A DNA stretch of 64,000 nucleotides, taken from positions 64,001-128,000 of IMG/VR virus record IMGVR_UViG_3300021963_000025; one strand, given 5' to 3'. The notes beneath the pieces were generated by a model. That model made no database searches. It was not told where the DNA came from and was given only the letters and a program-made list of their open reading frames with translations. Made by a program: the position numbers and the translations under genes. Positions 1-64,000 of the stretch are shown here, in pieces. Source of the stretch: a virus. Lineage: Duplodnaviria > Heunggongvirae > Uroviricota > Caudoviricetes. The first letter of the stretch is position 1. Each line of letters starts with the position of its first letter.

Positions 1-270
1 GCACAGTCTAAAAACTTTTGGGGATTGTATGGTTATGGAATAACTTCTGATTTAATGCAGGAAGTAGTTGAAAGATACAATGCTGACTTTTCTATGGAAT
101 TAGACCGGTTTTTTGTAAAAGAGATTCAACCTCGAGGAAAATCATACGGAATTATACCACAGATTTTTGCAGCGGAAGACGGATATTCAGACAATAGTTT
201 GACAGTAGAACGTGGAATGATGGAACGTTCGGTAGACAGGAGATTTGGAAGTCTAACTGACTACTTATAA
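1..270 (+). CDS. Partial CDS (5' end outside window), possibly a glycosyltransferase family 25-like C-terminus
   Basis: Frame is open from base 1 to TAA at 270; YGIIPQIFAAEDGYSD resembles the GT25 C-terminal Y-x-x-P-x-l-x-x-x-x-g-x-SD pattern. Confidence 0.35.
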   Translation, partial: AQSKNFWGLYGYGITSDLMQEVVERYNADFSMELDRFFVKEIQPRGKSYGIIPQIFAAEDGYSDNSLTVERGMMERSVDRRFGSLTDYL

Positions 271-285
271 AATATTAATATAAAA

Positions 286-615
286 ATGGCAGAAGAGACG
301 GTAAATACAATAATACAAACACTTATTGCAGAATGGGGATGGACCATCGCAGTTGCAATGATTACTCTTGCCCTAAAAGATTCAGTTCTTAAACTATGGG
401 AAGGGTTAATGTTCCTATATGGAAATGATTTTAACATCGATGACATTGTTTGGATTAATGGAAACAAAAAAGCTAGAATTGTCCGTCAGGGAATATGGAA
501 AACCACATTTTATCTTTACGACCACAACCGAAAGTTCTTGGTACCTAACGATAGAATTTGGACACTTAATATTGAAAAAGAATTACCTAAAGACAGTCAA
601 CAAAACCTATTTTAA
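286..615 (+). CDS. Small MscS-like membrane protein (TM helix plus beta domain)
   Basis: N-terminal hydrophobic helix, then DDIVWING..ARIVRQGIWKTTF..RKFLVPNDRI matching the MscS middle-domain pattern. Confidence 0.5.
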   Translation: MAEETVNTIIQTLIAEWGWTIAVAMITLALKDSVLKLWEGLMFLYGNDFNIDDIVWINGNKKARIVRQGIWKTTFYLYDHNRKFLVPNDRIWTLNIEKELPKDSQQNLF

Positions 616-658
616 CAGATATATAAATTGGTACTAAAGCCTAAAATATCTTAATACA

Positions 659-826
659 ATGGAGTTTATCGAAGAAGAAGCCACTTTGATAGACATTTCA
701 AGGGTTAAAGGAAAGATTAATGGGGATCAAATTAATGAAGTAGTTCACCATGACTATGGATTAAATGATTTAGATTATTACGAATCAGAAGACTTGGTAA
801 TGTTTGGAGTTGGCGGTCCGGGTTAA
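659..826 (+). CDS. 55-aa acidic protein, absent from the ORF track (MEFIEEEATL...VMFGVGGPG)
   Basis: ATG 659 to TAA 826; GATATATA at 618-625 upstream and a terminator just downstream. Confidence 0.55.
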   Translation: MEFIEEEATLIDISRVKGKINGDQINEVVHHDYGLNDLDYYESEDLVMFGVGGPG

Positions 827-833
827 AAGAATT

Positions 834-860
834 AAGCGTACTTATGGTACGCTTTTTTAT
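834..860 (+). terminator. Rho-independent terminator
   Basis: aagcgtac-ttatg-gtacgctt followed by a T-tract. Confidence 0.8.
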
Positions 861-928
861 TTAAAAACATATCCTGAAGAAACTTTTTAATTAAGGGATA
901 TATAAATTATAAAAAAATAAATTAATTT

Positions 929-1426
929 ATGGTAAATCCAATCACTCTTAGTGATGCAGTAGTTAATGCTCTTAACGCCAGAATTGGTGACGAGTATACC
1001 GCACACTATTTTTACAATGCAGCATTTAATTGGTGCTCAGACAAAAACTACAAAAATGCAGCCGCTTTCTTTGCTGCAGAATCTATGGCTGAATTAGAGC
1101 ATGCCCAAAAACTACAAAAGTATTTAGTAGATTGGAATTGTACTCCAGTTTTACCATCTGTTGAATCAAATTTCAAATTCGCTACATTACCTGATATTGT
1201 TGAAAAAGCATATCAATTAGAATTAGACCTTTTTAACAAGTACGTTAAAGACTCGCAATCAATTTTTGCAATTGACTTAGCGACATTTGATTTCTTACAA
1301 GGTTACAGACAAATCCAAACGGATTCAGTCATTGAGTACTCTGACCTATTAGCAGCGTTGGAATTAATCAATGTTAATAATAAGTTAGACGTTCTTCATT
1401 TCGAAGAAATATATTTTAAAGCATAA
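929..1426 (+). CDS. ftnA: Ferritin (non-heme ferritin family)
   Basis: LNARIGDE..A..FY..A..W...AA.FF..ESMAELEHAQKL..YL ferroxidase helix pattern; 165 aa. Confidence 0.85.
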   Translation: MVNPITLSDAVVNALNARIGDEYTAHYFYNAAFNWCSDKNYKNAAAFFAAESMAELEHAQKLQKYLVDWNCTPVLPSVESNFKFATLPDIVEKAYQLELDLFNKYVKDSQSIFAIDLATFDFLQGYRQIQTDSVIEYSDLLAALELINVNNKLDVLHFEEIYFKA

Positions 1427-1448
1427 TCGAATAACATGGACCCCGATA

Positions 1449-1691
1449 GTGAAAATTATACCAAAAATAAAAATAACCAAATCGAATCTGGCAACATGGT
1501 GCATGATGTTAGCTCTATTTTTCAACCCTTTGGGGTTCGACGCCGTCCAATACTGGCTGATAGGGATGACTGGAAGTTTGTTACGAGCGAATTTCGCTTT
1601 GTATTGTATTGCGGGATCATTCTTTGGGCTCTCTATGGTTTTTCGAAGATTGTATAAAAGAGAAGAAAGAAGACGTAACGATAAATACTGA
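1449..1691 (+). CDS. Small two-TM membrane protein
   Basis: GTG start; LALFFNPLGFD...LTGS...LYCIAGSFF hydrophobic pattern. Confidence 0.6.
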   Translation: MKIIPKIKITKSNLATWCMMLALFFNPLGFDAVQYWLIGMTGSLLRANFALYCIAGSFFGLSMVFRRLYKREERRRNDKY

Positions 1692-1710
1692 AATTTTAAC
1701 AAAAATAATC

Positions 1711-1740
1711 AACCTGACATTTTACCGTGTCAGGTTTTTT
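1711..1740 (+). terminator. Terminator overlapping the next promoter
   Basis: aacctgaca-N8-tgtcaggtt followed by a T-tract. Confidence 0.7.
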
Positions 1741-1753
1741 GTTTATATTTACA
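1721..1753 (+). promoter_or_regulatory. Bacteroidota-type (early) promoter
   Basis: TTTA-N19-TATATTTACA. Confidence 0.75.
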
Positions 1754-1768
1754 CTATAATTAAACTAC

Positions 1769-2224
1769 ATGAAAAAAATACTTTATATTGACCTTGATGG
1801 CGTAATGGTAGACTTAGAGAGTCATGCAATCCGTAGACATGGACCAAAGGCAATTGAAAAACTTGGTATGTTAACATCAGTTGACAAAGAACTTTTTGAA
1901 GAACCAGAGCCGATGCCAGGTGCTATCGAAGCAGTTAAATACCTTTGGGATAAATTTGACATTTATTTCCTTACAACTGCCCCTTGGAGCAATGCAAACA
2001 GTTATTCATCTAAACGCAGATGGGTACAAAAGAACCTTGGCAAATATGCGCACAAGAGACTAATTATATCACATCGTAAAGACCTTTGTATTGGAGACTT
2101 CTTAATCGATGACCGTCCAAATAATGGTGCTTCCGAATTCCGTGGAGAATGGATTCAGTTTGGACAGCCAGGATTTGAGGGGTGGCCACAGATTATAAAC
2201 TATCTTGAAAATCTTGATATATAA
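1769..2224 (+). CDS. 5'(3')-deoxyribonucleotidase (NT5C family, HAD)
   Basis: YIDLDGVMVD, FLTTAPW, HRKDL..GDFLIDDR motifs. Confidence 0.9.
   Translation: MKKILYIDLDGVMVDLESHAIRRHGPKAIEKLGMLTSVDKELFEEPEPMPGAIEAVKYLWDKFDIYFLTTAPWSNANSYSSKRRWVQKNLGKYAHKRLIISHRKDLCIGDFLIDDRPNNGASEFRGEWIQFGQPGFEGWPQIINYLENLDI
2216..2223 (+). promoter_or_regulatory. Late-type promoter motif GATATATA ahead of leader array 1
   Basis: Recurrent GATA(T/A)ATA motif 25 nt before the ATG at 2248. Confidence 0.6.
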
Positions 2225-2247
2225 AACAAACATAATATATTAATACT

Positions 2248-2745
2248 ATGAAAAAAGTAAAACTATTTGAGGAATTTATCAATGAAGGAAAATCATTCCA
2301 ATTCTCTTTTGACTACAATACTGATGAAGATGATGTAGAATATATCCAAGACATTTTAATGAATGCTGGAGTAGATGCAATTGCAGAGCCTGGTACATTT
2401 GACGATGAAATGATAGTTAAAGCCCCAAATGCAGTTGAATTGCGTAAGGCTAAAAAAGCAATCCAGGCAGATGGATTTGAAATTAACGAATCGACACAAA
2501 TGCCTAAACCTATGAAAGGTTTAAAGTACGAAGTAGTTAAAGCAAAAGATTTAAAAATTGGTGACGAAATATCAGATGGACCAAAAGAAACTTGGGAAAT
2601 TTCTAAAGTTGTTTCTATTAATCCTGTTAAATTAGAAGTTGTTGAAACTATCGTTCCCGAAGATAATCCAAGATATAAAGCACCAGGAACTCTTATTAAC
2701 ATTGATTTTGGTCCATATGCAATGATGTTTAAAATAATCAGATAA
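2248..2745 (+). CDS. Leader-bearing putative virion internal protein, two modules
   Basis: MKKVKLFEEFINE leader; internal FEINE-S site. Confidence 0.75.
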   Translation: MKKVKLFEEFINEGKSFQFSFDYNTDEDDVEYIQDILMNAGVDAIAEPGTFDDEMIVKAPNAVELRKAKKAIQADGFEINESTQMPKPMKGLKYEVVKAKDLKIGDEISDGPKETWEISKVVSINPVKLEVVETIVPEDNPRYKAPGTLINIDFGPYAMMFKIIR

Positions 2746-2747
2746 TT

Positions 2748-3173
2748 ATGAAACATACTCAATTATTTAATGAGTTCTTAAATGAATCTCAGAACTTTAT
2801 CGGCGAATCCAGTATTGGAGACATTCATATTATGGCTCAAGAGGCAGATTCTTTCACTGCATTCCGAAAAGAATTCATGGACGAATATGGCAAACCAAAA
2901 TCAGTTAAAGAACTTAAAAGTTTAGAGGCTTGGTTGCAAGAAATTTGGAATGAAAACCAAACTAATGAAAGTGAATTACTTGAAGCTGAAAAGTTTCAAG
3001 CAATAGACATTCCTAAAAGTGCAGCTGCTGGTATAGAACGTATGATTAACACAATTGGAATTAATCAAGCTATTCGTGATGTATTAGGATTTGATAAAGT
3101 TTATCAGAGTTCTGTTGGTATTAACAAGAATAACATAGTTATAACTATTACACAAAAACCAAGAAAAGGATAA
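2748..3173 (+). CDS. Leader-bearing putative virion internal protein
   Basis: MKHTQLFNEFLNE leader; internal QTNE-SELLE-A. Confidence 0.75.
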   Translation: MKHTQLFNEFLNESQNFIGESSIGDIHIMAQEADSFTAFRKEFMDEYGKPKSVKELKSLEAWLQEIWNENQTNESELLEAEKFQAIDIPKSAAAGIERMINTIGINQAIRDVLGFDKVYQSSVGINKNNIVITITQKPRKG

Positions 3174-3451
3174 TGAAACACATTAAACTACACGGAGAAT
3201 TTATTAACGAGGCCAAATCTGAAGTATATCCAGAAGAGGTTCAAAATATAATTGATGGACTTATTGGTATTGGTATGAAAAAATATCAATTAGCAGCTCA
3301 TACTAACTATGGAGTTTGGTTTATTGAATTACCATTTACAGCAATACATATTGGTAATTTAAAGAAAATTGAAAAAATTATACCAGACTTCAACATTGGA
3401 ATCTGGAATGGTTATTCAGGACTATCAATTAGAACAAATATATCTGTATAA
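3173..3451 (+). CDS. Leader-bearing putative virion internal protein
   Basis: MKHIKLHGEFINE leader. Confidence 0.75.
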   Translation: MKHIKLHGEFINEAKSEVYPEEVQNIIDGLIGIGMKKYQLAAHTNYGVWFIELPFTAIHIGNLKKIEKIIPDFNIGIWNGYSGLSIRTNISV

Positions 3452-3885
3452 TGAAAAAGGTAAAACTATTTGAAGAATTTATCAGTGAAACATTATCGAT
3501 GGACGCTGTTTATATTCACCAAATCACTGGTTCAGGCCAGGACGCTGCACAGAACTTTATTGATGATAATAATATAGATTCGGCAAAATTAGTAGCATTT
3601 CTTAAACAACATAAAGACTCAAAAGAGAAATATGATGTTAGAGACATGATTAATGGCACTAATAAGAATAAAAGATTTATGAAGCAATTCATGAATGAGT
3701 CAATGAAGGCAAAAGACTACTTCAAAGACCCAATGCACCTCGCAGACGCTAAAGGATGGGTCATAAATCTTAAGCTATCTGATGATGAGATAAAAGCCAA
3801 GATAAAATCAGTAATGAAAGATCCGTCTAAATTTAATAACTTAATGGACGCAATGACTGACGAATTAAACCTAAAGTGGAAATAA
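3451..3885 (+). CDS. Leader-bearing putative virion internal protein, two modules
   Basis: MKKVKLFEEFISE leader; internal KQFMNE-S. Confidence 0.75.
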   Translation: MKKVKLFEEFISETLSMDAVYIHQITGSGQDAAQNFIDDNNIDSAKLVAFLKQHKDSKEKYDVRDMINGTNKNKRFMKQFMNESMKAKDYFKDPMHLADAKGWVINLKLSDDEIKAKIKSVMKDPSKFNNLMDAMTDELNLKWK

Positions 3886-3887
3886 TT

Positions 3888-4442
3888 ATGAAGCACATAA
3901 AACTATACGAAGAGTTTGTTAATGAACTTGAAATCCCGTCGAACCGTTGGATTGAGCTAGATTTAAAACAAATCGATGCAGCTGGTATGGAGAGTATATG
4001 GACTATGTACACTGATACGTATTTAGGTGCGGGTATGGACCTATCGGCAAATGATTGGCCCGAAATGCAGGCAAAGTACAAAGCAACTGCCCTAAAAGAC
4101 GTTGATGGTGACCATTTTGCGGATGCATTTATTATTTATAAGCCTACCAGATGGGGTAACAAAATCGCCCTATTAGGAACCAATGGTAAAAAAGAGGCAA
4201 AATCTGATGTGGTTAAAAAATTACTGCAATTGGTTAACACTAAAGGTTGGTTTATCGAAGCAAGTCTGAAAATGGAGGAAATCCTCTCTAAGTCAGGAGC
4301 TCCAGTTATAATGGATGAAGAAATGATTAAGGATGTAGTAGGAGCAGATAAAAAACCTGAATTTACAGGCGATGGATATTACACCCGATTCCTATCAAAG
4401 GCAGGTAAAAGAATAACAAAAAGAATATACGGTAAAATATGA
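3888..4442 (+). CDS. Leader-bearing putative virion internal protein (start corrected to 3888)
   Basis: MKHIKLYEEFVNE leader begins at ATG 3888. Confidence 0.75.
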   Translation: MKHIKLYEEFVNELEIPSNRWIELDLKQIDAAGMESIWTMYTDTYLGAGMDLSANDWPEMQAKYKATALKDVDGDHFADAFIIYKPTRWGNKIALLGTNGKKEAKSDVVKKLLQLVNTKGWFIEASLKMEEILSKSGAPVIMDEEMIKDVVGADKKPEFTGDGYYTRFLSKAGKRITKRIYGKI

Positions 4443-4693
4443 AAAAAGTAAAATTATTCGAGGAGTACATCCAAGAGGCGACTACTTCATGGAGCAAAAT
4501 GATGAAAGGTGTTAAAGACGGAGAAAGCGGACCTTGGACAATAGTTGCTATTGAAAACAATAAGGTTGTTGGACAAAAGAATATAGACATTAGAGACCTT
4601 TTACCTGCTGCATTCGAAGAAATGCGTAAAGAATTTCCAAGAGCCAAGTTTCATATTGAAGATAGTACAGGCGGAGTTGTTTGGAATATATAA
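4439..4693 (+). CDS. Leader-bearing putative virion internal protein
   Basis: MKKVKLFEEYIQE leader. Confidence 0.75.
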   Translation: MKKVKLFEEYIQEATTSWSKMMKGVKDGESGPWTIVAIENNKVVGQKNIDIRDLLPAAFEEMRKEFPRAKFHIEDSTGGVVWNI

Positions 4694-4699
4694 ATTGTT

Positions 4700-5125
4700 A
4701 TGGGAGTTATAATTAAAAATGCTATTAATAAAGAGGAACATGAAGCGCTACTTCGAGGAGATACTTCATTTGTTCATATAGCAGGAGAAACTAATCCAAC
4801 AATTTTAAAGATTATTGGAATTCTTAGAGAGCATTTTGATTTTGTAATTAAACCAGAATCATATTGGAGAATAGAACATACTCCTAATGGACATGATTGG
4901 CATATTGATACTGGAACAAATAACCACATGATGTGGTGCCAAGTTGGATGTTCAATATTGTTAACATCAACCAAAGAATTTGAAGGTGGTGAAACCTTTT
5001 ACAATAAAGAGGAACCTTACACAGTGGAACGAGACCTTTATGACATTGCAGCACATACATCGTCTGAATGGCACATGGTTAAACCACATACAGGAAATAG
5101 AGTAGTTCTGCTACTTTTTATTTAA
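4700..5125 (+). CDS. 2OG-Fe(II) oxygenase (P4H-like)
   Basis: WHID (H-x-D), FEGGETF, WHMVKP..GNRVVL motifs. Confidence 0.75.
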   Translation: MGVIIKNAINKEEHEALLRGDTSFVHIAGETNPTILKIIGILREHFDFVIKPESYWRIEHTPNGHDWHIDTGTNNHMMWCQVGCSILLTSTKEFEGGETFYNKEEPYTVERDLYDIAAHTSSEWHMVKPHTGNRVVLLLFI

Positions 5126-5139
5126 TAAAAAACAAAGAC

Positions 5140-5460
5140 ATGAAAAAAGTAAAATTATTTGAGCAGTTTGTCAATGAGGCAAAAGATGCTACTAGAGATG
5201 AATTAATGGACCTAATGGAAACCAAATACAAAATTAAATCTGTTAGACCTTCTGAAGATTTTGACGGTCAAACTGAAGGAATTTGGATTGCAGCTGATAA
5301 TGAGGAAGAGTTAAGTGGTAATAAAATATTTGACTACTACAATAAAAGTGCTAAATACAAAAATGGCGTACTTAAAAGTGTAGTAGATGCTGTAGAGAAA
5401 AAAGGTTGGTGGTTTTCATGGAACGACCCAGGAACAATGATGTGTTGGCCAAAAAATTAA
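5140..5460 (+). CDS. Leader-bearing putative virion internal protein
   Basis: MKKVKLFEQFVNE leader. Confidence 0.75.
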   Translation: MKKVKLFEQFVNEAKDATRDELMDLMETKYKIKSVRPSEDFDGQTEGIWIAADNEEELSGNKIFDYYNKSAKYKNGVLKSVVDAVEKKGWWFSWNDPGTMMCWPKN

Positions 5461-5466
5461 TAAGAT

Positions 5467-5808
5467 ATGAAAAAAGTAAAATTATTTGAAGAGTTCATTG
5501 ATGAATCTGCGACAGTTCTTCACCAACACGATTTCTTAGGAATGCAGGCTCAAGCCGCAAATATGTCTAGGGAGGAATGGATTGCTCACTACGGATCACC
5601 TGAAATTGGCTCTGGAATTGATGAATCAAAGAAAGGTATTTACACAGTCTATTTTGAAGACAGGGATGGAGAAATATGGGATTGGGACGTTCCAGCTAGT
5701 TCACCTGAAGAGGCAATTAAACTAGTACAGGACGGAAAGGCCCTAGGACCTTACGACCAAACACTTCCAAGAGGAGCCCGTAACTTTCACGCAAAGTTTT
5801 ATAAATAA
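5467..5808 (+). CDS. Leader-bearing putative virion internal protein, two modules
   Basis: MKKVKLFEEFIDE leader; internal GIDE-S. Confidence 0.75.
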   Translation: MKKVKLFEEFIDESATVLHQHDFLGMQAQAANMSREEWIAHYGSPEIGSGIDESKKGIYTVYFEDRDGEIWDWDVPASSPEEAIKLVQDGKALGPYDQTLPRGARNFHAKFYK

Positions 5809-5835
5809 CCCTACATACAACATAGTAAAACCCAC

Positions 5836-5883
5836 ATTGGGTCTTTTTAGTTTGATATATAATATAGACTAAAAAGACCCAAT
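5836..5883. promoter_or_regulatory. 16-bp inverted repeat with the late motif GATATATA in its loop
   Basis: attgggtctttttagt (5836-5851) pairs with actaaaaagacccaat (5868-5883); GATATATA at 5854-5861. Confidence 0.8.
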
Positions 5884-5891
5884 TGTTGTAA

Positions 5892-6275
5892 ATGAGCACA
5901 GAGAGAACCCCACAAGAGATGATTCTTGAACTATATGACCTGTTTTCTTCGTTTAAGAGACGAATCGAAGACCCTAATTATATTCAAATAGAGAACACCT
6001 TAGAAAAATTGGTGGAGAATCAAAATGAAATGAAAGAAGAGATTCGAGGATTGAAAAAACAACTCCTGAATCCTTTTGATGGTGTAATTGTGGAGAATAA
6101 AAAGAACACTGAATTTAGAGAGGAACAAGAGGCTTGGAGGGTTGAAAGGGATAAACTAATTGAAGAGCACAAACACTTAATGCGATGGAAAAACGGCGCT
6201 GTTAAGGTTCTAATTGCCCTATTAACCGCAAGTGGTGCAATAGTTACATTCTTTTTAACAAAATACTACCAATAA
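5892..6275 (+). CDS. Coiled-coil protein with a C-terminal TM helix
   Basis: Charged helical body; VLIALLTASGAIVTFFL C-terminus. Confidence 0.6.
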   Translation: MSTERTPQEMILELYDLFSSFKRRIEDPNYIQIENTLEKLVENQNEMKEEIRGLKKQLLNPFDGVIVENKKNTEFREEQEAWRVERDKLIEEHKHLMRWKNGAVKVLIALLTASGAIVTFFLTKYYQ

Positions 6276-6785
6276 ATGATACTTGATAGAATCACTCTTA
6301 ACGTTGCCTTAAAATACTTGGACCAAATTCAACAGAATGAGGGTCCTGTTTTCAATATACTTTTTTCATTAAAAGAACACCATAGCGATGTTACAAAGAC
6401 TGTTAAATTTGAAGACATTGATGTTCTACGAGCATTCATTGAAAGATGGGCAAAACCATCTGGATTTGAAAATTTAGATTGTAAGTCACTTAATCTTTTT
6501 GAGTTAAAATCATTTAGTTTTGATAAAAACAATACAGACAAGAATTTAGTCTATAATTCTGGACAGGAGTTTTTTACAAAGACCGCAAATGTTAATGGTA
6601 TTTCAATATTAAACTTGAATAAGGGATATTTGATTGACATGATAGAAATCAAAGAACTTTTTGATACATTTAAAATTGACGATTATATTCTACTACAGGA
6701 AAATTACATCGACTGCGGTTATATTGCACTACATTTTCAAAGTTCTGTAGAAAAACTAAAACAACTATACTATAAATATAAATAA
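6276..6785 (+). CDS. Hypothetical protein
   Basis: 169-aa ORF abutting the previous gene. Confidence 0.55.
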   Translation: MILDRITLNVALKYLDQIQQNEGPVFNILFSLKEHHSDVTKTVKFEDIDVLRAFIERWAKPSGFENLDCKSLNLFELKSFSFDKNNTDKNLVYNSGQEFFTKTANVNGISILNLNKGYLIDMIEIKELFDTFKIDDYILLQENYIDCGYIALHFQSSVEKLKQLYYKYK

Positions 6786-6790
6786 AAAAC

Positions 6791-9211
6791 ATGCCACAAG
6801 ATAATTTACAAAATTCTGGTGAAAGAGGACCTCAGGGTAAATACAATCCATTGTATCCTGGAGAGCTTGGAAGAGCACTATTTCACCCAGAAATGGATTA
6901 CAACTTGGACCTTATTGGACAAGTAATTCATGGATATAGAGTGATGGGAACCAACAATGATGGAACCATTAATATCAATGATGATGTTGATAAGGTACTT
7001 AAATTACACTTGGTAACTGTTGATGATACTGCCCTAATATTAGCTGGAGCTGAAATTGGTGACTATGTTTGGATTCCAATTGAAGTTACGCAGAATTTAG
7101 GACCTCAAGGATATCAAGGTCGTCAAGGTGCACAAGGTCGTCAAGGTGCGCAAGGAGCACAAGGAGCGCAAGGTAGACAAGGTACACAAGGAAATCAAGG
7201 AAATCAAGGACCTTCGGCAGTAGGTACACCCGGATCACCTGGAAGTGCTGGACCTCAAGGAGCTACAGGACCTCAAGGGGTACAAGGTGCTACCGGACCA
7301 CAAGGAACCCAAGGTTTAGTTGGAAATTACGGTGGAGACAGTTTACGATTCTTAGTTGGAAATTATAATGGAAGTTCTGCGGCTTCTGGAGCAATTACGT
7401 TCAGTAACATACTTACTCCACCTGCACCGAACCTCGATATTATTGTAAGTAATTTTGATGCAGATGGCGCTAACACATATGCTTGGTTTACTAGTATGGT
7501 TTCACAAGGAGGTCGTATAAGAATTACCAGACCAGGTAGAACAACAGAATACATAGACTACACAATAGATAGTGGAAGTACGGGAGGAAATACAACGCTT
7601 AACCTATCATACGTTGGAGGGACTATAACTGCAATCGGATCGGTATGGCCAGTAGGTACTGAACTTATAGTGTCCTATGCAAAGTCAGGAGAACAGGGAA
7701 ATAAAGGTGGCCTCTTATATGAATATAACGGAGGAATGTCTTTTAATGATCCGGATGCTTCTTTAACCACAAGTATTACGTTTAATGAAATTACTGAGGA
7801 TGGCGCTAATGTTGGAGACTACATAAATAATTGGTATGTTGGAGGAACTCTTTTTATACAGAGTAATACCAATGGAGATTCAACGTATACGATGTTCAAC
7901 GTTACAGGAGTAACAATTGATTCAATATTTCCATCAGGGTTTCAATACATCGTTGATGTTAATTATCTTGGAGGTAGTGCACCTACAACTGGTGAAATAT
8001 GCGTTGCTAATTTTAGTCCGGCAGGACCTCAAGGAGCCCAAGGTGTTCAAGGAGCACAAGGAGTCCAAGGTGCTCAAGGTCGTCAAGGAACACAAGGACC
8101 TCAAGGAGTTCAAGGATCAGTAGGAACTGGAACAACAGGACCTCAAGGAGACCAAGGACCTACAGGTTCAGGTTCATCTTTTACGTATGCAAAAACTCTT
8201 TTTGTTGACCCTAATGGAGATGACAGTATCGCTATTCCCGGAAGATTAGACAGACCGTGGCAACATATATCCGAAGCAATCCAATTTCTAGAAGCAGATT
8301 CTAGAGTTGGATGGACTATTTGGGTATTTCCAGGTGAATACACTGAAGACACCCCGTGGACATTTTTTGCTTCTAGCCAAACAACAGTTAAATTAAATGG
8401 AGGTGTTTCTATAGTATTTGACCTAAAGAATTATTCTGAACATGTAATAGAAGGAAATAATGATTTTTCAATAATTGGAGACGATAGAAGTATTGGCGGA
8501 GGTTTACCTAATGTAAGTATTACAACAAAAACAAGTAGCGAAGTGTTTGCTCCACCTATAATGTTAGTTAAATTATCTAGAAAAGATAAAAAATGTAGAA
8601 TTTCTAATGTTTCCCTTATAGGAGGTGAAAGTAAATATGCATTTATGTTAATAAATGCAGATAATCAAATCATACACGTTACAGATTGTTACATATACTC
8701 ACTGGAAAATAACATTAGAGTCTTGGACGAAACTCTTATTCCAAAGGTAGCAATCACTAATAGTATTCTTGTAAATGGTGATATAAATAATGCAAATCAA
8801 TTTGCAAATATAGTTACTAGACAAAATTACACAGTAGATCCAGGTGATACAAATTTTAATGGTATTTGGAACTTTGAAAATGTAAGATTTGTTATCCTTT
8901 GTATTAAGGCAGGTTCAATAGCTTATACTGAAAAGGGTCACATATTTTCAAATAATCAACAATCAACCAAAGGAGGTATGTATGTTACGTTCAGTAGTTG
9001 TAAATTTTATTGTTCATGGTGGAAATCAATTCAAGGAAATTGGGCTGATGAAGGAACTGGTGGAATAAACTTTATTGAAATAGTGGGAACAACTCTATCT
9101 AATGCAGATGCAAGTTACTGGACAAGTGGAGTTACATGGACTGAACTTGGAAATATAGGTTTTATAGTTAATCGAGCTGATATAATCGATCCAACCATAT
9201 TACTATTATAA
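6791..9211 (+). CDS. Collagen-like tail fibre/whisker protein
   Basis: G-x-Q triplet blocks; N-terminal LFHPEMDYNL anchor-like motif; beta-rich C-terminus; TATAAATA at 6771. Confidence 0.8.
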   Translation: MPQDNLQNSGERGPQGKYNPLYPGELGRALFHPEMDYNLDLIGQVIHGYRVMGTNNDGTININDDVDKVLKLHLVTVDDTALILAGAEIGDYVWIPIEVTQNLGPQGYQGRQGAQGRQGAQGAQGAQGRQGTQGNQGNQGPSAVGTPGSPGSAGPQGATGPQGVQGATGPQGTQGLVGNYGGDSLRFLVGNYNGSSAASGAITFSNILTPPAPNLDIIVSNFDADGANTYAWFTSMVSQGGRIRITRPGRTTEYIDYTIDSGSTGGNTTLNLSYVGGTITAIGSVWPVGTELIVSYAKSGEQGNKGGLLYEYNGGMSFNDPDASLTTSITFNEITEDGANVGDYINNWYVGGTLFIQSNTNGDSTYTMFNVTGVTIDSIFPSGFQYIVDVNYLGGSAPTTGEICVANFSPAGPQGAQGVQGAQGVQGAQGRQGTQGPQGVQGSVGTGTTGPQGDQGPTGSGSSFTYAKTLFVDPNGDDSIAIPGRLDRPWQHISEAIQFLEADSRVGWTIWVFPGEYTEDTPWTFFASSQTTVKLNGGVSIVFDLKNYSEHVIEGNNDFSIIGDDRSIGGGLPNVSITTKTSSEVFAPPIMLVKLSRKDKKCRISNVSLIGGESKYAFMLINADNQIIHVTDCYIYSLENNIRVLDETLIPKVAITNSILVNGDINNANQFANIVTRQNYTVDPGDTNFNGIWNFENVRFVILCIKAGSIAYTEKGHIFSNNQQSTKGGMYVTFSSCKFYCSWWKSIQGNWADEGTGGINFIEIVGTTLSNADASYWTSGVTWTELGNIGFIVNRADIIDPTILLL

Positions 9212-9215
9212 TACT

Positions 9216-9238
9216 AAAGGCCCTTAAGGGCCTTTTTT
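9216..9238 (+). terminator. Rho-independent terminator
   Basis: aaaggccc-ttaa-gggccttt followed by a T-tract. Confidence 0.85.
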
Positions 9239-9278
9239 AAACTTTTTAGGACGGCTTCATATAATATTAAACAATTGT

Positions 9279-9941
9279 ATGAATCAAAAAGCACTAGACC
9301 GTATCTCTTTAAAAATAACCGATGAGGTTTTTGCACACTGGAATCTTGACTGGAATTTGGGCAAAACCCATTCAAACTTTTACAAACAAATCAAGAGAAA
9401 GGGACTTGAGTTTGATATTGATGCAACCATTTATTTTGATAAGGTAGAAGACCAACCAATTGAAGGATTTATTTCATTTGACACTACAGGAGCCGACTCT
9501 AGAGACTTTGATGATGACGGCAACCCTCAAACACCTTTTATAATTATCGACTTTGGTATTGAAAATGGTTGGCTACCTCAATATTTTACTGAACTCTATG
9601 CACATCTTGTAGACGTTGTCCGACACGAGGTGGAACATATAACCCAAGGTGGTGAGAGTATTGGTAACTACCAACCTGGCAAGCCCTCTGATGATGATTC
9701 TATAGAACGTGAATTGATACACCAAGGGTTTCTTCCTCAATCAACCTACTTAATGCTACCCAAAGAGGTAGATGCAAATCTTGAAGGACTGCGATTAGAA
9801 TCACAAGTTCGCGGAGAAAAGATGATAAATACTTTAAATAGATATTTAGACTCACAAGGCTTAAACCAAGACGAAAGAATACAAGTGGTCCAACTTTGGA
9901 GAAATCGAGCTAAAAAAATTAGAGCAATTCCGGAATTTTAA
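9279..9941 (+). CDS. Hypothetical protein with an HExxH (zincin-like) motif
   Basis: VRHEVEHITQ and downstream KEVDA. Confidence 0.5.
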   Translation: MNQKALDRISLKITDEVFAHWNLDWNLGKTHSNFYKQIKRKGLEFDIDATIYFDKVEDQPIEGFISFDTTGADSRDFDDDGNPQTPFIIIDFGIENGWLPQYFTELYAHLVDVVRHEVEHITQGGESIGNYQPGKPSDDDSIERELIHQGFLPQSTYLMLPKEVDANLEGLRLESQVRGEKMINTLNRYLDSQGLNQDERIQVVQLWRNRAKKIRAIPEF

Positions 9942-9966
9942 ATATCGATAAATATACAAAAAACCA

Positions 9967-10266
9967 ATGAATTTAGTATTTCAAGGTACAATTGACGTAT
10001 CAAGTGGAACTCAAATAGATTGTGCGTATGACAATATGCTGATTTCCTTAATGGTTATCAATAACCAAACCGGAAATTATACTCTTACGGTTAAAAGACT
10101 AGAAACTGAGGCCGGAGGTTTAGAAACACTTCTTTATAAATTTCTATTAGACAATGGAGATTCTGTTAGGGACACAACCCAATATAAAATGTCTAAAGGT
10201 GATTATATTCATCTGGAATCTACTCAAGCCGACACAACTTATTATATCTCAGCAGAAGTAGAATGA
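9967..10266 (+). CDS. Small beta-rich protein, probably structural
   Basis: Follows GATAAATA (9947); overlaps the fibre gene start. Confidence 0.55.
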   Translation: MNLVFQGTIDVSSGTQIDCAYDNMLISLMVINNQTGNYTLTVKRLETEAGGLETLLYKFLLDNGDSVRDTTQYKMSKGDYIHLESTQADTTYYISAEVE

Positions 10267-12830
10267 TACAAAGACAGGACAAATATGGAAATACCAGCAC
10301 AGACCTTGGTCCAGTATTAGTTTATGACAAATATGGTAAACTAAAAAAGATAGGAGGATCCGGAGGTTCAGGAACACAAGGTCCGCAAGGACCTGCAGGT
10401 GGACCACAAGGGGTACAAGGTGCTCAAGGATTTCAAGGTCGACAAGGTGTTCAAGGAGATATTGGTGCTCAAGGGTATCAAGGAGACCAGGGATATCAAG
10501 GTGCTCAAGGTAACATAGGAGATCAGGGAACTCAAGGAGTTCAAGGTGATATTGGACCTCAAGGACGTCAAGGAACTCAAGGCGTTCAAGGTAACCAAGG
10601 AGTTCAAGGTAACCAAGGAGTACAAGGAGCATTGGGACCTCAAGGAGCCCAAGGAACTCAAGGTGTTCAAGGTGTTCAAGGAATACAAGGAGCATTAGGA
10701 CCTCAAGGTGCCCAAGGAACACAAGGTGTTCAAGGTGTTCAAGGTAACCAAGGAGTACAAGGAGCATTAGGACCTCAAGGAGCCCAAGGAACTCAAGGTG
10801 TTCAGGGAGTTCAAGGAACCCAAGGTAACCAAGGAGTTCAGGGAGACCAGGGAAATAGTGGTATCTCAGCAGGTGCCGTTTATTACTTTAATCAATCTCA
10901 ATCTTCTGATGTTTCACCATATAAGGTATTAGCAACACAACCAAATGGAGCACAACAAATAGTTACAACTAATTTAACAGGTTCTCAACAAAATGTACTA
11001 GTTTCACAATTTTTAACACCTCAATTAGGTTTTGCTGTAATTCCAGGAGGAACCCAAAGATTCCATTTTCATTATCTTAAACAGGCTTCAAATGATAGTA
11101 TTGAGACTTATGTAACAATACAATTAGCCAATTCTTCCGGGGTTGCAATTGGACCAGTTATTCAAACAGGTACTGATTTAATTGGATGGGTTGATGCATC
11201 CACTCCAGTAGAAATTACATTAGATTTAACCCTATCTACAACAGCAATTGATCCGACAAATCGAATGATCGTTAAGATATATTTAATGAATAATGATAGT
11301 AATGCCCATGTTGTTAATTGGTACACCGAGGGAAATCAATACTATGCATTTGTTATGACGTCTGTTGGTGTTGTTGGAAATCAAGGAGCTACAGGACCTC
11401 AAGGTTCTCAGGGAACTCAAGGTGTTCAGGGAGTACAAGGAGTCCAAGGTGATATTGGCCCTCAAGGTGTAATAGGACCGCAAGGTGCACAAGGAACGCA
11501 AGGAGTTGCTGGAGCCCAAGGTACAACAGGAGCCCAAGGACCACAAGGAGTTCAGGGAACTCAAGGAGTTCAAGGTGTCCAAGGAATTCTTGGTAACTTT
11601 GGAGGAGATTCTGTTTTAATGACAATGAATGGTTACACTGGCTTCTCCGGAGGTATGGCACCCGGTATTATTGAATTTTGGAATGGTACAAATCCTGCAA
11701 CAACTACTCAATTAGCTATTAGTAATACTGATGCACAAGGAGGTAACATTACTAATTGGAATAATGCCCTGGTAAGTAGTACTAATCCAATTAAAGGTAG
11801 TTTAAGAATAAGTGTTAATGGTTCTTCAAATAATTATGCAGATTATCAAATAAATTCAGGAACCAATAGCACAGGTCGTGAAGTATTGGATGTTACTTAT
11901 ATAGGAAGCAATGGTACTATATCTACAGGAGATTCTTTGGTTGTTTCTTTTGCTAGAAGTGGAGACTTTGGTCCTCAAGGACCTGGTGCATCAATTGTTG
12001 CTAGTGACTATGTAATGAAAGCAGTTAAAGGTGGTAGTACGCAAACAATATTAAACAACAATAACAATCAAGTTATAACATTTGTTGATGATTTTGACCC
12101 TCAAAACTGGTGGACTTCTAATAAGTTTCAACCAACAATCACAGGTTATTACATTTTGCAACTTGCAGTATGGTGGGATGCTGGAGCCATTACAACTAAC
12201 CAAACAAATATACAGTTGCAAAAGAATGGTAATACTCAAGTGGCTATTCAACAAACTCAAATTGTTACTGGTGCAGGATACGGACAAGAAATTGATACTA
12301 TAGTATATTTTAATGGAACTACTGATTATGTTGAAGCTACGGCATACACTGGAAATACAACATCACAAAATATAAATGGTACCAATACAGGTACATGGTT
12401 TACCGCATCACTAATAACAAATGGTACAGGACCTCAAGGGTTCCAAGGACCTACTGGAGTAACACCTTCAATTCCAAGAAGTTTTGGAATTACAATGGAC
12501 GGTGCAGGTACGGTTATATCAACAGGAATCCAAGGAGACATACAAATACCATATTCAATGACTATTGACTCTTGGAGCCTTATTTCCGATGTTGTTGGTT
12601 CAATTGTGGTAGATGTTTGGAAAGATACTTACGCAAATTATCCAGCAACTATTGCAGATACTATAACAGGTTCAGCAAAACCAACAATATCTTCTAGTAA
12701 TAAAGCCCAAAGTTCAACACTAACAGGATGGACAACATCTGTTAATGCTGGCGATATAATAAGATTCAATGTCGATTCAGTTTCGACAATAACAAAAGCA
12801 ACCCTAATAATACAAGGCTTACAAGTATGA
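10263..12830 (+). CDS. Collagen-like fibre protein with a C1q-like domain
   Basis: Long G-x-Q tracts; ITGYYILQLAVWW..IQLQKNG..VYFNGTTDYVE C1q-like segment. Confidence 0.8.
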   Translation: MIQRQDKYGNTSTDLGPVLVYDKYGKLKKIGGSGGSGTQGPQGPAGGPQGVQGAQGFQGRQGVQGDIGAQGYQGDQGYQGAQGNIGDQGTQGVQGDIGPQGRQGTQGVQGNQGVQGNQGVQGALGPQGAQGTQGVQGVQGIQGALGPQGAQGTQGVQGVQGNQGVQGALGPQGAQGTQGVQGVQGTQGNQGVQGDQGNSGISAGAVYYFNQSQSSDVSPYKVLATQPNGAQQIVTTNLTGSQQNVLVSQFLTPQLGFAVIPGGTQRFHFHYLKQASNDSIETYVTIQLANSSGVAIGPVIQTGTDLIGWVDASTPVEITLDLTLSTTAIDPTNRMIVKIYLMNNDSNAHVVNWYTEGNQYYAFVMTSVGVVGNQGATGPQGSQGTQGVQGVQGVQGDIGPQGVIGPQGAQGTQGVAGAQGTTGAQGPQGVQGTQGVQGVQGILGNFGGDSVLMTMNGYTGFSGGMAPGIIEFWNGTNPATTTQLAISNTDAQGGNITNWNNALVSSTNPIKGSLRISVNGSSNNYADYQINSGTNSTGREVLDVTYIGSNGTISTGDSLVVSFARSGDFGPQGPGASIVASDYVMKAVKGGSTQTILNNNNNQVITFVDDFDPQNWWTSNKFQPTITGYYILQLAVWWDAGAITTNQTNIQLQKNGNTQVAIQQTQIVTGAGYGQEIDTIVYFNGTTDYVEATAYTGNTTSQNINGTNTGTWFTASLITNGTGPQGFQGPTGVTPSIPRSFGITMDGAGTVISTGIQGDIQIPYSMTIDSWSLISDVVGSIVVDVWKDTYANYPATIADTITGSAKPTISSSNKAQSSTLTGWTTSVNAGDIIRFNVDSVSTITKATLIIQGLQV

Positions 12831-13039
12831 TAGCAATATATTTGAATAGATATGATGATTTACCATTAACCTATTTTGATTTGGCATTTAATGAGAATGA
12901 CGTTCAAACGCTAAGACTTGGAGGAGTTCCTTTCAACGAAGGATTTTCTGAACAAGATATGATTGATAGAGCAACAGAGATATTTGAAGGTAATTTTTCA
13001 ACTGTAGCATATCAATTAACTGAAATAATAACCCAATAA
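12827..13039 (+). CDS. Hypothetical protein
   Basis: 70-aa ORF translationally coupled on both sides. Confidence 0.6.
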   Translation: MIAIYLNRYDDLPLTYFDLAFNENDVQTLRLGGVPFNEGFSEQDMIDRATEIFEGNFSTVAYQLTEIITQ

Positions 13040-16000
13040 TGGCCACACTACTATCAATACAATCTGGTAACCTTTTAGATGCTTCTACATGGGCATTAGT
13101 TGATTCTACTTCATTTCTAGAAACCAGAACTACTGAACAAGCATTAACTACTGTCCAAACTAATGCAAGTGCTGCATTTATACCTGGTACAATAACGGTT
13201 GCGGGAGTAGCTGTGCAGGTAGGTACTAGATTGGCTGCTCCTACTGGGACAATGACTATAAGATTATACAATAATACGGCCGCTGCAGTTGTAAAAGACG
13301 TAGTGATTAACGTTACAGATTTGCCAAGTACGAATGGTACACTAAATGGATGCATTGTTGGTTGGACTTATTTTAAATTTGACACTAGTGTTACCTTAAT
13401 TGCAGGAAATCAATATTCAATTAGGGCATTTTCTTCGGTAAATAGCCAAGTAACTCTCTATAGAAATGCTGTAACTGGTAACTGGAACAGGGCTCTTGTT
13501 ACTACTACAACACAGGCACCTGTTGCTGCCGATGTTTTAATAACAGCAGGTGCGTATACGTCTGTTGGTGTTAATTCCAGCGTGACTGTTACCATGAATA
13601 GTACTTCTTTAGCAACTCAATATGGAAACTGTTATGTTGGAAGCAATGGAACCCTAAATTATGGAGTTGCGCCATCTACAAATTATGGTTTAAGATTGGC
13701 TGGAGATTTATGGATAGGTCGAGGAGGTACCTTTACGATTGGAACAGCCGCTAATCCAATACCTGCAACCTCTACTGCAATCCTAGAAATAAACTGTACT
13801 ACACCACTTCAATATCAGATAATTCAATTTGGTACTCTTGAAACAAAATACGAAACAACAGTACTACATAGAGCACTCCTAAATGCAGATATTGCAGTTG
13901 GTGCAACTTCAATGACGACTGATGTTTCTACTGGATGGAAACAAAACGATGTAATCGTTATTCCAAGTACGACAAGAACAACAACACAATTTGAAAGAGT
14001 TACACTAAGCGCAAATGCTTCTGGTACTTCGTTATCACATAATGCAACAACATACGCGCATGATGGGAATGCTGCAATTTATATACAAGCAGACCTTGCT
14101 AATCTTACTAGAAACATAAAAATAAGAAGTGTAAGTAGTACAAATAGAACCCGTTTTCGTCCGGGTTTATTAGGTGTAACAAATTTATTTGATGTTGAGT
14201 TTTTTGAAATGGGTTCTAATACACATGCATCTGGAACCGCGCAATATACTGGAACTTTAAATGTGCAACAATGTACATTTTGGCAAATAGCGTCTCCAGG
14301 TACAACAATATTGTTTGCAAACATTAATATTACTACATATGACGTATCTAATAATGTTTTTTATAATTATTCTGAATTCACTTCAACAATTAATAATAAT
14401 AATTTAATAATCGGATTCACTGGATTTGCCGCAATTAGCCAGGCTGCAATTGGTAACAATAATGTTATATCATCATGTAGCCAGGCAGGATACTCTGGAA
14501 CTATGTACGGATCAACAACAGGAAATCGATTTTATGCAACAGCTGGAAACGGAGCTTGGTATGCTACAAGTAATTCTCTTGGACATACTATTAGCAATAC
14601 TGTATTTTTTAATAATTCTCAAGCAATACGATACATACCCTCAACTGCTACAACTGCTTCAGATAGAACAGTATTTGATAAATTTGAAAATTGTTATTTT
14701 TATGGAAATGTAACTAATATTGATATAATTGCTTCCGGAAACGTAACAAATATGAGGAGATTATGGTTTAACAATTGTTTCTTTTGGGGAGGTAAAACAG
14801 GACTTTTAACAGCAATAGGGTATGCTCCATTTGCCGGAGACTATACACATTTTTCAAATTGTACATTTGGAAGAATGCCAATCGGAACTGATAGTTTTTT
14901 TACAACTTCATGTTTAAGAGGCGGTCATTATGGTTCTACTTTAACAAATTGCTTGTTTTATGGAACACAATACTCTTTCGTATCGCAAAATTTTTTTAGT
15001 ACGGTTCATGGTTTTAATGGACTGATATCTCTAAAACATAATGGAACAATCAATGAATACCGACTTGCTCAAAGTAACGGTCTAATACAAAATGACAACG
15101 TAATTACGTATAATGGAAATCCAAGTATAAGAATAACTCCTGCAGTATTAACAAATAAGACATTTTCAAGTCCTGTTAGGGTTGCTATTAAATCAGGAGA
15201 GACTTGTAATGTCTCAGTTGCAATTAGAAGATCGGTTCCCGCTGATGGTAGTATATACAATGGAGTTGCGCCTCGTCTAATGTATGCTTTTAATCCTCTT
15301 GCTGGAAATTTAACAGAAACTGTCGGAGCATCATATACAAATAACAATTTAATTAGTTATACACAAACTCTTGTCACAGGCTGGACCCAATCACAGTGTT
15401 TTGCTACACAAAATGCTACAATTGCCCCGAATGGTGAATTAGACGGTGATAAAATAATTCCATTTGGGACTACATCAGAACATCCTCTTTATCCAAATAT
15501 TGGATCGCCTGCTCTAGGTAATACTGAAACATACAGTGTATACGCAAAAGCTGGAGGATATAATTATCTAGGATTAAGGGTTCAGATATCTGGCGTTTGG
15601 AGTGTATCTTTTTTTAATTTAGCAACTGGGGTAATATCAACATCAAGTCCAAGCTTTATTTCAACAGATATTACAAGCGTTGGTAATGGATGGTACCGTT
15701 GTTCAATAACTTATGCAAATAGAAGTGTTGCCGGATTCCAAATTATACCAGCCCCTTCGGAACTGGTCACTTTTACAGGAAATAGTGTTGATGGTATCTT
15801 TGTATGGGGTGCAAAACTAGAAGTAGGAACATTAACTGATTATGTACCAGATGGAACATGGGAGACCCTGTCATACACAACACCTCCTGTCAATAATGAT
15901 TCAGTTTTAGAATTTTATGTAGATTGTGATGGCGTTACAGGTTGGATTAATATTGATAACTTTAAAACAACAACATCAAACGATACTAAAAGTATGAATT

Positions 16001-16074
16001 ATTGGTCAACTGTTGGAGTTTATGCAGAACCTGATTGGAGAAAACCAGGTGGAACTGTAACCTTTGTAAATTAA
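13039..16074 (+). CDS. Large tail/adhesin protein (G8-like domain, beta-helix, carbohydrate-binding-like domains)
   Basis: GGTFTIGTAANPIP and NLTRNIKIRS (G8/beta-helix pattern); N/T/S-rich repeats; VGNGWYRCSIT domain. Confidence 0.65.
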   Translation: MATLLSIQSGNLLDASTWALVDSTSFLETRTTEQALTTVQTNASAAFIPGTITVAGVAVQVGTRLAAPTGTMTIRLYNNTAAAVVKDVVINVTDLPSTNGTLNGCIVGWTYFKFDTSVTLIAGNQYSIRAFSSVNSQVTLYRNAVTGNWNRALVTTTTQAPVAADVLITAGAYTSVGVNSSVTVTMNSTSLATQYGNCYVGSNGTLNYGVAPSTNYGLRLAGDLWIGRGGTFTIGTAANPIPATSTAILEINCTTPLQYQIIQFGTLETKYETTVLHRALLNADIAVGATSMTTDVSTGWKQNDVIVIPSTTRTTTQFERVTLSANASGTSLSHNATTYAHDGNAAIYIQADLANLTRNIKIRSVSSTNRTRFRPGLLGVTNLFDVEFFEMGSNTHASGTAQYTGTLNVQQCTFWQIASPGTTILFANINITTYDVSNNVFYNYSEFTSTINNNNLIIGFTGFAAISQAAIGNNNVISSCSQAGYSGTMYGSTTGNRFYATAGNGAWYATSNSLGHTISNTVFFNNSQAIRYIPSTATTASDRTVFDKFENCYFYGNVTNIDIIASGNVTNMRRLWFNNCFFWGGKTGLLTAIGYAPFAGDYTHFSNCTFGRMPIGTDSFFTTSCLRGGHYGSTLTNCLFYGTQYSFVSQNFFSTVHGFNGLISLKHNGTINEYRLAQSNGLIQNDNVITYNGNPSIRITPAVLTNKTFSSPVRVAIKSGETCNVSVAIRRSVPADGSIYNGVAPRLMYAFNPLAGNLTETVGASYTNNNLISYTQTLVTGWTQSQCFATQNATIAPNGELDGDKIIPFGTTSEHPLYPNIGSPALGNTETYSVYAKAGGYNYLGLRVQISGVWSVSFFNLATGVISTSSPSFISTDITSVGNGWYRCSITYANRSVAGFQIIPAPSELVTFTGNSVDGIFVWGAKLEVGTLTDYVPDGTWETLSYTTPPVNNDSVLEFYVDCDGVTGWINIDNFKTTTSNDTKSMNYWSTVGVYAEPDWRKPGGTVTFVN

Positions 16075-16113
16075 ACAGATATATACCTTATAAAAAATAA
16101 TTAAACAATAAAG

Positions 16114-16362
16114 ATGGCAACAAAAGTTTGGAAGGTTGATAATCAACTAAGAATAGAAACAGATGGTGTAACAACCTATGGAAATGCAGCACTTTACTCA
16201 ATTTTAGAATTTACCGCAACATCAGTTACGTTAATCTATTCAGGAGTTTCTAACATCTCTACAAAAACTACAATTAATTTTACAGATTTTCAAGATGATG
16301 CTGAAGTACCTTATACAACAGAAGCTGCCATTGCAGATTATTTAGCACCACTAATTGGATGA
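16114..16362 (+). CDS. Hypothetical small protein, probably structural
   Basis: GATATATA at 16078; stop overlaps the next start. Confidence 0.55.
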   Translation: MATKVWKVDNQLRIETDGVTTYGNAALYSILEFTATSVTLIYSGVSNISTKTTINFTDFQDDAEVPYTTEAAIADYLAPLIG

Positions 16363-18332
16363 GACGTATAATATCATCAAGAAGAAAACAGGGACAATTT
16401 ACTTCCGCTCCGGTAGTAAGTGGGAATACAACAATCGGTTCAGTACTATCTGTAACTAATGGTGTATTCGACGGACCGTCATCAACATATACATACCAAT
16501 GGTTCCTAGACAGTAGTCCAATATCAGGAGCTACCAGTAGCACTTATACACTTCCAGCGCTTAGCAATGGAATATTAAGATGCATTGTTAAGGCAACAAA
16601 TGCGCTTGGTACCGTTAAATCTACAAGTAACTTTTTTACGATTAGAAATTCCTTTAATTTTGTAGTTAAAACTGATAATACTTCAACAGGGAGTAGTACT
16701 GTAACTCAGTTCAAATTACCATTAATTAGTACAGGTACTTACAACTTTACGGTTTACTGGGGAGATGGTACTTCAAATACAATAACAACTTGGAATCAAG
16801 CACAAACAACGCACACATACGCAACTGCTGGAACCTACAATATTTCGATAACAGGGACTATAACAGGATTTTGTTTTAATAATGCAGGTGATAAACTTAA
16901 AATTTTATCAGTTGGATGGTGGGGTCCTTTAAGACCTTCTAATAATTCCGGAACTTTCTTTGGATGTACTAATTTAACACTAGATAATGTTAAAGATGTT
17001 CTTAACCTTACAGGTATGACAGCTCTTAATAATTTCTTTTATGCATGCTCAAGTTTAGTTAAAGTTAACCGCATTGGTGAGTGGAACACGTCAAATATCA
17101 CTTCTTTGAATAGAATGTTTGAAAACTGCTATAATTTTAATGATAATGTAGGAGGATGGAATACTTCTAATGTTATAGATATGCAAAATGTTTTTGCTAA
17201 CGCTAGAAACTTTAATAATGGAGGTAGTCCAGATATTGGAAATTGGGACACTAGCAAAGTTACTACATTCAGATTTTTATTTGGTTCTGATGCGAATGGT
17301 GTATATCATAGTTTTAATCAATATATTGGAGACTGGAATACTTCAGCCGTTACAAATACATCATCAATGTTTGGAAGAAACATTAAGTTCAATCAAGACA
17401 TTAATACAAAATCCGTTACAAAAAATGGAGTTACCTATACCGCATGGGACACTAAAGAAATTACTAATATGGGTTTCATGTTTAATGGATATGCAGGAGA
17501 TGGAAACTACGGAGTATTTAATCAATATATTGGAGACTGGAATACCTCTAAAGTTACTACAATGGGATCTTTGTTCCAATCTCAACCTAAATTTAACCAA
17601 GATATATCAACAAAGGTTGTAACGGTTAATGGAGTTACATATACTGCATGGGACACTTTAAATGTTACTAATATGGGTTATACATTCTATGGTGACTCTT
17701 TTATTACTCCATCAGAATTTAATCAAAACATTGGAAATTGGAATACTTCTAAAGTAACAACGATGACTACTATGTTACAATTTAATACAAGTTTTAACCA
17801 AAATATTGGAACAAAAACAGTAACGGTAAATGGAACTACATATACTGCATGGAATACTTCTCTAGTTACAAATATGAATTATATGCTTGGTGGATGTTCA
17901 GTATTTAATAATGGTGGAAGTTCTTCAATTAATGATTGGAATGTTGCAAATGTAACAGGTATTACACAAACTTTTTGGAACGCGTCTGCTTTTAATCAAC
18001 CTCTTAATTCTTGGAACACTGTAAAAGTTACTAACATGGGTGGAACATTTTATAATGCAGCTAATTTTAACCAAAGCTTAAGCAATTGGAAAGCTAATTT
18101 AGTTACTACATTTATTGAAGGTAGTACTAATTTTATGCAGGGTAAAACATTCTATGATTATTCAACTGCTAATTATGATGCACTACTTATTGGATGGGCA
18201 TCAAGACCGGTATTGGCAAATAAGACAATCAATTTTGGTACCATTAAGTACACTTCAGCAGCCGTAGCCGCAAGAGCAATATTAACATCAGCACCAAATA
18301 ACTGGACAATAATAGACGGAGGACAAATATGA
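16359..18332 (+). CDS. Ig-like, PKD and BspA/DUF285 repeat surface protein
   Basis: TYTYQW..ISGATSSTYT; VYWGDGT..THTYATAGTY; many WNTSKVTTM..MF..FNQ repeats. Confidence 0.85.
   Translation: MRRIISSRRKQGQFTSAPVVSGNTTIGSVLSVTNGVFDGPSSTYTYQWFLDSSPISGATSSTYTLPALSNGILRCIVKATNALGTVKSTSNFFTIRNSFNFVVKTDNTSTGSSTVTQFKLPLISTGTYNFTVYWGDGTSNTITTWNQAQTTHTYATAGTYNISITGTITGFCFNNAGDKLKILSVGWWGPLRPSNNSGTFFGCTNLTLDNVKDVLNLTGMTALNNFFYACSSLVKVNRIGEWNTSNITSLNRMFENCYNFNDNVGGWNTSNVIDMQNVFANARNFNNGGSPDIGNWDTSKVTTFRFLFGSDANGVYHSFNQYIGDWNTSAVTNTSSMFGRNIKFNQDINTKSVTKNGVTYTAWDTKEITNMGFMFNGYAGDGNYGVFNQYIGDWNTSKVTTMGSLFQSQPKFNQDISTKVVTVNGVTYTAWDTLNVTNMGYTFYGDSFITPSEFNQNIGNWNTSKVTTMTTMLQFNTSFNQNIGTKTVTVNGTTYTAWNTSLVTNMNYMLGGCSVFNNGGSSSINDWNVANVTGITQTFWNASAFNQPLNSWNTVKVTNMGGTFYNAANFNQSLSNWKANLVTTFIEGSTNFMQGKTFYDYSTANYDALLIGWASRPVLANKTINFGTIKYTSAAVAARAILTSAPNNWTIIDGGQI
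17313..17880 (+). repeat. About 200-nt tandem internal duplication within the BspA gene
   Basis: 29-nt identical tttaatcaatatattggagactggaatac at 17313 and 17517; variant at 17718. Confidence 0.75.
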
Positions 18333-18538
18333 GTTACTTTTTAGCACACAACGAAACGGATGTTTTTCATTATGGAGAACTATTAGAAGGCCAGGTAATA
18401 GAAACTGGGCAACCGCATTTAGAATATTTTAATGCATTGCAAGAATTAAAAGATAGATTGGCTTTTTTTAATGTAGAGTATATTGAAAATATTGACGTAG
18501 ACCTTCCAGGTGGACCAAACGATGATTTAATAGAGTAA
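18329..18538 (+). CDS. Hypothetical protein
   Basis: 69-aa ORF overlapping the previous stop. Confidence 0.6.
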   Translation: MSYFLAHNETDVFHYGELLEGQVIETGQPHLEYFNALQELKDRLAFFNVEYIENIDVDLPGGPNDDLIE

Positions 18539-18549
18539 ACAATCTTAAA

Positions 18550-18580
18550 ATTTGATATATAATACTTGAATATATCAAAT
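18550..18580. promoter_or_regulatory. 11-bp inverted repeat with a late motif in the left arm
   Basis: atttgatatat / atatatcaaat; GATATATA at 18554-18561; ATG at 18584. Confidence 0.7.
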
Positions 18581-18583
18581 AAC

Positions 18584-19135
18584 ATGTTAAACGAAGCTTA
18601 CACCACTGACAAAATCCTTATTTTCGATATTGATGATACTATCGCAATTACCCCTGCGAAAATAGTAGTCACTGACACAAAAACTGGAAAGACATTCGAA
18701 CTGACTCCAGAAGAGTTTAACTCATACGAGAAAAACAAAAATCATCTTGTTAATTTCGACCAATTCAGATCACTAGAGATTATGAAAGCGGGTCGATTGA
18801 TTGATAAATACTTCAACGTACTCACTAAAAACTACAAGAGTGGCGTTGCAATCGGTGTTATTACAGCACGAGACAATAGAGAAATGATATACGAATGGTT
18901 CCGCTTTCACTTAGGATTCCATATCGATAAAAAACTGATCTGGGCAGTTAATGACCCAGTCCATGGACTTACCGGAAATATACAACAACGAAAACAGGAC
19001 GCAATGCGCTGGTTTATTGACCAGGGTTACACGGATATCACGTTCTTCGACGACGATAGAAACAATATAAAACTAATAAAACAATTAGAGAGTGAACTCG
19101 GTCAATCGATCAAGACACATCTTGCTAAACACTAG
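18584..19135 (+). CDS. HAD-superfamily hydrolase (start corrected to ATG 18584)
   Basis: IFDIDDT, VITAR, FFDDD motifs. Confidence 0.7.
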   Translation: MLNEAYTTDKILIFDIDDTIAITPAKIVVTDTKTGKTFELTPEEFNSYEKNKNHLVNFDQFRSLEIMKAGRLIDKYFNVLTKNYKSGVAIGVITARDNREMIYEWFRFHLGFHIDKKLIWAVNDPVHGLTGNIQQRKQDAMRWFIDQGYTDITFFDDDRNNIKLIKQLESELGQSIKTHLAKH

Positions 19136-19141
19136 GAAATT

Positions 19142-20323
19142 ATGGCAAATTTAGGAGATTTTAAAACAAGATTTGAAATGGCAGTTAATCAGGCCAATGC
19201 AGATCAACAAATAAATGAATCGATGGATTCACCTCTAAATGAGGCAAAAATTAATACAGAATCAATGCAAGGGGAGGTTGATAACCCAGGATCTATTCAT
19301 GGAAATATGGCCCTAATTGATGCGCTTACAAAAGCTAAAAAAATTGATGATTATAAAACTTTTGCAAAAAACTATCCAAATGGAATTCCAACAACTTTTA
19401 TCTTAAATCTTTTTGCATCACTGAATCCAAAAGAGTCAGAAGAACTTGCTAAAGATTTATACTCAAAATCAACTCCAAAAGACTTGAACGCTGGAATGTA
19501 CTCAAATAGAAATTCAGTACTTGGAAAGTTATTTGACCAAAAGCCAACTGGACTTGGAAAGGGAGAAGCACTTATTGCATGGTTAATTAGAGGTGCAGTA
19601 ATTCAAGGTGGAACAGAGAGTTATGATGTTATCATTAATGGAAAAGATACCTTTGAGGTTAAAGATTACAGTAAAAATAATGCAGCAATCCGAGCAGGAG
19701 TAAAATCAAAGGTTAGTAACTTTGAATTTTGGAGAGAGATTAGCGATACACTATCAAGAATCGATAAATTGACAGGATATTCTGCTGGAAAACCTAAATT
19801 TGATATAAGCAAATACTTCTCTCCGGAGATGACAACAGCAGCAAACTACCTAATGGGAAGAAGAGGTACTATCATGTCGGGTGAATGTAATAAAACCGAT
19901 TTTGCAAATATTAACAAATTCTATGAAGAGGCTCATAAGGTTGAAAATAATCTACATGGGTATACCAATGTGATTTTAAGAGGACCAAATGCAGCTCCTA
20001 TCGAGTTAAGTATTGACCTATTAGACCCTGCTGCGGTTAAAGGAGATACAATTACCTTTCATGTTGCAAAAACCGACCAAACTGCAACGTACATTCTAGC
20101 AGAATTGAAGCGATTAAAATATGTTAGAAATCCAAAAGACTTAGAAGTGGATATGCAAAAAGCGGTTGACCAAATACATTCAGGACTTGTGTATATCGTA
20201 TTCCGTAAAAACACAATAAATATTACAACAGATTTTGTACCAGCTCAGGTATCAACATCATCTCTCTACTTTGTAGAAAGAAACATTAAAGACCCTATAA
20301 TAGACACTACATTAGATGACTAA
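19142..20323 (+). CDS. PD-(D/E)xK nuclease-like protein with N-terminal INE/LNE sites
   Basis: GKGEALIAW...SYDVIING..FEVKD; QQINE-S, PLNE-A near the N-terminus. Confidence 0.5.
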   Translation: MANLGDFKTRFEMAVNQANADQQINESMDSPLNEAKINTESMQGEVDNPGSIHGNMALIDALTKAKKIDDYKTFAKNYPNGIPTTFILNLFASLNPKESEELAKDLYSKSTPKDLNAGMYSNRNSVLGKLFDQKPTGLGKGEALIAWLIRGAVIQGGTESYDVIINGKDTFEVKDYSKNNAAIRAGVKSKVSNFEFWREISDTLSRIDKLTGYSAGKPKFDISKYFSPEMTTAANYLMGRRGTIMSGECNKTDFANINKFYEEAHKVENNLHGYTNVILRGPNAAPIELSIDLLDPAAVKGDTITFHVAKTDQTATYILAELKRLKYVRNPKDLEVDMQKAVDQIHSGLVYIVFRKNTINITTDFVPAQVSTSSLYFVERNIKDPIIDTTLDD

Positions 20324-20495
20324 TGAGGAATGGAATAAATACGTTGACACTGGTTATGTACCACAAAGGTTCATAAAGGAAATAGTGACCAGAATTAAAC
20401 ACAATATGACGCTCAATATGAGACACATTCAAGTGTATATGACTCATAGTGCAATTATAGAATTATATTTAAAAAACGGAATAAAAAATAAATAA
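20316..20495 (+). CDS. 59-aa protein absent from the ORF track (MTNEEWNKYVDTG...)
   Basis: ATG overlaps the previous stop region; TAA ends 3 nt before the next ATG, filling the gap exactly. Confidence 0.6.
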   Translation: MTNEEWNKYVDTGYVPQRFIKEIVTRIKHNMTLNMRHIQVYMTHSAIIELYLKNGIKNK

Positions 20496-20498
20496 AGC

Positions 20499-21089
20499 AT
20501 GAAACATGTTAAACTATACGAACAATTCGTAAATGAGGCTAAAAGTTACAGTATCAAAGGAATGATAAAAAAGGCAACTACTGATAAAACAGACAGATTG
20601 CCATACGTAACACTTACATCAGATGTTGACCGATTTATTTCAAGATGGGCATATAGACAAGGTTTAGATGAAATTGATTTTACTCCAGAAATGAGAGCCG
20701 AATTTGAAGACGGAATCCGAGCAGCAGGCTATGATGTAGTTGATGCTAAAGACATTGAAAAGCAAAAAGTATTCAGTGCATTGATGAAGGACCTAAAAAA
20801 ATCATGGGATTGGGATGTTAAATTGACTCCACATAAAGATGAAAATTATACCACAAACTCTAGACCCCTGATTTATATTGAACTTAGAGGCGGAAAAGCA
20901 GGAAAACTAGAGAATGGAGAACCGATTATCGATCTTAATATTGGTAACAAAATGCCTTACTATTTCAATGGCACTAGTGAACAATTCAGTACTTGGTTAC
21001 ATGACAGAGGATTTGCAATTATTAGTACTAATGGTCAAAAATTCATTACTGAATTAAGTGCTACAAGAGGAGAACCATCATACTACTAA
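20499..21089 (+). CDS. Leader-bearing putative virion internal protein
   Basis: MKHVKLYEQFVNE leader. Confidence 0.75.
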   Translation: MKHVKLYEQFVNEAKSYSIKGMIKKATTDKTDRLPYVTLTSDVDRFISRWAYRQGLDEIDFTPEMRAEFEDGIRAAGYDVVDAKDIEKQKVFSALMKDLKKSWDWDVKLTPHKDENYTTNSRPLIYIELRGGKAGKLENGEPIIDLNIGNKMPYYFNGTSEQFSTWLHDRGFAIISTNGQKFITELSATRGEPSYY

Positions 21090-21105
21090 ATAAAAAATCA
21101 TAACA

Positions 21106-21618
21106 ATGAAACACATTAAAGTATTTGAAGACTTTGCAAATGAGGCAAAGAATAAAGGCCCGTTTATCTTTTACACGGCAGATGATTCAGTGATGAAATC
21201 CGCACAGTTTAAAAATAGCGCTGGATATGTTAAAGACATGGAGAAAGACCTAGGAGTCGATCCAAACCAAATTAACGACATCATAGTAAAAGAACTTGGC
21301 TCTTCAATTGATAAAGCATGTTACGTTACCGCTGACAACTATAATGAAATAACTTCACATGCAAAAGCTGCCATGATAAAAGGTATTAAATTTGTACAGC
21401 AAGGAGATTTTAAACTAAATGAACAATTTGTAAACGAGGCAATGGCACTAACCCAATATTACAGAAACTCTGACAAGGAGGTAAAAGATATTGCAAAACA
21501 AATAGATGCTATTATTAATACAGCAGATTTTGTAGTACCATCAAGTAAAGACAAGTTACTAGACCTGATCACTGACCTAACAGATGCATATCTAGCGGAT
21601 ATGCGTGACGAGGAATAA
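21106..21618 (+). CDS. Leader-bearing putative virion internal protein, two modules
   Basis: MKHIKVFEDFANE leader; internal KLNE-QFVNE-A. Confidence 0.75.
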   Translation: MKHIKVFEDFANEAKNKGPFIFYTADDSVMKSAQFKNSAGYVKDMEKDLGVDPNQINDIIVKELGSSIDKACYVTADNYNEITSHAKAAMIKGIKFVQQGDFKLNEQFVNEAMALTQYYRNSDKEVKDIAKQIDAIINTADFVVPSSKDKLLDLITDLTDAYLADMRDEE

Positions 21619-21759
21619 TATATCACATCAACTATGTCCCGTATAATATTCTCTAACTAGAATGGACCCTCAAATCCCCCTACCGCTTCTATACTCGATT
21701 CCCCTAATAATGGGAATCATTATCTTGATAAAAGACAGAAAACACTAAATAACTATAAC

Positions 21760-21969
21760 ATGGAAAACATTACACTAGGACAGAAAAGGGTACAAAGAAA
21801 CTTTAACCCTTCAGCAAACCCAGATGTCGAAAACATTAAAGAGCAATATGCTAATATTATCGACCATTTAGAAACCTTAAGAAACGACCGTAACGGTAGA
21901 GAGGTTTCAATAGCACAAACAGAGGCTGAAACCTCTTGTATGTATGCAGTAAAATCACTATTTGTATAA
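21760..21969 (+). CDS. Acb2/Tad1-like helical-hairpin protein (putative immune-signal sponge)
   Basis: FNPS..V..IK...A.II..LE..; REVSIAQTEAETSCMYAVKS fits the R..s.A.T..E...M.A.K hairpin pattern. Confidence 0.6.
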   Translation: MENITLGQKRVQRNFNPSANPDVENIKEQYANIIDHLETLRNDRNGREVSIAQTEAETSCMYAVKSLFV

Positions 21970-21971
21970 TC

Positions 21972-22499
21972 ATGAAACATGTAAAACTGTTCGAACAATT
22001 CATAAATGAAGGTTACATGGATAACTTTAAAGAGTATGAAAAGGAATTCAAAAAGAGAGGTTTGAATCGACACAGTGAAGGATGGTCAGAAGGTGGTTAT
22101 GAGGACATTTGGTATACAGATTTCGAATTAGGCCGTTTTGTTGTTAGTTTCTGGGGACTAAATATGGCCCTAACATCTGACATGTCAAAAACCCAACGTA
22201 ATAAACCAGAATACGAGTACAATGTATATTTCGAACCTTTCCCAAAATACAAAATGAAATTATTTGGTTTGATTAAAACTCAAGAGCGTCAATTAGGCAA
22301 ACAAATCGACTTTGCTAGAGGTTACATCGATTTTTCAGAAGGTAAATTTACAACAGATGATAAAACATTTATGAAGTACCTATTTAGTGTAGTTGATGAT
22401 GGATTAGAAAAATCTAAAGAAATTTCTAAAATTGAATACCTTTCTTTTGAAGACAGCGCAAAATGGGCACGTCCAGCAATCGATAATGTAAATAGATAA
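21972..22499 (+). CDS. Leader-bearing putative virion internal protein (start corrected to 21972)
   Basis: MKHVKLFEQFINE leader. Confidence 0.75.
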   Translation: MKHVKLFEQFINEGYMDNFKEYEKEFKKRGLNRHSEGWSEGGYEDIWYTDFELGRFVVSFWGLNMALTSDMSKTQRNKPEYEYNVYFEPFPKYKMKLFGLIKTQERQLGKQIDFARGYIDFSEGKFTTDDKTFMKYLFSVVDDGLEKSKEISKIEYLSFEDSAKWARPAIDNVNR

Positions 22500-22507
22500 A
22501 ACCAATT

Positions 22508-22915
22508 ATGAAACCTATAAAACTATTCGAAGAATTCCTTAATGAGTCCCAAAAACAGGATGCTGCTATGCAAAAGGTGGAAGCACTCCCTAAAGGGTCA
22601 ATATTTGATGATGCAAAACGAATAGACTCTATATTCAAAATTAACAATCGTACTTGGAGTGAAGTGGTTCAAGCCTGGGAAGAGAATGAAAAATCTGCAA
22701 AAAGCAAAACAATAAACCCTAAGGACGTACAAATAACCCAAAGGAATATACAATCAAGCAAGGTAGAGGAAATGATATACAGAAAGGGTCCTCTTAAAAC
22801 CATTAATGTTATTGAATTCCCAGAAGGAATGGTAATCCCCGATGGACACCACAGACTTACAACAGCATGGGCCCTAGGAGAAACCAAACTAAAAGTTAAC
22901 TACGTAAAAGCATGA
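22508..22915 (+). CDS. Leader-bearing ParB/Srx-like domain protein
   Basis: MKPIKLFEEFLNE leader; INPKDVQITQ..VIPDGHHRL..A..LG motif. Confidence 0.7.
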   Translation: MKPIKLFEEFLNESQKQDAAMQKVEALPKGSIFDDAKRIDSIFKINNRTWSEVVQAWEENEKSAKSKTINPKDVQITQRNIQSSKVEEMIYRKGPLKTINVIEFPEGMVIPDGHHRLTTAWALGETKLKVNYVKA

Positions 22916-23430
22916 AACATATAAAACTATTTGAAAACTTCCTAAATGAAGAAACCCAATTCCCAGCACAGTTTGGTATAGATGAACCAGTAGCTTTCAA
23001 AACCTCTCAGCAGGACCCTGAAAGATGGGGAACCGTAGTCAAAGTATCATTCACTAAAGCAAAAGTTTGGTATGATATACTGGATGATTATACAGCAACC
23101 GTAATTAGTGATGTAGATTCAGTATGGGTAAAATCATTAGCAGGAAAACCCCTACCAGAATCCTTCCTAAATGAAGGGGAAGATGCAGTAACCCTAAACG
23201 TAACTATTAGTAATATTGACCAATCTACAGCAGACGATTTCTTAAAGATGTTTGCATTCATGGAATATTGTGGAAACGTAGGAACTGCCCGAACGATGCA
23301 GGCTTTCTTTGATGGTGATGGACACTTCAGACCCCGTATCAAAGTTGAAGGCATCGACCTACAAGATATCGACCTAGGCCTAACTGATGAAGACAAGAAA
23401 ATCGACCTAGACTTGGACTTCGGAGCCTAA
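22912..23430 (+). CDS. Leader-bearing putative virion internal protein, two modules
   Basis: MKHIKLFENFLNE leader; internal ESFLNE-G. Confidence 0.75.
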   Translation: MKHIKLFENFLNEETQFPAQFGIDEPVAFKTSQQDPERWGTVVKVSFTKAKVWYDILDDYTATVISDVDSVWVKSLAGKPLPESFLNEGEDAVTLNVTISNIDQSTADDFLKMFAFMEYCGNVGTARTMQAFFDGDGHFRPRIKVEGIDLQDIDLGLTDEDKKIDLDLDFGA

Positions 23431-23454
23431 ACCCCCTAAAACAAACCAACTGCA

Positions 23455-23482
23455 GAGGACCCAAAAAAAGGTCCTCTTTTTT
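23455..23482 (+). terminator. Rho-independent terminator
   Basis: gaggacc-caaaaaaa-ggtcctc followed by a T-tract. Confidence 0.8.
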
Positions 23483-24098
23483 ATCGAGCCCGGCACGTCC
23501 GACAACCCCGTCCCCCACAATAAAAAACCGATAGAAATAAAAATCTAAAACAAAAACATCTAAGACACCTTATAAATCTATAACAGATACAAGATAATCT
23601 CTATATAGATAAGGATATAAACCCCCTAATAGAACCCCTATAAGGTATAATACTCCCCTCCCTGACCCCCGTTACTGTCCAGTTTTTAAGCCCTCAATTG
23701 CCCTTCGTACCCGTACCCGTAGGGGCCAATCCCCAGTCAACCAGGTACCCCAGTTCTACCTTTCTTAACAAAAGGATATATACCCACACTCCAAGCCCAG
23801 TAGGTCTCTCAATAGTTCCCTTCATGTCCCTCTAAGGGCCTTAAACCTCTCGTCGAGTTGGGTCACCCTCCGAGGCACTCCGGACCCTCTTTTCACTCCT
23901 GGGCACCTCCAAAACCATCCACCAATCCCAGTTCCTACCAAACGGGCGTTTGGATGCACCAAGTGCTAGTGCCCCTGCGGGCAAAACAATTCTGCCTTGC
24001 CCGGCCATTGGTCTACCGCGAAACGCACGAAATCCGGGAACACCACACTCCCGGAAATCGCTATCTAATTAAGGCAGTTTCGGGTGCCGGCCGTTATA

Positions 24099-25199
24099 TT
24101 ATAATTCTACTACCGTCTTTAATTCTTCTGGTATAGCGTCCTTGTCGAAACCGAATAATTTGTCGAAGGCATTACTTTCCCCAGCTAGAGCCTTTCTCTC
24201 TTCAGCTAATACCTCGTCATTAAAAAGGTCTCTTGTATATCGGCCTTCGTCAAAGGAGACTCCTTCTGATAATTCGTAATATAGTTTTTTACCTACCTGA
24301 CCGGTACGGTTTTTAGAGAACTCCATGAATCTTCTACCGCTATTTTCAGAACCGTCCCAGTCCAACATCATCATCGCGGTCGTCATGTGTTTCAGTTTAT
24401 TAGAACCAACGAAGTTACCACCTTTAGATAATTGCAGGATAGTTACGAAGGTTGTGTAAGTCTTAGTCTTATTACCACCTTTATTATGCTGGGTCATTAG
24501 GTCTAGGAACCACTTTTCAGTTTTTGAACGGGTCATGTTACATTCCTCCTTGATAGTGTCATTAACCTCTGTATAAGAGTCGGTTAATACTACGTCCCAT
24601 CCTTGGTTAAGTACACCTTCAATGACCCCTTTTGGACAAGACTCTGTATAGTCAGAAAGGAATAAGATAGGTAATTGTCCCCAGTGTGGGAAACGTTTTA
24701 AGTAACGGGCCATATCTATCTGGTTCATTTCAGCAGAGATGAATAGGACACGTTTTCCAGATGCATGTAGTTTAGAAAGTAATTCTAATAGCACTGTAGT
24801 TTTACCGACACCAGGAGCTCCAGCAGCCATTATATTTGTTCCAGGTAGGAAACCACCTTCAGTTGAACAAAACTGGTCGAAGATAGTTCCAGTTGGAAGA
24901 CTGGTGAATAGGGAATCATCGATATTTAAGTCGTCCAATTTGGTAAGTGTTACCTCAACTGGAGCACAAGGGTTAGAGGTTGATTGGGATGTTGAGGTTC
25001 CGTAATCGTTATTATAGTCTTTGTTACTTGTCCATCGCCCAGTTTCGGTGATGTTGATAACACGGTTTGCGTCTTGATTAGATATCCATTCGAATTTAGA
25101 GTGACCTGCTTCGATTAGGATGGTATTTGTAGGTGTCTTAGTGTTAACCAATAAGAAGTGGTTGTCTTGAGGGCGGATGATGTAAGATTGTCTGTTCAT
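24099..25199 (-). CDS. RadA/Sms-like RecA-fold ATPase
   Basis: AGAPGVGKTT, ISAEM, VVLTDS, QLSKGGNFVGSNKLKHM, FSKNR motifs; lacks Zn finger and Lon domains. Confidence 0.8.
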   Translation of the reverse strand: MNRQSYIIRPQDNHFLLVNTKTPTNTILIEAGHSKFEWISNQDANRVINITETGRWTSNKDYNNDYGTSTSQSTSNPCAPVEVTLTKLDDLNIDDSLFTSLPTGTIFDQFCSTEGGFLPGTNIMAAGAPGVGKTTVLLELLSKLHASGKRVLFISAEMNQIDMARYLKRFPHWGQLPILFLSDYTESCPKGVIEGVLNQGWDVVLTDSYTEVNDTIKEECNMTRSKTEKWFLDLMTQHNKGGNKTKTYTTFVTILQLSKGGNFVGSNKLKHMTTAMMMLDWDGSENSGRRFMEFSKNRTGQVGKKLYYELSEGVSFDEGRYTRDLFNDEVLAEERKALAGESNAFDKLFGFDKDAIPEELKTVVEL

Positions 25200-25221
25200 A
25201 ATGTGGTGTTTTAATTAGATA

Positions 25222-25254
25222 TGTAAATATAATACAATTTATGGAAACCGGAAA
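25222..25254 (-). promoter_or_regulatory. Bacteroidota-type early promoter
   Basis: TTTC-N19-TATATTTACA on the minus strand; TTAACA direct repeat at 25262-25284. Confidence 0.8.
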
Positions 25255-25282
25255 CTTTAAAGTGTTAAAGTTTTGTTAAAGT

Positions 25283-25756
25283 TTATGCAACTTTCTGGGT
25301 TTGAAGAGCCTTACCCCAGATAGGAGCAAGTTTCTTAGCAATCTCCTTACCGTAAGCAGAGTATGCTATACCTTGGCTCCAAAGGAAATGCTCATAGTCA
25401 TAACCATATTGTTCTACTGCACCTTCAGCGATCCAACGTAGGGCAGTAACCTCATCACCAGCACCCATTTGGATAGTATTAGTAATAAGGGTTTGGAAGG
25501 CCAAATCAGCTTCCATTTCGGCAACTAATTCCTCTTTACGGTTATCATCACAAACCTGTTCGAAACGGGCGAAATGGGCCTCTAACTCCTCAGTGGTTAA
25601 GGCATATAAATTAATAGTACGAGGACGGAAACCGTAGGCATCCTTATGAAAATCCGAATACAATAAAATCATATTCTCACGGTGAGTAAGTTCCTCACGA
25701 GAGTCTAACTTGTTAGAGATTGTTTCTTGTTCGGCGTAGTGTGCTTGAGTCATCAT
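25283..25756 (-). CDS. Conserved phage hypothetical protein (KDAYGFRPR type)
   Basis: LYSDFHKDAYGFRPR motif; has its own early promoter. Confidence 0.7.
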   Translation of the reverse strand: MMTQAHYAEQETISNKLDSREELTHRENMILLYSDFHKDAYGFRPRTINLYALTTEELEAHFARFEQVCDDNRKEELVAEMEADLAFQTLITNTIQMGAGDEVTALRWIAEGAVEQYGYDYEHFLWSQGIAYSAYGKEIAKKLAPIWGKALQTQKVA

Positions 25757-25781
25757 GGTGTTTCTTTGTTTTAATTAGATA

Positions 25782-25814
25782 TGTAAATATAATACAATTC
25801 CATGAATCCGGAAA
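25782..25814 (-). promoter_or_regulatory. Bacteroidota-type early promoter
   Basis: TTTC-N19-TATATTTACA on the minus strand. Confidence 0.8.
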
Positions 25815-25850
25815 CTTTAAAGTGTTAAATTTATGTTAAAATTTCACATA

Positions 25851-25875
25851 AAAAAAGGGACCTTTCGGTCCCTCT
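25851..25875 (-). terminator. Rho-independent terminator (minus strand)
   Basis: Minus strand reads agagggac-cgaaag-gtccc-tttttt. Confidence 0.75.
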
Positions 25876-25895
25876 ATCCGTCATGCAAACGGTGA

Positions 25896-27032
25896 TTAGT
25901 TCAATAATGAACCAGTACGTACTAATTCTCTACCTCCAAAAAGGTCTGGCATAGTATTTTCGTGGTCAAATGATTTTTTACCGAATAGATTACCAGATTT
26001 AACCATTAGGTCAGATGCATTATAGTCTTGCATGTTGGTATCGATAATACCAGCTCCATGGGTTGCAAAGTGAGTAACACCATTGATAACATCCCATACA
26101 GAAGTATTAGATTTAGCATGTTTCATTTGGTTACTATTTAAGGATTCGAAACCTGCTTTGTAGAACATGTTCATGTTTTCAGCTAAAGGAATCCAGTTAT
26201 CAGCTCTTTCTCCAGCGAATGGTTCAATAAGGTTATGTGCAAATTGTAATTCGTTTAAGGAAGCAGGAGTGTTATGAGCAGCTCTTACACGGTCAGCAAA
26301 TCCAGTAGGTGCAAAGTTATTCTTACGTAATTCGTTCATGTTTTCGAAGAACTTTTCCATAGAACCTTGGTCCAAAGAATTAAGAGTATAAGCCTCTTGT
26401 GCCATAGGAGCAGTTAAACCGTTAGTACACCATTGACGATTAATGTAAGGTAGTACTTGGAAACCATCTTTAGGTGAGTTTTGGAAAGTAACTCCTCCAG
26501 TAAATACCTCATTTGATAAACCTTGTACTGCAAAGTTAGCATTTGGGTTAAATGCATTAATAGTTACAATACCAGTTCCTGGGTCTACTGACCAGTTTGT
26601 TACGTCCATTCCGTGGTTATCGATGATGTTTTCAGCAACTCCCATGAATTGTTGATTAGATATACCAAATTGGTCTTTCTTAGTGATAGCCACTACCGAT
26701 TTACTAATAGGGTTAAGTACCAGTGTTACTTCAGAAAGTTTACCACTATTAGATGCCATTGCATTTTTCATAGTGTTGATAAACTGAGATTTAGCCTCTT
26801 TAGTAAAAAGAGATTCGAATTTCTGAGCGAATTGGTTTGACATCCCTAATAAACCTAAAAGGTTTTTGAATGCGTTCTTAGTCAAATTGATTTTTTGACC
26901 GTTATATTCGATAGATTCTCCATCAATCAAATTGATATCGCGGAAAGGTACTACTTTACGTAAGTTTTGAGCTTCTAAAGTAGCTACTTTGCGTTGTTCG
27001 ATTAATGAGCTAGAAAGTGTTTGAATTGCCAT
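25896..27032 (-). CDS. DUF932/DUF945-like protein
   Basis: GVTFQNSPKDG...YINRQWCTNG fits the NS..G...R.vC.NG pattern. Confidence 0.55.
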   Translation of the reverse strand: MAIQTLSSSLIEQRKVATLEAQNLRKVVPFRDINLIDGESIEYNGQKINLTKNAFKNLLGLLGMSNQFAQKFESLFTKEAKSQFINTMKNAMASNSGKLSEVTLVLNPISKSVVAITKKDQFGISNQQFMGVAENIIDNHGMDVTNWSVDPGTGIVTINAFNPNANFAVQGLSNEVFTGGVTFQNSPKDGFQVLPYINRQWCTNGLTAPMAQEAYTLNSLDQGSMEKFFENMNELRKNNFAPTGFADRVRAAHNTPASLNELQFAHNLIEPFAGERADNWIPLAENMNMFYKAGFESLNSNQMKHAKSNTSVWDVINGVTHFATHGAGIIDTNMQDYNASDLMVKSGNLFGKKSFDHENTMPDLFGGRELVRTGSLLN

Positions 27033-27081
27033 AGTTATAAGATTTTAGATTTATATATTAATTATTGATTTTGTTTCAAGA

Positions 27082-27276
27082 TTATTTGTTAACTTTTTCG
27101 AATGTACAGATTAATGACCCAGCGCCTATCATGAAGGCTACTAACATGGTAGCGGCTTCGTTAGCAGCACCAGCAAATGGTACAATAGATTGAAGAGTTC
27201 CAGTAGATATAGAATACGCTATAGCGAACGCGGATACGGCTACGATGGCTGGAAGGATGTTGATGGTGATTTTCAT
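27082..27276 (-). CDS. Small two-TM membrane protein
   Basis: Hydrophobic 64-aa ORF directly downstream of an early promoter. Confidence 0.65.
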   Translation of the reverse strand: MKITINILPAIVAVSAFAIAYSISTGTLQSIVPFAGAANEAATMLVAFMIGAGSLICTFEKVNK

Positions 27277-27299
27277 AAGTACATTGTTTAAATTAGATA

Positions 27300-27332
27300 T
27301 GTAAATATAATCAATAGTTTCAAATCCGGAAA
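27300..27332 (-). promoter_or_regulatory. Bacteroidota-type early promoter
   Basis: TTTC-N19-TATATTTACA; TTAACA repeat at 27340-27362. Confidence 0.8.
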
Positions 27333-27362
27333 CAAAAAAGTGTTAAAGTTTTGTTAAAGTTT

Positions 27363-27495
27363 CACCTAGTGCGGGCTCTTATTTCTATAAAGCAGGTCGG
27401 AGTCTACTCTTCCTCCCCTGGTTTAAAGGACCGCCCATGTCGAATCTTCCGATTCTTGGTGCTATACAGCCAATTATGTCATTTTGTTATTTTTC
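27363..27495 (-). ncRNA. Candidate small structured RNA
   Basis: Dedicated promoter (27499-27531) but no ORF over 17 codons; GC-richer; GAATC-GGAA-GATTC GNRA hairpin. Confidence 0.4.
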
Positions 27496-27498
27496 ATA

Positions 27499-27531
27499 TG
27501 TAAATATAATCAATTTCTATGAATCCGGAAA
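27499..27531 (-). promoter_or_regulatory. Bacteroidota-type early promoter
   Basis: TTTC-N19-TATATTTACA on the minus strand. Confidence 0.75.
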
Positions 27532-27597
27532 CAGCAGGCCCAAAAAGTTATTAACAATTTTCGGTCCAAACTTTAACAAAACTTTAACACTTCAGAT

Positions 27598-27630
27598 TTT
27601 ACCATGTCGCCAAAAATTGTTATTTTTACA
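27598..27630 (+). promoter_or_regulatory. Bacteroidota-type early promoter (divergent partner)
   Basis: TTTA-N19-TATTTTTACA; AAACTTTAACAAAACTTTAACAC at 27568-27590. Confidence 0.8.
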
Positions 27631-27655
27631 TATCTAATTTAAACAGTACACCATT

Positions 27656-28087
27656 ATGAAAAATCTAGTTAACATTGCCGGAATCAACACAGTAAACGTA
27701 TTAGGAGCCTATGCAAATACCAAAGGTAAATTCAGAATCATTACCAAATGTAGAGCGGGTTGGATGACCATAGTAGATGCTAGAGAAAACGATAACGAAT
27801 ATTACATGACCTACCCAGAAGCAATCATCGCTGGATATAAGAAAGGTGCCTTACAAACAGTTGAATTCCAACCAGAAGGATGGAACACTTATTTAACAGT
27901 ATTCGCCCGTAAAGGGAACAAAATCGTCTTAATAGATGAGGTTATCCTTGAACACCTAACAGTAGGTACTATCAACCAATTATTCTCAAATACAAATCTA
28001 TACAACCAAGCACAGTATAGTGCAGTAGGTGCTAAAACCTGGGCTGACCGTGCATTCGTTCCTTACCAAGTCCCAATGGAAGCATAA
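27656..28087 (+). CDS. Hypothetical early protein
   Basis: 143-aa ORF downstream of an early promoter. Confidence 0.7.
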   Translation: MKNLVNIAGINTVNVLGAYANTKGKFRIITKCRAGWMTIVDARENDNEYYMTYPEAIIAGYKKGALQTVEFQPEGWNTYLTVFARKGNKIVLIDEVILEHLTVGTINQLFSNTNLYNQAQYSAVGAKTWADRAFVPYQVPMEA

Positions 28088-28116
28088 TATATAGACTATA
28101 ACCAACACCCTATATT

Positions 28117-28251
28117 ATGAACAAACTGGAGCAAATAGCCGAATTACGCAACCAAATACTGGAGGCTAAACTAAAGGAACCAAACAATTTCCGTAAAATC
28201 CAAAAACTACAACAAGAGCTGGATAAACTATATGAAGATAAGTCTAACTAG
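28117..28251 (+). CDS. 44-aa coiled-coil peptide absent from the ORF track (MNKLEQIAELRNQ...)
   Basis: ATG 28117 to TAG 28251, overlapping the next start; heptad pattern. Confidence 0.5.
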   Translation: MNKLEQIAELRNQILEAKLKEPNNFRKIQKLQQELDKLYEDKSN

Positions 28252-28933
28252 TATAAGTATAGGGGACAGGGTAAATGCTGCAAAAACAGCACCATCCAAT
28301 ACCGATACCTCATCAATACCGGGCGAAATTAACCCGTCACCTGGGGATTCAACAACAGCCCCTATAGATGCTGGACAAATTAATAAGGCCGGAAGTGATG
28401 TTAACCAAAAGTCCCAAGAGGGTAATCGCGCAACAACTGATAGTGCACGTAAGACTCAAGGCCAAGAAGCGTCTAAGGTACAATATGAAAATCAACAAGT
28501 ATCAACAGATGACCAGGCACCAACTGCAGCAACCAAAGAGGAATTAGCAAACACTCCACCGCCAAAATCTAAGGGGTTCAAAGAATCTCTTATAGACCAA
28601 CAAATGGCAAGTATGATGGGTGATAAAACAGGAGGTGACCATCCAGCACCAGATAGGGATTATGGACATGATAATGGAAATCCAAATGAATACGTAAAAC
28701 CTCAACCAGAATCAGAACCCATAAGAAGGAATAAAATGGACCCTTATGATAATAGCGGTAATAAGGTAAAGGAACCTCAGAAATTCCCTATAACAAGTTT
28801 TGATAAGGAAAATGGTATGGAACCTTATAAGGCACCAGATCAAAACTTTGGTCCTGCCTATAAATCAAAAAATCTATCTGCCCCTAAGATAGCATTCAAA
28901 TCTCCCCGTATCAATACTCCCCGATTTAAGTAG
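28232..28933 (+). CDS. Hypothetical low-complexity, probably disordered protein
   Basis: Rich in P/Q/T/D/K, few hydrophobic residues; basic C-terminus. Confidence 0.6.
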   Translation: MKISLTSISIGDRVNAAKTAPSNTDTSSIPGEINPSPGDSTTAPIDAGQINKAGSDVNQKSQEGNRATTDSARKTQGQEASKVQYENQQVSTDDQAPTAATKEELANTPPPKSKGFKESLIDQQMASMMGDKTGGDHPAPDRDYGHDNGNPNEYVKPQPESEPIRRNKMDPYDNSGNKVKEPQKFPITSFDKENGMEPYKAPDQNFGPAYKSKNLSAPKIAFKSPRINTPRFK

Positions 28934-28937
28934 CCAG

Positions 28938-29232
28938 GATCAATGCCCGGCAAGTTGCCCCGGATCAATGCCCGGGATCAATGTACCAGGCAATGTCCCG
29001 GATCAATGTATTTCAATGCCCGGGCTCAATATATTCAATGTATTTCAATGCCCGGTGCAATAAATCAATGACCCAGGACAACATTTCAATCGGTATCAAT
29101 GTTTTCAATGAGGACTCAATAATTGCAATATGTGCTATAGGTCAATATGTTGTACTACCTGCATTGAACCTATCAACAGTTGTCACCTGCGCAATAATTC
29201 AATGCCTGCACAATGCAGGTCAATGCAGGTAG
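28938..29232 (+). repeat. Non-coding degenerate TCAATG / TCAATGCCCGG repeat cluster
   Basis: About a dozen TCAATG copies plus many CAAT, irregularly spaced, nearly all on one strand. Confidence 0.8.
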
Positions 29233-30422
29233 TTAACCTACAGTAATACCAATAATATCATCAGATGCAAGTAGGACTACAGGTGCATAGGGTCCTATAG
29301 GACTATTGACCCTTAACACGGTGGGCCAGGTCTGCTGGGTGCATTGAGTCCCCTGGGGAGTTGCTATAGCGGCCAGGTCTATGATTTTTCAAAGGGCTCC
29401 AGGGGAGCAGAGCATGGCCTTCCATCACTCTCAGTACTTCCTAACTAATATTGACCTATTGAAAAATGTGTTTCAAATATGTCAACGAATTATCCCTGGC
29501 CGGAAATAGTGCCCTCCGAGCATTGACCGACCCAATGGTCCTCAAATGGTCCTCCGATGGTAGCCAATGGTCCAACTGGGACCCTATAAGCGCTCAATGT
29601 TGCCCAGACCGAAAAAATTACCCGGTTCCGGAGTGGCCAAAAGACCAATTGCGACCGATAGAATCGTTACCACCGTTACAAGAAAACCCTAAGGACTATA
29701 ATTAACCAATAAGAGGGTACTCAATTCCCTATGGTTGGCTCAGATTGACCTGAGAGTACAGTGAAATACTTAGAGAATCTTGAAACTAAATGGTCCTATG
29801 AGAATATAAGAGATGTCCATGTCTCAAAGGTGAAAGGTAGGGCCATTCACCGAACTCTCACCTCTCTGAGGTACTCCAAGCCTTCAAAGGTCCTCAAAGG
29901 TCCCAAAAATATTCCAGTAGAAAAAAATAAATTGATCCCTATCCAAATAGTCCCAAAGGGGGCGGGGTGGGGGCGTGCTTAAGGGTTCTATTAGCGCTAT
30001 GTATATTATAGTATACAAAAGGTTGAATTGGTATTGATAATGTATATTATAGTATACAAAATCCGTTATTAATAAGAGGGATAGGAGGGACACACCCACT
30101 CTGATACTCGATAGGGGGAATCAGAAACATGTGACGACCAATAGTCCAATAGGTACTGTGTCAGGCACGAAGTGTACTTTGAGGGCTAGGATTGGTCCGC
30201 CCAATGGTTCTCAATGTACTTCAAAGAACCTCAACGGTTCAATCGTTCTGGTAGATTTTTTCCATTTTTTCGTGATTGAAACCCAAATTTTCCCACACCT
30301 ATTGGAGGGTGCACTTGGGTAGGGAATTACAGAAATAAAAATTTTCATCGAACCCAAAGAATCTTCAAGTCTACCCTGAAACAAATGGGAATTACTCAAT
30401 ATAAATCTAAAATAAGAATACT

Positions 30423-30632
30423 ATGTGGAAAACTAAAGAAACTGAAGTTAAAGGCCGTAAGGTCGTATCGATGATTTGTCAGAACTCCGAACCGGATAGG
30501 AGTAAATGGGCAGAATTTGCGCCTGAAGAGGGACCATGCGAGAACTGGACTGTTGTAGGAGCCGAGGCTACCGCATCACTTTGTCCTGAATGCGTCCAGC
30601 GTTCGGTTAATATTCGTATTCCTAACCAGTAA
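30423..30632 (+). CDS. Hypothetical small Cys-containing protein
   Basis: 69 aa with C..C..CPEC, possibly Zn-binding. Confidence 0.6.
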   Translation: MWKTKETEVKGRKVVSMICQNSEPDRSKWAEFAPEEGPCENWTVVGAEATASLCPECVQRSVNIRIPNQ

Positions 30633-30721
30633 CAGGGAACCGCGCATATTATGTTATTATAAGGATTAGGGTGTACAATGGGTTTGGGTTTTCAAATATA
30701 TAAAGAAAAACCCAATACAAT

Positions 30722-31069
30722 ATGGAAGTTACATTTTGGCCTATGCTAAGAGACGGAATTATCAAATTCTTCTCTGATATGAAATTCTTTTTTACGAAAG
30801 ATTTTATCAAACAAAACTACTACAAACATTTTTTATATTCTCTAGTCTTAACCATTCCATCGATTTGGTTCATGTATGAATATATGCACCTTAAAGATAC
30901 TGGAATTGGATTTACGGTTTTTATTGCCGGATTCGGGGCAAAAGCGGTAAACTTTGTACGCGAATGGTATTATGGAATTAAATACAAAGCACCATGGAGC
31001 GACGAAGATATTAACTTTGGTACTTATGGTGGAATCATCGGTGGTATTATCGCCGCATTAATATTTTAA
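30722..31069 (+). CDS. Membrane protein
   Basis: Several hydrophobic segments. Confidence 0.65.
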   Translation: MEVTFWPMLRDGIIKFFSDMKFFFTKDFIKQNYYKHFLYSLVLTIPSIWFMYEYMHLKDTGIGFTVFIAGFGAKAVNFVREWYYGIKYKAPWSDEDINFGTYGGIIGGIIAALIF

Positions 31070-31075
31070 CCGGTC

Positions 31076-31426
31076 ATGAGAAAGTTTTTAGTAAAACATT
31101 TTGTACTTGATTATACTGCAAATATATTTGGATGGCAGTATAATGCACCTAGAGCAAGTCGAATCATATTCCCATTAATGGTATTATCGGGATGGTTTTC
31201 AACTACCAATCCTGACTGGCCTACCCCAACACCGCTAGTTTGGGTTTTATATTCTCTATTGGCAACATCCCTATTTTTTGGATTTGTCTATTTTAGATTC
31301 TACCCTGCAAAATGGGAAGAACTTGATAAGTTTCAGAAATTCCAATATGGAGTTTTTAAACAAGAGGAATTATCTCTAGAACAGTTTGAGGAATGGAAGC
31401 GAATATTTGAGGAATTAGATATTTAA
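31076..31426 (+). CDS. Membrane protein
   Basis: Two hydrophobic helices. Confidence 0.65.
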   Translation: MRKFLVKHFVLDYTANIFGWQYNAPRASRIIFPLMVLSGWFSTTNPDWPTPTPLVWVLYSLLATSLFFGFVYFRFYPAKWEELDKFQKFQYGVFKQEELSLEQFEEWKRIFEELDI

Positions 31427-31447
31427 TTTTAACATATTATTATGATT

Positions 31448-31474
31448 AAGCTGGCTAAAAGGTCAGCTTTTTTT
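31448..31474 (+). terminator. Rho-independent terminator
   Basis: aagctggc...gtcagctt followed by a T-tract. Confidence 0.65.
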
Positions 31475-31546
31475 ATGCTTATAAATATAGGAACGCACGA
31501 AACAAACCTCAATTTTTCTATAAAATAATAAATTAATCTACACAAT

Positions 31547-33517
31547 ATGACCAAGAAGACAAATACTCCTTTCATTGACCAATTCGGAGAGGACTTAACC
31601 AAACTAGCGATGGATGGGAAACTTGACCCTATCATCGGAAGAGAAAAGGAAGTATATAGAATATGCCAAATCCTTTCTCGTAGAAAGAAAAACAACCCAA
31701 TTATTTTAGGGGATCCTGGTGTTGGTAAAACTGCACTAGTTGAGGCAATTGCCCAAAGAATTGTCGAAAAGAAAGTTGCAATGACTCTTCTTAATAAACG
31801 AATAATCGCCCTGAATATTGCAAACGTGGTAGCAGGTACAAAATACCGCGGAGAATTCGAAGAGCGAATGAAAAACATCGTCGATGAACTTAAAGAAAAC
31901 CCAGACGTTATTGTGTTTATTGATGAGATTCACACGATTGTAGGAGCTGGTGGTGTAAGTGGTTCATTAGACGCTAGTAACATCTTAAAGCCAGCATTGG
32001 CAAGAGGACAAGTACAATGTATTGGTGCCACAACAATCGATGAGTACCGTGAAAATATTGAAACAGATGGGGCTCTTACCCGAAGATTCCAAGAAATCTT
32101 TATAGACCCACCATCTCTTGATGATGCAATTGAAATCCTGGATAGAATCAAACCGAACTACGAAGACTTCCATTCAGTATCATATACACCTGAAGCAATC
32201 AAAGCATGCGTAATGCTATCTGACCGATACATCACTCAACGAGAATTACCGGATAAAGCAATTGACATTATGGACGAGGCAGGTGCAAAAGTCCACCTTA
32301 AAGAGGTTAAAATTCCGGAAATCATTAAAAAACTTGAAATCGAGGCTGACACTTTAAAATCTCAAAAATTGAAAGCTGCCGACGCGACTGATTATGAAAA
32401 AGCCGGTAAATTCAGAGACCTTGAAATTAGCAAACGAGAAGATATAACAAAAAGAACCAAAGAATGGGAGGAGACGCTTAGACTAAATAAGAAAGCAGTA
32501 ACTTATGAAGATATTGCTGAAGTAATTTCAGAATCTACTGGAATTCCGGTAACAAGAATGACCGACGATGAAAGTAGAATTGTTATCGACATGGAAAACG
32601 AATTAAAATCTATGATTATTGGACAAGATACTGCGGTTGAAGGTCTATGTAGAGTTATTAAAAGAAGTCGAACTGGTGTAAGTTCATCTAAAAAACCTAT
32701 CGGTTCATTTATGTTTATTGGACCTACTGGAGTTGGTAAAACTGAAACTGTTAAAGCACTTTCCGAATATTACTTCGGAAGCGAGGATTCTCTAATTAGA
32801 ATCGACATGTCAGAATACCAAGAAAAGTTTAATGTAAGTAGACTTATTGGTTCTCCTCCGGGATATGAAGGACATGAGGATGGTGGACAGTTAACCGAAC
32901 AAGTTAGACGTAAACCATATTCTGTAGTTCTATTTGATGAGGTTGAAAAAGCCCACCCAGATATTTTCAACATATTGTTACAAGTTTTAGACGAGGGTCG
33001 TTTAACCGATACTCTTGGTAGAACTATTGACTTTACGAATACTATCATTATTATGACTAGTAACGTTGGAGCAAAACGAGTTGCAGAATTCGGAGCTGGA
33101 ATTGGATTCTCAAGTTCAAGTTCTACTGCTACCCATAAAATGCAAATGGAAACAGTTATTCGAAAAGAACTTAAAAACAAATTCGCACCGGAATTCTTAA
33201 ATAGACTTGACGAAATTGTATTGTTCGACGGACTAAAACAAGAAGATGTTGCTAAAATCGCCGAAATCGAAATCGAAAAGGTAATTGAGAGAATGGCTGA
33301 GCAGGATTATGTTATTAAAGTTGCAAAAACTGCGATAGTATTTTTGGCAGAGCGTGGATATGATGCCCAATATGGAGCTAGACCTCTTAAAAGAGCAATT
33401 CAAACATACGTCGAAGACTTATTAGCGGATTGTATATTATCTAAAGAGGTAGTTAAAGGAAGTAAAGCCTACACAATATCGCATAAAAAAGGAGATGAGA
33501 AACTTTCTGTTAAATAA
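31547..33517 (+). CDS. clpC: ClpC-like Hsp100 AAA+ ATPase lacking the N-terminal domain
   Basis: GDPGVGKT/IDEIH, GPTGVGKT/LFDEVEK, UVR-type M-domain DYEKAGKFRD, IGF loop GAGIGF. Confidence 0.9.
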   Translation: MTKKTNTPFIDQFGEDLTKLAMDGKLDPIIGREKEVYRICQILSRRKKNNPIILGDPGVGKTALVEAIAQRIVEKKVAMTLLNKRIIALNIANVVAGTKYRGEFEERMKNIVDELKENPDVIVFIDEIHTIVGAGGVSGSLDASNILKPALARGQVQCIGATTIDEYRENIETDGALTRRFQEIFIDPPSLDDAIEILDRIKPNYEDFHSVSYTPEAIKACVMLSDRYITQRELPDKAIDIMDEAGAKVHLKEVKIPEIIKKLEIEADTLKSQKLKAADATDYEKAGKFRDLEISKREDITKRTKEWEETLRLNKKAVTYEDIAEVISESTGIPVTRMTDDESRIVIDMENELKSMIIGQDTAVEGLCRVIKRSRTGVSSSKKPIGSFMFIGPTGVGKTETVKALSEYYFGSEDSLIRIDMSEYQEKFNVSRLIGSPPGYEGHEDGGQLTEQVRRKPYSVVLFDEVEKAHPDIFNILLQVLDEGRLTDTLGRTIDFTNTIIIMTSNVGAKRVAEFGAGIGFSSSSSTATHKMQMETVIRKELKNKFAPEFLNRLDEIVLFDGLKQEDVAKIAEIEIEKVIERMAEQDYVIKVAKTAIVFLAERGYDAQYGARPLKRAIQTYVEDLLADCILSKEVVKGSKAYTISHKKGDEKLSVK

Positions 33518-33543
33518 TCATATAATATAATAAAATTATAAAT

Positions 33544-34398
33544 ATGAAAACATTCTCACACCAATTCAAACATATCATTTCAGATATAAAAATTCACGGA
33601 GAGGTCTCTAAGCCAAGAGACCTCGAAGTTACCGAATTACTTTATGCCGGTTATCAAATTAATCCTAAAGAACCATTTGCTAATTTTAATAGCAGAGAGT
33701 TTAATTGGAAGTATTTTGCCGGTGAATTAGCATGGTACCTTAATAAAGATACCAACATTGATTACATTAATAATTTTTCTGGATTCTGGAAAAACATAAC
33801 AAATCCTGGAACAAACGAAATTAATTCAAATTACGGTTCTCTTCTTTTCGGAGAACAATTACAATGGGTAGTCGATTCTCTTAAAAAAGACAAGAACACT
33901 CGCCAAGCAATTGCTTTCTTAAATCAGCCAAAATATCAGTTTGAAGGTAACAAAGATTTTGTATGTACTATGTACCTAAACTTTTCAATCAGAAACAACA
34001 AGCTAGATATGAAAGTTCAAATGCGTTCTAATGATATATTTTATGGGCTTACATTCGATGCACCATTCTTTGCATTTGTCCATCAACATGTTTATCTTTG
34101 GTTAAAATCAACCTATCCTGAATTAGAACTTGGAGTATACCACCACTGGGCAGATAACATTCATTTTTACGAGAGACATTTTGAACTAGCCGAAAAAATT
34201 GTTAATGAGCCTCTCCATGAAAAACAATATTCAATGGAGTTAATTGAACCACTTTTCAATATTGAAAATGGAATAATGCATTTGACTTCTCACGGAATTT
34301 CGATGATAAATAATATAAACGATACGATAGATAACGTCTTGACTAAAGAAACATATATTAACATATTATCAGAATATCTTAATATAAGAGAACTATGA
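33544..34398 (+). CDS. Thymidylate synthase-fold enzyme, T4 gp42 dCMP hydroxymethylase-like
   Basis: EINSNYG, DFVCT, MRSNDIFYGLTFD (Asp where ThyA has Asn). Confidence 0.8.
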   Translation: MKTFSHQFKHIISDIKIHGEVSKPRDLEVTELLYAGYQINPKEPFANFNSREFNWKYFAGELAWYLNKDTNIDYINNFSGFWKNITNPGTNEINSNYGSLLFGEQLQWVVDSLKKDKNTRQAIAFLNQPKYQFEGNKDFVCTMYLNFSIRNNKLDMKVQMRSNDIFYGLTFDAPFFAFVHQHVYLWLKSTYPELELGVYHHWADNIHFYERHFELAEKIVNEPLHEKQYSMELIEPLFNIENGIMHLTSHGISMINNINDTIDNVLTKETYINILSEYLNIREL

Positions 34399-34700
34399 TT
34401 GAGTGCATGAAAACCAAACTAAATATTCCAGAATTCTATATAAATGGTAAGAATTTCGATTCGATTACGAACGATTGCGAATTCCATAATAGAATTGTCG
34501 ATTTTATCGAGATGAATATTGAAAACGAAACTGAAGATACTTTGCTTTGTTATTTTGTCCATGAAAACGGAGCTATACAATACGCAGATCTTCCAAAAAG
34601 CTCATATAAGCAATCAATACTAAAAAGCCTGGAATTCTATACATTCCATGAAAAGTACGAGAGATGCGCTCAAATTAAAAACCTATTAAAGAAATTATAA
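34395..34700 (+). CDS. Small protein with a C-terminal UVR-like motif
   Basis: Ends FHEKYERCAQIKNLLKKL. Confidence 0.65.
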   Translation: MIECMKTKLNIPEFYINGKNFDSITNDCEFHNRIVDFIEMNIENETEDTLLCYFVHENGAIQYADLPKSSYKQSILKSLEFYTFHEKYERCAQIKNLLKKL

Positions 34701-35386
34701 TGAATCACGGAAAAGAATTCGAAAGATACGCAATGCTAGACAAGGGTGTAAGTTCAATGAACATGCACTACTATAAAAAACAAATCGAAAATTCAATGAC
34801 TCCATATATCTTGGAAGAGAGAGAAATGAGAGCAACTCAATTGGACATTTTTTCGAGATTAATGATGGATAGATTATTGTGGGTTGCAGGACCTGTGAAT
34901 GACAATATGTCAACTATAGTTCAAGCTCAATTAATGTTTTTAGATAGTACTGATGACCGAGATATAACGATGCATATTGACAGTCCTGGAGGTTCAGTAA
35001 AATCTGGACTTTCTATGGTCGATGTTATGGAATGGATTAAATCCGATATCAGAACTGTAAACACTGGTATGGCTGCTTCGATGGGTTCAGTACTACTAGG
35101 AGCTGGAACCAAAGGTAAAAGAAGTTCACTAAGACATTCAACAACGATGTTACACCAATCTTCAGGAGGATTCAGTGGAAATATACAAGACGCTGAAATC
35201 GACTGGGCAGAATGGCAAAAAGTTAACAAAGAACTATTTAATTTATTAGGAGCATATTGTGATAAAAAACCAGAACAGGTTATGAAAGATGCGACTAGAG
35301 ATTTATGGTTAAACGCCGAAGAAGCGCTTAGCTATGGTATAATCGACGAGATTATTAATCCTGGTAAATTAAAATCTAAAAAATAG
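34700..35386 (+). CDS. clpP: ATP-dependent Clp protease proteolytic subunit
   Basis: DIFSRLMMDR, IDSPGGSV, GMAASMG, MLHQ; Bacteroidota-style N-terminus. Confidence 0.95.
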   Translation: MNHGKEFERYAMLDKGVSSMNMHYYKKQIENSMTPYILEEREMRATQLDIFSRLMMDRLLWVAGPVNDNMSTIVQAQLMFLDSTDDRDITMHIDSPGGSVKSGLSMVDVMEWIKSDIRTVNTGMAASMGSVLLGAGTKGKRSSLRHSTTMLHQSSGGFSGNIQDAEIDWAEWQKVNKELFNLLGAYCDKKPEQVMKDATRDLWLNAEEALSYGIIDEIINPGKLKSKK

Positions 35387-35584
35387 ATGAAAGTCCATAT
35401 ATATGTACACGCCGAAGAGCTTGAATACTTGAACAAAATAATCAAAGGAAAGGCAGAAGCAGGAGAATACAAAGTTACGATATCTCCAATATACTTTAAA
35501 GATTCATACTTAATTGATATGCCCTATTCCGATTTTGTAAGATTAAACGACCAAAAAACATTTACTTCATTAATTTCATTATGA
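35387..35584 (+). CDS. Hypothetical protein
   Basis: 65-aa ORF abutting clpP. Confidence 0.55.
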   Translation: MKVHIYVHAEELEYLNKIIKGKAEAGEYKVTISPIYFKDSYLIDMPYSDFVRLNDQKTFTSLISL

Positions 35585-35892
35585 CGAACAGAGAAAAACA
35601 AAGAGAATTATTTGTTGAATTAATTAACCATCAACTCAAGGACCACGGCGTAACATACGAAGATGTTAAAACCAATCCATCATGGTACATGGAATATAAG
35701 ACTACTCCAGAGAAGGAAGAGGCATTTATTAAATATGCTGTCGAAAGAATCAGAGAAGTCCTTAAAATTTCAAAAGCTGCTGCCGAAAAAGAGGCAAGCT
35801 GGTTTATTCTACAATGGGGACTAACAACTGTTAACCCTAGAAAAACTCCAAACAAGGTGCAAACTGACGTTTCTAAAAGAACCAAATCTTAG
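35581..35892 (+). CDS. Hypothetical protein
   Basis: 103-aa coupled ORF. Confidence 0.6.
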   Translation: MTNREKQRELFVELINHQLKDHGVTYEDVKTNPSWYMEYKTTPEKEEAFIKYAVERIREVLKISKAAAEKEASWFILQWGLTTVNPRKTPNKVQTDVSKRTKS

Positions 35893-35953
35893 ATTATAGT
35901 AATATAAAGAAGGAATACTCATACCACCTATTATTCTTGAGATAAATACAGGT

Positions 35954-36655
35954 ATGAACGTCTTTGAACCTAATTGGCTAACTGAGCCTCCTCATGACTA
36001 TGAGCTAAAATATTACAAGTTATTAGCCGGAATCGATAAAATTAAAAAATTGATTTCTGCTAATAGTTTGTATTCTGCTATTTTAGAGGTAGAGACCGAA
36101 CTTGAAAAGTTATACAATATCAAATACGGTAAAGACGAAATTGAAAGCAAAACTAGAATAATCACTGGAATCGATGTTGATACAATGTCACTAAAATACG
36201 ATTATCCAGAAGAAAGCGAGGCAATCAATTCAATGTATGATGTATGTGATATTGCAATTGATAAATTAGAAGACCTATATCGAGTTATCCGAGATAAATG
36301 GAGACTTGTAGAATCTCAATGCACAATAACTGAAATTCCTGATAAAAAGCATCTCAACACTAAAGGGTATATTTTTTACATTGACGTTACCAGTCAAAAA
36401 ATCCACGTCTATTCTTATGTGGAACCTTCATCTTTTAAAATAAACTGGAGCGAGTTTCAACTAAAAAAAGTTGAAGAGCTAGAGAACTCAATTAAAGAAA
36501 TTTCTAAATTCATCGAAAAGGCAGAATTGGAAAGCACTTCTTATAGATTCTTTAGATTCGATACAAAATTTAAAACAGCCGCCCCACCATATGCTGATTG
36601 TATGTTACCAATTATGAAGAGCATGCTCTTCAACCGAATCAAACATGGTATCTAA
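35954..36655 (+). CDS. Hypothetical protein
   Basis: 233-aa ORF after GATAAATA (35941). Confidence 0.65.
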   Translation: MNVFEPNWLTEPPHDYELKYYKLLAGIDKIKKLISANSLYSAILEVETELEKLYNIKYGKDEIESKTRIITGIDVDTMSLKYDYPEESEAINSMYDVCDIAIDKLEDLYRVIRDKWRLVESQCTITEIPDKKHLNTKGYIFYIDVTSQKIHVYSYVEPSSFKINWSEFQLKKVEELENSIKEISKFIEKAELESTSYRFFRFDTKFKTAAPPYADCMLPIMKSMLFNRIKHGI

Positions 36656-36693
36656 AATATATAAACTAGTTTCATTTTTATAATATAACTAAT

Positions 36694-38532
36694 ATGAAAA
36701 TTAGTATAATAACGCGATGTACTCGTACTCAAAATTTGGAGATTATTAAAGAATCTATTTTTAATAACGTTCCAAATGGATTCAACCTGACATGGCACAT
36801 TTTATTCGACACTGCCGTCCTTAAGGACATCGATGCAGAACTATTAAGTCGACTTAACACTGATAATATAGTACTCCATTTTAAAAAGGGAGATGAATGG
36901 GGAAATTGGAATCGATTAAATGATTTAATCCAACAAATTTCTGGATGGATTTATAATTTAGATGATGACAACATCCTTCATGAAGATTTCTATCAAAAAG
37001 TTTCTGAAACAATAGCCAATAATCCAAAATGCTTGGGTTTAATATTCTCACAAAAGGTTGGAGGAATCGATTTTTCAGGAGTTGATGTTAGAGAAGCAGA
37101 CCCAAAAAATACAGTTGTCCAAAAAATTGATTTGGCGCAATGGTTAATACATTCAGAACTTCACTTAAATAATCTATATGGCAGCGGTTACCGAGCAGAC
37201 GGTGAATTTATAGAATCTCTGTATAAAGAGAATCCGGATTCTTTCGTTTTTATCAAAGACATATTATGTTATTATAATGCATTAGAAAAGAAGTCAACCG
37301 CAAAAGTTCCAAAAATTCTTTATGTTGGAACTGATAAGCCAGAACTTAAGTCTTTAAAAATATTAGACTATGAGGCAGACAATCTTGAAGTACTTCATTT
37401 AGAATCTGATGAGAATATTGGAGAACATTTGGCATCATTTAAACCAGATTGTATAATTACAAGAGAGGAACATTGGAACAGATTTAAAAACATGGCGTCA
37501 ATGCCACTCCAGTTTCGTAGAAAATGGATTAATCTTTCTGAAAATGAGTCAATTGAACATGTCGGGCAAATAGCATACCAATGTTCTATGGAGAGTATGT
37601 TGAACCCAGATGGATTGGAAGACAGCTCAATGATTTCATATTTTACCCCAATATATAATACTGGAGATAAACTATTCAATACCTACCAATCCTTGGTGAA
37701 TCAAACGTACAGCAATTGGGAATGGGTAATTGTAAATGATTCGACGGATGGAGGTAAAACATTAAAAATAGCAGAATCTATCGCGGCAAAAGACCCGAGA
37801 GTACGCCTTTACGATTTTAGAGAAAAGAGTGGTGGTAATATTGGTGAGGTTAAATGGAGATGTTGTGCACTTGCTAGAGGGTTTATTTTAGCAGAATTAG
37901 ACCATGACGATTTATTAGTTCCATGGTGTACCGAAGACCTTTATAAAGCGGCTAAAAAACATCCAGAAGCTGGATTCTTTTTTAACGATACGGTTGAAGT
38001 TGACGAGAACTGGAATTCTTTAACATATCCTGATGGATTTGCTCTTGGATATGGTTCATACCGAAAGGAAGAGTATGCTGGAAAGATGATGGATGTTTCT
38101 AATCAGCAAAATATTAATCCTAAAACAATTAGACATATAGTTGGAGTTCCAAATCATGTAAGAGCTTGGAGACGTTCTACCTATTTTGAAATTGGAGGAC
38201 ATAATAGAAGTCTTACAATAGCCGATGATTACGAATTGGTTGTAAGAACCTTCTTAAAAACAATAACATGTAAAATACCAAAACTAGGATACGTTCAATT
38301 CTTGTACAATAATGCAAATGGACAAAATACTCACAATTTATCCAGAGCAGATATTCAAAGAAGAGTTCGAACAATAGGTTACTACTATAACGAGCAAATT
38401 AAAAAACGTTTCGAAGAGTTAGGATTAAAAGATTGGGCTTATGATGAAAATCCAGGAGCACCGTTAAATACTGTTTCAAGATATGGCCAAGAAGAGATGG
38501 CCGCAAATATAATATACAACGAATATGACTGA
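36694..38532 (+). CDS. Glycosyltransferase with two GT2 (GT-A) domains
   Basis: ISIITRCTR..YNLDDDN; FTPIYNT..WEWVIVNDSTD..AELDHDD..ADDYEL. Confidence 0.85.
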   Translation: MKISIITRCTRTQNLEIIKESIFNNVPNGFNLTWHILFDTAVLKDIDAELLSRLNTDNIVLHFKKGDEWGNWNRLNDLIQQISGWIYNLDDDNILHEDFYQKVSETIANNPKCLGLIFSQKVGGIDFSGVDVREADPKNTVVQKIDLAQWLIHSELHLNNLYGSGYRADGEFIESLYKENPDSFVFIKDILCYYNALEKKSTAKVPKILYVGTDKPELKSLKILDYEADNLEVLHLESDENIGEHLASFKPDCIITREEHWNRFKNMASMPLQFRRKWINLSENESIEHVGQIAYQCSMESMLNPDGLEDSSMISYFTPIYNTGDKLFNTYQSLVNQTYSNWEWVIVNDSTDGGKTLKIAESIAAKDPRVRLYDFREKSGGNIGEVKWRCCALARGFILAELDHDDLLVPWCTEDLYKAAKKHPEAGFFFNDTVEVDENWNSLTYPDGFALGYGSYRKEEYAGKMMDVSNQQNINPKTIRHIVGVPNHVRAWRRSTYFEIGGHNRSLTIADDYELVVRTFLKTITCKIPKLGYVQFLYNNANGQNTHNLSRADIQRRVRTIGYYYNEQIKKRFEELGLKDWAYDENPGAPLNTVSRYGQEEMAANIIYNEYD

Positions 38533-38743
38533 TACTTTTGTAAAAATTTGGGTTCATAATAGAGAATCTGATTTAATGATGGATTTTTTATTAGATAGAG
38601 TTTCTGAACCACCCCACTACATAATTGACTATAAAGAGGTGCCAAAATCTATCACAGGAGGGTGGATTGAAATGAATATAACGTATGAAAGGTACCTTAA
38701 ACTTCGACAGTCTCATGACCATGTAGATACTACTCACATGTAA
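38525..38743 (+). CDS. Hypothetical protein
   Basis: 72-aa coupled ORF. Confidence 0.55.
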   Translation: MTDTFVKIWVHNRESDLMMDFLLDRVSEPPHYIIDYKEVPKSITGGWIEMNITYERYLKLRQSHDHVDTTHM

Positions 38744-38774
38744 ACTTTTTTATTTTTTCATATATAATTAGTAT

Positions 38775-39023
38775 ATGGCAAAAGATAAAAAAGAACCTAA
38801 AATGTATGTAGTTAAACCAAAGATTGGCGAGGACTACTATTTTAAATTCGCTGGAAGTATCATGTATGGTCCAATAGTTTCATTAAATGAAGCATTGACT
38901 AAAATCCATGGAGTTCCTCACTATTGGCTGACTCAAAAGTCAGATAAAAGTGCGAAAAAATGCACATATCCAGTATCAATTTATAAGATTTTTAAAGATT
39001 TAAACGACTCAAAGAATGTATAA
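38775..39023 (+). CDS. Hypothetical protein
   Basis: 82-aa ORF. Confidence 0.55.
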   Translation: MAKDKKEPKMYVVKPKIGEDYYFKFAGSIMYGPIVSLNEALTKIHGVPHYWLTQKSDKSAKKCTYPVSIYKIFKDLNDSKNV

Positions 39024-39747
39024 TACCACCGAATTAAAGTCAATGTTATTTATTGACATTGAAACAACTTCAGAATATCCAACTTATGAAGAATTTTGTT
39101 CTAAAAGACCGGGAGCAGTAAAGCACTGGGCAAAAAAAGCAGAACAACACAGAAATTCTGAATCCCATTTAGCAGAACTTTCAGATGCTGAAATGTATAC
39201 TCACATGTCAGCTCTTAGTCCTGAATTTAGCAAGGTTATTGTAATTTCTATGGGACAAATTAAATTTCTAGATAATTTTATAACATCAAAAATCCGTTCG
39301 TTTTACGGAGATAATGAGCGAGAAATTCTTAAAGAGTTTATGGGTACGGCGCAAGCTGTTTTTAATCAAAGTCCTTCAATTCAATTTACTGGACATAATA
39401 TTAAAAACTTTGATTTTCCGTATCTATTAAAACGAGCTATTGTGAACGGAGTTGCGACACCCCATCAATTTCATTTACAAAAGAAAAAACCATGGGAAAA
39501 CTGTCTTGTAGATACCTATGAAATTTGGAAATTTGCAGGTTGGAATAGCGCATCTCTAGATTTGATTTGCGATACTCTAAATATTCCATCTCCTAAAACT
39601 ATAATGGAGGCAAGTAGCACTACTGAAGAGTATTGGAATGGTAATCTTGAAAAGATAAAAACATATTGCGAAGGAGATGTTAAAGCAACTATGAACGTGA
39701 TGCTTAAAATATCCGGAATGGATATGGTTGATGAAGTACCATTTTAA
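39016..39747 (+). CDS. DEDDy 3'-5' exonuclease (PolB-exonuclease-related)
   Basis: FIDIET, GHNIKNFDFPY, YCEGDV. Confidence 0.9.
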   Translation: MYNTTELKSMLFIDIETTSEYPTYEEFCSKRPGAVKHWAKKAEQHRNSESHLAELSDAEMYTHMSALSPEFSKVIVISMGQIKFLDNFITSKIRSFYGDNEREILKEFMGTAQAVFNQSPSIQFTGHNIKNFDFPYLLKRAIVNGVATPHQFHLQKKKPWENCLVDTYEIWKFAGWNSASLDLICDTLNIPSPKTIMEASSTTEEYWNGNLEKIKTYCEGDVKATMNVMLKISGMDMVDEVPF

Positions 39748-39774
39748 ATTGTTAATAACTTTTTAAATAAAAGT

Positions 39775-39807
39775 TTTACCGTGTCAGGAATTTGTATTAT
39801 ATTTACA
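39775..39807 (+). promoter_or_regulatory. Bacteroidota-type early promoter
   Basis: TTTA-N19-TATATTTACA; upstream AATTGTTAATAAC. Confidence 0.8.
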
Positions 39808-39830
39808 TATCAAATTAAAACCTTATAATC

Positions 39831-40121
39831 ATGGACGAAAACTTTGACCTTTTTGAAGACCAAGAAAACGAAATCGACACTATTAAAAAAGAAGCCGAAA
39901 TGAATAACATAATGTATGATTTGAAAATCAAACTTGCAAATGAGAATTATGATTCGATAATTTCTAAAGGAGTTGATTTTAAATTAATGGAAAGACAAAA
40001 CATCGAGATTGAACCCGTTGTTAAAATTCTCGGAGACATGTTAGAGCTCTTTGAAGAGCTTGAAGAGTACGAAAAGTGCGCAGAAATAAATAAAATACTT
40101 AAGAAAGCGCCGGTCCTATAA
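39831..40121 (+). CDS. Small protein with a C-terminal UVR-like motif
   Basis: Ends ELEEYEKCAEINKILKK. Confidence 0.65.
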   Translation: MDENFDLFEDQENEIDTIKKEAEMNNIMYDLKIKLANENYDSIISKGVDFKLMERQNIEIEPVVKILGDMLELFEELEEYEKCAEINKILKKAPVL

Positions 40122-40132
40122 GACCGGTTTTT
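40110..40132 (+). terminator. Rho-independent terminator
   Basis: ccggtc-ctataa-gaccgg followed by a T-tract. Confidence 0.7.
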
Positions 40133-40167
40133 CTTTAATATATAACATACTAATAAAGTATATCAAT

Positions 40168-40377
40168 ATGGACGAGGAAATATTAAAGAAGATTGCGGAC
40201 AGTCTAGAAAGAATCGCAATTTGCATGGAAAATAAACAATTGAGAGAGATTGCAACCTATCGAAAAGGTCAGGCTGCCCTTATTGCTGAGAAAAAAGCAG
40301 ATAATAAAAAGCAGGCAAAATCTCAACCAATTATTCCAGTAGTAAAACAAACAGTTAGAGTTAGAAAATCCAATTAA
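40168..40377 (+). CDS. Hypothetical basic protein
   Basis: 69-aa ORF. Confidence 0.55.
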   Translation: MDEEILKKIADSLERIAICMENKQLREIATYRKGQAALIAEKKADNKKQAKSQPIIPVVKQTVRVRKSN

Positions 40378-40386
40378 TAAACTCTA

Positions 40387-41214
40387 ATGAATTACTACGA
40401 AACTCTTAACGTTTCAAAAGATGCCACTCCAGAAGAAATCAAAAAATCTTATAGGAAGCTTGTAAAAGAGCATCATCCCGACAAAACAGGGGGAGACGAT
40501 TCAAAATTTAAACAAATATCCGAAGCATACGAAACTCTTTCTGACCCTGTCAAAAAAGAGCAATATGATAATAAGTCTAGTGGATATTCCTCATTCAATA
40601 ACTTCCGCAGAAATCAGGAATACACATCAGCTTGGCAAAGTGCATTTTCCGGGTTTGGTGGTGATTTTAGTGACATGTTTAATCAGTCATTCGGCGGAGA
40701 GGCAAAAGGATATGACGTCCGAATTTCAATTAGCATAACTCTCGAAGAATGTTACGAAGGTGTTAGAAAGTATATTGACGTCGGGACAGGTGGATTTAAT
40801 ATCAATGTCCCTCGAGGAATTCCAAATGGAACAAAACTTAAGATTCCAGGTAGAGGAGCTAGCCATCCTATAAATTCATCTGCACCTCCTGGTGATATTA
40901 TTCTGACTGTCAATGTTTTACCAGACCCTGAACTTATTGTTAACGGAAGTGATATTTATGTTGACTTAAACCTAAGCTGGATTGACCTCTTACTTGGAGG
41001 AGAATTTGAAGTCCATACCAAACTAAATTCCATAAAAATTAAGGTTCCTCAAGGTTCCCATGATTCAAAACTCCTGCGAGTTGTTGGAAAAGGAATGCCA
41101 ATATATAACGCAGAAGGATTCGGAAATCTTATGGTAAAACTTAGAACACTTCCCGTAAATTTATCCGAATCTGAAATAGAATTACTCAAAAAAATAAAAA
41201 ATCAAAATGAGTAG
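40387..41214 (+). CDS. dnaJ: DnaJ-class (type II) co-chaperone
   Basis: NYYETL..IKKSYRKL..HHPDK J-domain, G/F-rich region, C-terminal domain, no Zn finger. Confidence 0.92.
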   Translation: MNYYETLNVSKDATPEEIKKSYRKLVKEHHPDKTGGDDSKFKQISEAYETLSDPVKKEQYDNKSSGYSSFNNFRRNQEYTSAWQSAFSGFGGDFSDMFNQSFGGEAKGYDVRISISITLEECYEGVRKYIDVGTGGFNINVPRGIPNGTKLKIPGRGASHPINSSAPPGDIILTVNVLPDPELIVNGSDIYVDLNLSWIDLLLGGEFEVHTKLNSIKIKVPQGSHDSKLLRVVGKGMPIYNAEGFGNLMVKLRTLPVNLSESEIELLKKIKNQNE

Positions 41215-41461
41215 CATTGAAGAAAGTCCGGAAGAATCTAGAAAATTTATAAAAAAACTACACGAGGCCTCCAAAGAAGACATGATGGATGCAATGTACT
41301 CCTCTATTATTAATGGCAGAATGGGTGCCTTAAAGTATGATGGAAGTATTAAAGAAAAAATAGAAGGAGTCCAAACAGTTCTTAATTTTTTTAAAGAGAA
41401 TGAAGACTATGAAAAATGTAAAGAACTCAAGAAAATTATCGATGACCTATCGGTAATATAA
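41207..41461 (+). CDS. Small protein with a C-terminal UVR-like motif
   Basis: Ends ENEDYEKCKELKKIIDDL. Confidence 0.65.
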   Translation: MSSIEESPEESRKFIKKLHEASKEDMMDAMYSSIINGRMGALKYDGSIKEKIEGVQTVLNFFKENEDYEKCKELKKIIDDLSVI

Positions 41462-41555
41462 TATAGTAACCTTTTTAGGCCGGTTATACCAGAAATAGCC
41501 ATCTATTAATATATACTATATGCAACAATTGTTGCTTTAAAAACATTACGGCAAG

Positions 41556-41813
41556 ATGGGAGATATAACAGGGGAGGAAAGAGATTCTCTGATGAGGTCC
41601 AGCTACTACATACTTACTAGAAATTTTACAAAAACCATTAATAGATTTGTTGTTTATAATGATGGTAGTCACACAATAGACATTCCGCACGGAATCGGGC
41701 AGCGAAGTAAATTCGTAGATGTCCTAATAGAATATTTTGTTGAGTTAGAGGAATATGAAAAATGTGAATCGCTCAAAAAATTAAAAGAGCTAGTCATGAT
41801 GACTGGCGACTAA
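41556..41813 (+). CDS. Small protein with a C-terminal UVR-like motif
   Basis: Ends ELEEYEKCESLKKLKEL. Confidence 0.65.
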   Translation: MGDITGEERDSLMRSSYYILTRNFTKTINRFVVYNDGSHTIDIPHGIGQRSKFVDVLIEYFVELEEYEKCESLKKLKELVMMTGD

Positions 41814-41829
41814 ATATATACAAATTTGT

Positions 41830-42585
41830 ATGCAAAAAAGAACGGTGGAAAGTAAATCAAGGTCAACTAAGGCAAAACCAAAAACTACAACTTCTAATCC
41901 GGTTGGAAGACCTAAAAAGACAGTAGTTAAAGAATTAGATTTGGTAGGAGTTCAATTAAAACCAGGACAATATGATTATTTTGAAAAAATTAAAAAGAAT
42001 GAAATAACATTCTGTTCAGGTCCAGCAGGTACTTCAAAAACATTTACTGCATGCTACACTTCACTATGGTTACTAGCAACTCAAGCAGTTTCAAAAATTA
42101 TATTATGTAAGCCAATTCAAGAATCCGGAGAAAAACTTGGATTCTTACCTGGAGATATTGCAGACAAGGTCGACCCTTACATGCAATCATACATTTCGAA
42201 CTTTAAAAAAATAGTAGGTGACGAATTAACAGAAGGACTAATTGCTTCAGGCGCTATTGAATTTAAGCCACTTGCATTTATGAGAGGTGATACATTTGAC
42301 GATTCATTCATGATTCTAGACGAAGCCCAAAATGCTTCATTTAAGCAATTAATGTTATTTACAACCCGTATGGGTAAAAATTCTAAAGTTCTGGTAACTG
42401 GAGATGTTAGTCAATATGATATACCAAAAGCAAGTGCCGGACTTCCAGGATTCATGCAATTGATGAAAGGAATTAAAGGAACTGCAGAACATGTTTTTGA
42501 GAATAAAGATATTGTAAGAGCTAAAATACTTCAAGACGTTGTAGACCGATACGACAAATGGAGAGTTGAAAATCCTGAAAAATAA
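41830..42585 (+). CDS. phoH: PhoH-family ATPase
   Basis: GPAGTSKT, LGFLPG, FMRGDTF, ILDEAQN, TGDVSQ. Confidence 0.95.
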   Translation: MQKRTVESKSRSTKAKPKTTTSNPVGRPKKTVVKELDLVGVQLKPGQYDYFEKIKKNEITFCSGPAGTSKTFTACYTSLWLLATQAVSKIILCKPIQESGEKLGFLPGDIADKVDPYMQSYISNFKKIVGDELTEGLIASGAIEFKPLAFMRGDTFDDSFMILDEAQNASFKQLMLFTTRMGKNSKVLVTGDVSQYDIPKASAGLPGFMQLMKGIKGTAEHVFENKDIVRAKILQDVVDRYDKWRVENPEK

Positions 42586-42599
42586 GAAACTATCTGGAA

Positions 42600-42635
42600 T
42601 CCATCTATATAATACTTATAAAATATATAGATGGA
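42600..42635. promoter_or_regulatory. 12-bp hairpin covering the RNase HII start codon
   Basis: tccatctatata / tatatagatgga; ATG at 42631 lies in the right arm. Confidence 0.7.
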
Positions 42636-43263
42636 AACCAGACAAATACTACTAAAGCACTCCTACTCAGGAGACGAATCAATCATAGAAATTGGTGTTG
42701 ATGAGGCCGGCCGAGGTTCACTAAGTGGACCTGTTACGGTTGCCGCATGCATAATGCCATTTGGATTTGAAAACCCTCTAATCAAAGATTCAAAACTATT
42801 AAACGAACAACAGAGAAAAGATGCTCGTAGAATCATTGAGGAAAACGCAATTGCGTATCACATTGAACATATCTCTCCTGAAGATATTGAAGCAACTAAT
42901 ATCTTAAAAGCAACCTTAATTGGAATGCAAAGATGTTTAGAAGGGGTACAAAAGACAAATCAATTTAACTTTATTTTAATCGATGGCGATCAATTCCATG
43001 GATTCGAGGGAATTCCTTTTGAAACTGTGGTAGGAGGAGACAATAAATACATATCAATTGCAGCAGCCAGTATTTTAGCCAAAACTGAACGGGATTCTGT
43101 AATGAAAGATTTGGACATTGAGATCCCTGGATATGGTTGGAATTCAAATAAAGGATATGGGACTAAGCAACATATTGATGCAATTAAAACATTAGGTCCT
43201 AGTAAACAACACCGTATGAGTTTCATTTCTCATCTACTAACCGAAACTGGAGCCCTATTTTGA
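42631..43263 (+). CDS. rnhB: Ribonuclease HII
   Basis: GVDEAGRG, DSKLL, LIDG, IAAASILAK, GYGT..H. Confidence 0.95.
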   Translation: METRQILLKHSYSGDESIIEIGVDEAGRGSLSGPVTVAACIMPFGFENPLIKDSKLLNEQQRKDARRIIEENAIAYHIEHISPEDIEATNILKATLIGMQRCLEGVQKTNQFNFILIDGDQFHGFEGIPFETVVGGDNKYISIAAASILAKTERDSVMKDLDIEIPGYGWNSNKGYGTKQHIDAIKTLGPSKQHRMSFISHLLTETGALF

Positions 43264-43604
43264 GAGCGCTAATTTATGGTATTCTTTTGTTCTTGTTCGG
43301 ACAATCGTTTATATGGTTTCAAACGAATGGTCAGTTTATTTGGCCATGGTTTAAAAAGAATCCGCTCCTAGTTGCAATAATAGGAGGTTCAACAATATCA
43401 TACGTCTTTATAGTAGCGACTAGAATGATTGCAGAATATTATGATGGTCAACTCTGGCCTGGTAGATTTATTGGATTTGCAATGGGTATGATTTCTTTTT
43501 CAGTCCTAACTTATTTGATAATGGATGAACCTTTAAATGCAAAGACCATAATTTGTTTACTACTTTCACTTGTTATCATTTGTGTCCAGTTATTCTGGAA
43601 GTAA
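43260..43604 (+). CDS. Four-TM membrane protein (SMR/DMT-like size)
   Basis: TTG start; four hydrophobic helices in 114 aa. Confidence 0.6.
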   Translation: MRALIYGILLFLFGQSFIWFQTNGQFIWPWFKKNPLLVAIIGGSTISYVFIVATRMIAEYYDGQLWPGRFIGFAMGMISFSVLTYLIMDEPLNAKTIICLLLSLVIICVQLFWK

Positions 43605-43640
43605 ATTGTTAATAACTTTTTTAAATTATTTGCCCGGCAT

Positions 43641-43673
43641 TTTCATATGTCGGGTTTTTTGATTATATTTACA
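43641..43673 (+). promoter_or_regulatory. Early promoter overlapped by a terminator hairpin (43633-43660)
   Basis: TTTC-N19-TATATTTACA; cccggca..tgtcggg followed by a T-tract. Confidence 0.8.
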
Positions 43674-43696
43674 TATCTAATTAAAACAAAAAAATC

Positions 43697-43966
43697 ATGA
43701 CACACACCGAATTTATTTTAGTAGCAAATCAAGACATTAAAGAATTTAGTAGAGGTATTGAAGTAGTAAGTATTGCAAAAGGAAGTAGTATTACGGTTAC
43801 CGAAGAGGTATTTAATAAACTACAGAAAAATGAGACCATTAAAATCTATACTAGAGAAGGTATATTAGAGTATGATAAGTATATGTTCGAAAATGAGGTC
43901 AATTATACGGCAGTAACTATTGAATATGGTACTAGAAAACTTGGACAAAGAAAAAATAAACTTTAA
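43697..43966 (+). CDS. Hypothetical early protein
   Basis: ORF after an early promoter. Confidence 0.65.
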   Translation: MTHTEFILVANQDIKEFSRGIEVVSIAKGSSITVTEEVFNKLQKNETIKIYTREGILEYDKYMFENEVNYTAVTIEYGTRKLGQRKNKL

Positions 43967-43987
43967 CAAAACTTTAACACTTAAAGT

Positions 43988-44020
43988 TTTCCCGATTCAA
44001 CAATATTGATTATATTTACA
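43988..44020 (+). promoter_or_regulatory. Bacteroidota-type early promoter
   Basis: TTTC-N19-TATATTTACA; TTAACA repeat at 43958-43980. Confidence 0.8.
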
Positions 44021-44045
44021 TATCTAATTAAAACAAAGAAATATT

Positions 44046-44306
44046 ATGAGTTACACAAATTTTGACAGACACGAATTTATGGCCGCTGAAACTAGAAGCG
44101 AAATCATGGAAATCATTAGAGAACTTAGAGATAACAACAGCTCTAGAAACTTAGAAAACATGATGTACGGTTTATTTGATGGATATTTGTATGATAACAT
44201 TCAAATTGAAGCCCTTCAATTACCTACCGAATTAGCATCAAAAGTTATGCGAATCTTTGATATCTGTAACCGTTACCCTAAATACGAACCTCAAACAAAT
44301 TACTAA
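44046..44306 (+). CDS. Hypothetical early protein
   Basis: ORF after an early promoter. Confidence 0.65.
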   Translation: MSYTNFDRHEFMAAETRSEIMEIIRELRDNNSSRNLENMMYGLFDGYLYDNIQIEALQLPTELASKVMRIFDICNRYPKYEPQTNY

Positions 44307-44307
44307 T

Positions 44308-44838
44308 ATGGAAACTTTCAAAAAAATAGAAGTAGTAAAAGAATTAGTTGTAAAATATCTTAAAGAAAATGGTGCGCATGCTGGATTATCCGAAGCGGAT
44401 TGTCAAAATGACCATATTGTTCAAATCGGAACTTCAATCTTATGTACTAGATGGGAAATTGGTTATGCCGGCGGCGGATTTGTTCAAGCTGTTGTAGATA
44501 ATGATTTACAAGGTGCAATTGCTCGAGCAGATGGTACTAACATTCGGGCTCTTAAATTCTATTGTCAATTGATGTATAACGTTGGCATGCCCTATTTTGA
44601 TGAAGATACTTTAGACCCGATGGAGCAATTTATTAAAGATATCGCAAATGATTATCAATTCGACAAGTCTCATTCTGAATACTGCGGATTCTTAAACATT
44701 AATCCATCTGAGCATATCATGGGTACATCTTTTGTAAACCAATTTAAAACACAACAAGTTACTGCACTATTACGTAAATACGGAATCTGGTATGAATCAG
44801 TACCTAACTTAGAGGAAGTGGTATTTATAGAACTATAA
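44308..44838 (+). CDS. Hypothetical protein (start corrected to ATG 44308)
   Basis: ATG 1 nt after the previous stop. Confidence 0.6.
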   Translation: METFKKIEVVKELVVKYLKENGAHAGLSEADCQNDHIVQIGTSILCTRWEIGYAGGGFVQAVVDNDLQGAIARADGTNIRALKFYCQLMYNVGMPYFDEDTLDPMEQFIKDIANDYQFDKSHSEYCGFLNINPSEHIMGTSFVNQFKTQQVTALLRKYGIWYESVPNLEEVVFIEL

Positions 44839-44867
44839 ACTTTTAAAATTAACTTAATATAATATAC

Positions 44868-45785
44868 ATGGGAGCTAACTACGGATATTGTTGCATAAAT
44901 TTAACTCTAGATAAGAGTGGTATTAAAATCGGACGTTCAATGATTAAAAAAACTTTTGATGCAAAAGGTATCAAGTACGCTGGTGAACTTGCCGAAGCAA
45001 ATATCCGAGACATGATAGAAATCATTAAATGGAACCACAAAAATGGTGTCAAAGTGTACCGTATGTCTTCAAGTATGTTTCCATGGATGTCAGAGTACGA
45101 ACTTACTGATTTGCCAAATTGGTCAACAATCCAAAATTTACTAAAAGGTGCCGGTTCTCTAGTACAAAAATACGAGCAACGTGTTGGTTTTCATCCTGGT
45201 CAGTTTTGCGTACTTCCAAGTCCAAGTCAAAAAACAGTCAATGCTTCTATCAAAGAACTTGACCAGCACGCATTTATCATGGATACGATGGGCCTTCCGG
45301 CAAATCATTACTATTCTATGAATATCCATGTTGGTGGTTCTTACGGCGACAAAGAAGCTGCAATACTTCGATTCATCGAAAACTTCAAATTGTTATCACC
45401 TTCTGCTCAGTCTCGTTTGATTCTAGAAAATGATGACAAGCCAGCACAGTACTCTGTTAATGACCTTTACCGAATCTATCAATCAATAGGAACACCAATT
45501 ACATTTGATTACCATCATCATAGATGTTACGAAGACCCGATGCCAGAAGAAGATGCACTCCGTTTGGCAGCATCTACCTGGCCTAAAGGAATTCGTCAGT
45601 TGTGTCACTATTCAAGCGCCAAAAAATTACACGAGGATGCTTCTGTTATTATCAGGGCCCATGCTGATTACTTATACGAATCAATCAATACTTATGGTAT
45701 GGAAATAGATATCGAAATCGAGGCCAAAGCAAAAGAATTGGCCCTACAAAAATACCAAAAAGAATATATACTCTGTGAAAAATAA
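44868..45785 (+). CDS. uvsE: UV damage endonuclease
   Basis: GYCCIN, YRMSS, GFHPGQF, LENDD, FDYHHH. Confidence 0.93.
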   Translation: MGANYGYCCINLTLDKSGIKIGRSMIKKTFDAKGIKYAGELAEANIRDMIEIIKWNHKNGVKVYRMSSSMFPWMSEYELTDLPNWSTIQNLLKGAGSLVQKYEQRVGFHPGQFCVLPSPSQKTVNASIKELDQHAFIMDTMGLPANHYYSMNIHVGGSYGDKEAAILRFIENFKLLSPSAQSRLILENDDKPAQYSVNDLYRIYQSIGTPITFDYHHHRCYEDPMPEEDALRLAASTWPKGIRQLCHYSSAKKLHEDASVIIRAHADYLYESINTYGMEIDIEIEAKAKELALQKYQKEYILCEK

Positions 45786-46092
45786 AAAGATTGAGTTAGA
45801 AAATCTTAAAAAAGAAGCTAACTTATTTTTAGAGGCTCTTAAAAAGGAAGGCATTGAAACAAAATCAATGTCTAAACTTGTAACTACATGCTTGATAGAG
45901 CGTAGAAAATTAACAGACGAAGAGGGAAAGAAGTTTGCAAAGCAATTAAAGAATCTTGTTAAAACGCTCGGACTGACAACCATAATCCTAATGCCAGGAG
46001 GTTCTATAATTTTTATATTGATACACTATTTAAAACTTCGGGACTACTTCCTATCGGACAGTTTCAGTTATTTAAAAAATAAAGATATATAA
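45775..46092 (+). CDS. Hypothetical protein, LETM1-like hydrophobic motif
   Basis: QLKNLVKTLGL..IILMPGG. Confidence 0.45.
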   Translation: MKNKKIELENLKKEANLFLEALKKEGIETKSMSKLVTTCLIERRKLTDEEGKKFAKQLKNLVKTLGLTTIILMPGGSIIFILIHYLKLRDYFLSDSFSYLKNKDI

Positions 46093-46119
46093 AATCTAAA
46101 CAAAAATACAAATAAAACT

Positions 46120-46602
46120 ATGGCAAGTATTAAAAAATTCGAGGAATTTGTTTCAGAAATGGACAGAGCCGAGGAAATAGAACAAGAAGTTGTTGACAAA
46201 GGAACTCCTGAAGTAAAATCTGAAGAGGAAACTGAAGAGGAAGCAGAAGAAGTTCAAGGAGTAGATGAGGCTGGAGAAGCAATCATCGGAGATGACGCTG
46301 AAAAAATTAAAGAGGAAACTAAACCAGTTGCCGACATGTTAAAAGCATGTTACGAAGCGGTTATTAAAGAGGCTAAAACTTGGGAAGAAGATGCGCATGA
46401 CGAACATACCGTAGAAACTTATATGGCTGAAAACGCATCACTTGTTGCTGGTATGGCAGCTAATTGTGTTAAAGAGATGAAAGAAGATATGGCATCTGAA
46501 GCATACGAAGCATGTTTAAATAAAATGAGCGAGGCTTTCACTAAGAAAATTAATGAAAGCAAAGAAGCTACTGTCGCTACTGACGCAGAAGATATTAAGT
46601 AA
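46120..46602 (+). CDS. Acidic leader-bearing protein (putative prohead core/internal protein)
   Basis: MASIKKFEEFVSE leader; Glu-rich; KKINE-S near the C-terminus; GATATATA at 46084. Confidence 0.65.
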   Translation: MASIKKFEEFVSEMDRAEEIEQEVVDKGTPEVKSEEETEEEAEEVQGVDEAGEAIIGDDAEKIKEETKPVADMLKACYEAVIKEAKTWEEDAHDEHTVETYMAENASLVAGMAANCVKEMKEDMASEAYEACLNKMSEAFTKKINESKEATVATDAEDIK

Positions 46603-46630
46603 TAAATCCGGTTCTACCGGTAAACTAAAT

Positions 46631-46667
46631 AAAAAGTCTATATATAATAAACATATATAGACTTTTT
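46631..46667. promoter_or_regulatory. 15-bp inverted repeat upstream of the homing endonuclease gene
   Basis: aaaaagtctatatat / atatatagacttttt with a 7-nt loop and T-tract. Confidence 0.7.
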
Positions 46668-46716
46668 TTATGCCAAAAATAAAACCAAAAATTCTAATTA
46701 AATTAGAATATATAAT

Positions 46717-47511
46717 ATGAAATATCATTATGTTTATATAATAACCAATTTAAAAAATTCAATGAAATATATTGGATGTAGAACCTCATCAATTTTGCCG
46801 GAATTAGATTTAGGACATAAATATTTTTCAAGTAGTAGTAATGTTGAATTTGTAAAAGAACAAAAAGAGAATCCTAGCCAATTTTTGTATGAAATATTAT
46901 CGATTCATGCCTCTAGAGAAGATGCACTTTCCATGGAAGTTAAACTCCATAAAGAATCAAATGTAGGAAAAAATGACATGTTTTATAATAAATCAAATCA
47001 AACATCAAATGGATTTGACTTCGATATTACAGGAAATAAAGATATAGCTAAAAAAATATCTGAATCAATGAAAGGAAAACCTGCGCATAATAAAGGTTTA
47101 AAACAATCTGAAGAGACTAAAAATAAAAGATCTGAATCTCTTAAGGGTAGAAAATCTCCTATGAATGGCAGAACTCATAGCGAAGATACTAAATTAAAAA
47201 TGTCAGAATCGAGAAAAGGTAAATTACATAATGAAGAAACAAAAAGAAAAATGTCTGCTTCTCATAAATTAGTATTAAGAAAACCGTGTAGTGAAGAAAC
47301 TAAAAGAAAATTGTCAGAATCTCATAAAGGACTTCCGGGAACAATGTTAGGAAAATCACATAAAGAAGAAACTAAAAAGAAGATGTCAATTGCAAAAATA
47401 GGTAAAAGATGGGATCAAAATAATATTGAATGTCCACATTGTAATAAAATAGGAGGAGCTTCAAATATGAAAAGGTATCATTTTGATAATTGTAAACACT
47501 TAAATAAATAA
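46717..47511 (+). mobile_element. Free-standing GIY-YIG homing endonuclease with NUMOD3 repeats
   Basis: HYVYIITN..KYIG.R; repeated HSEETK.KMS..HKG. Confidence 0.88.
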
Positions 47512-47513
47512 TA

Positions 47514-48029
47514 ATGCCTCGAATAGACATAGAAAAAATATACATGCAAGTAGCATATCAATTTGCAAAACTTAGTTACGCCGAACGCCGAAAGGTAGGT
47601 TGTGTTATTGTTAAAGACAAACAAGTAATTTCGTTTGGATATAATGGTACACCGCATGGTTTCGAAAATGAATGCGAGAGTATCGAAACAACTGGATGGG
47701 ATTTTCCAGAGCATGCAGAACTTTTAGAGGAAAATGGATGGACACTTTCAACCGATAATTTATGTTGCGCACATCGAAGTGTTACTAAAAGAGAAGTACT
47801 TCATGCAGAATCTAATGCAATTATGAAGGTCGCAAAATCGACTATGAGCTGCGAAGGTGCCGATTTATATACTACAACATGCCCTTGTTTTGATTGCGCA
47901 AAATTAATCATACAAGCCGGAATAAAAAAGGTATACTACACGGAAGATTATAGAGACATGAGTGGAGTTGAACTACTTGAAAGGGCAGGGATTGAAGTTG
48001 AACAAGTAATAGTTTGGAATGAGTATTAA
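47514..48029 (+). CDS. cd: dCMP deaminase
   Basis: KVG.VIV..GYNG.P, HAESNAI, PCFDCAKLIIQAGI. Confidence 0.95.
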   Translation: MPRIDIEKIYMQVAYQFAKLSYAERRKVGCVIVKDKQVISFGYNGTPHGFENECESIETTGWDFPEHAELLEENGWTLSTDNLCCAHRSVTKREVLHAESNAIMKVAKSTMSCEGADLYTTTCPCFDCAKLIIQAGIKKVYYTEDYRDMSGVELLERAGIEVEQVIVWNEY

Positions 48030-48219
48030 TAAAGTGTTTGTCCCGGAGAGAAAGTCACTTAAAGAATTTCTTAAACAAAATGGCAGCGAATTATTCTATT
48101 CAAGATACGCTAAAAACGTGGATGCCTTAATTGGTAGTTCAAAGTCGATAGACTACATCGATAAATTTATAAATAAATACAGAAATGAGAATGATTCAGT
48201 CTTTTTTAAAATGGACTAG
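48019..48219 (+). CDS. Hypothetical protein
   Basis: 66-aa coupled ORF. Confidence 0.5.
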   Translation: MSINKVFVPERKSLKEFLKQNGSELFYSRYAKNVDALIGSSKSIDYIDKFINKYRNENDSVFFKMD

Positions 48220-48265
48220 GAAACATTTTTTTAAAAAACAATATAATTATAAAAATACATTAAAA

Positions 48266-48787
48266 ATGGAACTAGTGAAAGATAATGTAAAACAATACCA
48301 ATGGAAAGCTGGAGATAACTTCGGTAAAATAGTTGAAGTTGAATCAGTCGACTCGGAATTTACAAACTTTACTGATGGTAGTAAAATATACAATGAAGTT
48401 TTACCAGAATTTCTAGAACAAATCATAGATGGTGTTATTCCATTTCCGGGAGCTGATCAATTATCTGGAATATCACAAGGGCTTAATGTAACAAAGAATG
48501 CTCCTGTAAATACTCCAATAACCCCTGCTCAACCTAAAGAATCTCCATTAGAACAATTAATAAACAAACTATCTAAAAAGAATGTTGAACCTTTTGAAGC
48601 CAAAATTAATCTAAACATACCAAATAAGAAAGTATTTGATATGCTAATAGAAAATGCCGATGAAGACAGAGAAGAATTAATTAAGACTATTGCAAAAGTT
48701 GCAGTGTCTCAAATCGAGATAGATAAACTACAAGAATATTTAACTGAAGAAGTATCAATTTTTATAAACAATTACTATAATGGCTAA
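48266..48787 (+). CDS. Hypothetical protein (start corrected to ATG 48266)
   Basis: A-rich leader before ATG 48266. Confidence 0.6.
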   Translation: MELVKDNVKQYQWKAGDNFGKIVEVESVDSEFTNFTDGSKIYNEVLPEFLEQIIDGVIPFPGADQLSGISQGLNVTKNAPVNTPITPAQPKESPLEQLINKLSKKNVEPFEAKINLNIPNKKVFDMLIENADEDREELIKTIAKVAVSQIEIDKLQEYLTEEVSIFINNYYNG

Positions 48788-49172
48788 AACAGCAACAGTC
48801 TCTAGAAGACAAAGAAGAGCTCAATTGAGCGCAATGGGTTATTTGAAAATCAAAAACCAATTAAGTCCATTTTCTACCGAAGGTATTGAACTAAGAAATA
48901 GTTTAAGAGCAAACTCTAAGGCGGCAAAAGAAGCATTTGAAAAAAGAATCATGGACCAAATCGAAGAACAATTAGCTCAAAAGGCTGAAGGTTTAAAAAG
49001 TACCTGGAAGGAAATTGGGTATAATGATGCAGAAATCGAAATGCTAAGCGAGGCTTTCTTTACGCTATCTGTTAAAAATAAACAAACCCTTAAAGAGGAC
49101 AAAAAAGCGGCTAGAAAATTAATGAAAGACGCAAAGGATTCACTAATAGGGAGATTAAATGCAAACAGTTAA
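48780..49172 (+). CDS. Hypothetical basic helical protein
   Basis: Coupled ORF. Confidence 0.6.
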   Translation: MAKTATVSRRQRRAQLSAMGYLKIKNQLSPFSTEGIELRNSLRANSKAAKEAFEKRIMDQIEEQLAQKAEGLKSTWKEIGYNDAEIEMLSEAFFTLSVKNKQTLKEDKKAARKLMKDAKDSLIGRLNANS

Positions 49173-49494
49173 GATAACACTAGCAGACAACGGTGTTATT
49201 AAAACGGTAGTAGATGATAATATTAATGCTGGAGGGGAAAGTTATGAATCAACAGTAGTATATGATTTCACTGACCAAATTTCCAAAATTAAATTCATTG
49301 AAGATTTATGCATCGACATAGGTCTTTCTTTTGGTAATTCCAAAAGTAAAAACCAAATCAAAATTATCGAAACATGGGGAAATGATTATATTCCAAATGA
49401 CAAAGATAAAAATGAAAAAATAGAAGCTTTAAAGTCCGATCTTAAAAGATTATCGGGCGGCAAGTTAACAATTAATGAACAACCTACAAATTGA
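49159..49494 (+). CDS. Hypothetical protein
   Basis: Coupled ORF. Confidence 0.6.
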   Translation: MQTVKITLADNGVIKTVVDDNINAGGESYESTVVYDFTDQISKIKFIEDLCIDIGLSFGNSKSKNQIKIIETWGNDYIPNDKDKNEKIEALKSDLKRLSGGKLTINEQPTN

Positions 49495-49882
49495 TTGCAT
49501 TTGGTGTCCATCACGCAGAGATTTTAATAGGTTTATAAAAGGTACAATAAAAGAGTCGACTAAAATAATCGACTTTTTTAGTATCAAAAATAAACTAGTG
49601 AAAGCTGACCCGTACTGTGGAGACCCTAATGACTCAATAATTGGTTTGACTATAATAAACGAGATTACGCGATGCTTACGATCCGATACAAAGGACGTAG
49701 ATCGCGTAATTTACGTATTTAGGAGCCTCGATTCTGATATTGTAGGTAACTTTAAAAAATTAATTCAATCAAATACTGAAAGAGAATTCTCTATCTCTTT
49801 AATCGTTATCGATAAAAATAAAAAGATTGATGATACAATACTATCTCAATTCGACAGTATCAAATTAATCCAAAATGATTAG
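49475..49882 (+). CDS. Hypothetical protein
   Basis: Coupled ORF. Confidence 0.6.
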   Translation: MNNLQIDCIWCPSRRDFNRFIKGTIKESTKIIDFFSIKNKLVKADPYCGDPNDSIIGLTIINEITRCLRSDTKDVDRVIYVFRSLDSDIVGNFKKLIQSNTEREFSISLIVIDKNKKIDDTILSQFDSIKLIQND

Positions 49883-50462
49883 ACATAAACTTTTTTCAAA
49901 GGGTGAATATATCAATGTTCTAATAACTAATAATAGATATAGCAATATTGTTTTCCCTGTTAAAGCAATTATCCACGATATTGAGTTTAACGATAAAATG
50001 CCGAGATACCAGATCAGAATCGTTAAATTCTATGACGACATAGACTTTCTTAAAAGATACATGTTTGATATGAAATTTGACCGAAATTTCGAGGGTGGAC
50101 ATACAATCTTTAGAATTTCTAGAGCAAATGTACCGAGTGTAAAAGAACTTCAGAACTATATTGATTCAAAATGGGAAACTTTCCTAATGGTTGTAGACTC
50201 GGTAATGTGTGTTAGAACCTATGATGAACTTAATGAGTTACAGAATAACATCCAAGACTTCCTGGTTGAAAAGTCTATTAGAGACCTTTATGAACTTACT
50301 ACTCGATCGACGTATTCAAAGGGTAAGTATTACTATGAAAGTCGAGGAGTATTTGAAGCGCATATTAAAAAATTCTTGGACAAACGAGCCGGAACTCAAA
50401 AAGATTATTTTGATAAATTACTATATAGACCGCTCTCTGTCGACTACGATAATTTAGAATAG
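49875..50462 (+). CDS. Hypothetical protein
   Basis: Coupled 195-aa ORF. Confidence 0.6.
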   Translation: MIRHKLFSKGEYINVLITNNRYSNIVFPVKAIIHDIEFNDKMPRYQIRIVKFYDDIDFLKRYMFDMKFDRNFEGGHTIFRISRANVPSVKELQNYIDSKWETFLMVVDSVMCVRTYDELNELQNNIQDFLVEKSIRDLYELTTRSTYSKGKYYYESRGVFEAHIKKFLDKRAGTQKDYFDKLLYRPLSVDYDNLE

Positions 50463-50505
50463 CCTGTTTCTGTGATATATACTTAAACAAATATATTTAA
50501 TAGGA

Positions 50506-52350
50506 ATGGCTGAAGAAAAGGGCTTTTTTGATAAAGTAAAAGAAAAGGCTGGATCGGCGTTTAAAACTACTAAAGATTCTTCAATAGGAAAAGGGTTTAT
50601 TAGCGCTGTTAAAAATGTATCTGGATTAGACCTTGAAAATTTAGATGGTTCTAATCCTGATGGTGTACATTCTGGCTCAAAAGGTAAAGGAAAACCTGTT
50701 GCAAAAAGTAAACAAAGTACAGATTTAACTCAATTAAGAGCAGCCTCGCAAGATGCTCCTTTTGGTATACTTAATTCAAAAACAGGTTCTAAATATTATA
50801 GTGACATTGTTGATTCTGAAGTATACAAATCAACTCAACCAGGAACTGAAGGTAAAAAGATAACAGTTGGTCCAAGACCATATTCTGCTTTTAATAAATA
50901 TTCTCTAATTAATTATAGAGGAAATCCGTTAGATTCTACTAAAGATGGATTTATATCTAACTCTGGTGGAACTACCGTTTATCAAAAAATAAATATCAAT
51001 GACCTTCAAAATCCAACAGTAACTCAGATCATTGAAAGAACCTCAGCACTTACTGATAATTACGCATATAGATACCAATACTCAGATTTTGCATTGGCTA
51101 AATACTATGGAAAATTACCGAACAATATGCTTATTACTCTTCGTAGATTTGCGTATCCTGCCGCTGATGACATCGTAACACCACAAGCACTTTCTGCCGA
51201 TGGGAAGACCATGGAAAAAATCCAGCAACCAGATATTGCGCGTGCAGTAACTTGGCTTGGTGAGGCTCCTGGTAATAACATGGCAGACATCCTAAAATTT
51301 TCAAATGGTTTCAATTGGAAAGATGCTGAAGCTGCAGTACAGACATTAAATTCTAAACAAGGAGCTTCATCCGGAAAATTTGGTAGTATTGTTGAAGGAA
51401 ACAAAGTGCTTTCTGCAATGGCAAATGCCGGAGCTGGTAGAGATGCGGTTGCTGCAAATGCTAATAAACAAAATGCAGACTACGATTCATTCACTAACAC
51501 ATATCCAAATCACACATTCGGTCCATTAAATGTTATTAAAAATGTTCTTGTTAGAGAGCAAGGTCTTAAATTCGAACAGGAATTTAAACTTAAGTTTGAA
51601 TATGAATTAAGAGCTTTTGAAGGAGCCAATCCTAAAATTATGATGCTCGATCAACTTGCAAATATTTTAGCATTAACATATAACAATGCTCCTTTCTGGG
51701 GAGGTTCTGTTAGATATATTGGAGATGGGGCAGTTGCAAAACCTCTAGGTAATTTAAGTAAACTTCGAGAAGGAGATTATCTTGGATTTGCTGGAAGTAT
51801 TGTAGATGATATGGGTAAAATGTTTAAAGGAGCTGGAGCTGGATTTAGTGGAGCAGCTGGTGCATTAATGAATGGTGATGTGGGAGGAGCATTAGGAGCC
51901 CTTAAAGATAATAAGTTCCTAAATAATCTTATTGGAGGAGCCGCGATGGATATGTTTAATACGCCTCAAGGTGGACAAGCGGTCGCTTCATTACTTACAG
52001 GAGATCCGACAGGACAATGGCATGTAACAATCGGAAATCCTCTTAATCCAATAATGGTAGTTGGTAATTTATGTATGCAAGATTGTAATATTACATTTGA
52101 AGGTGGAATGGGAATTCAAGATTTTCCAGAACATATGACTGTAGAAATTACATTAAAACCAGGTCGACCAAGAGATAAAGCAGAAATTGAATCAATGTTC
52201 AACTCAGGAAGAGGAAGATTTTATGTTCAACCCGATGATGTTGCAGATATTAACAAAACAGTTGATGTTAGTGCTTACGGTAATAAAGACCGAAAAGGCG
52301 GTGGTAAAGACGTCTTTGTAAACAATTTCAGAAAATTAAGTAACGGATAA
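50506..52350 (+). CDS. Putative baseplate/tail-tube junction protein (gp48/gp54-like)
   Basis: First gene of the baseplate block after GATATATA (50474); C-terminal WHVTIGNP..FP..MTVEITLKPGRPRD. Confidence 0.5.
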   Translation: MAEEKGFFDKVKEKAGSAFKTTKDSSIGKGFISAVKNVSGLDLENLDGSNPDGVHSGSKGKGKPVAKSKQSTDLTQLRAASQDAPFGILNSKTGSKYYSDIVDSEVYKSTQPGTEGKKITVGPRPYSAFNKYSLINYRGNPLDSTKDGFISNSGGTTVYQKININDLQNPTVTQIIERTSALTDNYAYRYQYSDFALAKYYGKLPNNMLITLRRFAYPAADDIVTPQALSADGKTMEKIQQPDIARAVTWLGEAPGNNMADILKFSNGFNWKDAEAAVQTLNSKQGASSGKFGSIVEGNKVLSAMANAGAGRDAVAANANKQNADYDSFTNTYPNHTFGPLNVIKNVLVREQGLKFEQEFKLKFEYELRAFEGANPKIMMLDQLANILALTYNNAPFWGGSVRYIGDGAVAKPLGNLSKLREGDYLGFAGSIVDDMGKMFKGAGAGFSGAAGALMNGDVGGALGALKDNKFLNNLIGGAAMDMFNTPQGGQAVASLLTGDPTGQWHVTIGNPLNPIMVVGNLCMQDCNITFEGGMGIQDFPEHMTVEITLKPGRPRDKAEIESMFNSGRGRFYVQPDDVADINKTVDVSAYGNKDRKGGGKDVFVNNFRKLSNG

Positions 52351-52841
52351 TGCAGTTCAATACATTAAATGGTAAAAAATTAATAGATGGTAAATATAAA
52401 TTTACCAAACCTACTCTTGTGTTTTTAGAAACAAATGAAGTAATTGCGGAGCATACTGTCACTGAAGACCAAGTCGGTAGAATTGATTTAATTTCACTAC
52501 TATATTATAGAAGTGCAAACTACTGCGATTATATACTAAAATGGAACGGTATTTCAAATCCATTCTCTTTAAAATTCGGGGATGTTATTGAAATTCCAAA
52601 TAATAGAGAGGCTCTTAAATCTGTTAAAGAATTTAAAGTCTTAAATTCAACAAACGAACCTTCAATTAGAGACCAATTCGTCGATACTAAAAGACTTCCA
52701 GTTAAAGACGCGAAGAGAATTGAATATCTACAAAGAAAGGCTGCTCAAAAACCAAATGGAGCAAAACAAATTTTGCCTCCAAATATCTTAAAAGAAGGAG
52801 ATACAAATATTAAAATCGGTAACGGTAAAATCATAATCTAA
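52350..52841 (+). CDS. LysM-like baseplate wedge protein (gp53-like)
   Basis: GRIDLISLLYY....DYILKWNGISNPF.L..GD.I.IP. Confidence 0.75.
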   Translation: MQFNTLNGKKLIDGKYKFTKPTLVFLETNEVIAEHTVTEDQVGRIDLISLLYYRSANYCDYILKWNGISNPFSLKFGDVIEIPNNREALKSVKEFKVLNSTNEPSIRDQFVDTKRLPVKDAKRIEYLQRKAAQKPNGAKQILPPNILKEGDTNIKIGNGKIII

Positions 52842-52843
52842 GA

Positions 52844-54964
52844 ATGGCATCAATCAATAATCATATTCTTACAATAACAGAACCGACTATTAAGTTAGAT
52901 GAGGTTGTTTTTGAATCGTTTGGCGAAGGTGAAGGAGATGCAACTAAAGCAAATACCAGCAAGGGCTATCTATTAATGGTTTCCATCAATGGGTATGTTT
53001 TTAGTGATAAAGATGTTTTAAAAATGACATTGGATTGTAATGGTCCTCTTCCGACAATAGACCTTACTCTTTCCGATAATCAAGGACTATTTACAATTGA
53101 TACCTTTCCTAGAGATGGAGATGTTATTAATTTTAGAATGGGTACGCTAGACAAGAACTCATATAAAGATATTCGAATTGATTTCGATATTACAACAGCT
53201 GACCAACCTAAACAAAACTCAAATGTTAAAGGAGGAAAGTATAACTTTTCGGGTAGAATAAAAGTTCCAGGTTTATACGCAGATGAATGTAAATCTTATG
53301 GGACTGGTACTTCATTAGACCATATTGAATCAATTGCAAATGATTTAAAACTTGGAGTTGCAACCAATATTGATTCTGCTGATGATAAGATGAATCTGAT
53401 CCTACCTTATAATAGTAGATTTGATACATTGGAAGATTTGGTAAGACACTCGTACATTGATGAGGATAGTTTCCAAGTATATTGTATTGACCAATTCTAT
53501 TATGTTAACTATGTTAATTTGAACACACTATTAGAATCAGAAGAATCTATTGAGGAAGTTATTGCTGCTTATGAGCAAGAACTTAATGATATGCCTGGAA
53601 ATGGATCAGACGATTCAGCGAATCAAACCAAAAAACCACTTATATTAACTAACCATAAGAGGGATGCAGGTACAAACCTATTTATTGAAGCACAGTCTCT
53701 AGCAAATAGCGCTGGAAATAAAACCAAAAAGAATGGTTATAAAAGAACCCTTCAATTTTTTGAAAATGATTCTGATGAGGGACTGGTAAGTCATGACATT
53801 GAACCACTTGCAAGTAAAAAAATGTCAGATATCGAAGAACCTATGAAGGGTCGAAGAGATGAAGACCGATATAAAGGTGAAACTAAAACAAAGTATACTG
53901 GTAGAAAAAACTCAGATCCAGAAACTTCACATACTCATCTAAATTATGAATATGCTGCGATAAGTAATGCACAAAACTTAGACGAGGTTAAAAAAATGTC
54001 GTTAGAAGTTTCATTGGCATCTTTTAATCCCGCAATCCACTTGTACCAAAAATTACCGGTTGCAATTTATACAAATCAACAAGATAAATTAGGTGCGGAT
54101 AAAGTAATTAAAGATGCTAAAAAAGAAAAGGGATTCGAAACTACAGTAGAAGAGGATTCATCAACTGTTGAACCTGGTAAATTTGTACTTGATGAATTTT
54201 TATCAGCGTATTATGTAGTTGGAGGTATTGAATATACCTTCAAAGCAGGGGATTCTTCTGTTAAACAAAAATTAAAATTGTTACGAAGAGAATGGCCAAG
54301 TAGAATTAATAACATTAATCCAGAGACTGTTGCGGCTCAACCAACACCTGCAACTGCTCCTCCTACTCCGCCACCTACTCCGGAACCAGTTGAACCACCA
54401 CCGCCGCCAGAACCACCAGCAAAACCAGAGTATACTGTTAGCGGTAAAATAGAAAGTAAAATCAAAAATTGGACGGCAAGCGTGGTACAAGGAGAATGGA
54501 AAGTTACACCAGAAGGTTCTCCAGCGCCTACTAAAATCAATATTGAATTTAAAGACACAAAAACTAGTGCATACAATCTACAACCTGCTCAAGTTGCGGC
54601 AGACGGTAAATGGACTCTAAATATTGCGAAAGAACAAATACCAGTTGGAAGATATAGTGTAACTGCTAAATTAGAAGGCCCTGGAGGAGAAACAGCAGAA
54701 GGTACTTTAGGAAATACTTCAGTTGTTAAATGGACACCAGATAGTGTTATAAGCGGACCTGATGTTATTAGACTTGGAAATGTATTCTTTAGAAATGAAG
54801 TTAAAAATGGAAAAGAGCCAGACACATTCGTTGGAACGTACACTAAGAAAGGTGAAGCAACCGATAATGGAAATACTTCTCCAATGTCTGGAAAAGTAGA
54901 AGGAACTAGTTCACAACAAGTAATTTCAGACACCCAAGCCGCTATGAGGTCAGAAATGTCGTAA
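52844..54964 (+). CDS. Baseplate hub protein (gp27/gp44-like) with a Pro-rich linker and C-terminal extension
   Basis: Lies between the LysM and spike genes; SGYYVVGGIEY-like C-terminal barrel (AYYVVGGIEY); PPTPPPTPEP linker. Confidence 0.6.
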   Translation: MASINNHILTITEPTIKLDEVVFESFGEGEGDATKANTSKGYLLMVSINGYVFSDKDVLKMTLDCNGPLPTIDLTLSDNQGLFTIDTFPRDGDVINFRMGTLDKNSYKDIRIDFDITTADQPKQNSNVKGGKYNFSGRIKVPGLYADECKSYGTGTSLDHIESIANDLKLGVATNIDSADDKMNLILPYNSRFDTLEDLVRHSYIDEDSFQVYCIDQFYYVNYVNLNTLLESEESIEEVIAAYEQELNDMPGNGSDDSANQTKKPLILTNHKRDAGTNLFIEAQSLANSAGNKTKKNGYKRTLQFFENDSDEGLVSHDIEPLASKKMSDIEEPMKGRRDEDRYKGETKTKYTGRKNSDPETSHTHLNYEYAAISNAQNLDEVKKMSLEVSLASFNPAIHLYQKLPVAIYTNQQDKLGADKVIKDAKKEKGFETTVEEDSSTVEPGKFVLDEFLSAYYVVGGIEYTFKAGDSSVKQKLKLLRREWPSRINNINPETVAAQPTPATAPPTPPPTPEPVEPPPPPEPPAKPEYTVSGKIESKIKNWTASVVQGEWKVTPEGSPAPTKINIEFKDTKTSAYNLQPAQVAADGKWTLNIAKEQIPVGRYSVTAKLEGPGGETAEGTLGNTSVVKWTPDSVISGPDVIRLGNVFFRNEVKNGKEPDTFVGTYTKKGEATDNGNTSPMSGKVEGTSSQQVISDTQAAMRSEMS

Positions 54965-54984
54965 TAAATAAAGATAAATAGTAT

Positions 54985-56190
54985 ATGTCAGATTTTAAAA
55001 CACCCATGGATTTTAGAAAGGGTTCCTATAGGAAATATCCTTACCAAGATCCAACATACCTTTCTTTTGCTCTATTATTCGATTTTTTTGATATAGAGAG
55101 TTCACCTCTTCTTGCAGGAGGTGCTGAGGCATTTTTAAAACCATTGGCAGAACAGGACTCTTTTTATGCAGAACGACTTAATGACTTACAGAATTTTATA
55201 AAAACATTAAAGGAAATTAATCAAGAATTGCCATGGTTTTGGCAATCATTAAAGGGACTTGAAAGATTACAACAATACAACCCTGAAAATGCGTACATGG
55301 GAGGTGATGATGCAAAATTAGAAATTGAAACCTTAGAATCTTTGAATCTTACAATTTCAGGTTTAATGCACTTATACAGAAGAGCAATATTCGACGAGAG
55401 AAAATGGACCTATATTATTCCTGCCAATCTAAGACTTTTTAGAATGTGGGTATATGTTACTGAAGTACGTTCAATTGCAATTGTAGAAAATGTAAAGGTT
55501 AATGGTATACCTAAAAAAATAGACAAAAATGCAATTAAAGGATTTCCTGATAACTTTAAGCCATCTCTTGATGTTGAAAACAAAAATGCAGGAATTTCTG
55601 GAACCGAAGGTCGACCTTACTTTTTAGTAGGAGCAAAATATTGCGAGTTTGATTTATCCTCAGGTACCACTGTTTTTGCTGATCTTAATAAAAACCCTGA
55701 AATGGCAAAAGAAGCCCTTACTATAAAATATCAAAAAATAGAAAAGGTTGAAGCAAGAGTATTGAATGGAATTATTACGCAAAGTTATGCTGAAGCTCAA
55801 TTGTCTCCAGCGCCAGATCAAGAAATGCTTGCAAATGAAAGTAAAACTCCTGCCCAGTTTGCTAAAGATAAAATTAAAGGTAGAATTGATAAGTTTGCGG
55901 AAAAAGCAAAAGAAGACCTTAAAGCCCTTGCAGATTCTAAGAAAAAAGAATTATTGCAAAAATTAAAGGATGAAACAATAAATAGAGTTCCAACATTTGA
56001 AAATGTATTTTCAAACATTATGAGAAGAGCAGATCAAAATTCTACTGCTGCCCTAAATGATGTGGTTGCTGGAAGAAACATAGGAGCTGCAATTCAAGCT
56101 AACGTTTATGGAATCCTACCAGGTACTACAATAGGACAAGGACTAAATAAAGCGGCAATTAATAACTTAGGTAACGTTTATACTAAATAA
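54985..56190 (+). CDS. Tail tube-like/baseplate protein
   Basis: QDPTYLSF, LESLNLTISGLMHLYR tube-like segments; GATAAATA at 54973. Confidence 0.5.
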   Translation: MSDFKTPMDFRKGSYRKYPYQDPTYLSFALLFDFFDIESSPLLAGGAEAFLKPLAEQDSFYAERLNDLQNFIKTLKEINQELPWFWQSLKGLERLQQYNPENAYMGGDDAKLEIETLESLNLTISGLMHLYRRAIFDERKWTYIIPANLRLFRMWVYVTEVRSIAIVENVKVNGIPKKIDKNAIKGFPDNFKPSLDVENKNAGISGTEGRPYFLVGAKYCEFDLSSGTTVFADLNKNPEMAKEALTIKYQKIEKVEARVLNGIITQSYAEAQLSPAPDQEMLANESKTPAQFAKDKIKGRIDKFAEKAKEDLKALADSKKKELLQKLKDETINRVPTFENVFSNIMRRADQNSTAALNDVVAGRNIGAAIQANVYGILPGTTIGQGLNKAAINNLGNVYTK

Positions 56191-56909
56191 TGGCTACAGA
56201 TACTGAATTAGAAAAGGATAATCTTAGAGAAACTCACTGGCTAGGTGAGGTTGTTGATAATGCGGATCCTAAAGACTGGGGAAGATGTAGAGTTAAGGTA
56301 TTTGGAAAGTTTGATAAACTGCCAAATGATGCCATTCCATGGGCAACACCAATGAATAGAGATTTTGTTGGATCGCACCACACCCCAAATATTGGAACAA
56401 TTGTTGCCGTTCGTTTTGACAATGGAAATCTTTATCACCCTGAATATTGGTTTCAAATCAATCAAAGTAAAGCCCTTAAAGCAGACATTCTTGAAAAATC
56501 AGGAACTGCACATAATGTTGTTTCACTAGTTTATGACGAAGTAAGAAACATAAGAATCTATCATTCGCCAGAAGATGGACTTGTAATTACCCGAGGAACT
56601 GGAGCTAAAGAGAGACCATTGATTCAAATCGATGAAAAGGGATATATTAAAATTTCGACTAGTGAAAAGATATTTTTAGACTCTGGAAACGTATTCTTAA
56701 GTAACACTGGAGAGGCAAGCGAAAATGAAGATGAACCTACAGTACGTGGAGTTTCTCTAGAAAAATGGTTAAATAAATTATTGGATGACTATAAAGCACA
56801 TATCCATCCAACGCCAACTGGTCCTTCAGGACCTCCTTCACCACCGACTCCTTCGACTGTTTCAAGTCTTAAGAGCTCACATATTACATACCAGCAAAAG
56901 AATAAATAA
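56190..56909 (+). CDS. Baseplate central spike (gp5/VgrG OB-fold)
   Basis: WLGEVVDNADP..GRCRVKVFG..IPWA; C-terminal HIHPTPTGPSGPP. Confidence 0.88.
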   Translation: MATDTELEKDNLRETHWLGEVVDNADPKDWGRCRVKVFGKFDKLPNDAIPWATPMNRDFVGSHHTPNIGTIVAVRFDNGNLYHPEYWFQINQSKALKADILEKSGTAHNVVSLVYDEVRNIRIYHSPEDGLVITRGTGAKERPLIQIDEKGYIKISTSEKIFLDSGNVFLSNTGEASENEDEPTVRGVSLEKWLNKLLDDYKAHIHPTPTGPSGPPSPPTPSTVSSLKSSHITYQQKNK

Positions 56910-56940
56910 TTGGGATAAATATCCTATAAATTAAATCAAT

Positions 56941-59154
56941 ATGCCTGCACAGTGGCCAATATTCATTAATAATCTTTCCAAAAAACTGGCCAGTAGAACT
57001 TCTAAGGGTCCAGATGATATTGGCATGTTTGTTGCTAACGAATATTATAAGGCCGTAAAAACTGCTCAAACTCCATTTGGAAACATCCATAAGTCTGGAC
57101 AAAAACCAATTCTTGAAGAGGGATTTAAAAAGGCATTCAATATGCTATTCAAATCTCTTGAACCCCAATTAGAAGATAAATTTGGAAACCCACTATATGA
57201 TGATATGCTTGAAAGACTTCCTGGAGTAGATTTAAGTGTAAATCCAGACTGTGATTTTGAGGAGTGGACTATTAAAAACAAGGAAACAATAGAACCTTTT
57301 CAGTTTTATCCGCTATTTCCTACAACATGTATAATTCCAAAACCTCCAGTTGTTGAAACAAATCTCTATGGAGATATTGACATTACTTCTGAAAATATCG
57401 ACAATCAGCCAGATTTGAGATATGTCACAATGTCCGTTATTGGCGGGGATGGAACTTCTCCATACGAATTTACATATTCATTAAATGGAGAAATACAACC
57501 GGTATTGACTTCAGATAGCGCAGGAGTTGTAAGGTTTTTGGCTCCTACGGATCCTGGTAAATATGAGTATACTTTTATTAGTGCAATGGATGCTTCTAAA
57601 AAAGCAGAAATTAAAAATATAGATAGAAGTGCTTCTATTGAAATAAAAGAGGATTCAAAGGCGGTTGAAATTAAAGTCGACCCACCAAAACCACATCAAC
57701 TTGTAAAACCAATGACTGAGGCGGAACAAATCGATGAAATCGCTAATAGAGTTTACTATCAAAATGATGGAAGCGAAGAGTATTTAGATTGGGTTGAAAG
57801 ACTTCCATATCATGGTAAATTTGCAACTAAGGTAAGCAAAAAAGTTTTGGAACTTCTAGACAAAGAAACTGCAGATATAAAAAAGAGCACTGGACTTAGT
57901 GGAATACCTAAATCAAATGCAACTGGAACAGTAAGTGTTAATAGTTTTAATTATGAAGATAGAATACGATCAGCCCGTGATAGTTATCGAAAATTAAGAG
58001 AAAAGTTTGATAAGTTAAATGCAAAAGATAATAAGCCATCAATCGAAAAGCGGTATGCATGGGTTGAAGTACTTCAATCTGAAATTTTAATAGAAAGAAT
58101 CGAATTATCTTATAAAAATAATACCAATTATAGTCAAACAGCGGCTTCAACAACGGATAGAATTGAAAACCTATCTAAACAACTTGCAAAAGAATTGGAA
58201 TTAATTAACATAGAAACTATCAAAAAAAATGTTAACGAAATTAAAGAAGTTGATTCTCTTGACTACATAATGGCTAAGATTAAGTTATACCAAACTGAGT
58301 TGATAGTTGCCCGACTTGATAAAGATGAGAAAAAAATAGATACTTTAAATAGAGAGTTAACAGTGCAGTCGCTTAGAGTTCTTAAACTTAAAAATAAAAT
58401 CAAAAAAGAAGCGGCTACAAACGATAGACTTTTCCAAGAGGAATACGATGATCGACCTGATAGTTTACCAAAATTTATAACTGCGAATTTGATTTGTATA
58501 TTTTCGTATGTTGAAGGAATCGATAGTAATCAAAAAGGAGCTCCAGATAAAAATCCATTGATTGCATTAACAACGCCAACATCTACTTCTGGTTACAATA
58601 ATATTAATAGTAACTTGTTTAACAATAATAAAACTCCAGAAACTTATAAAGAATGGGGCGCTAGAACAGAACCTGCTCGTTTAAGAGCAAAGTTGCTTAG
58701 ATATGAAATTGAAAAAGTTAGATTCAGAGAACTAAAAATACGATATGTTAACAAAATAGCAGAAGATAATAAGAAAGCTGGAAATGCGTGTGGAGCTGAT
58801 GATGCATATTGTGTAATGGCAAAATGTATACTTGACTATTGGAAGTCGACTGCGGCTCAGCCATTTGCAACATCACCCCCAATATTGCCTTGTTTAATAC
58901 CAGATCCTGGAAGTTACATTCCAATATATTATGGAGATGAAGCAAAATTAGGAGGAGACTTAAGAAGAGCATGGAATTCCGGTAAAAGATTTAAACTTGA
59001 ACCAAATTTACAAACAGCTACCAGGGTAGTTGCAACTGCGGTAGCAGTTTCTTGTGCAAAACATCTTAAAGACCTTAAATTCATATACAATGGTAAAATT
59101 CCTGCCGGAACTGGAACCGCTCCAATGATAGGATTTTCTCCATTGGCCCTATAA
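56941..59154 (+). CDS. Large hypothetical protein, probably structural
   Basis: Follows the spike gene and GATAAATA (56914); central coiled coil. Confidence 0.55.
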   Translation: MPAQWPIFINNLSKKLASRTSKGPDDIGMFVANEYYKAVKTAQTPFGNIHKSGQKPILEEGFKKAFNMLFKSLEPQLEDKFGNPLYDDMLERLPGVDLSVNPDCDFEEWTIKNKETIEPFQFYPLFPTTCIIPKPPVVETNLYGDIDITSENIDNQPDLRYVTMSVIGGDGTSPYEFTYSLNGEIQPVLTSDSAGVVRFLAPTDPGKYEYTFISAMDASKKAEIKNIDRSASIEIKEDSKAVEIKVDPPKPHQLVKPMTEAEQIDEIANRVYYQNDGSEEYLDWVERLPYHGKFATKVSKKVLELLDKETADIKKSTGLSGIPKSNATGTVSVNSFNYEDRIRSARDSYRKLREKFDKLNAKDNKPSIEKRYAWVEVLQSEILIERIELSYKNNTNYSQTAASTTDRIENLSKQLAKELELINIETIKKNVNEIKEVDSLDYIMAKIKLYQTELIVARLDKDEKKIDTLNRELTVQSLRVLKLKNKIKKEAATNDRLFQEEYDDRPDSLPKFITANLICIFSYVEGIDSNQKGAPDKNPLIALTTPTSTSGYNNINSNLFNNNKTPETYKEWGARTEPARLRAKLLRYEIEKVRFRELKIRYVNKIAEDNKKAGNACGADDAYCVMAKCILDYWKSTAAQPFATSPPILPCLIPDPGSYIPIYYGDEAKLGGDLRRAWNSGKRFKLEPNLQTATRVVATAVAVSCAKHLKDLKFIYNGKIPAGTGTAPMIGFSPLAL

Positions 59155-59201
59155 AACAAATATATAACTTATAATTTATTAACCTTTTAAAAATAAAAAC
59201 A

Positions 59202-60416
59202 ATGTCACAAGACGTTTTAACAAAACAAAACGAGAATCAATCAAACGATATCTCTAACTTCGATTGGGATGCATATTCTGCAGATTGCCCATCTACTCTT
59301 AGAAAAGTAAACAAACATGTTAAAGCACCTGCTGGTGTTAAAGTCTATTCTAGAGAGCCTTATGCTCAAGAGCTTCTTAATTTAATGGAAAGTCACTGGA
59401 GCGAAAATAACCAAACGCATGAAGTACATGCCGGAGAAACCCACACTGGTAAAGTCTACGCAGTAGATATGGAATGGGCATCGATCGATATTGGATATCG
59501 TGAAATGGTATATGTTCAATTGTCAAAGGAATCTGCTATTTCAAGAGCAAAATTAATTCCTGGAACTGAAATTGCAGTTGAAATTACTGCAGAGAAAAGT
59601 AAAAGTACTAGAGGATTCTTATTAGGGTCTGTTGAAGCTGGTATTAAAGCCGCTACTTTAAGAGAAATCTTAGCGTCTGCTGAAACTGGAAATACTGCCT
59701 ATATGGGAACTGTAACAAGTATGATTCCGGGTGGAGGTTACTTTGTTAACGTACAAGGAGTTGATTGTTTCATGCCAGGATCCCTTGCTGGTATTAATAA
59801 ACTTGCAGACTTTGGTTCTGTAATTAACACTCAAATGTACGTTGTACCTATGAGTTACTCTCCTGAAAAAGGAACAGTAATTGTATCTCACCGAAAATAT
59901 CTCCAAGCCTTGATTCCAAATGCGATTGAAGACCTTAGAAATACTCCTGGAGAAACTAAAGAGGGTAACGTAACAGGTTCTACAAAATACGGAGTATTTG
60001 TTGAATTTGATAATTGTTTAACTGGAATGATTCATGCAAATGATTTAAACCCAGAAATGGCAAGAAAACATAAGGCCAGAGAAATTAACCCTGGTGATGT
60101 TATTGAGTTCAAGATTAAAGAAATAATCAGCAATGATAAAATAACATTGACTCAATTAGAGCATGTAGAAATAAATGACCCATGGGCTGATGTTGCTACT
60201 AAGTACAAAAGCTTTCCAGTTGAAGTCAAAGGTACGATAAAATCTGTTAAAGATTATGGAGTATTTGTAGATGTTGGAGATGGAATTGTTGGATTACTTC
60301 ATGTTTCAGAACTTCCTGATAATGTTAAAGTTGATTCACTTGCAAAGAACGATAACATCACAGTTCAGATCACAAGAATGGACGTGGCTAGCAGAAAGGT
60401 TTTCTTAAAACTATAA
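59202..60416 (+). CDS. rpsA: Ribosomal protein S1-like protein (about 4 S1 domains)
   Basis: GYFVNVQGVDCFMPGS, KYGVFVEF..GMIH, DYGVFVDVGDGIVGLLHVSEL. Confidence 0.88.
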   Translation: MSQDVLTKQNENQSNDISNFDWDAYSADCPSTLRKVNKHVKAPAGVKVYSREPYAQELLNLMESHWSENNQTHEVHAGETHTGKVYAVDMEWASIDIGYREMVYVQLSKESAISRAKLIPGTEIAVEITAEKSKSTRGFLLGSVEAGIKAATLREILASAETGNTAYMGTVTSMIPGGGYFVNVQGVDCFMPGSLAGINKLADFGSVINTQMYVVPMSYSPEKGTVIVSHRKYLQALIPNAIEDLRNTPGETKEGNVTGSTKYGVFVEFDNCLTGMIHANDLNPEMARKHKAREINPGDVIEFKIKEIISNDKITLTQLEHVEINDPWADVATKYKSFPVEVKGTIKSVKDYGVFVDVGDGIVGLLHVSELPDNVKVDSLAKNDNITVQITRMDVASRKVFLKL

Positions 60417-60453
60417 TTGTTAATAACTTTAACATAATTTTAACAACCCAGAT

Positions 60454-60486
60454 TTTCGGATCTGGGTTTTTTTGTTTATATTTACA
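60454..60486 (+). promoter_or_regulatory. Early promoter overlapped by a terminator (60445-60473), with a late motif at 60501
   Basis: TTTC-N19-TATATTTACA; aacccagat..atctgggtt followed by a T-tract; GATATATA. Confidence 0.78.
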
Positions 60487-60512
60487 TTATAATTAAAACA
60501 GATATATAAAGC

Positions 60513-61316
60513 ATGAACAAATTTAAAACCTTCGGACAATTCATAAACGAATCTAAACAAGACAATATTGTTAATGTTATTTTAAATTCATTGGAGCATA
60601 CAATCATTGAGATGTTAGCTGCAACTGAAAAATGGTTTGTTGAGACCTTTAAACAGGAATTCACCAAATATGACAGAGAGATGGCTAGAATCAATTTAAC
60701 CTACGATATGGTTAAATCTATTGAAATGTATACATTGCCAACCGATTCACTGTTATCAATGAACGTACGTAAGAGCGTTAAAGGAAATATTCAAATTGAT
60801 GCTCAAATCCAAAGAGGAGAAGAGACTTATAGTTTTTCTACCGAGGCTATTTATGCAGGAGGACACAATATCCAAAGACTTCACTATAGATATATTGTTA
60901 AGACAAACATTCTAAAAACTGGTGCTAGTGAAATTGCTAAAGAATACGCTGAGAAGATTAAGAAAATGTCTAAGCTTGAAAAACTTAATAAAGAAATCGA
61001 AAGTTACGAGATTAGAATTAAAAGAACCGAAGAAAAAATTGAAGTAAATTCAAAATTGAATGATGATGAAATACTAAATGTTTTAAAGTCTGGTAAAGAT
61101 TGGTATGAATGGCCAACATGGTCTGAAATCGTAGATAGAGGTGCTGCTAAAAATTATGATAATGATGAAAATATATTCAATCAAAAACAAAAAGAGCATT
61201 TAGATTTCAAGATAAAATTCTGGAAGGATATGAATGTTGATTCACAAAGAAAACACCTTGCTGATTATCAAAAAACTGTTAAAAAATTACAAGTAAAACG
61301 AGATTCTATGGTATAG
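60513..61316 (+). CDS. Leader-bearing putative virion internal protein
   Basis: MNKFKTFGQFINE-S leader. Confidence 0.65.
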   Translation: MNKFKTFGQFINESKQDNIVNVILNSLEHTIIEMLAATEKWFVETFKQEFTKYDREMARINLTYDMVKSIEMYTLPTDSLLSMNVRKSVKGNIQIDAQIQRGEETYSFSTEAIYAGGHNIQRLHYRYIVKTNILKTGASEIAKEYAEKIKKMSKLEKLNKEIESYEIRIKRTEEKIEVNSKLNDDEILNVLKSGKDWYEWPTWSEIVDRGAAKNYDNDENIFNQKQKEHLDFKIKFWKDMNVDSQRKHLADYQKTVKKLQVKRDSMV

Positions 61317-61325
61317 TTATTTTAC

Positions 61326-61362
61326 TTGGATATATACTTTAACCTAAGTTTAATATATCCAA
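61326..61362. promoter_or_regulatory. 10-bp inverted repeat with a late motif in the left arm
   Basis: ttggatatat / atatatccaa; GATATATA at 61329. Confidence 0.7.
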
Positions 61363-61367
61363 ATTGA

Positions 61368-62660
61368 ATGAACAATCTAAATGAATCTAATATTTTGCAA
61401 AATGCTCTGATAGGCGTTGAATTTGAATTTTATTCAAATTTTAGTGCTGAAGAAACTGCAAAAAAACTTGAAAAATTACTTGGCAAAAAGATTCATGTCG
61501 AGGACAAAGCACATAGTGATTTTGAAGTAACTCGCGACGAATTTAAAATAGAACCTGACATGTCAGGTGGTGCCAAACTTCTTGAATTGGTTACTGGAGC
61601 CCTTCCATATACTGCGGCTCGTTTAATGATAATTAATGTTTGTCAATGGATTCAAGAGAATGGATATACAAATGACAGGTCTTCGATTCACTTAAACCTT
61701 TCGTTTGATAAATCAAAAATTGAAAACAAATATCGTATCTCTAAAATGAACGTTCTTAAATTCATTTTAGATTTTAATGAAGAGCAAGTCTTCAAATTCT
61801 TTCCTAAAAGAGAAAACTCAGCCTACGCAAAATCTATCAAATTTGTCCTACCAAAAGAGGACACTTACTTCTTTGATGGAAAACATATCAATCAACAGAA
61901 TTTTATTTACCCAGATACAAAATATTACGGGATAAATTTCGATAAAAGACACAAAAACTATCTTGAATTCCGATACATTGGTGGAGCAGACTGGGAAAAG
62001 AAAACAACTACAATTCTTTATTTAGTTGACCGTTTCCTACTACAATTATGGAAATCAACCGAAAATACAAACTTCACGGAATTAAATGCAATTGAATTAA
62101 AAAAGATAGTTGCAGAAAATCAAAGAATAATCGACGCTAGAAAGGACTGGAAGACAATTAAAGATAATTGGAAAAATGTCAAGTTCACTGTCGATATGAA
62201 TGATGACCCTAAAGTAGTTGACCTTTACTGGAATGCTGTTAAAGAAAGAGTGATAAGACTATTTACACATGGAGACCTTAGCAAAGGACATATTAATTAC
62301 GATTCTGATGCGGGTAGGGTTCAAGTAAATGGTGGTCGTTTAGAATATTGTGTTGACCTTAGAGGATATGAATTTGTAAGTTGCTTCCTAAGAGGAGAAT
62401 TTACAGAATGTGATATTTATGGATGTGACATTAATGGTTCTGATATTCACTATTGTAATTTCTATCAATCAACGCAAATTACAAGTTCCAAAGTAGATGG
62501 TTCATATATTCACGGTACATGTACCGCAAATGATTGTTACATTTATGGTAAAGGAACGTTTAAAGGAACAATGAATGGCGGAATCTTTAGAGAGGGTTCA
62601 TTTGATAAAAAACTAGCTAGATTTAATGACGTTGAAATTGTTAAATCTAGAGGAATATAA
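61368..62660 (+). CDS. Putative amidoligase (COOH-NH2 ligase type 2) with a C-terminal beta-helix
   Basis: GVEFEF, IEPD, ELVTG, SSIHLNLS, KYYGIN, LEFRYIGG; pentapeptide-like tail. Confidence 0.7.
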   Translation: MNNLNESNILQNALIGVEFEFYSNFSAEETAKKLEKLLGKKIHVEDKAHSDFEVTRDEFKIEPDMSGGAKLLELVTGALPYTAARLMIINVCQWIQENGYTNDRSSIHLNLSFDKSKIENKYRISKMNVLKFILDFNEEQVFKFFPKRENSAYAKSIKFVLPKEDTYFFDGKHINQQNFIYPDTKYYGINFDKRHKNYLEFRYIGGADWEKKTTTILYLVDRFLLQLWKSTENTNFTELNAIELKKIVAENQRIIDARKDWKTIKDNWKNVKFTVDMNDDPKVVDLYWNAVKERVIRLFTHGDLSKGHINYDSDAGRVQVNGGRLEYCVDLRGYEFVSCFLRGEFTECDIYGCDINGSDIHYCNFYQSTQITSSKVDGSYIHGTCTANDCYIYGKGTFKGTMNGGIFREGSFDKKLARFNDVEIVKSRGI

Positions 62661-62675
62661 AAATAAAATAAAAAG

Positions 62676-63506
62676 ATGGGTAATATATTAATAGGCGACG
62701 CGTCGTATCAAGAACATCCAGAATGGGACACGGAATGCTTTAACAATTTTGTAGATGAACTTGCTGCAGATATAACAGGTTCGTGTATGATACCGATGAA
62801 CCTTCCAAAACAAGAGGTTCAAAACATAGTTAAAAGAGCAAAAAAATGGTTCTATAAAAACTATGAGTATTCAGTACAAGAAAACTTCTTGGTAATTCCA
62901 GCCGAGATGTTTGCATCAGATCATTTTAAATATTCTAGGTCTTTTACACTTCCTGGAATGGACCCTGTAACTGGAGGTGGTGAGATATTTTCAGTATTCG
63001 CAGTGCTTGAAAAAGGAAACACGTGGGGTGGAAGTATGGACATTAACTTTACTCAAGGAGATTTTGCAATCGAAAGAATGTTAATGGGTGGAATTTATGG
63101 TGGTTCTAAAACTGGACAAGCCGCAGAAAATTTACAATACTATGTTATTAATGAATCTTTTTTCGATTTAGCTCGACAAATTTTTAAGAATCCTTACAGT
63201 TTTCATTACAGCCAATTAACACATGAGCTAAAGTTCATGGGAGAAACTCCTAAAAAAGATACAATTTTAAAGGTGTATCAAACTATTCCGGAATGCGCAC
63301 TATTCCAAGATGAGGCATTTTTTAGATATTGTTCAGCTAAGATTAAAATTTCACTAGGACAAAAACTTGGAATATTTGGATTCTCCCTTCCTGGAAATAT
63401 TCAAATTAATCCAGATTTAATTAAAGGTCTTGGTGAAGAGGAACTTTCTGCATTAATCGAAGAGATTAAGAGCGACGAAGGTACTGACTGGATGTTCCAT
63501 TCTTAA
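62676..63506 (+). CDS. Neck protein (T4 gp13-like)
   Basis: RAKKWFY..Y; YCSAKIK..LG..L..F...LPG..QIN...IK..GEEE. Confidence 0.72.
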   Translation: MGNILIGDASYQEHPEWDTECFNNFVDELAADITGSCMIPMNLPKQEVQNIVKRAKKWFYKNYEYSVQENFLVIPAEMFASDHFKYSRSFTLPGMDPVTGGGEIFSVFAVLEKGNTWGGSMDINFTQGDFAIERMLMGGIYGGSKTGQAAENLQYYVINESFFDLARQIFKNPYSFHYSQLTHELKFMGETPKKDTILKVYQTIPECALFQDEAFFRYCSAKIKISLGQKLGIFGFSLPGNIQINPDLIKGLGEEELSALIEEIKSDEGTDWMFHS

Positions 63507-63522
63507 ACAAATATATAATATT

Positions 63523-63876
63523 ATGGAATTATACATAAAAGCGTTAGAAGACCCTAATTACGATGAAAATCAATTACAAATCGATGAGGATATTGCGCTG
63601 ATAATATCTCAAATCGAGACATTGATATTTACCGAGAAGGGCGATGTGATGGGAGACCCTGATTTTGGGCTTAACCTTGAAGATTACGTGTATTCTTTTA
63701 TGTATAATGATACAATGTTACAAGGTGTTGTTCAAAGTGCTATTTCAAGATACGTTCCATTAGCTGCAAAAATACCAGTCCACGTTACTGTTGAATTTGC
63801 TGAATTGACCGAAAAGAATATGGTTTTTATAGATATATCTATTGACTATAGATTTGGAATAACAATCGCTATATAA
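63523..63876 (+). CDS. Baseplate wedge subunit (gp25-like)
   Basis: LIFTEKGDVMGDPDFGLNLEDYVY. Confidence 0.82.
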   Translation: MELYIKALEDPNYDENQLQIDEDIALIISQIETLIFTEKGDVMGDPDFGLNLEDYVYSFMYNDTMLQGVVQSAISRYVPLAAKIPVHVTVEFAELTEKNMVFIDISIDYRFGITIAI

Positions 63877-63889
63877 AAAAATAAATGAG

Positions 63890-64000
63890 ATGACTGAATT
63901 AAAATTTTTATCAAGAGCCAGAATTAAGGTTACTGAAATGATTGCCGATACTCGAACATATATTTCAAGAGTATATGGTCGATCAAGCGATTTATTTACA
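63890..64000 (+). CDS. Partial baseplate wedge protein (gp6-like N-terminus)
   Basis: MTELKFLSRARIKVTEMIADTRTYISRVY, open to the window end, directly after the gp25-like gene. Confidence 0.5.
   Translation, partial: MTELKFLSRARIKVTEMIADTRTYISRVYGRSSDLFT

Follow-up and report, generated by a model that had tools for sequence, protein, structure and literature searches.

UVR domains (PF02151) are helix-turn-helix elements of about 35 residues that occur at the C-terminus of UvrB, in UvrC, in the M-domains of ClpC, in McsA, which carries UVR motifs, and in plant CLPF, EXE and UVR proteins. ClpC adaptors (MecA, McsB/McsA and SPO1 Gp53) are small accessory proteins that are encoded with or act on ClpC/ClpP, and, to our knowledge, the known ones depend on the N-domain of ClpC. 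UVR hairpins mediate the pairing of UvrB with UvrC and of one M-domain with another (PMC8889267; PMC5699869). In the resting state of ClpC the M-domains pair head-to-head, with the E-aromatic-E element at the hairpin tip making the contact (PMC5699869, PMC12583610), and MecA contacts the tip residue F436 (PMC5699869). ClpC deprived of its N-domain is proteolytically active only when the M-domain contacts are broken too (PMC12583610), and an N-less ClpC would therefore need something that acts on the M-domain. Interactors of plastid CLPC1 are enriched in UVR-domain proteins and plant CLPF carries a UVR motif (PMC8889267), while phage SPO1 encodes an adaptor-like protein for ClpC, Gp53 (PMC6873191).

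Here we analyse four small genes (sA to sD) that lie close to clpC, clpP, dnaJ and phoH in a phage. An earlier note on the same DNA had read their C-terminal tails as UVR-like and the proteins as adaptors for a ClpC that lacks the N-domain. We find that the tails define a large phage family, and we favour, by a modest margin over doubt, a UVR-type pairing handle that is not specific to the phage's ClpC.

Results

Four small genes share a C-terminal motif

The window (the whole 64,000-nucleotide stretch analysed, part of a 199,669-bp record) contains the following features:

31448-31469, + strand: terminator-like hairpin upstream of clpC (consensus scan only)
31547-33517, + strand: clpC, ClpC-type double-AAA+ unfoldase without N-domain, 656 aa; M-domain UVR motif at residues 267-295 (nt ~32345-32431)
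33544-34398, + strand: thyA, thymidylate-synthase-fold gene between clpC and sA (Thymidylat_synt, E 5e-20)
34395-34700, + strand: sA, 101 aa, ends ...EKYERCAQIKNLLKKL; motif EKYERC
34700-35386, + strand: clpP, ClpP peptidase (CLP_protease, E 3.6e-56)
39831-40121, + strand: sB, 96 aa, ends ...EEYEKCAEINKILKKAPVL; tail EEYEKC; final gene ahead of a terminator-like hairpin
40109-40128, + strand: terminator-like hairpin at the end of sB (consensus scan only)
40387-41214, + strand: dnaJ, DnaJ-type co-chaperone (J domain and DnaJ_C)
41207-41461, + strand: sC, 84 aa, ends ...EDYEKCKELKKIIDDLSVI; tail EDYEKC
41556-41813, + strand: sD, 85 aa, ends ...EEYEKCESLKKLKELVMMTGD; tail EEYEKC; directly upstream of phoH
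41830-42585, + strand: phoH, PhoH-like ATPase; a tail-family gene recurs directly upstream of it in distant phages

The four ORFs (84-101 aa, all on the + strand) have the C-terminal pattern L.[FY]F...E.YE[KR]C..[IL].K in common, with E.YE[KR]C 10-15 residues from the stop in each. A six-frame scan of the window and of the complete record (199,669 bp) found E.YE[KR]C in sA-sD only; the number of tail motifs expected by chance in the window, from residue frequencies, is 0.02. The hairpin-forming part of sA spans residues ~68-100 (nt ~34596-34697). The four proteins are probably paralogous members of one family.

The earlier note had placed these ORFs and the genes around clpP and dnaJ correctly. 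It had also described the ClpC as N-less, in agreement with our finding that the protein begins at the D1 linker and that Clp_N has no match in the whole phage record at E ≤ 1, and it had spotted TDYEKAGKF in the M-domain, which we locate at residues 281-291 (...TDYEKAGKFRD...), inside the Pfam UVR match 267-295. Residues Y283, R290 and D291 of this ClpC are invariant in 24 homologues. Its statement that the N-termini of the small proteins are unrelated holds for the most part: in profile-profile comparison of the four orthologous groups the alignment is limited to the last 24-57 columns.

The stop of the thymidylate-synthase-like gene and the start of sA share the letters ATGA, and the stop of sA and the start of clpP share TAATG; sA is translationally coupled to the gene upstream and to clpP downstream. 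The hairpin at 31448-31469, seen in the consensus scan only, suggests that clpC opens a transcription unit running towards sB. The predicted hairpin at 40109-40128 parts sB, which lies upstream of dnaJ with a gap of 266 nt, from the orf69-dnaJ-sC-sD-phoH block. In that block the first 8 nt of sC are also the last of dnaJ, and sC is followed by sD.

The tail resembles the UVR hairpin

The tail domain is a helix-turn-helix of ~35 residues. In the AF2 model of sD, helices at residues 6-22, 49-63 and 67-82, with a turn at 64-66, are predicted with a mean pLDDT of 76.5 (~90 in the hairpin), and the model of sA has helices at 68-86 and 89-100 at lower confidence (mean pLDDT 60.6). The Pfam UVR model found no match at E ≤ 10 in sA-sD or in any of 40 tails, and on the whole record it matched only ClpC and a 251-aa ORF. 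Because none of these window proteins reaches Pfam UVR, the kinship rests on profile-profile comparison, on intermediates and on shape. Aligned with a profile of 28 UVR domains (hhalign), the tail profile scored 21.1 (probability 70%, E 4e-5, 35 columns in register), as compared with 8.4 for the reversed profile and an average of 6.9 (maximum 10.8) for 60 column shuffles. Six family members with C-x-x-[ILV]-R-D match Pfam UVR directly at 16.2-21.6 bits, one of them above the gathering score of 21.5 bits. A shape search of the ESM Atlas with the sD model returned viral relatives first and then UvrB/UVR and ClpC entries, which align to sD residues 45-85 (41 residues, rmsd 1.9-2.0 Å). These three lines bear out the description of the tails as UVR-like.

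The tail is a diverged, phage-only hairpin of UVR type, which we call the EEYEKC variant. It has in common with the UVR domain its length and fold, the hydrophobic register (positions -13, -9, -6, 0, +3, +6, +10 and +13) and the tip E-[YF]-E-x-[A/C], that is, acidic-aromatic-acidic followed by a small residue. The canonical signature [FY]-E-x-A-A-x-L-R-D is kept in part: sA-sD retain the aromatic residue, the Glu, a small residue at +3 and Leu/Ile at +6, but the first Ala, at +3, is replaced by Cys, and R+7/D+8 by K/N and K. Unlike in the UVR domain, moreover, the Ala at -6 that packs against this first Ala is replaced in the variant by Phe; R-D is mostly K/x-K, being lost in most members and in all four here (R-D/N is retained in only 3 of 143 family representatives); and the module sits on small phage-only proteins without any other known domain.

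The family is large and essentially restricted to phages

Searching 1.84 billion proteins with the tail profile yielded 637 clusters (50% identity) at E ≤ 1e-3, nearly all of them small proteins, mostly of 40-140 aa, with the module at the extreme C-terminus. A tail profile also finds 544 clusters (90% identity) that make up four orthologous groups, and sD belongs over its full length to the most widespread subfamily. EEYEKC is nearly invariant. Among 185,579 species genomes only three tail loci were confirmed, all on MAG contigs. The family is large, unannotated and essentially phage-restricted. The sA-sD proteins have no match in Pfam, PHROG or PDB sequences, known adaptor families (MecA, McsB, ClpS) included, and a Foldseek search of the PDB gave nothing below E 3.9.

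The neighbours of family members are heterogeneous, comprising TerL (in marine crAss-like phages), phoH, dnaJ, an HD-like gene and clpP, which fits a generic handle and indicates no single function. The TerL that adjoins many members is 40% identical to that of crAss-like and Flavobacterium phages, and the nearest GenBank relatives are huge phages.

Tail genes accompany clp genes within one lineage and phoH across lineages

Close relatives of the phage are fully syntenic. Every relative with a ClpC of 78-98% identity retains the order clpC-thyA-sA-clpP, those at 78-86% included, and sA orthologues hold the position between thyA and clpP in L007-L010, L026 and L027. Within this lineage the tail genes track ClpC, but across the family they do not: among 33 viral contigs (≥ 30 kb) that bear the module, AAA_2 is found in two, both times in ClpX-sized ORFs of ~400 aa, and ClpP in one, and neither a Clp-type ATPase nor ClpP is present in any of six complete genomes (87-120 kb). 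The sB/sC/sD-dnaJ-phoH block is present on contigs of 55-77 kb that have no Clp gene, and in L011 the sA-like relatives have sugar-nucleotide genes around them. A 634-kb phage (LR745206.1) encodes a ClpC of the N-less type that is 53% identical and gives weak, partial matches to the tail profile only (best E 5.5e-4), and in LR756502.1 the tail members are more than 250 kb from clpC. The earlier note had named distribution independent of ClpC as the finding that would count against its proposal, and at the level of the family such independent spread is what we observe.

Across distant lineages the sD type goes with phoH, and in many cases with dnaJ as well. Eight of ten phoH-bearing records have a tail gene directly upstream of phoH and one more has it 1.5 kb upstream, with PhoH 35-78% identical to the window copy in IMG/VR loci. 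In one locus (L150) dnaJ, module and phoH form an overlapping trio, in another (L149) the module abuts phoH, and a complete 119-kb genome (G024) has the module-phoH pair and no Clp genes. The two genes lie 78 kb apart in G030, and 25 of the 33 long contigs and four of the six complete genomes have the module without phoH.

Discussion

The data show the family, its hairpin fold, its kinship with UVR, its distribution and its linkage to other genes; the pairing function and the partners are our reading of them. By analogy with UVR hairpins in UvrB/UvrC and in ClpC M-domains, we infer that the EEYEKC hairpin is a protein-protein pairing handle, and consider it somewhat more probable than otherwise that this handle serves a large phage family rather than the phage's ClpC in particular. 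The hairpin would bind either a second copy of itself or a different UVR-type hairpin and thereby bring the variable N-terminal part to a partner. Each paralogue would more likely serve the gene block to which it is coupled, sA that of clpC, thyA and clpP, and sB, sC and sD that of dnaJ and phoH. Simple self-pairing does not account for the near-invariance of E-E-Y-E-K-C, least of all for a fixed Cys at a site that any small residue could fill; a particular outside partner, or some chemistry, may be involved. We regard a chemical role of the Cys (such as an intermolecular disulfide, redox sensing or metal binding at a dimer interface, as opposed to plain helix packing) as very improbable. Of the 149 best representatives, 142 carry Cys at this site, which is always Ala in canonical UVR, and the neighbouring Glu residues are invariant too; but the site is core position +3 in the register of the hairpin, at which a small buried residue is expected, and the tails have a single conserved Cys with no His or Cys partner.

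Several more specific readings compete with the pairing handle. A possible, if less probable, one is that proteins of the sD type are dedicated accessory subunits of the PhoH-like ATPase or of a DnaJ/PhoH pair, the tail being only a dimerisation element and the Clp neighbourhood of sA lineage-specific synteny. The adjacency of module and phoH over a wide range of PhoH identity, the overlapping codons of the dnaJ-module-phoH trio and the complete Clp-free genome with the pair all argue for it, but it leaves sA, sB, sC and the crAss-type members beside TerL unexplained, and it fits poorly with the many genomes that have the module alone or far from phoH. We are more doubtful about the proposal that sA-sD are adaptors or activators that dock on the M-domain of the phage's N-less ClpC, and equally so about its further steps, in which the M-domain tip would be capped, ClpC freed from its M-domain-mediated resting state and each protein's own substrate brought to ClpCP. 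In its favour, the tail is of UVR type like the M-domain, its invariant E-Y-E aligns with E435-F436-E437 of S. aureus ClpC, the tip residues that mediate M-domain pairing, Y283, R290 and D291 of the phage ClpC are conserved throughout, and sA is locked by overlapping codons into a conserved clpC-thyA-sA-clpP order. Co-folding, which the earlier note had suggested as a check, was run for sD with ClpC(1-345) and supports the proposal weakly: in this single test the score was 0.34 versus 0.00 for the best of three controls, with runs agreeing in 100% of contacts and a partner pLDDT of at least 69. Of 80 solved complexes, 58 pass the mark that this pair passed, as do 2 of 110 mismatched pairs; at scores ≤ 0.60, however, only 7 of the 80 pass it, together with both mismatches, so that a pass in this range misleads more often than not if the pairing was not already likely. 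Against the adaptor proposal stand the family's large independence of phage Clp genes, the tracking of phoH rather than clpC by the sD type, the sA-like genes in a sugar-nucleotide neighbourhood, the two phages whose ClpC has only partial or distant tail counterparts, and the loss from most tails of the R-D pair, corresponding to R443 and D444, which the ClpC contact also uses. Unlike MecA, McsB and ClpS, to which they show no likeness in sequence or fold, the putative ClpC-binding proteins would act on a ClpC devoid of the N-domain on which those adaptors rely.

A broader version, which we hold to be rather unlikely, makes the EEYEKC hairpins free-standing mimics of the ClpC M-domain tip that would cap the M-domains of the phage's N-less ClpC or of host ClpC, on which they may also dock. 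The tails conserve exactly the E-aromatic-E tip element, and a free hairpin would compete for the M-domain contact; that the repressed head-to-head state would thereby be broken and cargo tethered through the variable N-termini is, in our estimate, just as unlikely. Less probable still is a host-takeover or counter-defence toolkit directed, with or without the phage's own Clp genes, at UVR-bearing host proteins (the ClpC M-domain, UvrB or UvrC, or a DUF151-UVR nuclease). Family members are phage-restricted and occur widely in phages that have no Clp genes, and the lineages that can be placed point, through TerL, to Bacteroidota hosts; in 13 Bacteroidota genomes we found UVR hairpins in UvrB- and UvrC-sized ORFs, in ORFs of ~210 aa and, in all 13, in a ClpC-sized ORF (839-872 aa). 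However, where a single phage has four to six UVR-type hairpins and each is coupled to enzymes of the phage, internal wiring seems a better description than an attack on one host target.

If the tails are indeed a pairing handle, a short and easily recognised motif would single out hundreds of small phage proteins, so far unannotated, as modular partners in interactions, with E-E-Y-E-K-C as a concrete set of residues for mutation. If instead the proteins act on the phage's ClpC, they would show what activates an AAA+ unfoldase that lacks its N-domain and by what route phages might commandeer Clp proteolysis, and if the hairpins mimic the M-domain tip, the family would be a very large, unrecognised group of phage ClpC hijackers or adaptors that work independently of the N-domain. 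Finally, the recurrent dnaJ-module-phoH arrangement offers a first handle on the long-unexplained PhoH-like ATPase of phages.

Four small proteins share a C-terminal tail

The source record is a linear IMG/VR viral sequence of 199,669 bp with an estimated completeness of 74%, and in GenBank it is closest to two huge phages, both uncultured, of 634 kb and 642 kb. The window covers its bases 64001-128000 and has a G+C content of ~34%. Four small genes of the window end in a common tail, which we also refer to as the module or hairpin:

34395-34700, + strand: sA, ORF with the tail motif
39831-40121, + strand: sB, ORF with the tail motif
41207-41461, + strand: sC, ORF with the tail motif
41556-41813, + strand: sD, ORF with the tail motif

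The starts reported in an earlier note on this DNA are matched exactly, all on the + strand, and the gene neighbourhood that it described (ClpC, ClpP, DnaJ) matches our domain searches, which also place a thymidylate-synthase-fold gene among the neighbours; DnaJ has a J domain and C-terminal domains. The four proteins share the ending L.[FY]F...E.YE[KR]C..[IL].K. In a six-frame scan of the window and of the entire record E.YE[KR]C was confined to these four ORFs, with a chance expectation of 0.02 from residue frequencies. Their N-termini are not detectably related, in agreement with the note, since inter-group profile-profile alignment covers only the last 24-57 columns.

sA shares bases with both neighbours, its start with the stop codon of the gene before it (ATGA) and its stop with the start codon of clpP (TAATG); sC overlaps the end of dnaJ. 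A consensus scan placed one terminator-like hairpin upstream of clpC and one at the end of sB, which suggests two putative transcription units, clpC...sB and orf69-dnaJ-sC-sD-phoH. A sigma-70 promoter scan gave 60 sites versus 52.7 +/- 8.9 in shuffles, i.e. no excess. The 69-aa ORF orf69 (40168-40377) lies between the hairpin of sB and dnaJ and has neither a family match nor an EEYEKC tail.

The phage ClpC lacks an N-domain and carries its own UVR motif

The 656-aa ClpC comprises AAA, AAA_lid_9, UVR (residues 267-295), AAA_2 and ClpB_D2-small domains. Clp_N had no match anywhere in the record, which speaks against a detached N-domain encoded elsewhere in the genome. N-less ClpC proteins constitute a large conserved clade, the best 120 homologues being 637-671 aa long and 76-98% identical. 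Y283, R290 and D291 are retained in the phage protein. Its D2 pore-loop motif reads PPGYEG at residue 441 (window 32867-32869); this position is variable among 23 relatives (76-96% identical) with the majority consensus PPGYVG, and judged from these sequences the Glu may be peculiar to the present copy or to few copies.

Outside the window, the tail of a 251-aa ORF (G000:C1:31034-31789; L005:844-1599) is a canonical UVR sequence (ENFERAAELRDAI) that Pfam UVR matches at 24.6-28.1 bits; no further domain was recognised in this ORF. The phage thus has six UVR-type hairpins: the four tails, the ClpC M-domain and the 251-aa ORF.

The tail belongs to a very large phage family

When we searched with a profile built from the four proteins, 544 clusters (90% identity) came up, with protein lengths of 81-106 aa and none of them annotated. 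They split into four orthologous groups that co-occur on long contigs; four IMG/VR relatives are completely syntenic over the stretch that runs from clpC as far as the gene for RNase HII. Hundreds of conserved orthologues rule out sA-sD being chance ORFs. With a 41-position profile of the tail we recovered 637 clusters (50% identity, E<=1e-3) from 1.84 billion representative proteins. Nearly all members are 40-140 aa long and carry the module at their very C-terminal end; in a few longer ones it lies elsewhere. The family consensus is approximately h..MI.YF.ExEEYEKCa.L.Kh..K, and 142 of the tail profile's 149 best matches have the Cys.

At least 205 loci were confirmed in IMG/VR, as compared with three, all on MAG contigs, in a scan of one prokaryotic genome per species (185,579 species). 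GenBank phages yielded no clear family member except in LR756502.1, and tblastn of sD and one crAss-type member against 50,697 GenBank phage records gave no match. In PHROGs no match had an E below 0.004, and no family of known function was hit. Full-text literature searches found no mention of the EEYEKC motif and no paper on phage UVR-domain proteins. The tail is a domain of a very large, unannotated and essentially phage-restricted family.

Some members depart from the common layout. In P0195, P0263 and P0267 (208-313 aa) the EEYEKC hairpin is near the N-terminus (residues ~48-90) and not at the C-terminus; the P0195 cluster has 18 members on contigs of up to 92 kb. P0028 (106 aa, sD-type) matches sD up to the Cys, beyond which it runs on as a basic tail that includes an AT-hook-like RGRPKK stretch; a frameshift or a fusion may have produced it. 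On a large, phage-like 250-kb JGI contig (L025, 10001-10732) a 243-aa protein has the hairpin near its C-terminus, next to an intein-split ribonucleotide reductase, PolB, a resolvase with Cas12f-like TnpB and a Tad6-like gene.

The tail as a diverged UVR hairpin

AF2 models the tails as helix-turn-helix (in sD, residues 49-63 and 67-82, pLDDT ~90). The Pfam UVR model matched neither the four tails nor 40 orthologous tails. We compared the tail profile by hhalign with a profile of 28 UVR domains from UvrB-, UvrC-, nuclease- and ClpC-sized ORFs, and obtained a probability of 70% (E 4e-5) and a score of 21.1 over 35 columns in register, versus 8.4 for the reversed profile and a mean of 6.9 (maximum 10.8) for sixty column shuffles. 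Tail and UVR have hydrophobic positions in common at -13, -9, -6, 0, +3, +6, +10 and +13, counted from the aromatic residue. Compared with canonical UVR, the tail has Cys for the first Ala and Phe for Ala at -6, most members have lost R-D, and E-E-Y-E-K-C is near-invariant. Pfam UVR does match six family members that retain C-x-x-[ILV]-R-D; their scores are 16.2-21.6 bits, and one exceeds the cut-off.

Searching ESM Atlas by shape with the sD model placed three viral clusters on top, with UvrB/UVR, CEP104/UVR and ClpC among the later rows; ClpC and a cluster with 15% UVR members align to hairpin residues 45-85 with an rmsd of 1.9-2.0 A. In a feature search the closest annotated cluster was viral and UVR-bearing, which we treat as a lead only. 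The profile-profile match, the R-D-retaining intermediates and the shape search thus link the family to UVR and support the tail as a diverged UVR hairpin, as the earlier note had suspected from the motif. A TPR-like single repeat was rejected, as both register and controls favour UVR.

Against the PDB, a profile search of sequences gave no match at E<=10, and Foldseek with the sD model nothing below E 3.9, a McsA/McsB chain at rank 2 (E 4.1) not being significant. VIA-align of the model against 48,161 chains found generic helical matches only (Z <=6.6, below the meaningful level for helical proteins). BAG domains, the three-helix bundles of Hsp70 nucleotide exchange, reached Z 5.6-5.9, which is not significant for a helical protein and is of interest only because sD adjoins dnaJ.

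sD-type genes track phoH and dnaJ

In 80 loci we grouped the genes on either side of the module into clusters. The recurrent neighbours are a TerL sharing 40% identity with terminases of crAss-like and Flavobacterium phages, along with a 180-aa gene upstream (~20 loci), phoH directly downstream of the module (11 loci; 12 by tblastn comparison), dnaJ and an HD-like gene. Among ten records with both module and phoH, the module is directly upstream of phoH in eight; in one it lies upstream at a distance of 1.5 kb, and in the last the two genes are far apart. PhoH is 35 to 78% identical to the window copy. The module abuts phoH in L149 (46-790), and in L150 (2199-3946) dnaJ, a tail-family gene and phoH follow one another, the stop codon of each overlapping the start codon of the next. 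Given these adjacencies and identities, and since crAss-type members are similar to sD across their entire length, the sD type tracks phoH and dnaJ, not clpC. L149 and L150 are unrelated metagenomic phage contigs, and the DnaJ/UVR-like/PhoH trio may be conserved.

In ~20 marine crAss-like IMG/VR loci (L028, L039-L041, L046, L048, L050, L061 and others) a ~90-aa tail gene lies between a conserved 180-aa gene and TerL, the latter 40% identical to gut crAss-like TerL.

Candidate partners of the tail

The earlier note proposed that the tails are adaptors docking on the ClpC M-domain, which we rate as a candidate of fairly low probability. The order clpC-thyA-sA-clpP is indeed kept in relatives with 78-86% identical ClpC. 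In Staphylococcus aureus, M-domains of ClpC contact each other head-to-head via F436, which has E435 and E437 on either side, and via R443 and D444, and F436 is also required for MecA binding (PMC5699869); F436, R443 and D444 are UVR-motif positions 0, +7 and +8, and E-Y-E is invariant in the tails. The proposal is also favoured by findings that ClpC without its N-domain shows no proteolytic activity as long as the M-domain contacts are intact (PMC12583610) and that interactors of plastid CLPC1 are enriched in UVR-domain proteins (PMC8889267). Co-folding of ClpC(1-345) with sD scored 0.34, whereas none of 3 controls exceeded 0.00, with contacts 100% consistent between runs and partner pLDDT >=69. 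This points only weakly to binding: of 80 solved complexes 58 attained the mark, as did 2 of 110 mismatches, and passes at <=0.60 (only 7 of the 80 complexes, but both mismatches) are more often wrong than right unless the guess was likely beforehand.

Across the family, however, the module is largely independent of phage Clp genes. Among 33 module-bearing viral contigs of >=30 kb, Clp-type AAA_2 occurs in two (both times in ~400-aa ORFs) and ClpP in one, counts that come partly from fragmentary contigs, which do not prove absence; neither occurs in the six module-bearing genomes rated >=90% complete (87-120 kb). At the family level the distribution is therefore independent of ClpC, an outcome that the note had named as refuting its proposal, although the partner could be a host ClpC. 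Most contigs have one module copy and some have 2-3, clustered. Of the two huge phages from GenBank, whose ClpC is 53% identical (open frame 709-719 aa), one has only weak partial tail matches and the other has its tail members >250 kb away from clpC, and in L011 sA-like relatives are found among sugar-nucleotide genes.

Taken as a whole, the tail most likely serves modular small proteins as a pairing handle of the UVR type. Docking on the ClpC M-domain is one candidate; the main alternatives are that the sD type has a role linked to PhoH/DnaJ, and that the target is a host UVR-bearing protein. Host ClpC could be such a partner; UVR-bearing ClpC-sized ORFs are present in 13/13 Bacteroidota genomes sampled. 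With the present analysis, the UVR-like reading extends from four phage proteins to a large, unannotated, phage-restricted family.

Follow-up and report, generated by a model that had tools for sequence, protein, structure and literature searches.

Sequence, structure and gene content point to a gp42-type dCMP hydroxymethylase and probable cytosine replacement in a large aquatic phage

Thymidylate synthase (TS) homologues with Asp at position 177 (E. coli ThyA numbering) are frequent in phage metagenomes and have already been linked to modified DNA. Positions 177 and 147 of these homologues mark modified contigs (PMC8670742). N177D has been assigned to cytosine, L143D/E to hydroxymethyl and D169N to 5-hydroxy products (PMC13326640), with the Leu143-to-acid rule separating hydroxymethyl from methyl as a correlation rather than as a proven determinant. 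Enzymes acting on dCMP are separated from those acting on CMP by Ser/Arg versus Ala/Lys (PMC5175136), and a NodU-class carbamoyltransferase acts on 5hmC, with RNA substrates also accepted (PMC8670742).

Here we analysed a 64,000-nucleotide stretch of DNA (the window) from a large uncultured phage present in lake or estuary samples, together with a 200-kb contig of the same phage (G000), which is estimated to be 74% complete and whose 272 ORFs were searched by phmmer. The features discussed below are listed in Table 1.

Table 1. Positions of the candidate hydroxymethylase gene, its neighbours and its putative pathway partners
Feature	Position	Strand	Details
ClpB/ClpC-like AAA+ ATPase	window 31547..33517	+	directly upstream; syntenic neighbour, no indicated pathway role
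gp42-type dCMP 5-hydroxymethylase candidate (TS fold)	window 33544..34398	+	284 aa, ATG start, no internal stop
ClpP protease	window 34700..35386	+	downstream; syntenic neighbour, no indicated pathway role
Soluble 612-aa protein with GT2 glycosyltransferase domain	window 36694..38532	+	PF00535 E 1e-16, residues 317-442
Predicted dCMP deaminase	window 47514..48029	+	171 aa, HAE...PCxxC zinc motifs; PF00383 E 2e-24; phrog_174 E 5e-56
Canonical ThyA (second TS gene)	G000 61404-62651		283 bits; PCH, Leu143, Asn177, Gln165
Cassette beside the dCTPase gene	G000 172922-177858		DUF6378 (g244), 353-aa protein (g245), inositol-3-phosphate synthase, small HAD-like protein, FkbM methyltransferase, amino-acid:DNA-transferase-like g249
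Amino-acid:DNA-transferase-like g249	G000 176668-177858		PF18723 (HMUDK_hel) 30-32 bits, cut-off 25
gp56-like dCTPase	G000 177900-178367		T4 gp56 homologue, E 2e-17, 34% identity

The motifs on which the original prediction was based were borne out in an intact ORF, in which TNEINSNYG occupies residues 90-98, KDFVCT residues 137-142 and MRSNDIFYGLTFD residues 160-172, and from which the Pro-Cys-His (PCH) motif is absent. The ORF scored 72 bits against Pfam PF00303 (cut-off 24.3), and a PDB sequence search returned T4 dCMP hydroxymethylase as the best match (E 5e-15), followed by MilA (E 5e-14), with all ThyA entries lower. T4 gp42 is the nearest characterised protein, at about 25% identity, and phmmer gave E values of 3e-17 to gp42 and 7e-5 to RB69 gp48. 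Across an alignment of 151 sequences, the query plus the 150 representative clusters nearest to it, the combination D143/C146/T147/D169/D177 was common to 139 and Asp177 was present in 149. Given the PF00303 score, the PDB match to T4 dCMP hydroxymethylase and the recurrence of the signature, the motif match is not due to chance. The label that the family carries in PHROGs and in public annotations is plain "thymidylate synthase".

We then mapped the active site onto E. coli ThyA, T4 gp42, RB69 gp48 and the SPO1 and M6 dUMP hydroxymethylases. The query was identical to gp42 at Glu58, Trp80, Tyr94, Arg126, Asp143, Cys146, Thr147, Met165, Arg166, Ser167, Asn168, Asp169, Gly173, Asp177, His207 and Tyr209 (E. 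coli ThyA numbering). In query numbering, the nucleophile Cys141 (T4 C148), Glu61 and Tyr97 align with ThyA Cys146, Glu58 and Tyr94 and are invariant in 70 homologues; Asp138 of DFVCT replaces ThyA Leu143, and Thr142, Asp164, Ser162 and Arg120 correspond to His147, Asp169, Ser167 and Arg126. A Gln stands where Arg127 is expected, as in SPO1. Asp172 falls in the column of T4 Asp179 and E. coli Asn177, which is fixed by the PDB entry of the D179N mutant, 6l18. The predicted base-specificity Asp is thus present, and its position was refined to residue 172, the final D of MRSNDIFYGLTFD, the D of RSND being the Asp169 equivalent.

These residues separate the query from several related enzymes. Canonical ThyA needs Asn177, Leu143, Pro-Cys-His and Gln165, in place of which the query carries Asp, Asp, Val-Cys-Thr and Met, and the SPO1-like and M6 gp58 dUMP hydroxymethylases have Asn177, Asn147 and Asn165, where it has Asp, Thr and Met. 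The family label would suit a redundant or degenerate second thymidylate synthase, or a dUMP hydroxymethylase, without effect on cytosine, but the changes of Asn177 to Asp, His147 to Thr and Gln165 to Met, the retention of Asn177 in both dUMP hydroxymethylases compared, the canonical ThyA already encoded in the genome and the invariance of the catalytic residues across the clade make such an enzyme extremely improbable.

In a tree of the TS superfamily, the query fell within a 99/99 clade nested in a 97/91 clade with T4 gp42, the exact placement of which is unsure owing to its long branch; ThyA, the RB69 5-hydroxy-dCMP synthase gp48 and the SPO1 dUMP hydroxymethylase lay outside the gp42-holding clade. 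The phylogeny proposed as a check on the original prediction therefore groups the query with gp42, apart from ThyA and the dUMP hydroxymethylase. We also considered a flavin/O2-dependent 5-hydroxy-dCMP synthase, like RB69 gp48 or DLP3 gp80, that would feed O-glycosylated 5-hydroxycytosine. Such an enzyme shares the fold, Asp177 and an acidic residue 143, and the genome does encode glycosyltransferases; its type, however, needs Asn at 169, and the query keeps the Asp169 equivalent (Asp164) and is therefore not of this kind. At Trp80, Asn168, Gly173 and Tyr209 it resembles gp42, whereas Ala, Gln, Val and Phe occupy these positions in RB69 gp48. Together with the weaker phmmer match to gp48 and its position outside the clade, these differences render a 5-hydroxy-dCMP synthase very improbable.

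The predicted structure of the protein (pLDDT 97.3) gave MilA and T4 dCH as the top Foldseek matches (TM 0.65-0.80, E 1e-17 to 3e-20), and the model contains a folded C-terminal extension of about 58 residues (226-284) beyond the TS core. As the top structural and a near-top sequence match, MilA raises the reading of a CMP hydroxymethylase that belongs to an RNA or small-molecule route and not to DNA synthesis, with which the acceptance of RNA substrates by the 5hmC carbamoyltransferase (PMC8670742) would agree. The MilA type, however, needs Ala at 167 and Lys at 126; these CMP-preference residues (MilA Ala176 and Lys133) are Ser162 and Arg120 in the query, as in T4 dCH and ThyA, and the presence of the Ser167 and Arg126 equivalents therefore indicates the dCMP type. 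The genome also encodes a dCTPase along with a dCMP deaminase, and family tallies of ORFs of 90-520 aa showed no MilB-like N-glycosidase. We thus regard a CMP-directed role as barely credible.

The original prediction called for a search for separate partner genes, and most of them were located. The contig carries a canonical ThyA, and no ThyX (PF02511) was found in the genome. A gp56-like dCTPase is present and is kept together with the TS-fold gene in four of five relatives. The deaminase encoded in the window is, judged by its sequence, a T4 cd-like partner that would balance the dCMP and dUMP pools. The outcome for a dNMP kinase was divided: none was detected on the contig by an N-terminal P-loop scan, PF02223 and PF13238 scans gave sub-threshold hits only, and a guanylate-kinase-like NMP kinase candidate of 157-159 aa was found in close relatives, among them the closest long relative, about 4.4 kb past the equivalent of the contig end; in relative G001 the guanylate-kinase-like protein lies at 213107-213499. 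This candidate scores below the Pfam threshold (22-25 bits) and owes its name to a guanylate-kinase-like motif. No kinase resembling T4 gp1 or thymidylate kinase was found in the complete relative, G002. Among all 272 ORFs, phmmer gave no match to T4 gp1, T4 beta-glucosyltransferase, the RB69 and Chryseobacterium-phage thymidylate kinases or the Xp15 carbamoyltransferase, and neither a carbamoyltransferase nor a glucosyltransferase of the T4 alpha or beta type was found on the contig.

Closer to the hydroxymethylase gene, the GT2 protein is encoded 2.3 kb downstream, lacks a hydrophobic segment and has a homologue in G002 (h165) with 50% identity; its domain content makes it no more than a candidate DNA glycosyltransferase.

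Relatives of this phage have genomes of 234-256 kb, one of them closed by terminal repeats, and its predicted status as a jumbo phage is accordingly plausible. The nearest DNA polymerases belong to uncultured huge phages and Prevotella Lak phages, and a megablast search with 10 kb of the window found no match among cultured phages. GATC and CATATG are strongly avoided (O/E 0.32 and 0.22, respectively), indicating that some site-specific enzymes continue to exert selection on the DNA; site statistics did not separate modified from unmodified DNA, and this avoidance neither fits nor contradicts C5 modification. Xanthomonas phage Xp15 and an Acinetobacter phage encode TS homologues, 34-38% identical to the query, beside a NodU carbamoyltransferase gene, and G002 carries a carbamoyltransferase of the NodU type.

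Beside the dCTPase gene lies a cassette, the last gene of which, g249, has nearest Atlas clusters that carry HMUDK_hel, ADDT and aGPT-Pplase3. An exhaustive VIA structure search with the g249 model gave the PaMx11 gp46 5-PmdU glycinyltransferase (8z2m) as the best solved match (Z 10.2), followed by HhH glycosylases; Foldseek against the PDB gave no significant match, 8z2m having come from the exhaustive search only, and a Z of 10 is by itself indicative rather than decisive for a helical protein. Glu347 and Cys351 of g249 are invariant and reminiscent of the Cys and Glu that amino-acid:DNA transferases require. With its modelled HhH glycosylase-like fold and its profile match, g249 is a predicted member of the amino-acid:DNA transferase/aGPT-Pplase superfamily. 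As for its usual partner, a P-loop 5-hydroxymethylpyrimidine DNA kinase, phmmer revealed no M6 gp54-like protein and no small P-loop kinase was seen on the 74%-complete contig; M6 gp51, gp52, gp53, gp54 and gp55 had no match in G000 or G002. PDB sequence searches with g244 and g247 gave no match. The protein g245 is without a Pfam family, and a weak Atlas pointer to GDSL lipases, together with GDSHS and GNIDxRHH motifs, makes an SGNH-like assignment a lead rather than a finding. In related phages, a UDP-galactofuranose/GT2 set and a carbamoyltransferase are found in place of the cassette.

In phages of unrelated lineages, too, the cassette genes adjoin TS genes with the gp42 signature, and for this reason 5hmC is probably modified further, in line with the suggestion that the base might be decorated. 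A C5 DNA methyltransferase (PF00145), which accompanies the cassette elsewhere, was not found on the contig. To our knowledge, thymidine hypermodification is the sole setting in which amino-acid:DNA transferases are known. The aGPT-Pplase clades were reportedly defined by Iyer et al. in 2013. In our literature search, the scope of which did not include that paper, no report linked inositol-phosphate synthase or aGPT-Pplase/AADT enzymes to dCMP hydroxymethylase or to cytosine hypermodification.

The same gene linkages bear on a dCMP methyltransferase like that of Xanthomonas phage XP12, which would use hydride from tetrahydrofolate to form 5-methyl-dCMP and hence 5mC DNA. Mutant work cited in PMC8670742 showed that Asp177 alone lets ThyA methylate dCMP, and sequence cannot tell hydration from reduction with certainty. 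By the published, correlative rule, however, a bulky, water-excluding hydrophobic residue is expected at 143, where the query has Asp, as do gp42, MilA and both dUMP hydroxymethylases. Homologues of the query are, moreover, linked to a carbamoyltransferase, which requires a hydroxymethyl group, and the cassette partner resembles transferases acting at the C5 hydroxymethyl-derived carbon. A methylase is thus unlikely. Of the two bases originally proposed, 5mC is disfavoured by Asp at 143, and 5hmC is the one that we infer. Collectively, all sequence tests run support the gp42-type dCMP hydroxymethylase over ThyA, the other hydroxymethylases, the 5-hydroxy-dCMP synthase and the methylase.

In summary, the ORF likely encodes a gp42-type folate-dependent dCMP C5 hydroxymethylase in a T4-like supply route; the fold, the active-site residues, the partner genes and their linkage were observed, and from these we infer its product, full cytosine replacement and any later decoration. 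As the gene has the T4 gp42 active-site signature, the phage probably replaces cytosine in its DNA. Cys141 would attack C6 of dCMP, the N3/N4 face of the cytosine would be read by Asp172, and methylene-tetrahydrofolate would supply the exocyclic methylene at C5; owing to Asp138, which takes the place of ThyA Leu143 in the pocket, the intermediate would be resolved by water rather than hydride, yielding 5-hydroxymethyl-dCMP. The gp56-like dCTPase would convert dCTP to dCMP and keep plain cytosine out of the DNA, and dTMP would arise via the dCMP deaminase and the canonical ThyA. The hm-dCMP may be phosphorylated by the NMP kinase candidate of the close relatives, and the B-family phage polymerase would incorporate the hm-dC nucleotide. 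After replication, 5hmC would probably be modified further by cassettes that adjoin the dCTPase gene and differ between lineages.

The gene itself is an expected find, and the cassette is the new lead. What is new is the pairing of gp42-type genes, both here and in unrelated lineages, with genes for an inositol-3-phosphate synthase and an amino-acid:DNA-transferase relative. We tentatively suggest, as a possibility still rather doubtful, that 5hmC enters the DNA and that the conserved cassette rebuilds the base on the polymer into an undescribed hypermodified cytosine, possibly with a cyclitol group (inositol-derived and perhaps methylated) on its C5 methylene, which would be the first cytosine-side counterpart of thymidine hypermodification. 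In this reading, the swapping of cassettes among related phages would make the region beside the dCTPase gene a variable "modification island". The cassette offers a testable route to a new cytosine modification and lets swapped cassettes be compared within one phage family. More broadly, the occurrence of a gp42-type enzyme and a dCTPase in the same genome predicts the lack of plain cytosine in a widespread group of large aquatic phages, with consequences for restriction and CRISPR escape, for virome sequencing and methylation calling, and for host-range biology.

Among known systems, T4 gp42 (PDB 1b49, 1b5d, 6a9a) shares with the query its fold, the EINSNYG, DF(V/M)CT and MRSND motifs and the active-site residues listed above, and its gp56-like dCTPase, dCMP deaminase and separate ThyA partners are matched in this phage. 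The query differs from gp42 in its low identity, the Arg127-to-Gln change, the folded extension after the TS core and its place in a separate, well-supported subclade of large aquatic phages; unlike in T4, the gene does not adjoin a glucosyltransferase gene and a gp1-type dNMP kinase is missing. RB69 gp48 and DLP3 gp80 (PMC13326640) have in common with it the TS fold, Asp177, an acidic residue 143 and a phage context with glycosyltransferases, whereas the query lacks D169N, differs at 80, 168, 173 and 209 and belongs to a different clade. MilA, the CMP 5-hydroxymethylase of mildiomycin biosynthesis (PDB 5b6d, 5jnh), likewise has Asp at 143 and 177 and is the top structural match, but it carries Ala176/Lys133 in place of Ser/Arg, and the query gene lies in a phage dNTP context.

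The MetaGPA systems (PMC8670742; Xp15 and Acinetobacter phage MD-2021a) encode 34-38% identical enzymes with the same D-C-T-D-D residues, and at loci of this type the TS homologue co-occurs with dCMP deaminase and NTP pyrophosphatase; this contig, in contrast, has a different cassette beside the dCTPase gene instead of a carbamoyltransferase, the NodU type of which is present in G002. Thymidine hypermodification, which combines 5-HMUDK with an amino-acid:DNA transferase/aGPT-Pplase (M6, ViI, PaMx11; PMC8989533, 8z2m), resembles this locus in the g249 profile, the Atlas neighbours, the PaMx11 gp46 match and the Glu347/Cys351 pair. It differs in its P-loop 5-HMUDK, PLP and radical-SAM enzymes, which were not found here, and in the lack of direct similarity to M6 gp51, gp54 and gp55; the companions of g249 are instead an inositol-3-phosphate synthase and an FkbM methyltransferase, and its partner synthase is of the cytosine type rather than a dUMP hydroxymethylase.

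Inspection of the 284-residue translation of the TS-fold gene located EINSNYG at residues 91-97, DFVCT at 138-142 and MRSNDIFYGLTFD at 160-172, with Pro-Cys-His absent, in agreement with the original prediction. The protein matched Pfam Thymidylat_synt at 72 bits (cut-off 24.3). Among all solved structures, the closest by sequence was T4 deoxycytidylate hydroxymethylase (T4 dCH, or gp42; 1b49, E 5e-15), followed by the CMP hydroxymethylase MilA (E 5e-14), and the top-ranking ThyA came only after both, at E 7e-12.

Active-site residues were compared with those of seven references, covering E. coli ThyA, the ThyA of the same contig, T4 gp42, several phage homologues, RB69 gp48, which is a proven 5-hydroxy-dCMP synthase (PMC13326640), and the SPO1-like and M6 gp58 dUMP hydroxymethylases. 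In E. coli ThyA numbering, the aligned query carries Glu58, Trp80, Tyr94, Arg126, Asp143, Cys146, Thr147, Met165, Arg166, Ser167, Asn168, Asp169, Gly173, Asp177, His207 and Tyr209, and T4 gp42 is identical at all 16 positions; the Arg127 position is Gln in the query. Replacement of Asn177 by Asp changes the base read by the pocket from uracil to cytosine (PMC8670742; PMC13326640). By a correlative rule, an acidic side chain at the Leu143 position accompanies hydration of the methylene intermediate, so that the product bears a hydroxymethyl and not a methyl group (PMC13326640). Flavin- and O2-dependent 5-hydroxy-dCMP synthases are marked by Asp169 to Asn (PMC13326640), and the CMP preference of MilA stems from Ala and Lys replacing Ser167 and Arg126 (PMC5175136). 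Given these published meanings, the query scores on its residues as a putative cytosine-specific, hydroxymethyl-forming, deoxyribo-type enzyme and not as a 5-hydroxy-forming one. The alignment is fixed independently by the PDB entry of the T4 D179N mutant, whose change from the wild type falls in the column of query Asp172.

Searching 1.8 billion representatives exhaustively with HMMER returned 182 homologous clusters at E < 1e-30, rising to 2,324 at E < 1e-10. When the query was aligned with its 150 nearest clusters, 139 of the 151 sequences had D-C-T-D-D at positions 143/146/147/169/177, and Asp177 was present in 149. A maximum-likelihood tree of 68 sequences placed the query in a 17-member clade (support 99/99) within a 38-member clade (97/91) containing T4 gp42; the Xanthomonas phage Xp15 and Acinetobacter phage enzymes formed a sister group, and ThyA, RB69 gp48 and the SPO1 enzyme lay outside. 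T4 gp42 is a long branch, and the tree suggests its membership of the 97/91 clade rather than an exact placement. An AlphaFold model built from 70 homologues had a mean pLDDT of 97.3, and Foldseek ranked MilA and T4 dCH at the top (E 3e-20 to 1e-17, TM 0.65-0.80). The dCMP hydroxymethylase reading is supported by the gp42 residues, the gp42 clade and the T4 dCH and MilA matches, and the gene extends a family that is already known. The model also predicts a confidently folded C-terminal extension of ~58 residues (226-284) after the TS core, comprising three short strands, two helices and a last strand, which T4 gp42 lacks.

The Xp15 and Acinetobacter phage enzymes share 34-38% identity with the query, and their genes are each flanked by a NodU-type carbamoyltransferase and a deaminase. 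Because the carbamoyltransferase in that arrangement was shown to be active on 5hmC and not 5mC (PMC8670742), the gene context of these two distant homologues lends support, by analogy, to a hydroxymethyl product. A NodU-type carbamoyltransferase (both Pfam halves at E 1e-63) also lies near ThyA in a long relative of the phage, G002, in a neighborhood that contains a GT25 as well.

The window corresponds to positions 64001-128000 of G000, a linear IMG/VR contig of 199,669 bp with a CheckV completeness estimate of 74%. The query gene is found in 30 related viral contigs (54-97% identity), and the stretch recurs across estuarine and many lake and freshwater metagenomes. The earlier description of the phage as jumbo-sized is plausible, since related records reach 234-256 kb and one of them, G002 (256,444 bp), is closed by terminal repeats. 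The polymerase of the contig has its nearest counterparts in Prevotella Lak phages and in LR756500 and related uncultured huge phages.

Most of the pathway partners proposed for this enzyme were found on the contig, where the family tallies spanned ORFs of 90-520 aa. A canonical ThyA is encoded as a second TS gene, and no ThyX was found by profile search of the contig. The anticipated dCTPase is represented by a homologue of T4 gp56 (dCTPase/dUTPase) with 34% identity across the catalytic half and a PHROG annotation of NTP pyrophosphohydrolase, conserved in four of five relatives, including complete G002, at 83-99% identity. The anticipated dNMP kinase was not detected on this 74% complete contig by phmmer and P-loop scan, nor was an activating kinase for the cassette route described below; in the two longest relatives, G001 and G002, a P-loop protein of 157-159 aa bears the guanylate-kinase motif TTRxPRxGExxGxDY and is a candidate whose Pfam score is sub-threshold and whose gene, by G001-G000 alignment and synteny, lies ~4.4 kb past the left end of the contig. 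On sequence, structural and comparative grounds, the contig combines a TS-fold enzyme bearing a gp42 active site with a separate ThyA, a gp56-like pyrophosphatase and a dCMP deaminase.

Coordinates of the query gene, candidate pathway partners, cassette genes and nearby features
Feature	Location	Strand	Details
Query ORF	window 33544-34398	+	intact, ATG start, 284 residues
Canonical ThyA	G000 61404-62651		283 bits, LPPCH, Leu143, Asn177, with insertions
dCMP deaminase	window 47514-48029
T4 gp56 dCTPase/dUTPase homologue	G000 177900-178367		phmmer E 2e-17
Candidate dNMP kinase	G001 213107-213499; G002 248573-249046		guanylate-kinase-like
Cassette g244-g249	G000 172922-177858		~45 kb right of the window; directly upstream of the dCTPase gene and split B-family polymerase
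g244			DUF6378
g245	G000 173196-174257		353 aa; no Pfam family
g246			inositol-3-phosphate synthase, 1gr0 E 4e-77
g247			132 aa; DFDGV and FEDD motifs
g248			FkbM methyltransferase
g249	G000 176668-177858		Pfam HMUDK_hel above cut-off
C5-cytosine-methyltransferase-family gene beside cassette homologues	L077 11518-12699; L079 12655-13881; L080 12897-14123		loci of unrelated phages
Alternative decoration genes (candidate)	L065:15122-19318; L066:321-1541; L075:4458-6122		stretches of G002
B-family DNA polymerase, apparently split	G000 178367-182423
R2K_2 and alanine-dehydrogenase/PNT-family protein	G000 182558-184706		downstream of reductase genes
430-aa protein	window 61368-62660		weak Amidoligase_2 match

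Several cassette products have recognizable relatives. The GDSHS and GNIDxRHH motifs of g245 may point to a hydrolase or transferase of the SGNH-like type; g246 also matches a five-membered-cyclitol-phosphate synthase (E 1e-40), and the motifs of g247 look HAD-like. Language-model neighbors of g249 are clusters with HMUDK_hel, ADDT (amino-acid:DNA transferase) and aGPT-Pplase3. Its model (pLDDT 91) gave no Foldseek match in the PDB, and the best exhaustive structural match was the PaMx11 gp46 5-phosphomethyl-dU glycinyltransferase (8z2m, Z 10.2, 223 residues), followed by queuine-salvage DUF2419 and helix-hairpin-helix DNA glycosylases. For a helical protein a Z of 10 is not decisive alone, and this modeled likeness to a transferase is in line with the profile matches. 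All of 53 g249 homologues retain Glu347 and Cys351, which may recall the Cys/Glu pair essential in amino-acid:DNA transferases (PMC8989533). The first half of phrog_17781 (795 positions) covers g245 and the second half g249, indicating that the two are fused in some phages.

Beyond the cassette, the 465-aa polymerase piece carries the exonuclease domain and the beginning of the polymerase domain and is followed by ribonucleotide reductase small and large subunit genes, and Pfam reports another PolB piece at a separate place in the late ORFs. The ATP-grasp (R2K_2) match beside the alanine-dehydrogenase/PNT-family protein is weak. The Amidoligase_2 match of the 430-aa protein is N-terminal (~21-23 bits), and the protein is conserved in G002; amidoligase genes occur in thymidine hypermodification contigs (PMC8989533).

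In two unrelated phage lineages, one with a Pol III alpha polymerase and one T4-like with gp44/45 clamp genes, cassette-gene homologues (g246 and g249 at E down to 1e-144) map no more than a few kb from a TS homologue; each lineage contributes two of the four contexts. The adjoining TS genes carry the gp42 signature in all contexts with DNA read (L077, L079 and L080), the signature not being readable in one Pol III alpha context; one TS gene of the T4-like lineage reads DFMCT / MRSNDVVFGYKND. The neighborhoods of the homologues also hold a C5-methylase-like gene, either a dUTPase or a PRA-PH pyrophosphatase and, in all but one of the four contexts, a dCMP deaminase. The C5-cytosine-methyltransferase-family gene raises the question of its target, as C in those phages is presumably replaced before replication; profile search found no such gene in G000. 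This conservation of the cassette beside gp42-type TS genes across unrelated lineages is the central result and supports the suggestion that the base is further decorated. In G002, a g245-like gene is retained at the same position beside the dCTPase, and the other cassette genes are swapped for a UDP-galactopyranose mutase, a GT2 glycosyltransferase and a PLP-enzyme-like protein; together with the carbamoyltransferase, these are candidate alternatives for decorating that base in a single phage family.

Across the whole contig, GATC occurs 182 times against 569 expected (O/E 0.32, z -19.5), and CATATG and GATATC have O/E values of 0.22 and 0.54, with other palindromes mostly near expectation. 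The GATC and CATATG depletion indicates that the genome still avoids some site-specific enzymes, and it does not discriminate between readings of the query enzyme.

In the proposed pathway, dCTP would be hydrolyzed to dCMP, which the query enzyme would convert, with methylene-tetrahydrofolate and water, to 5-hydroxymethyl-dCMP. Phosphorylation by an NMP kinase of the phage and an NDP kinase of the host would then yield the triphosphate, the polymerase would insert it instead of C, and the cassette would modify the hydroxymethyl group on DNA. Speculatively, g246 could supply the added group as a cyclitol, with g247 perhaps removing its phosphate and g248 perhaps methylating it. Our literature search found no publication linking these cassette enzyme types to cytosine modification.

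Collectively, the pathway and this conserved cassette, so far undescribed, turn the idea of a new cytosine hypermodification into a concrete hypothesis. T4 gp42, the nearest assayed enzyme, shares only ~25% identity with the query; what is added here is the genome-wide pathway and the cassette, and the alternative set in G002 recalls clusters of sugar-nucleotide and transferase genes in other phages that hypermodify cytosine (PMC13326640).
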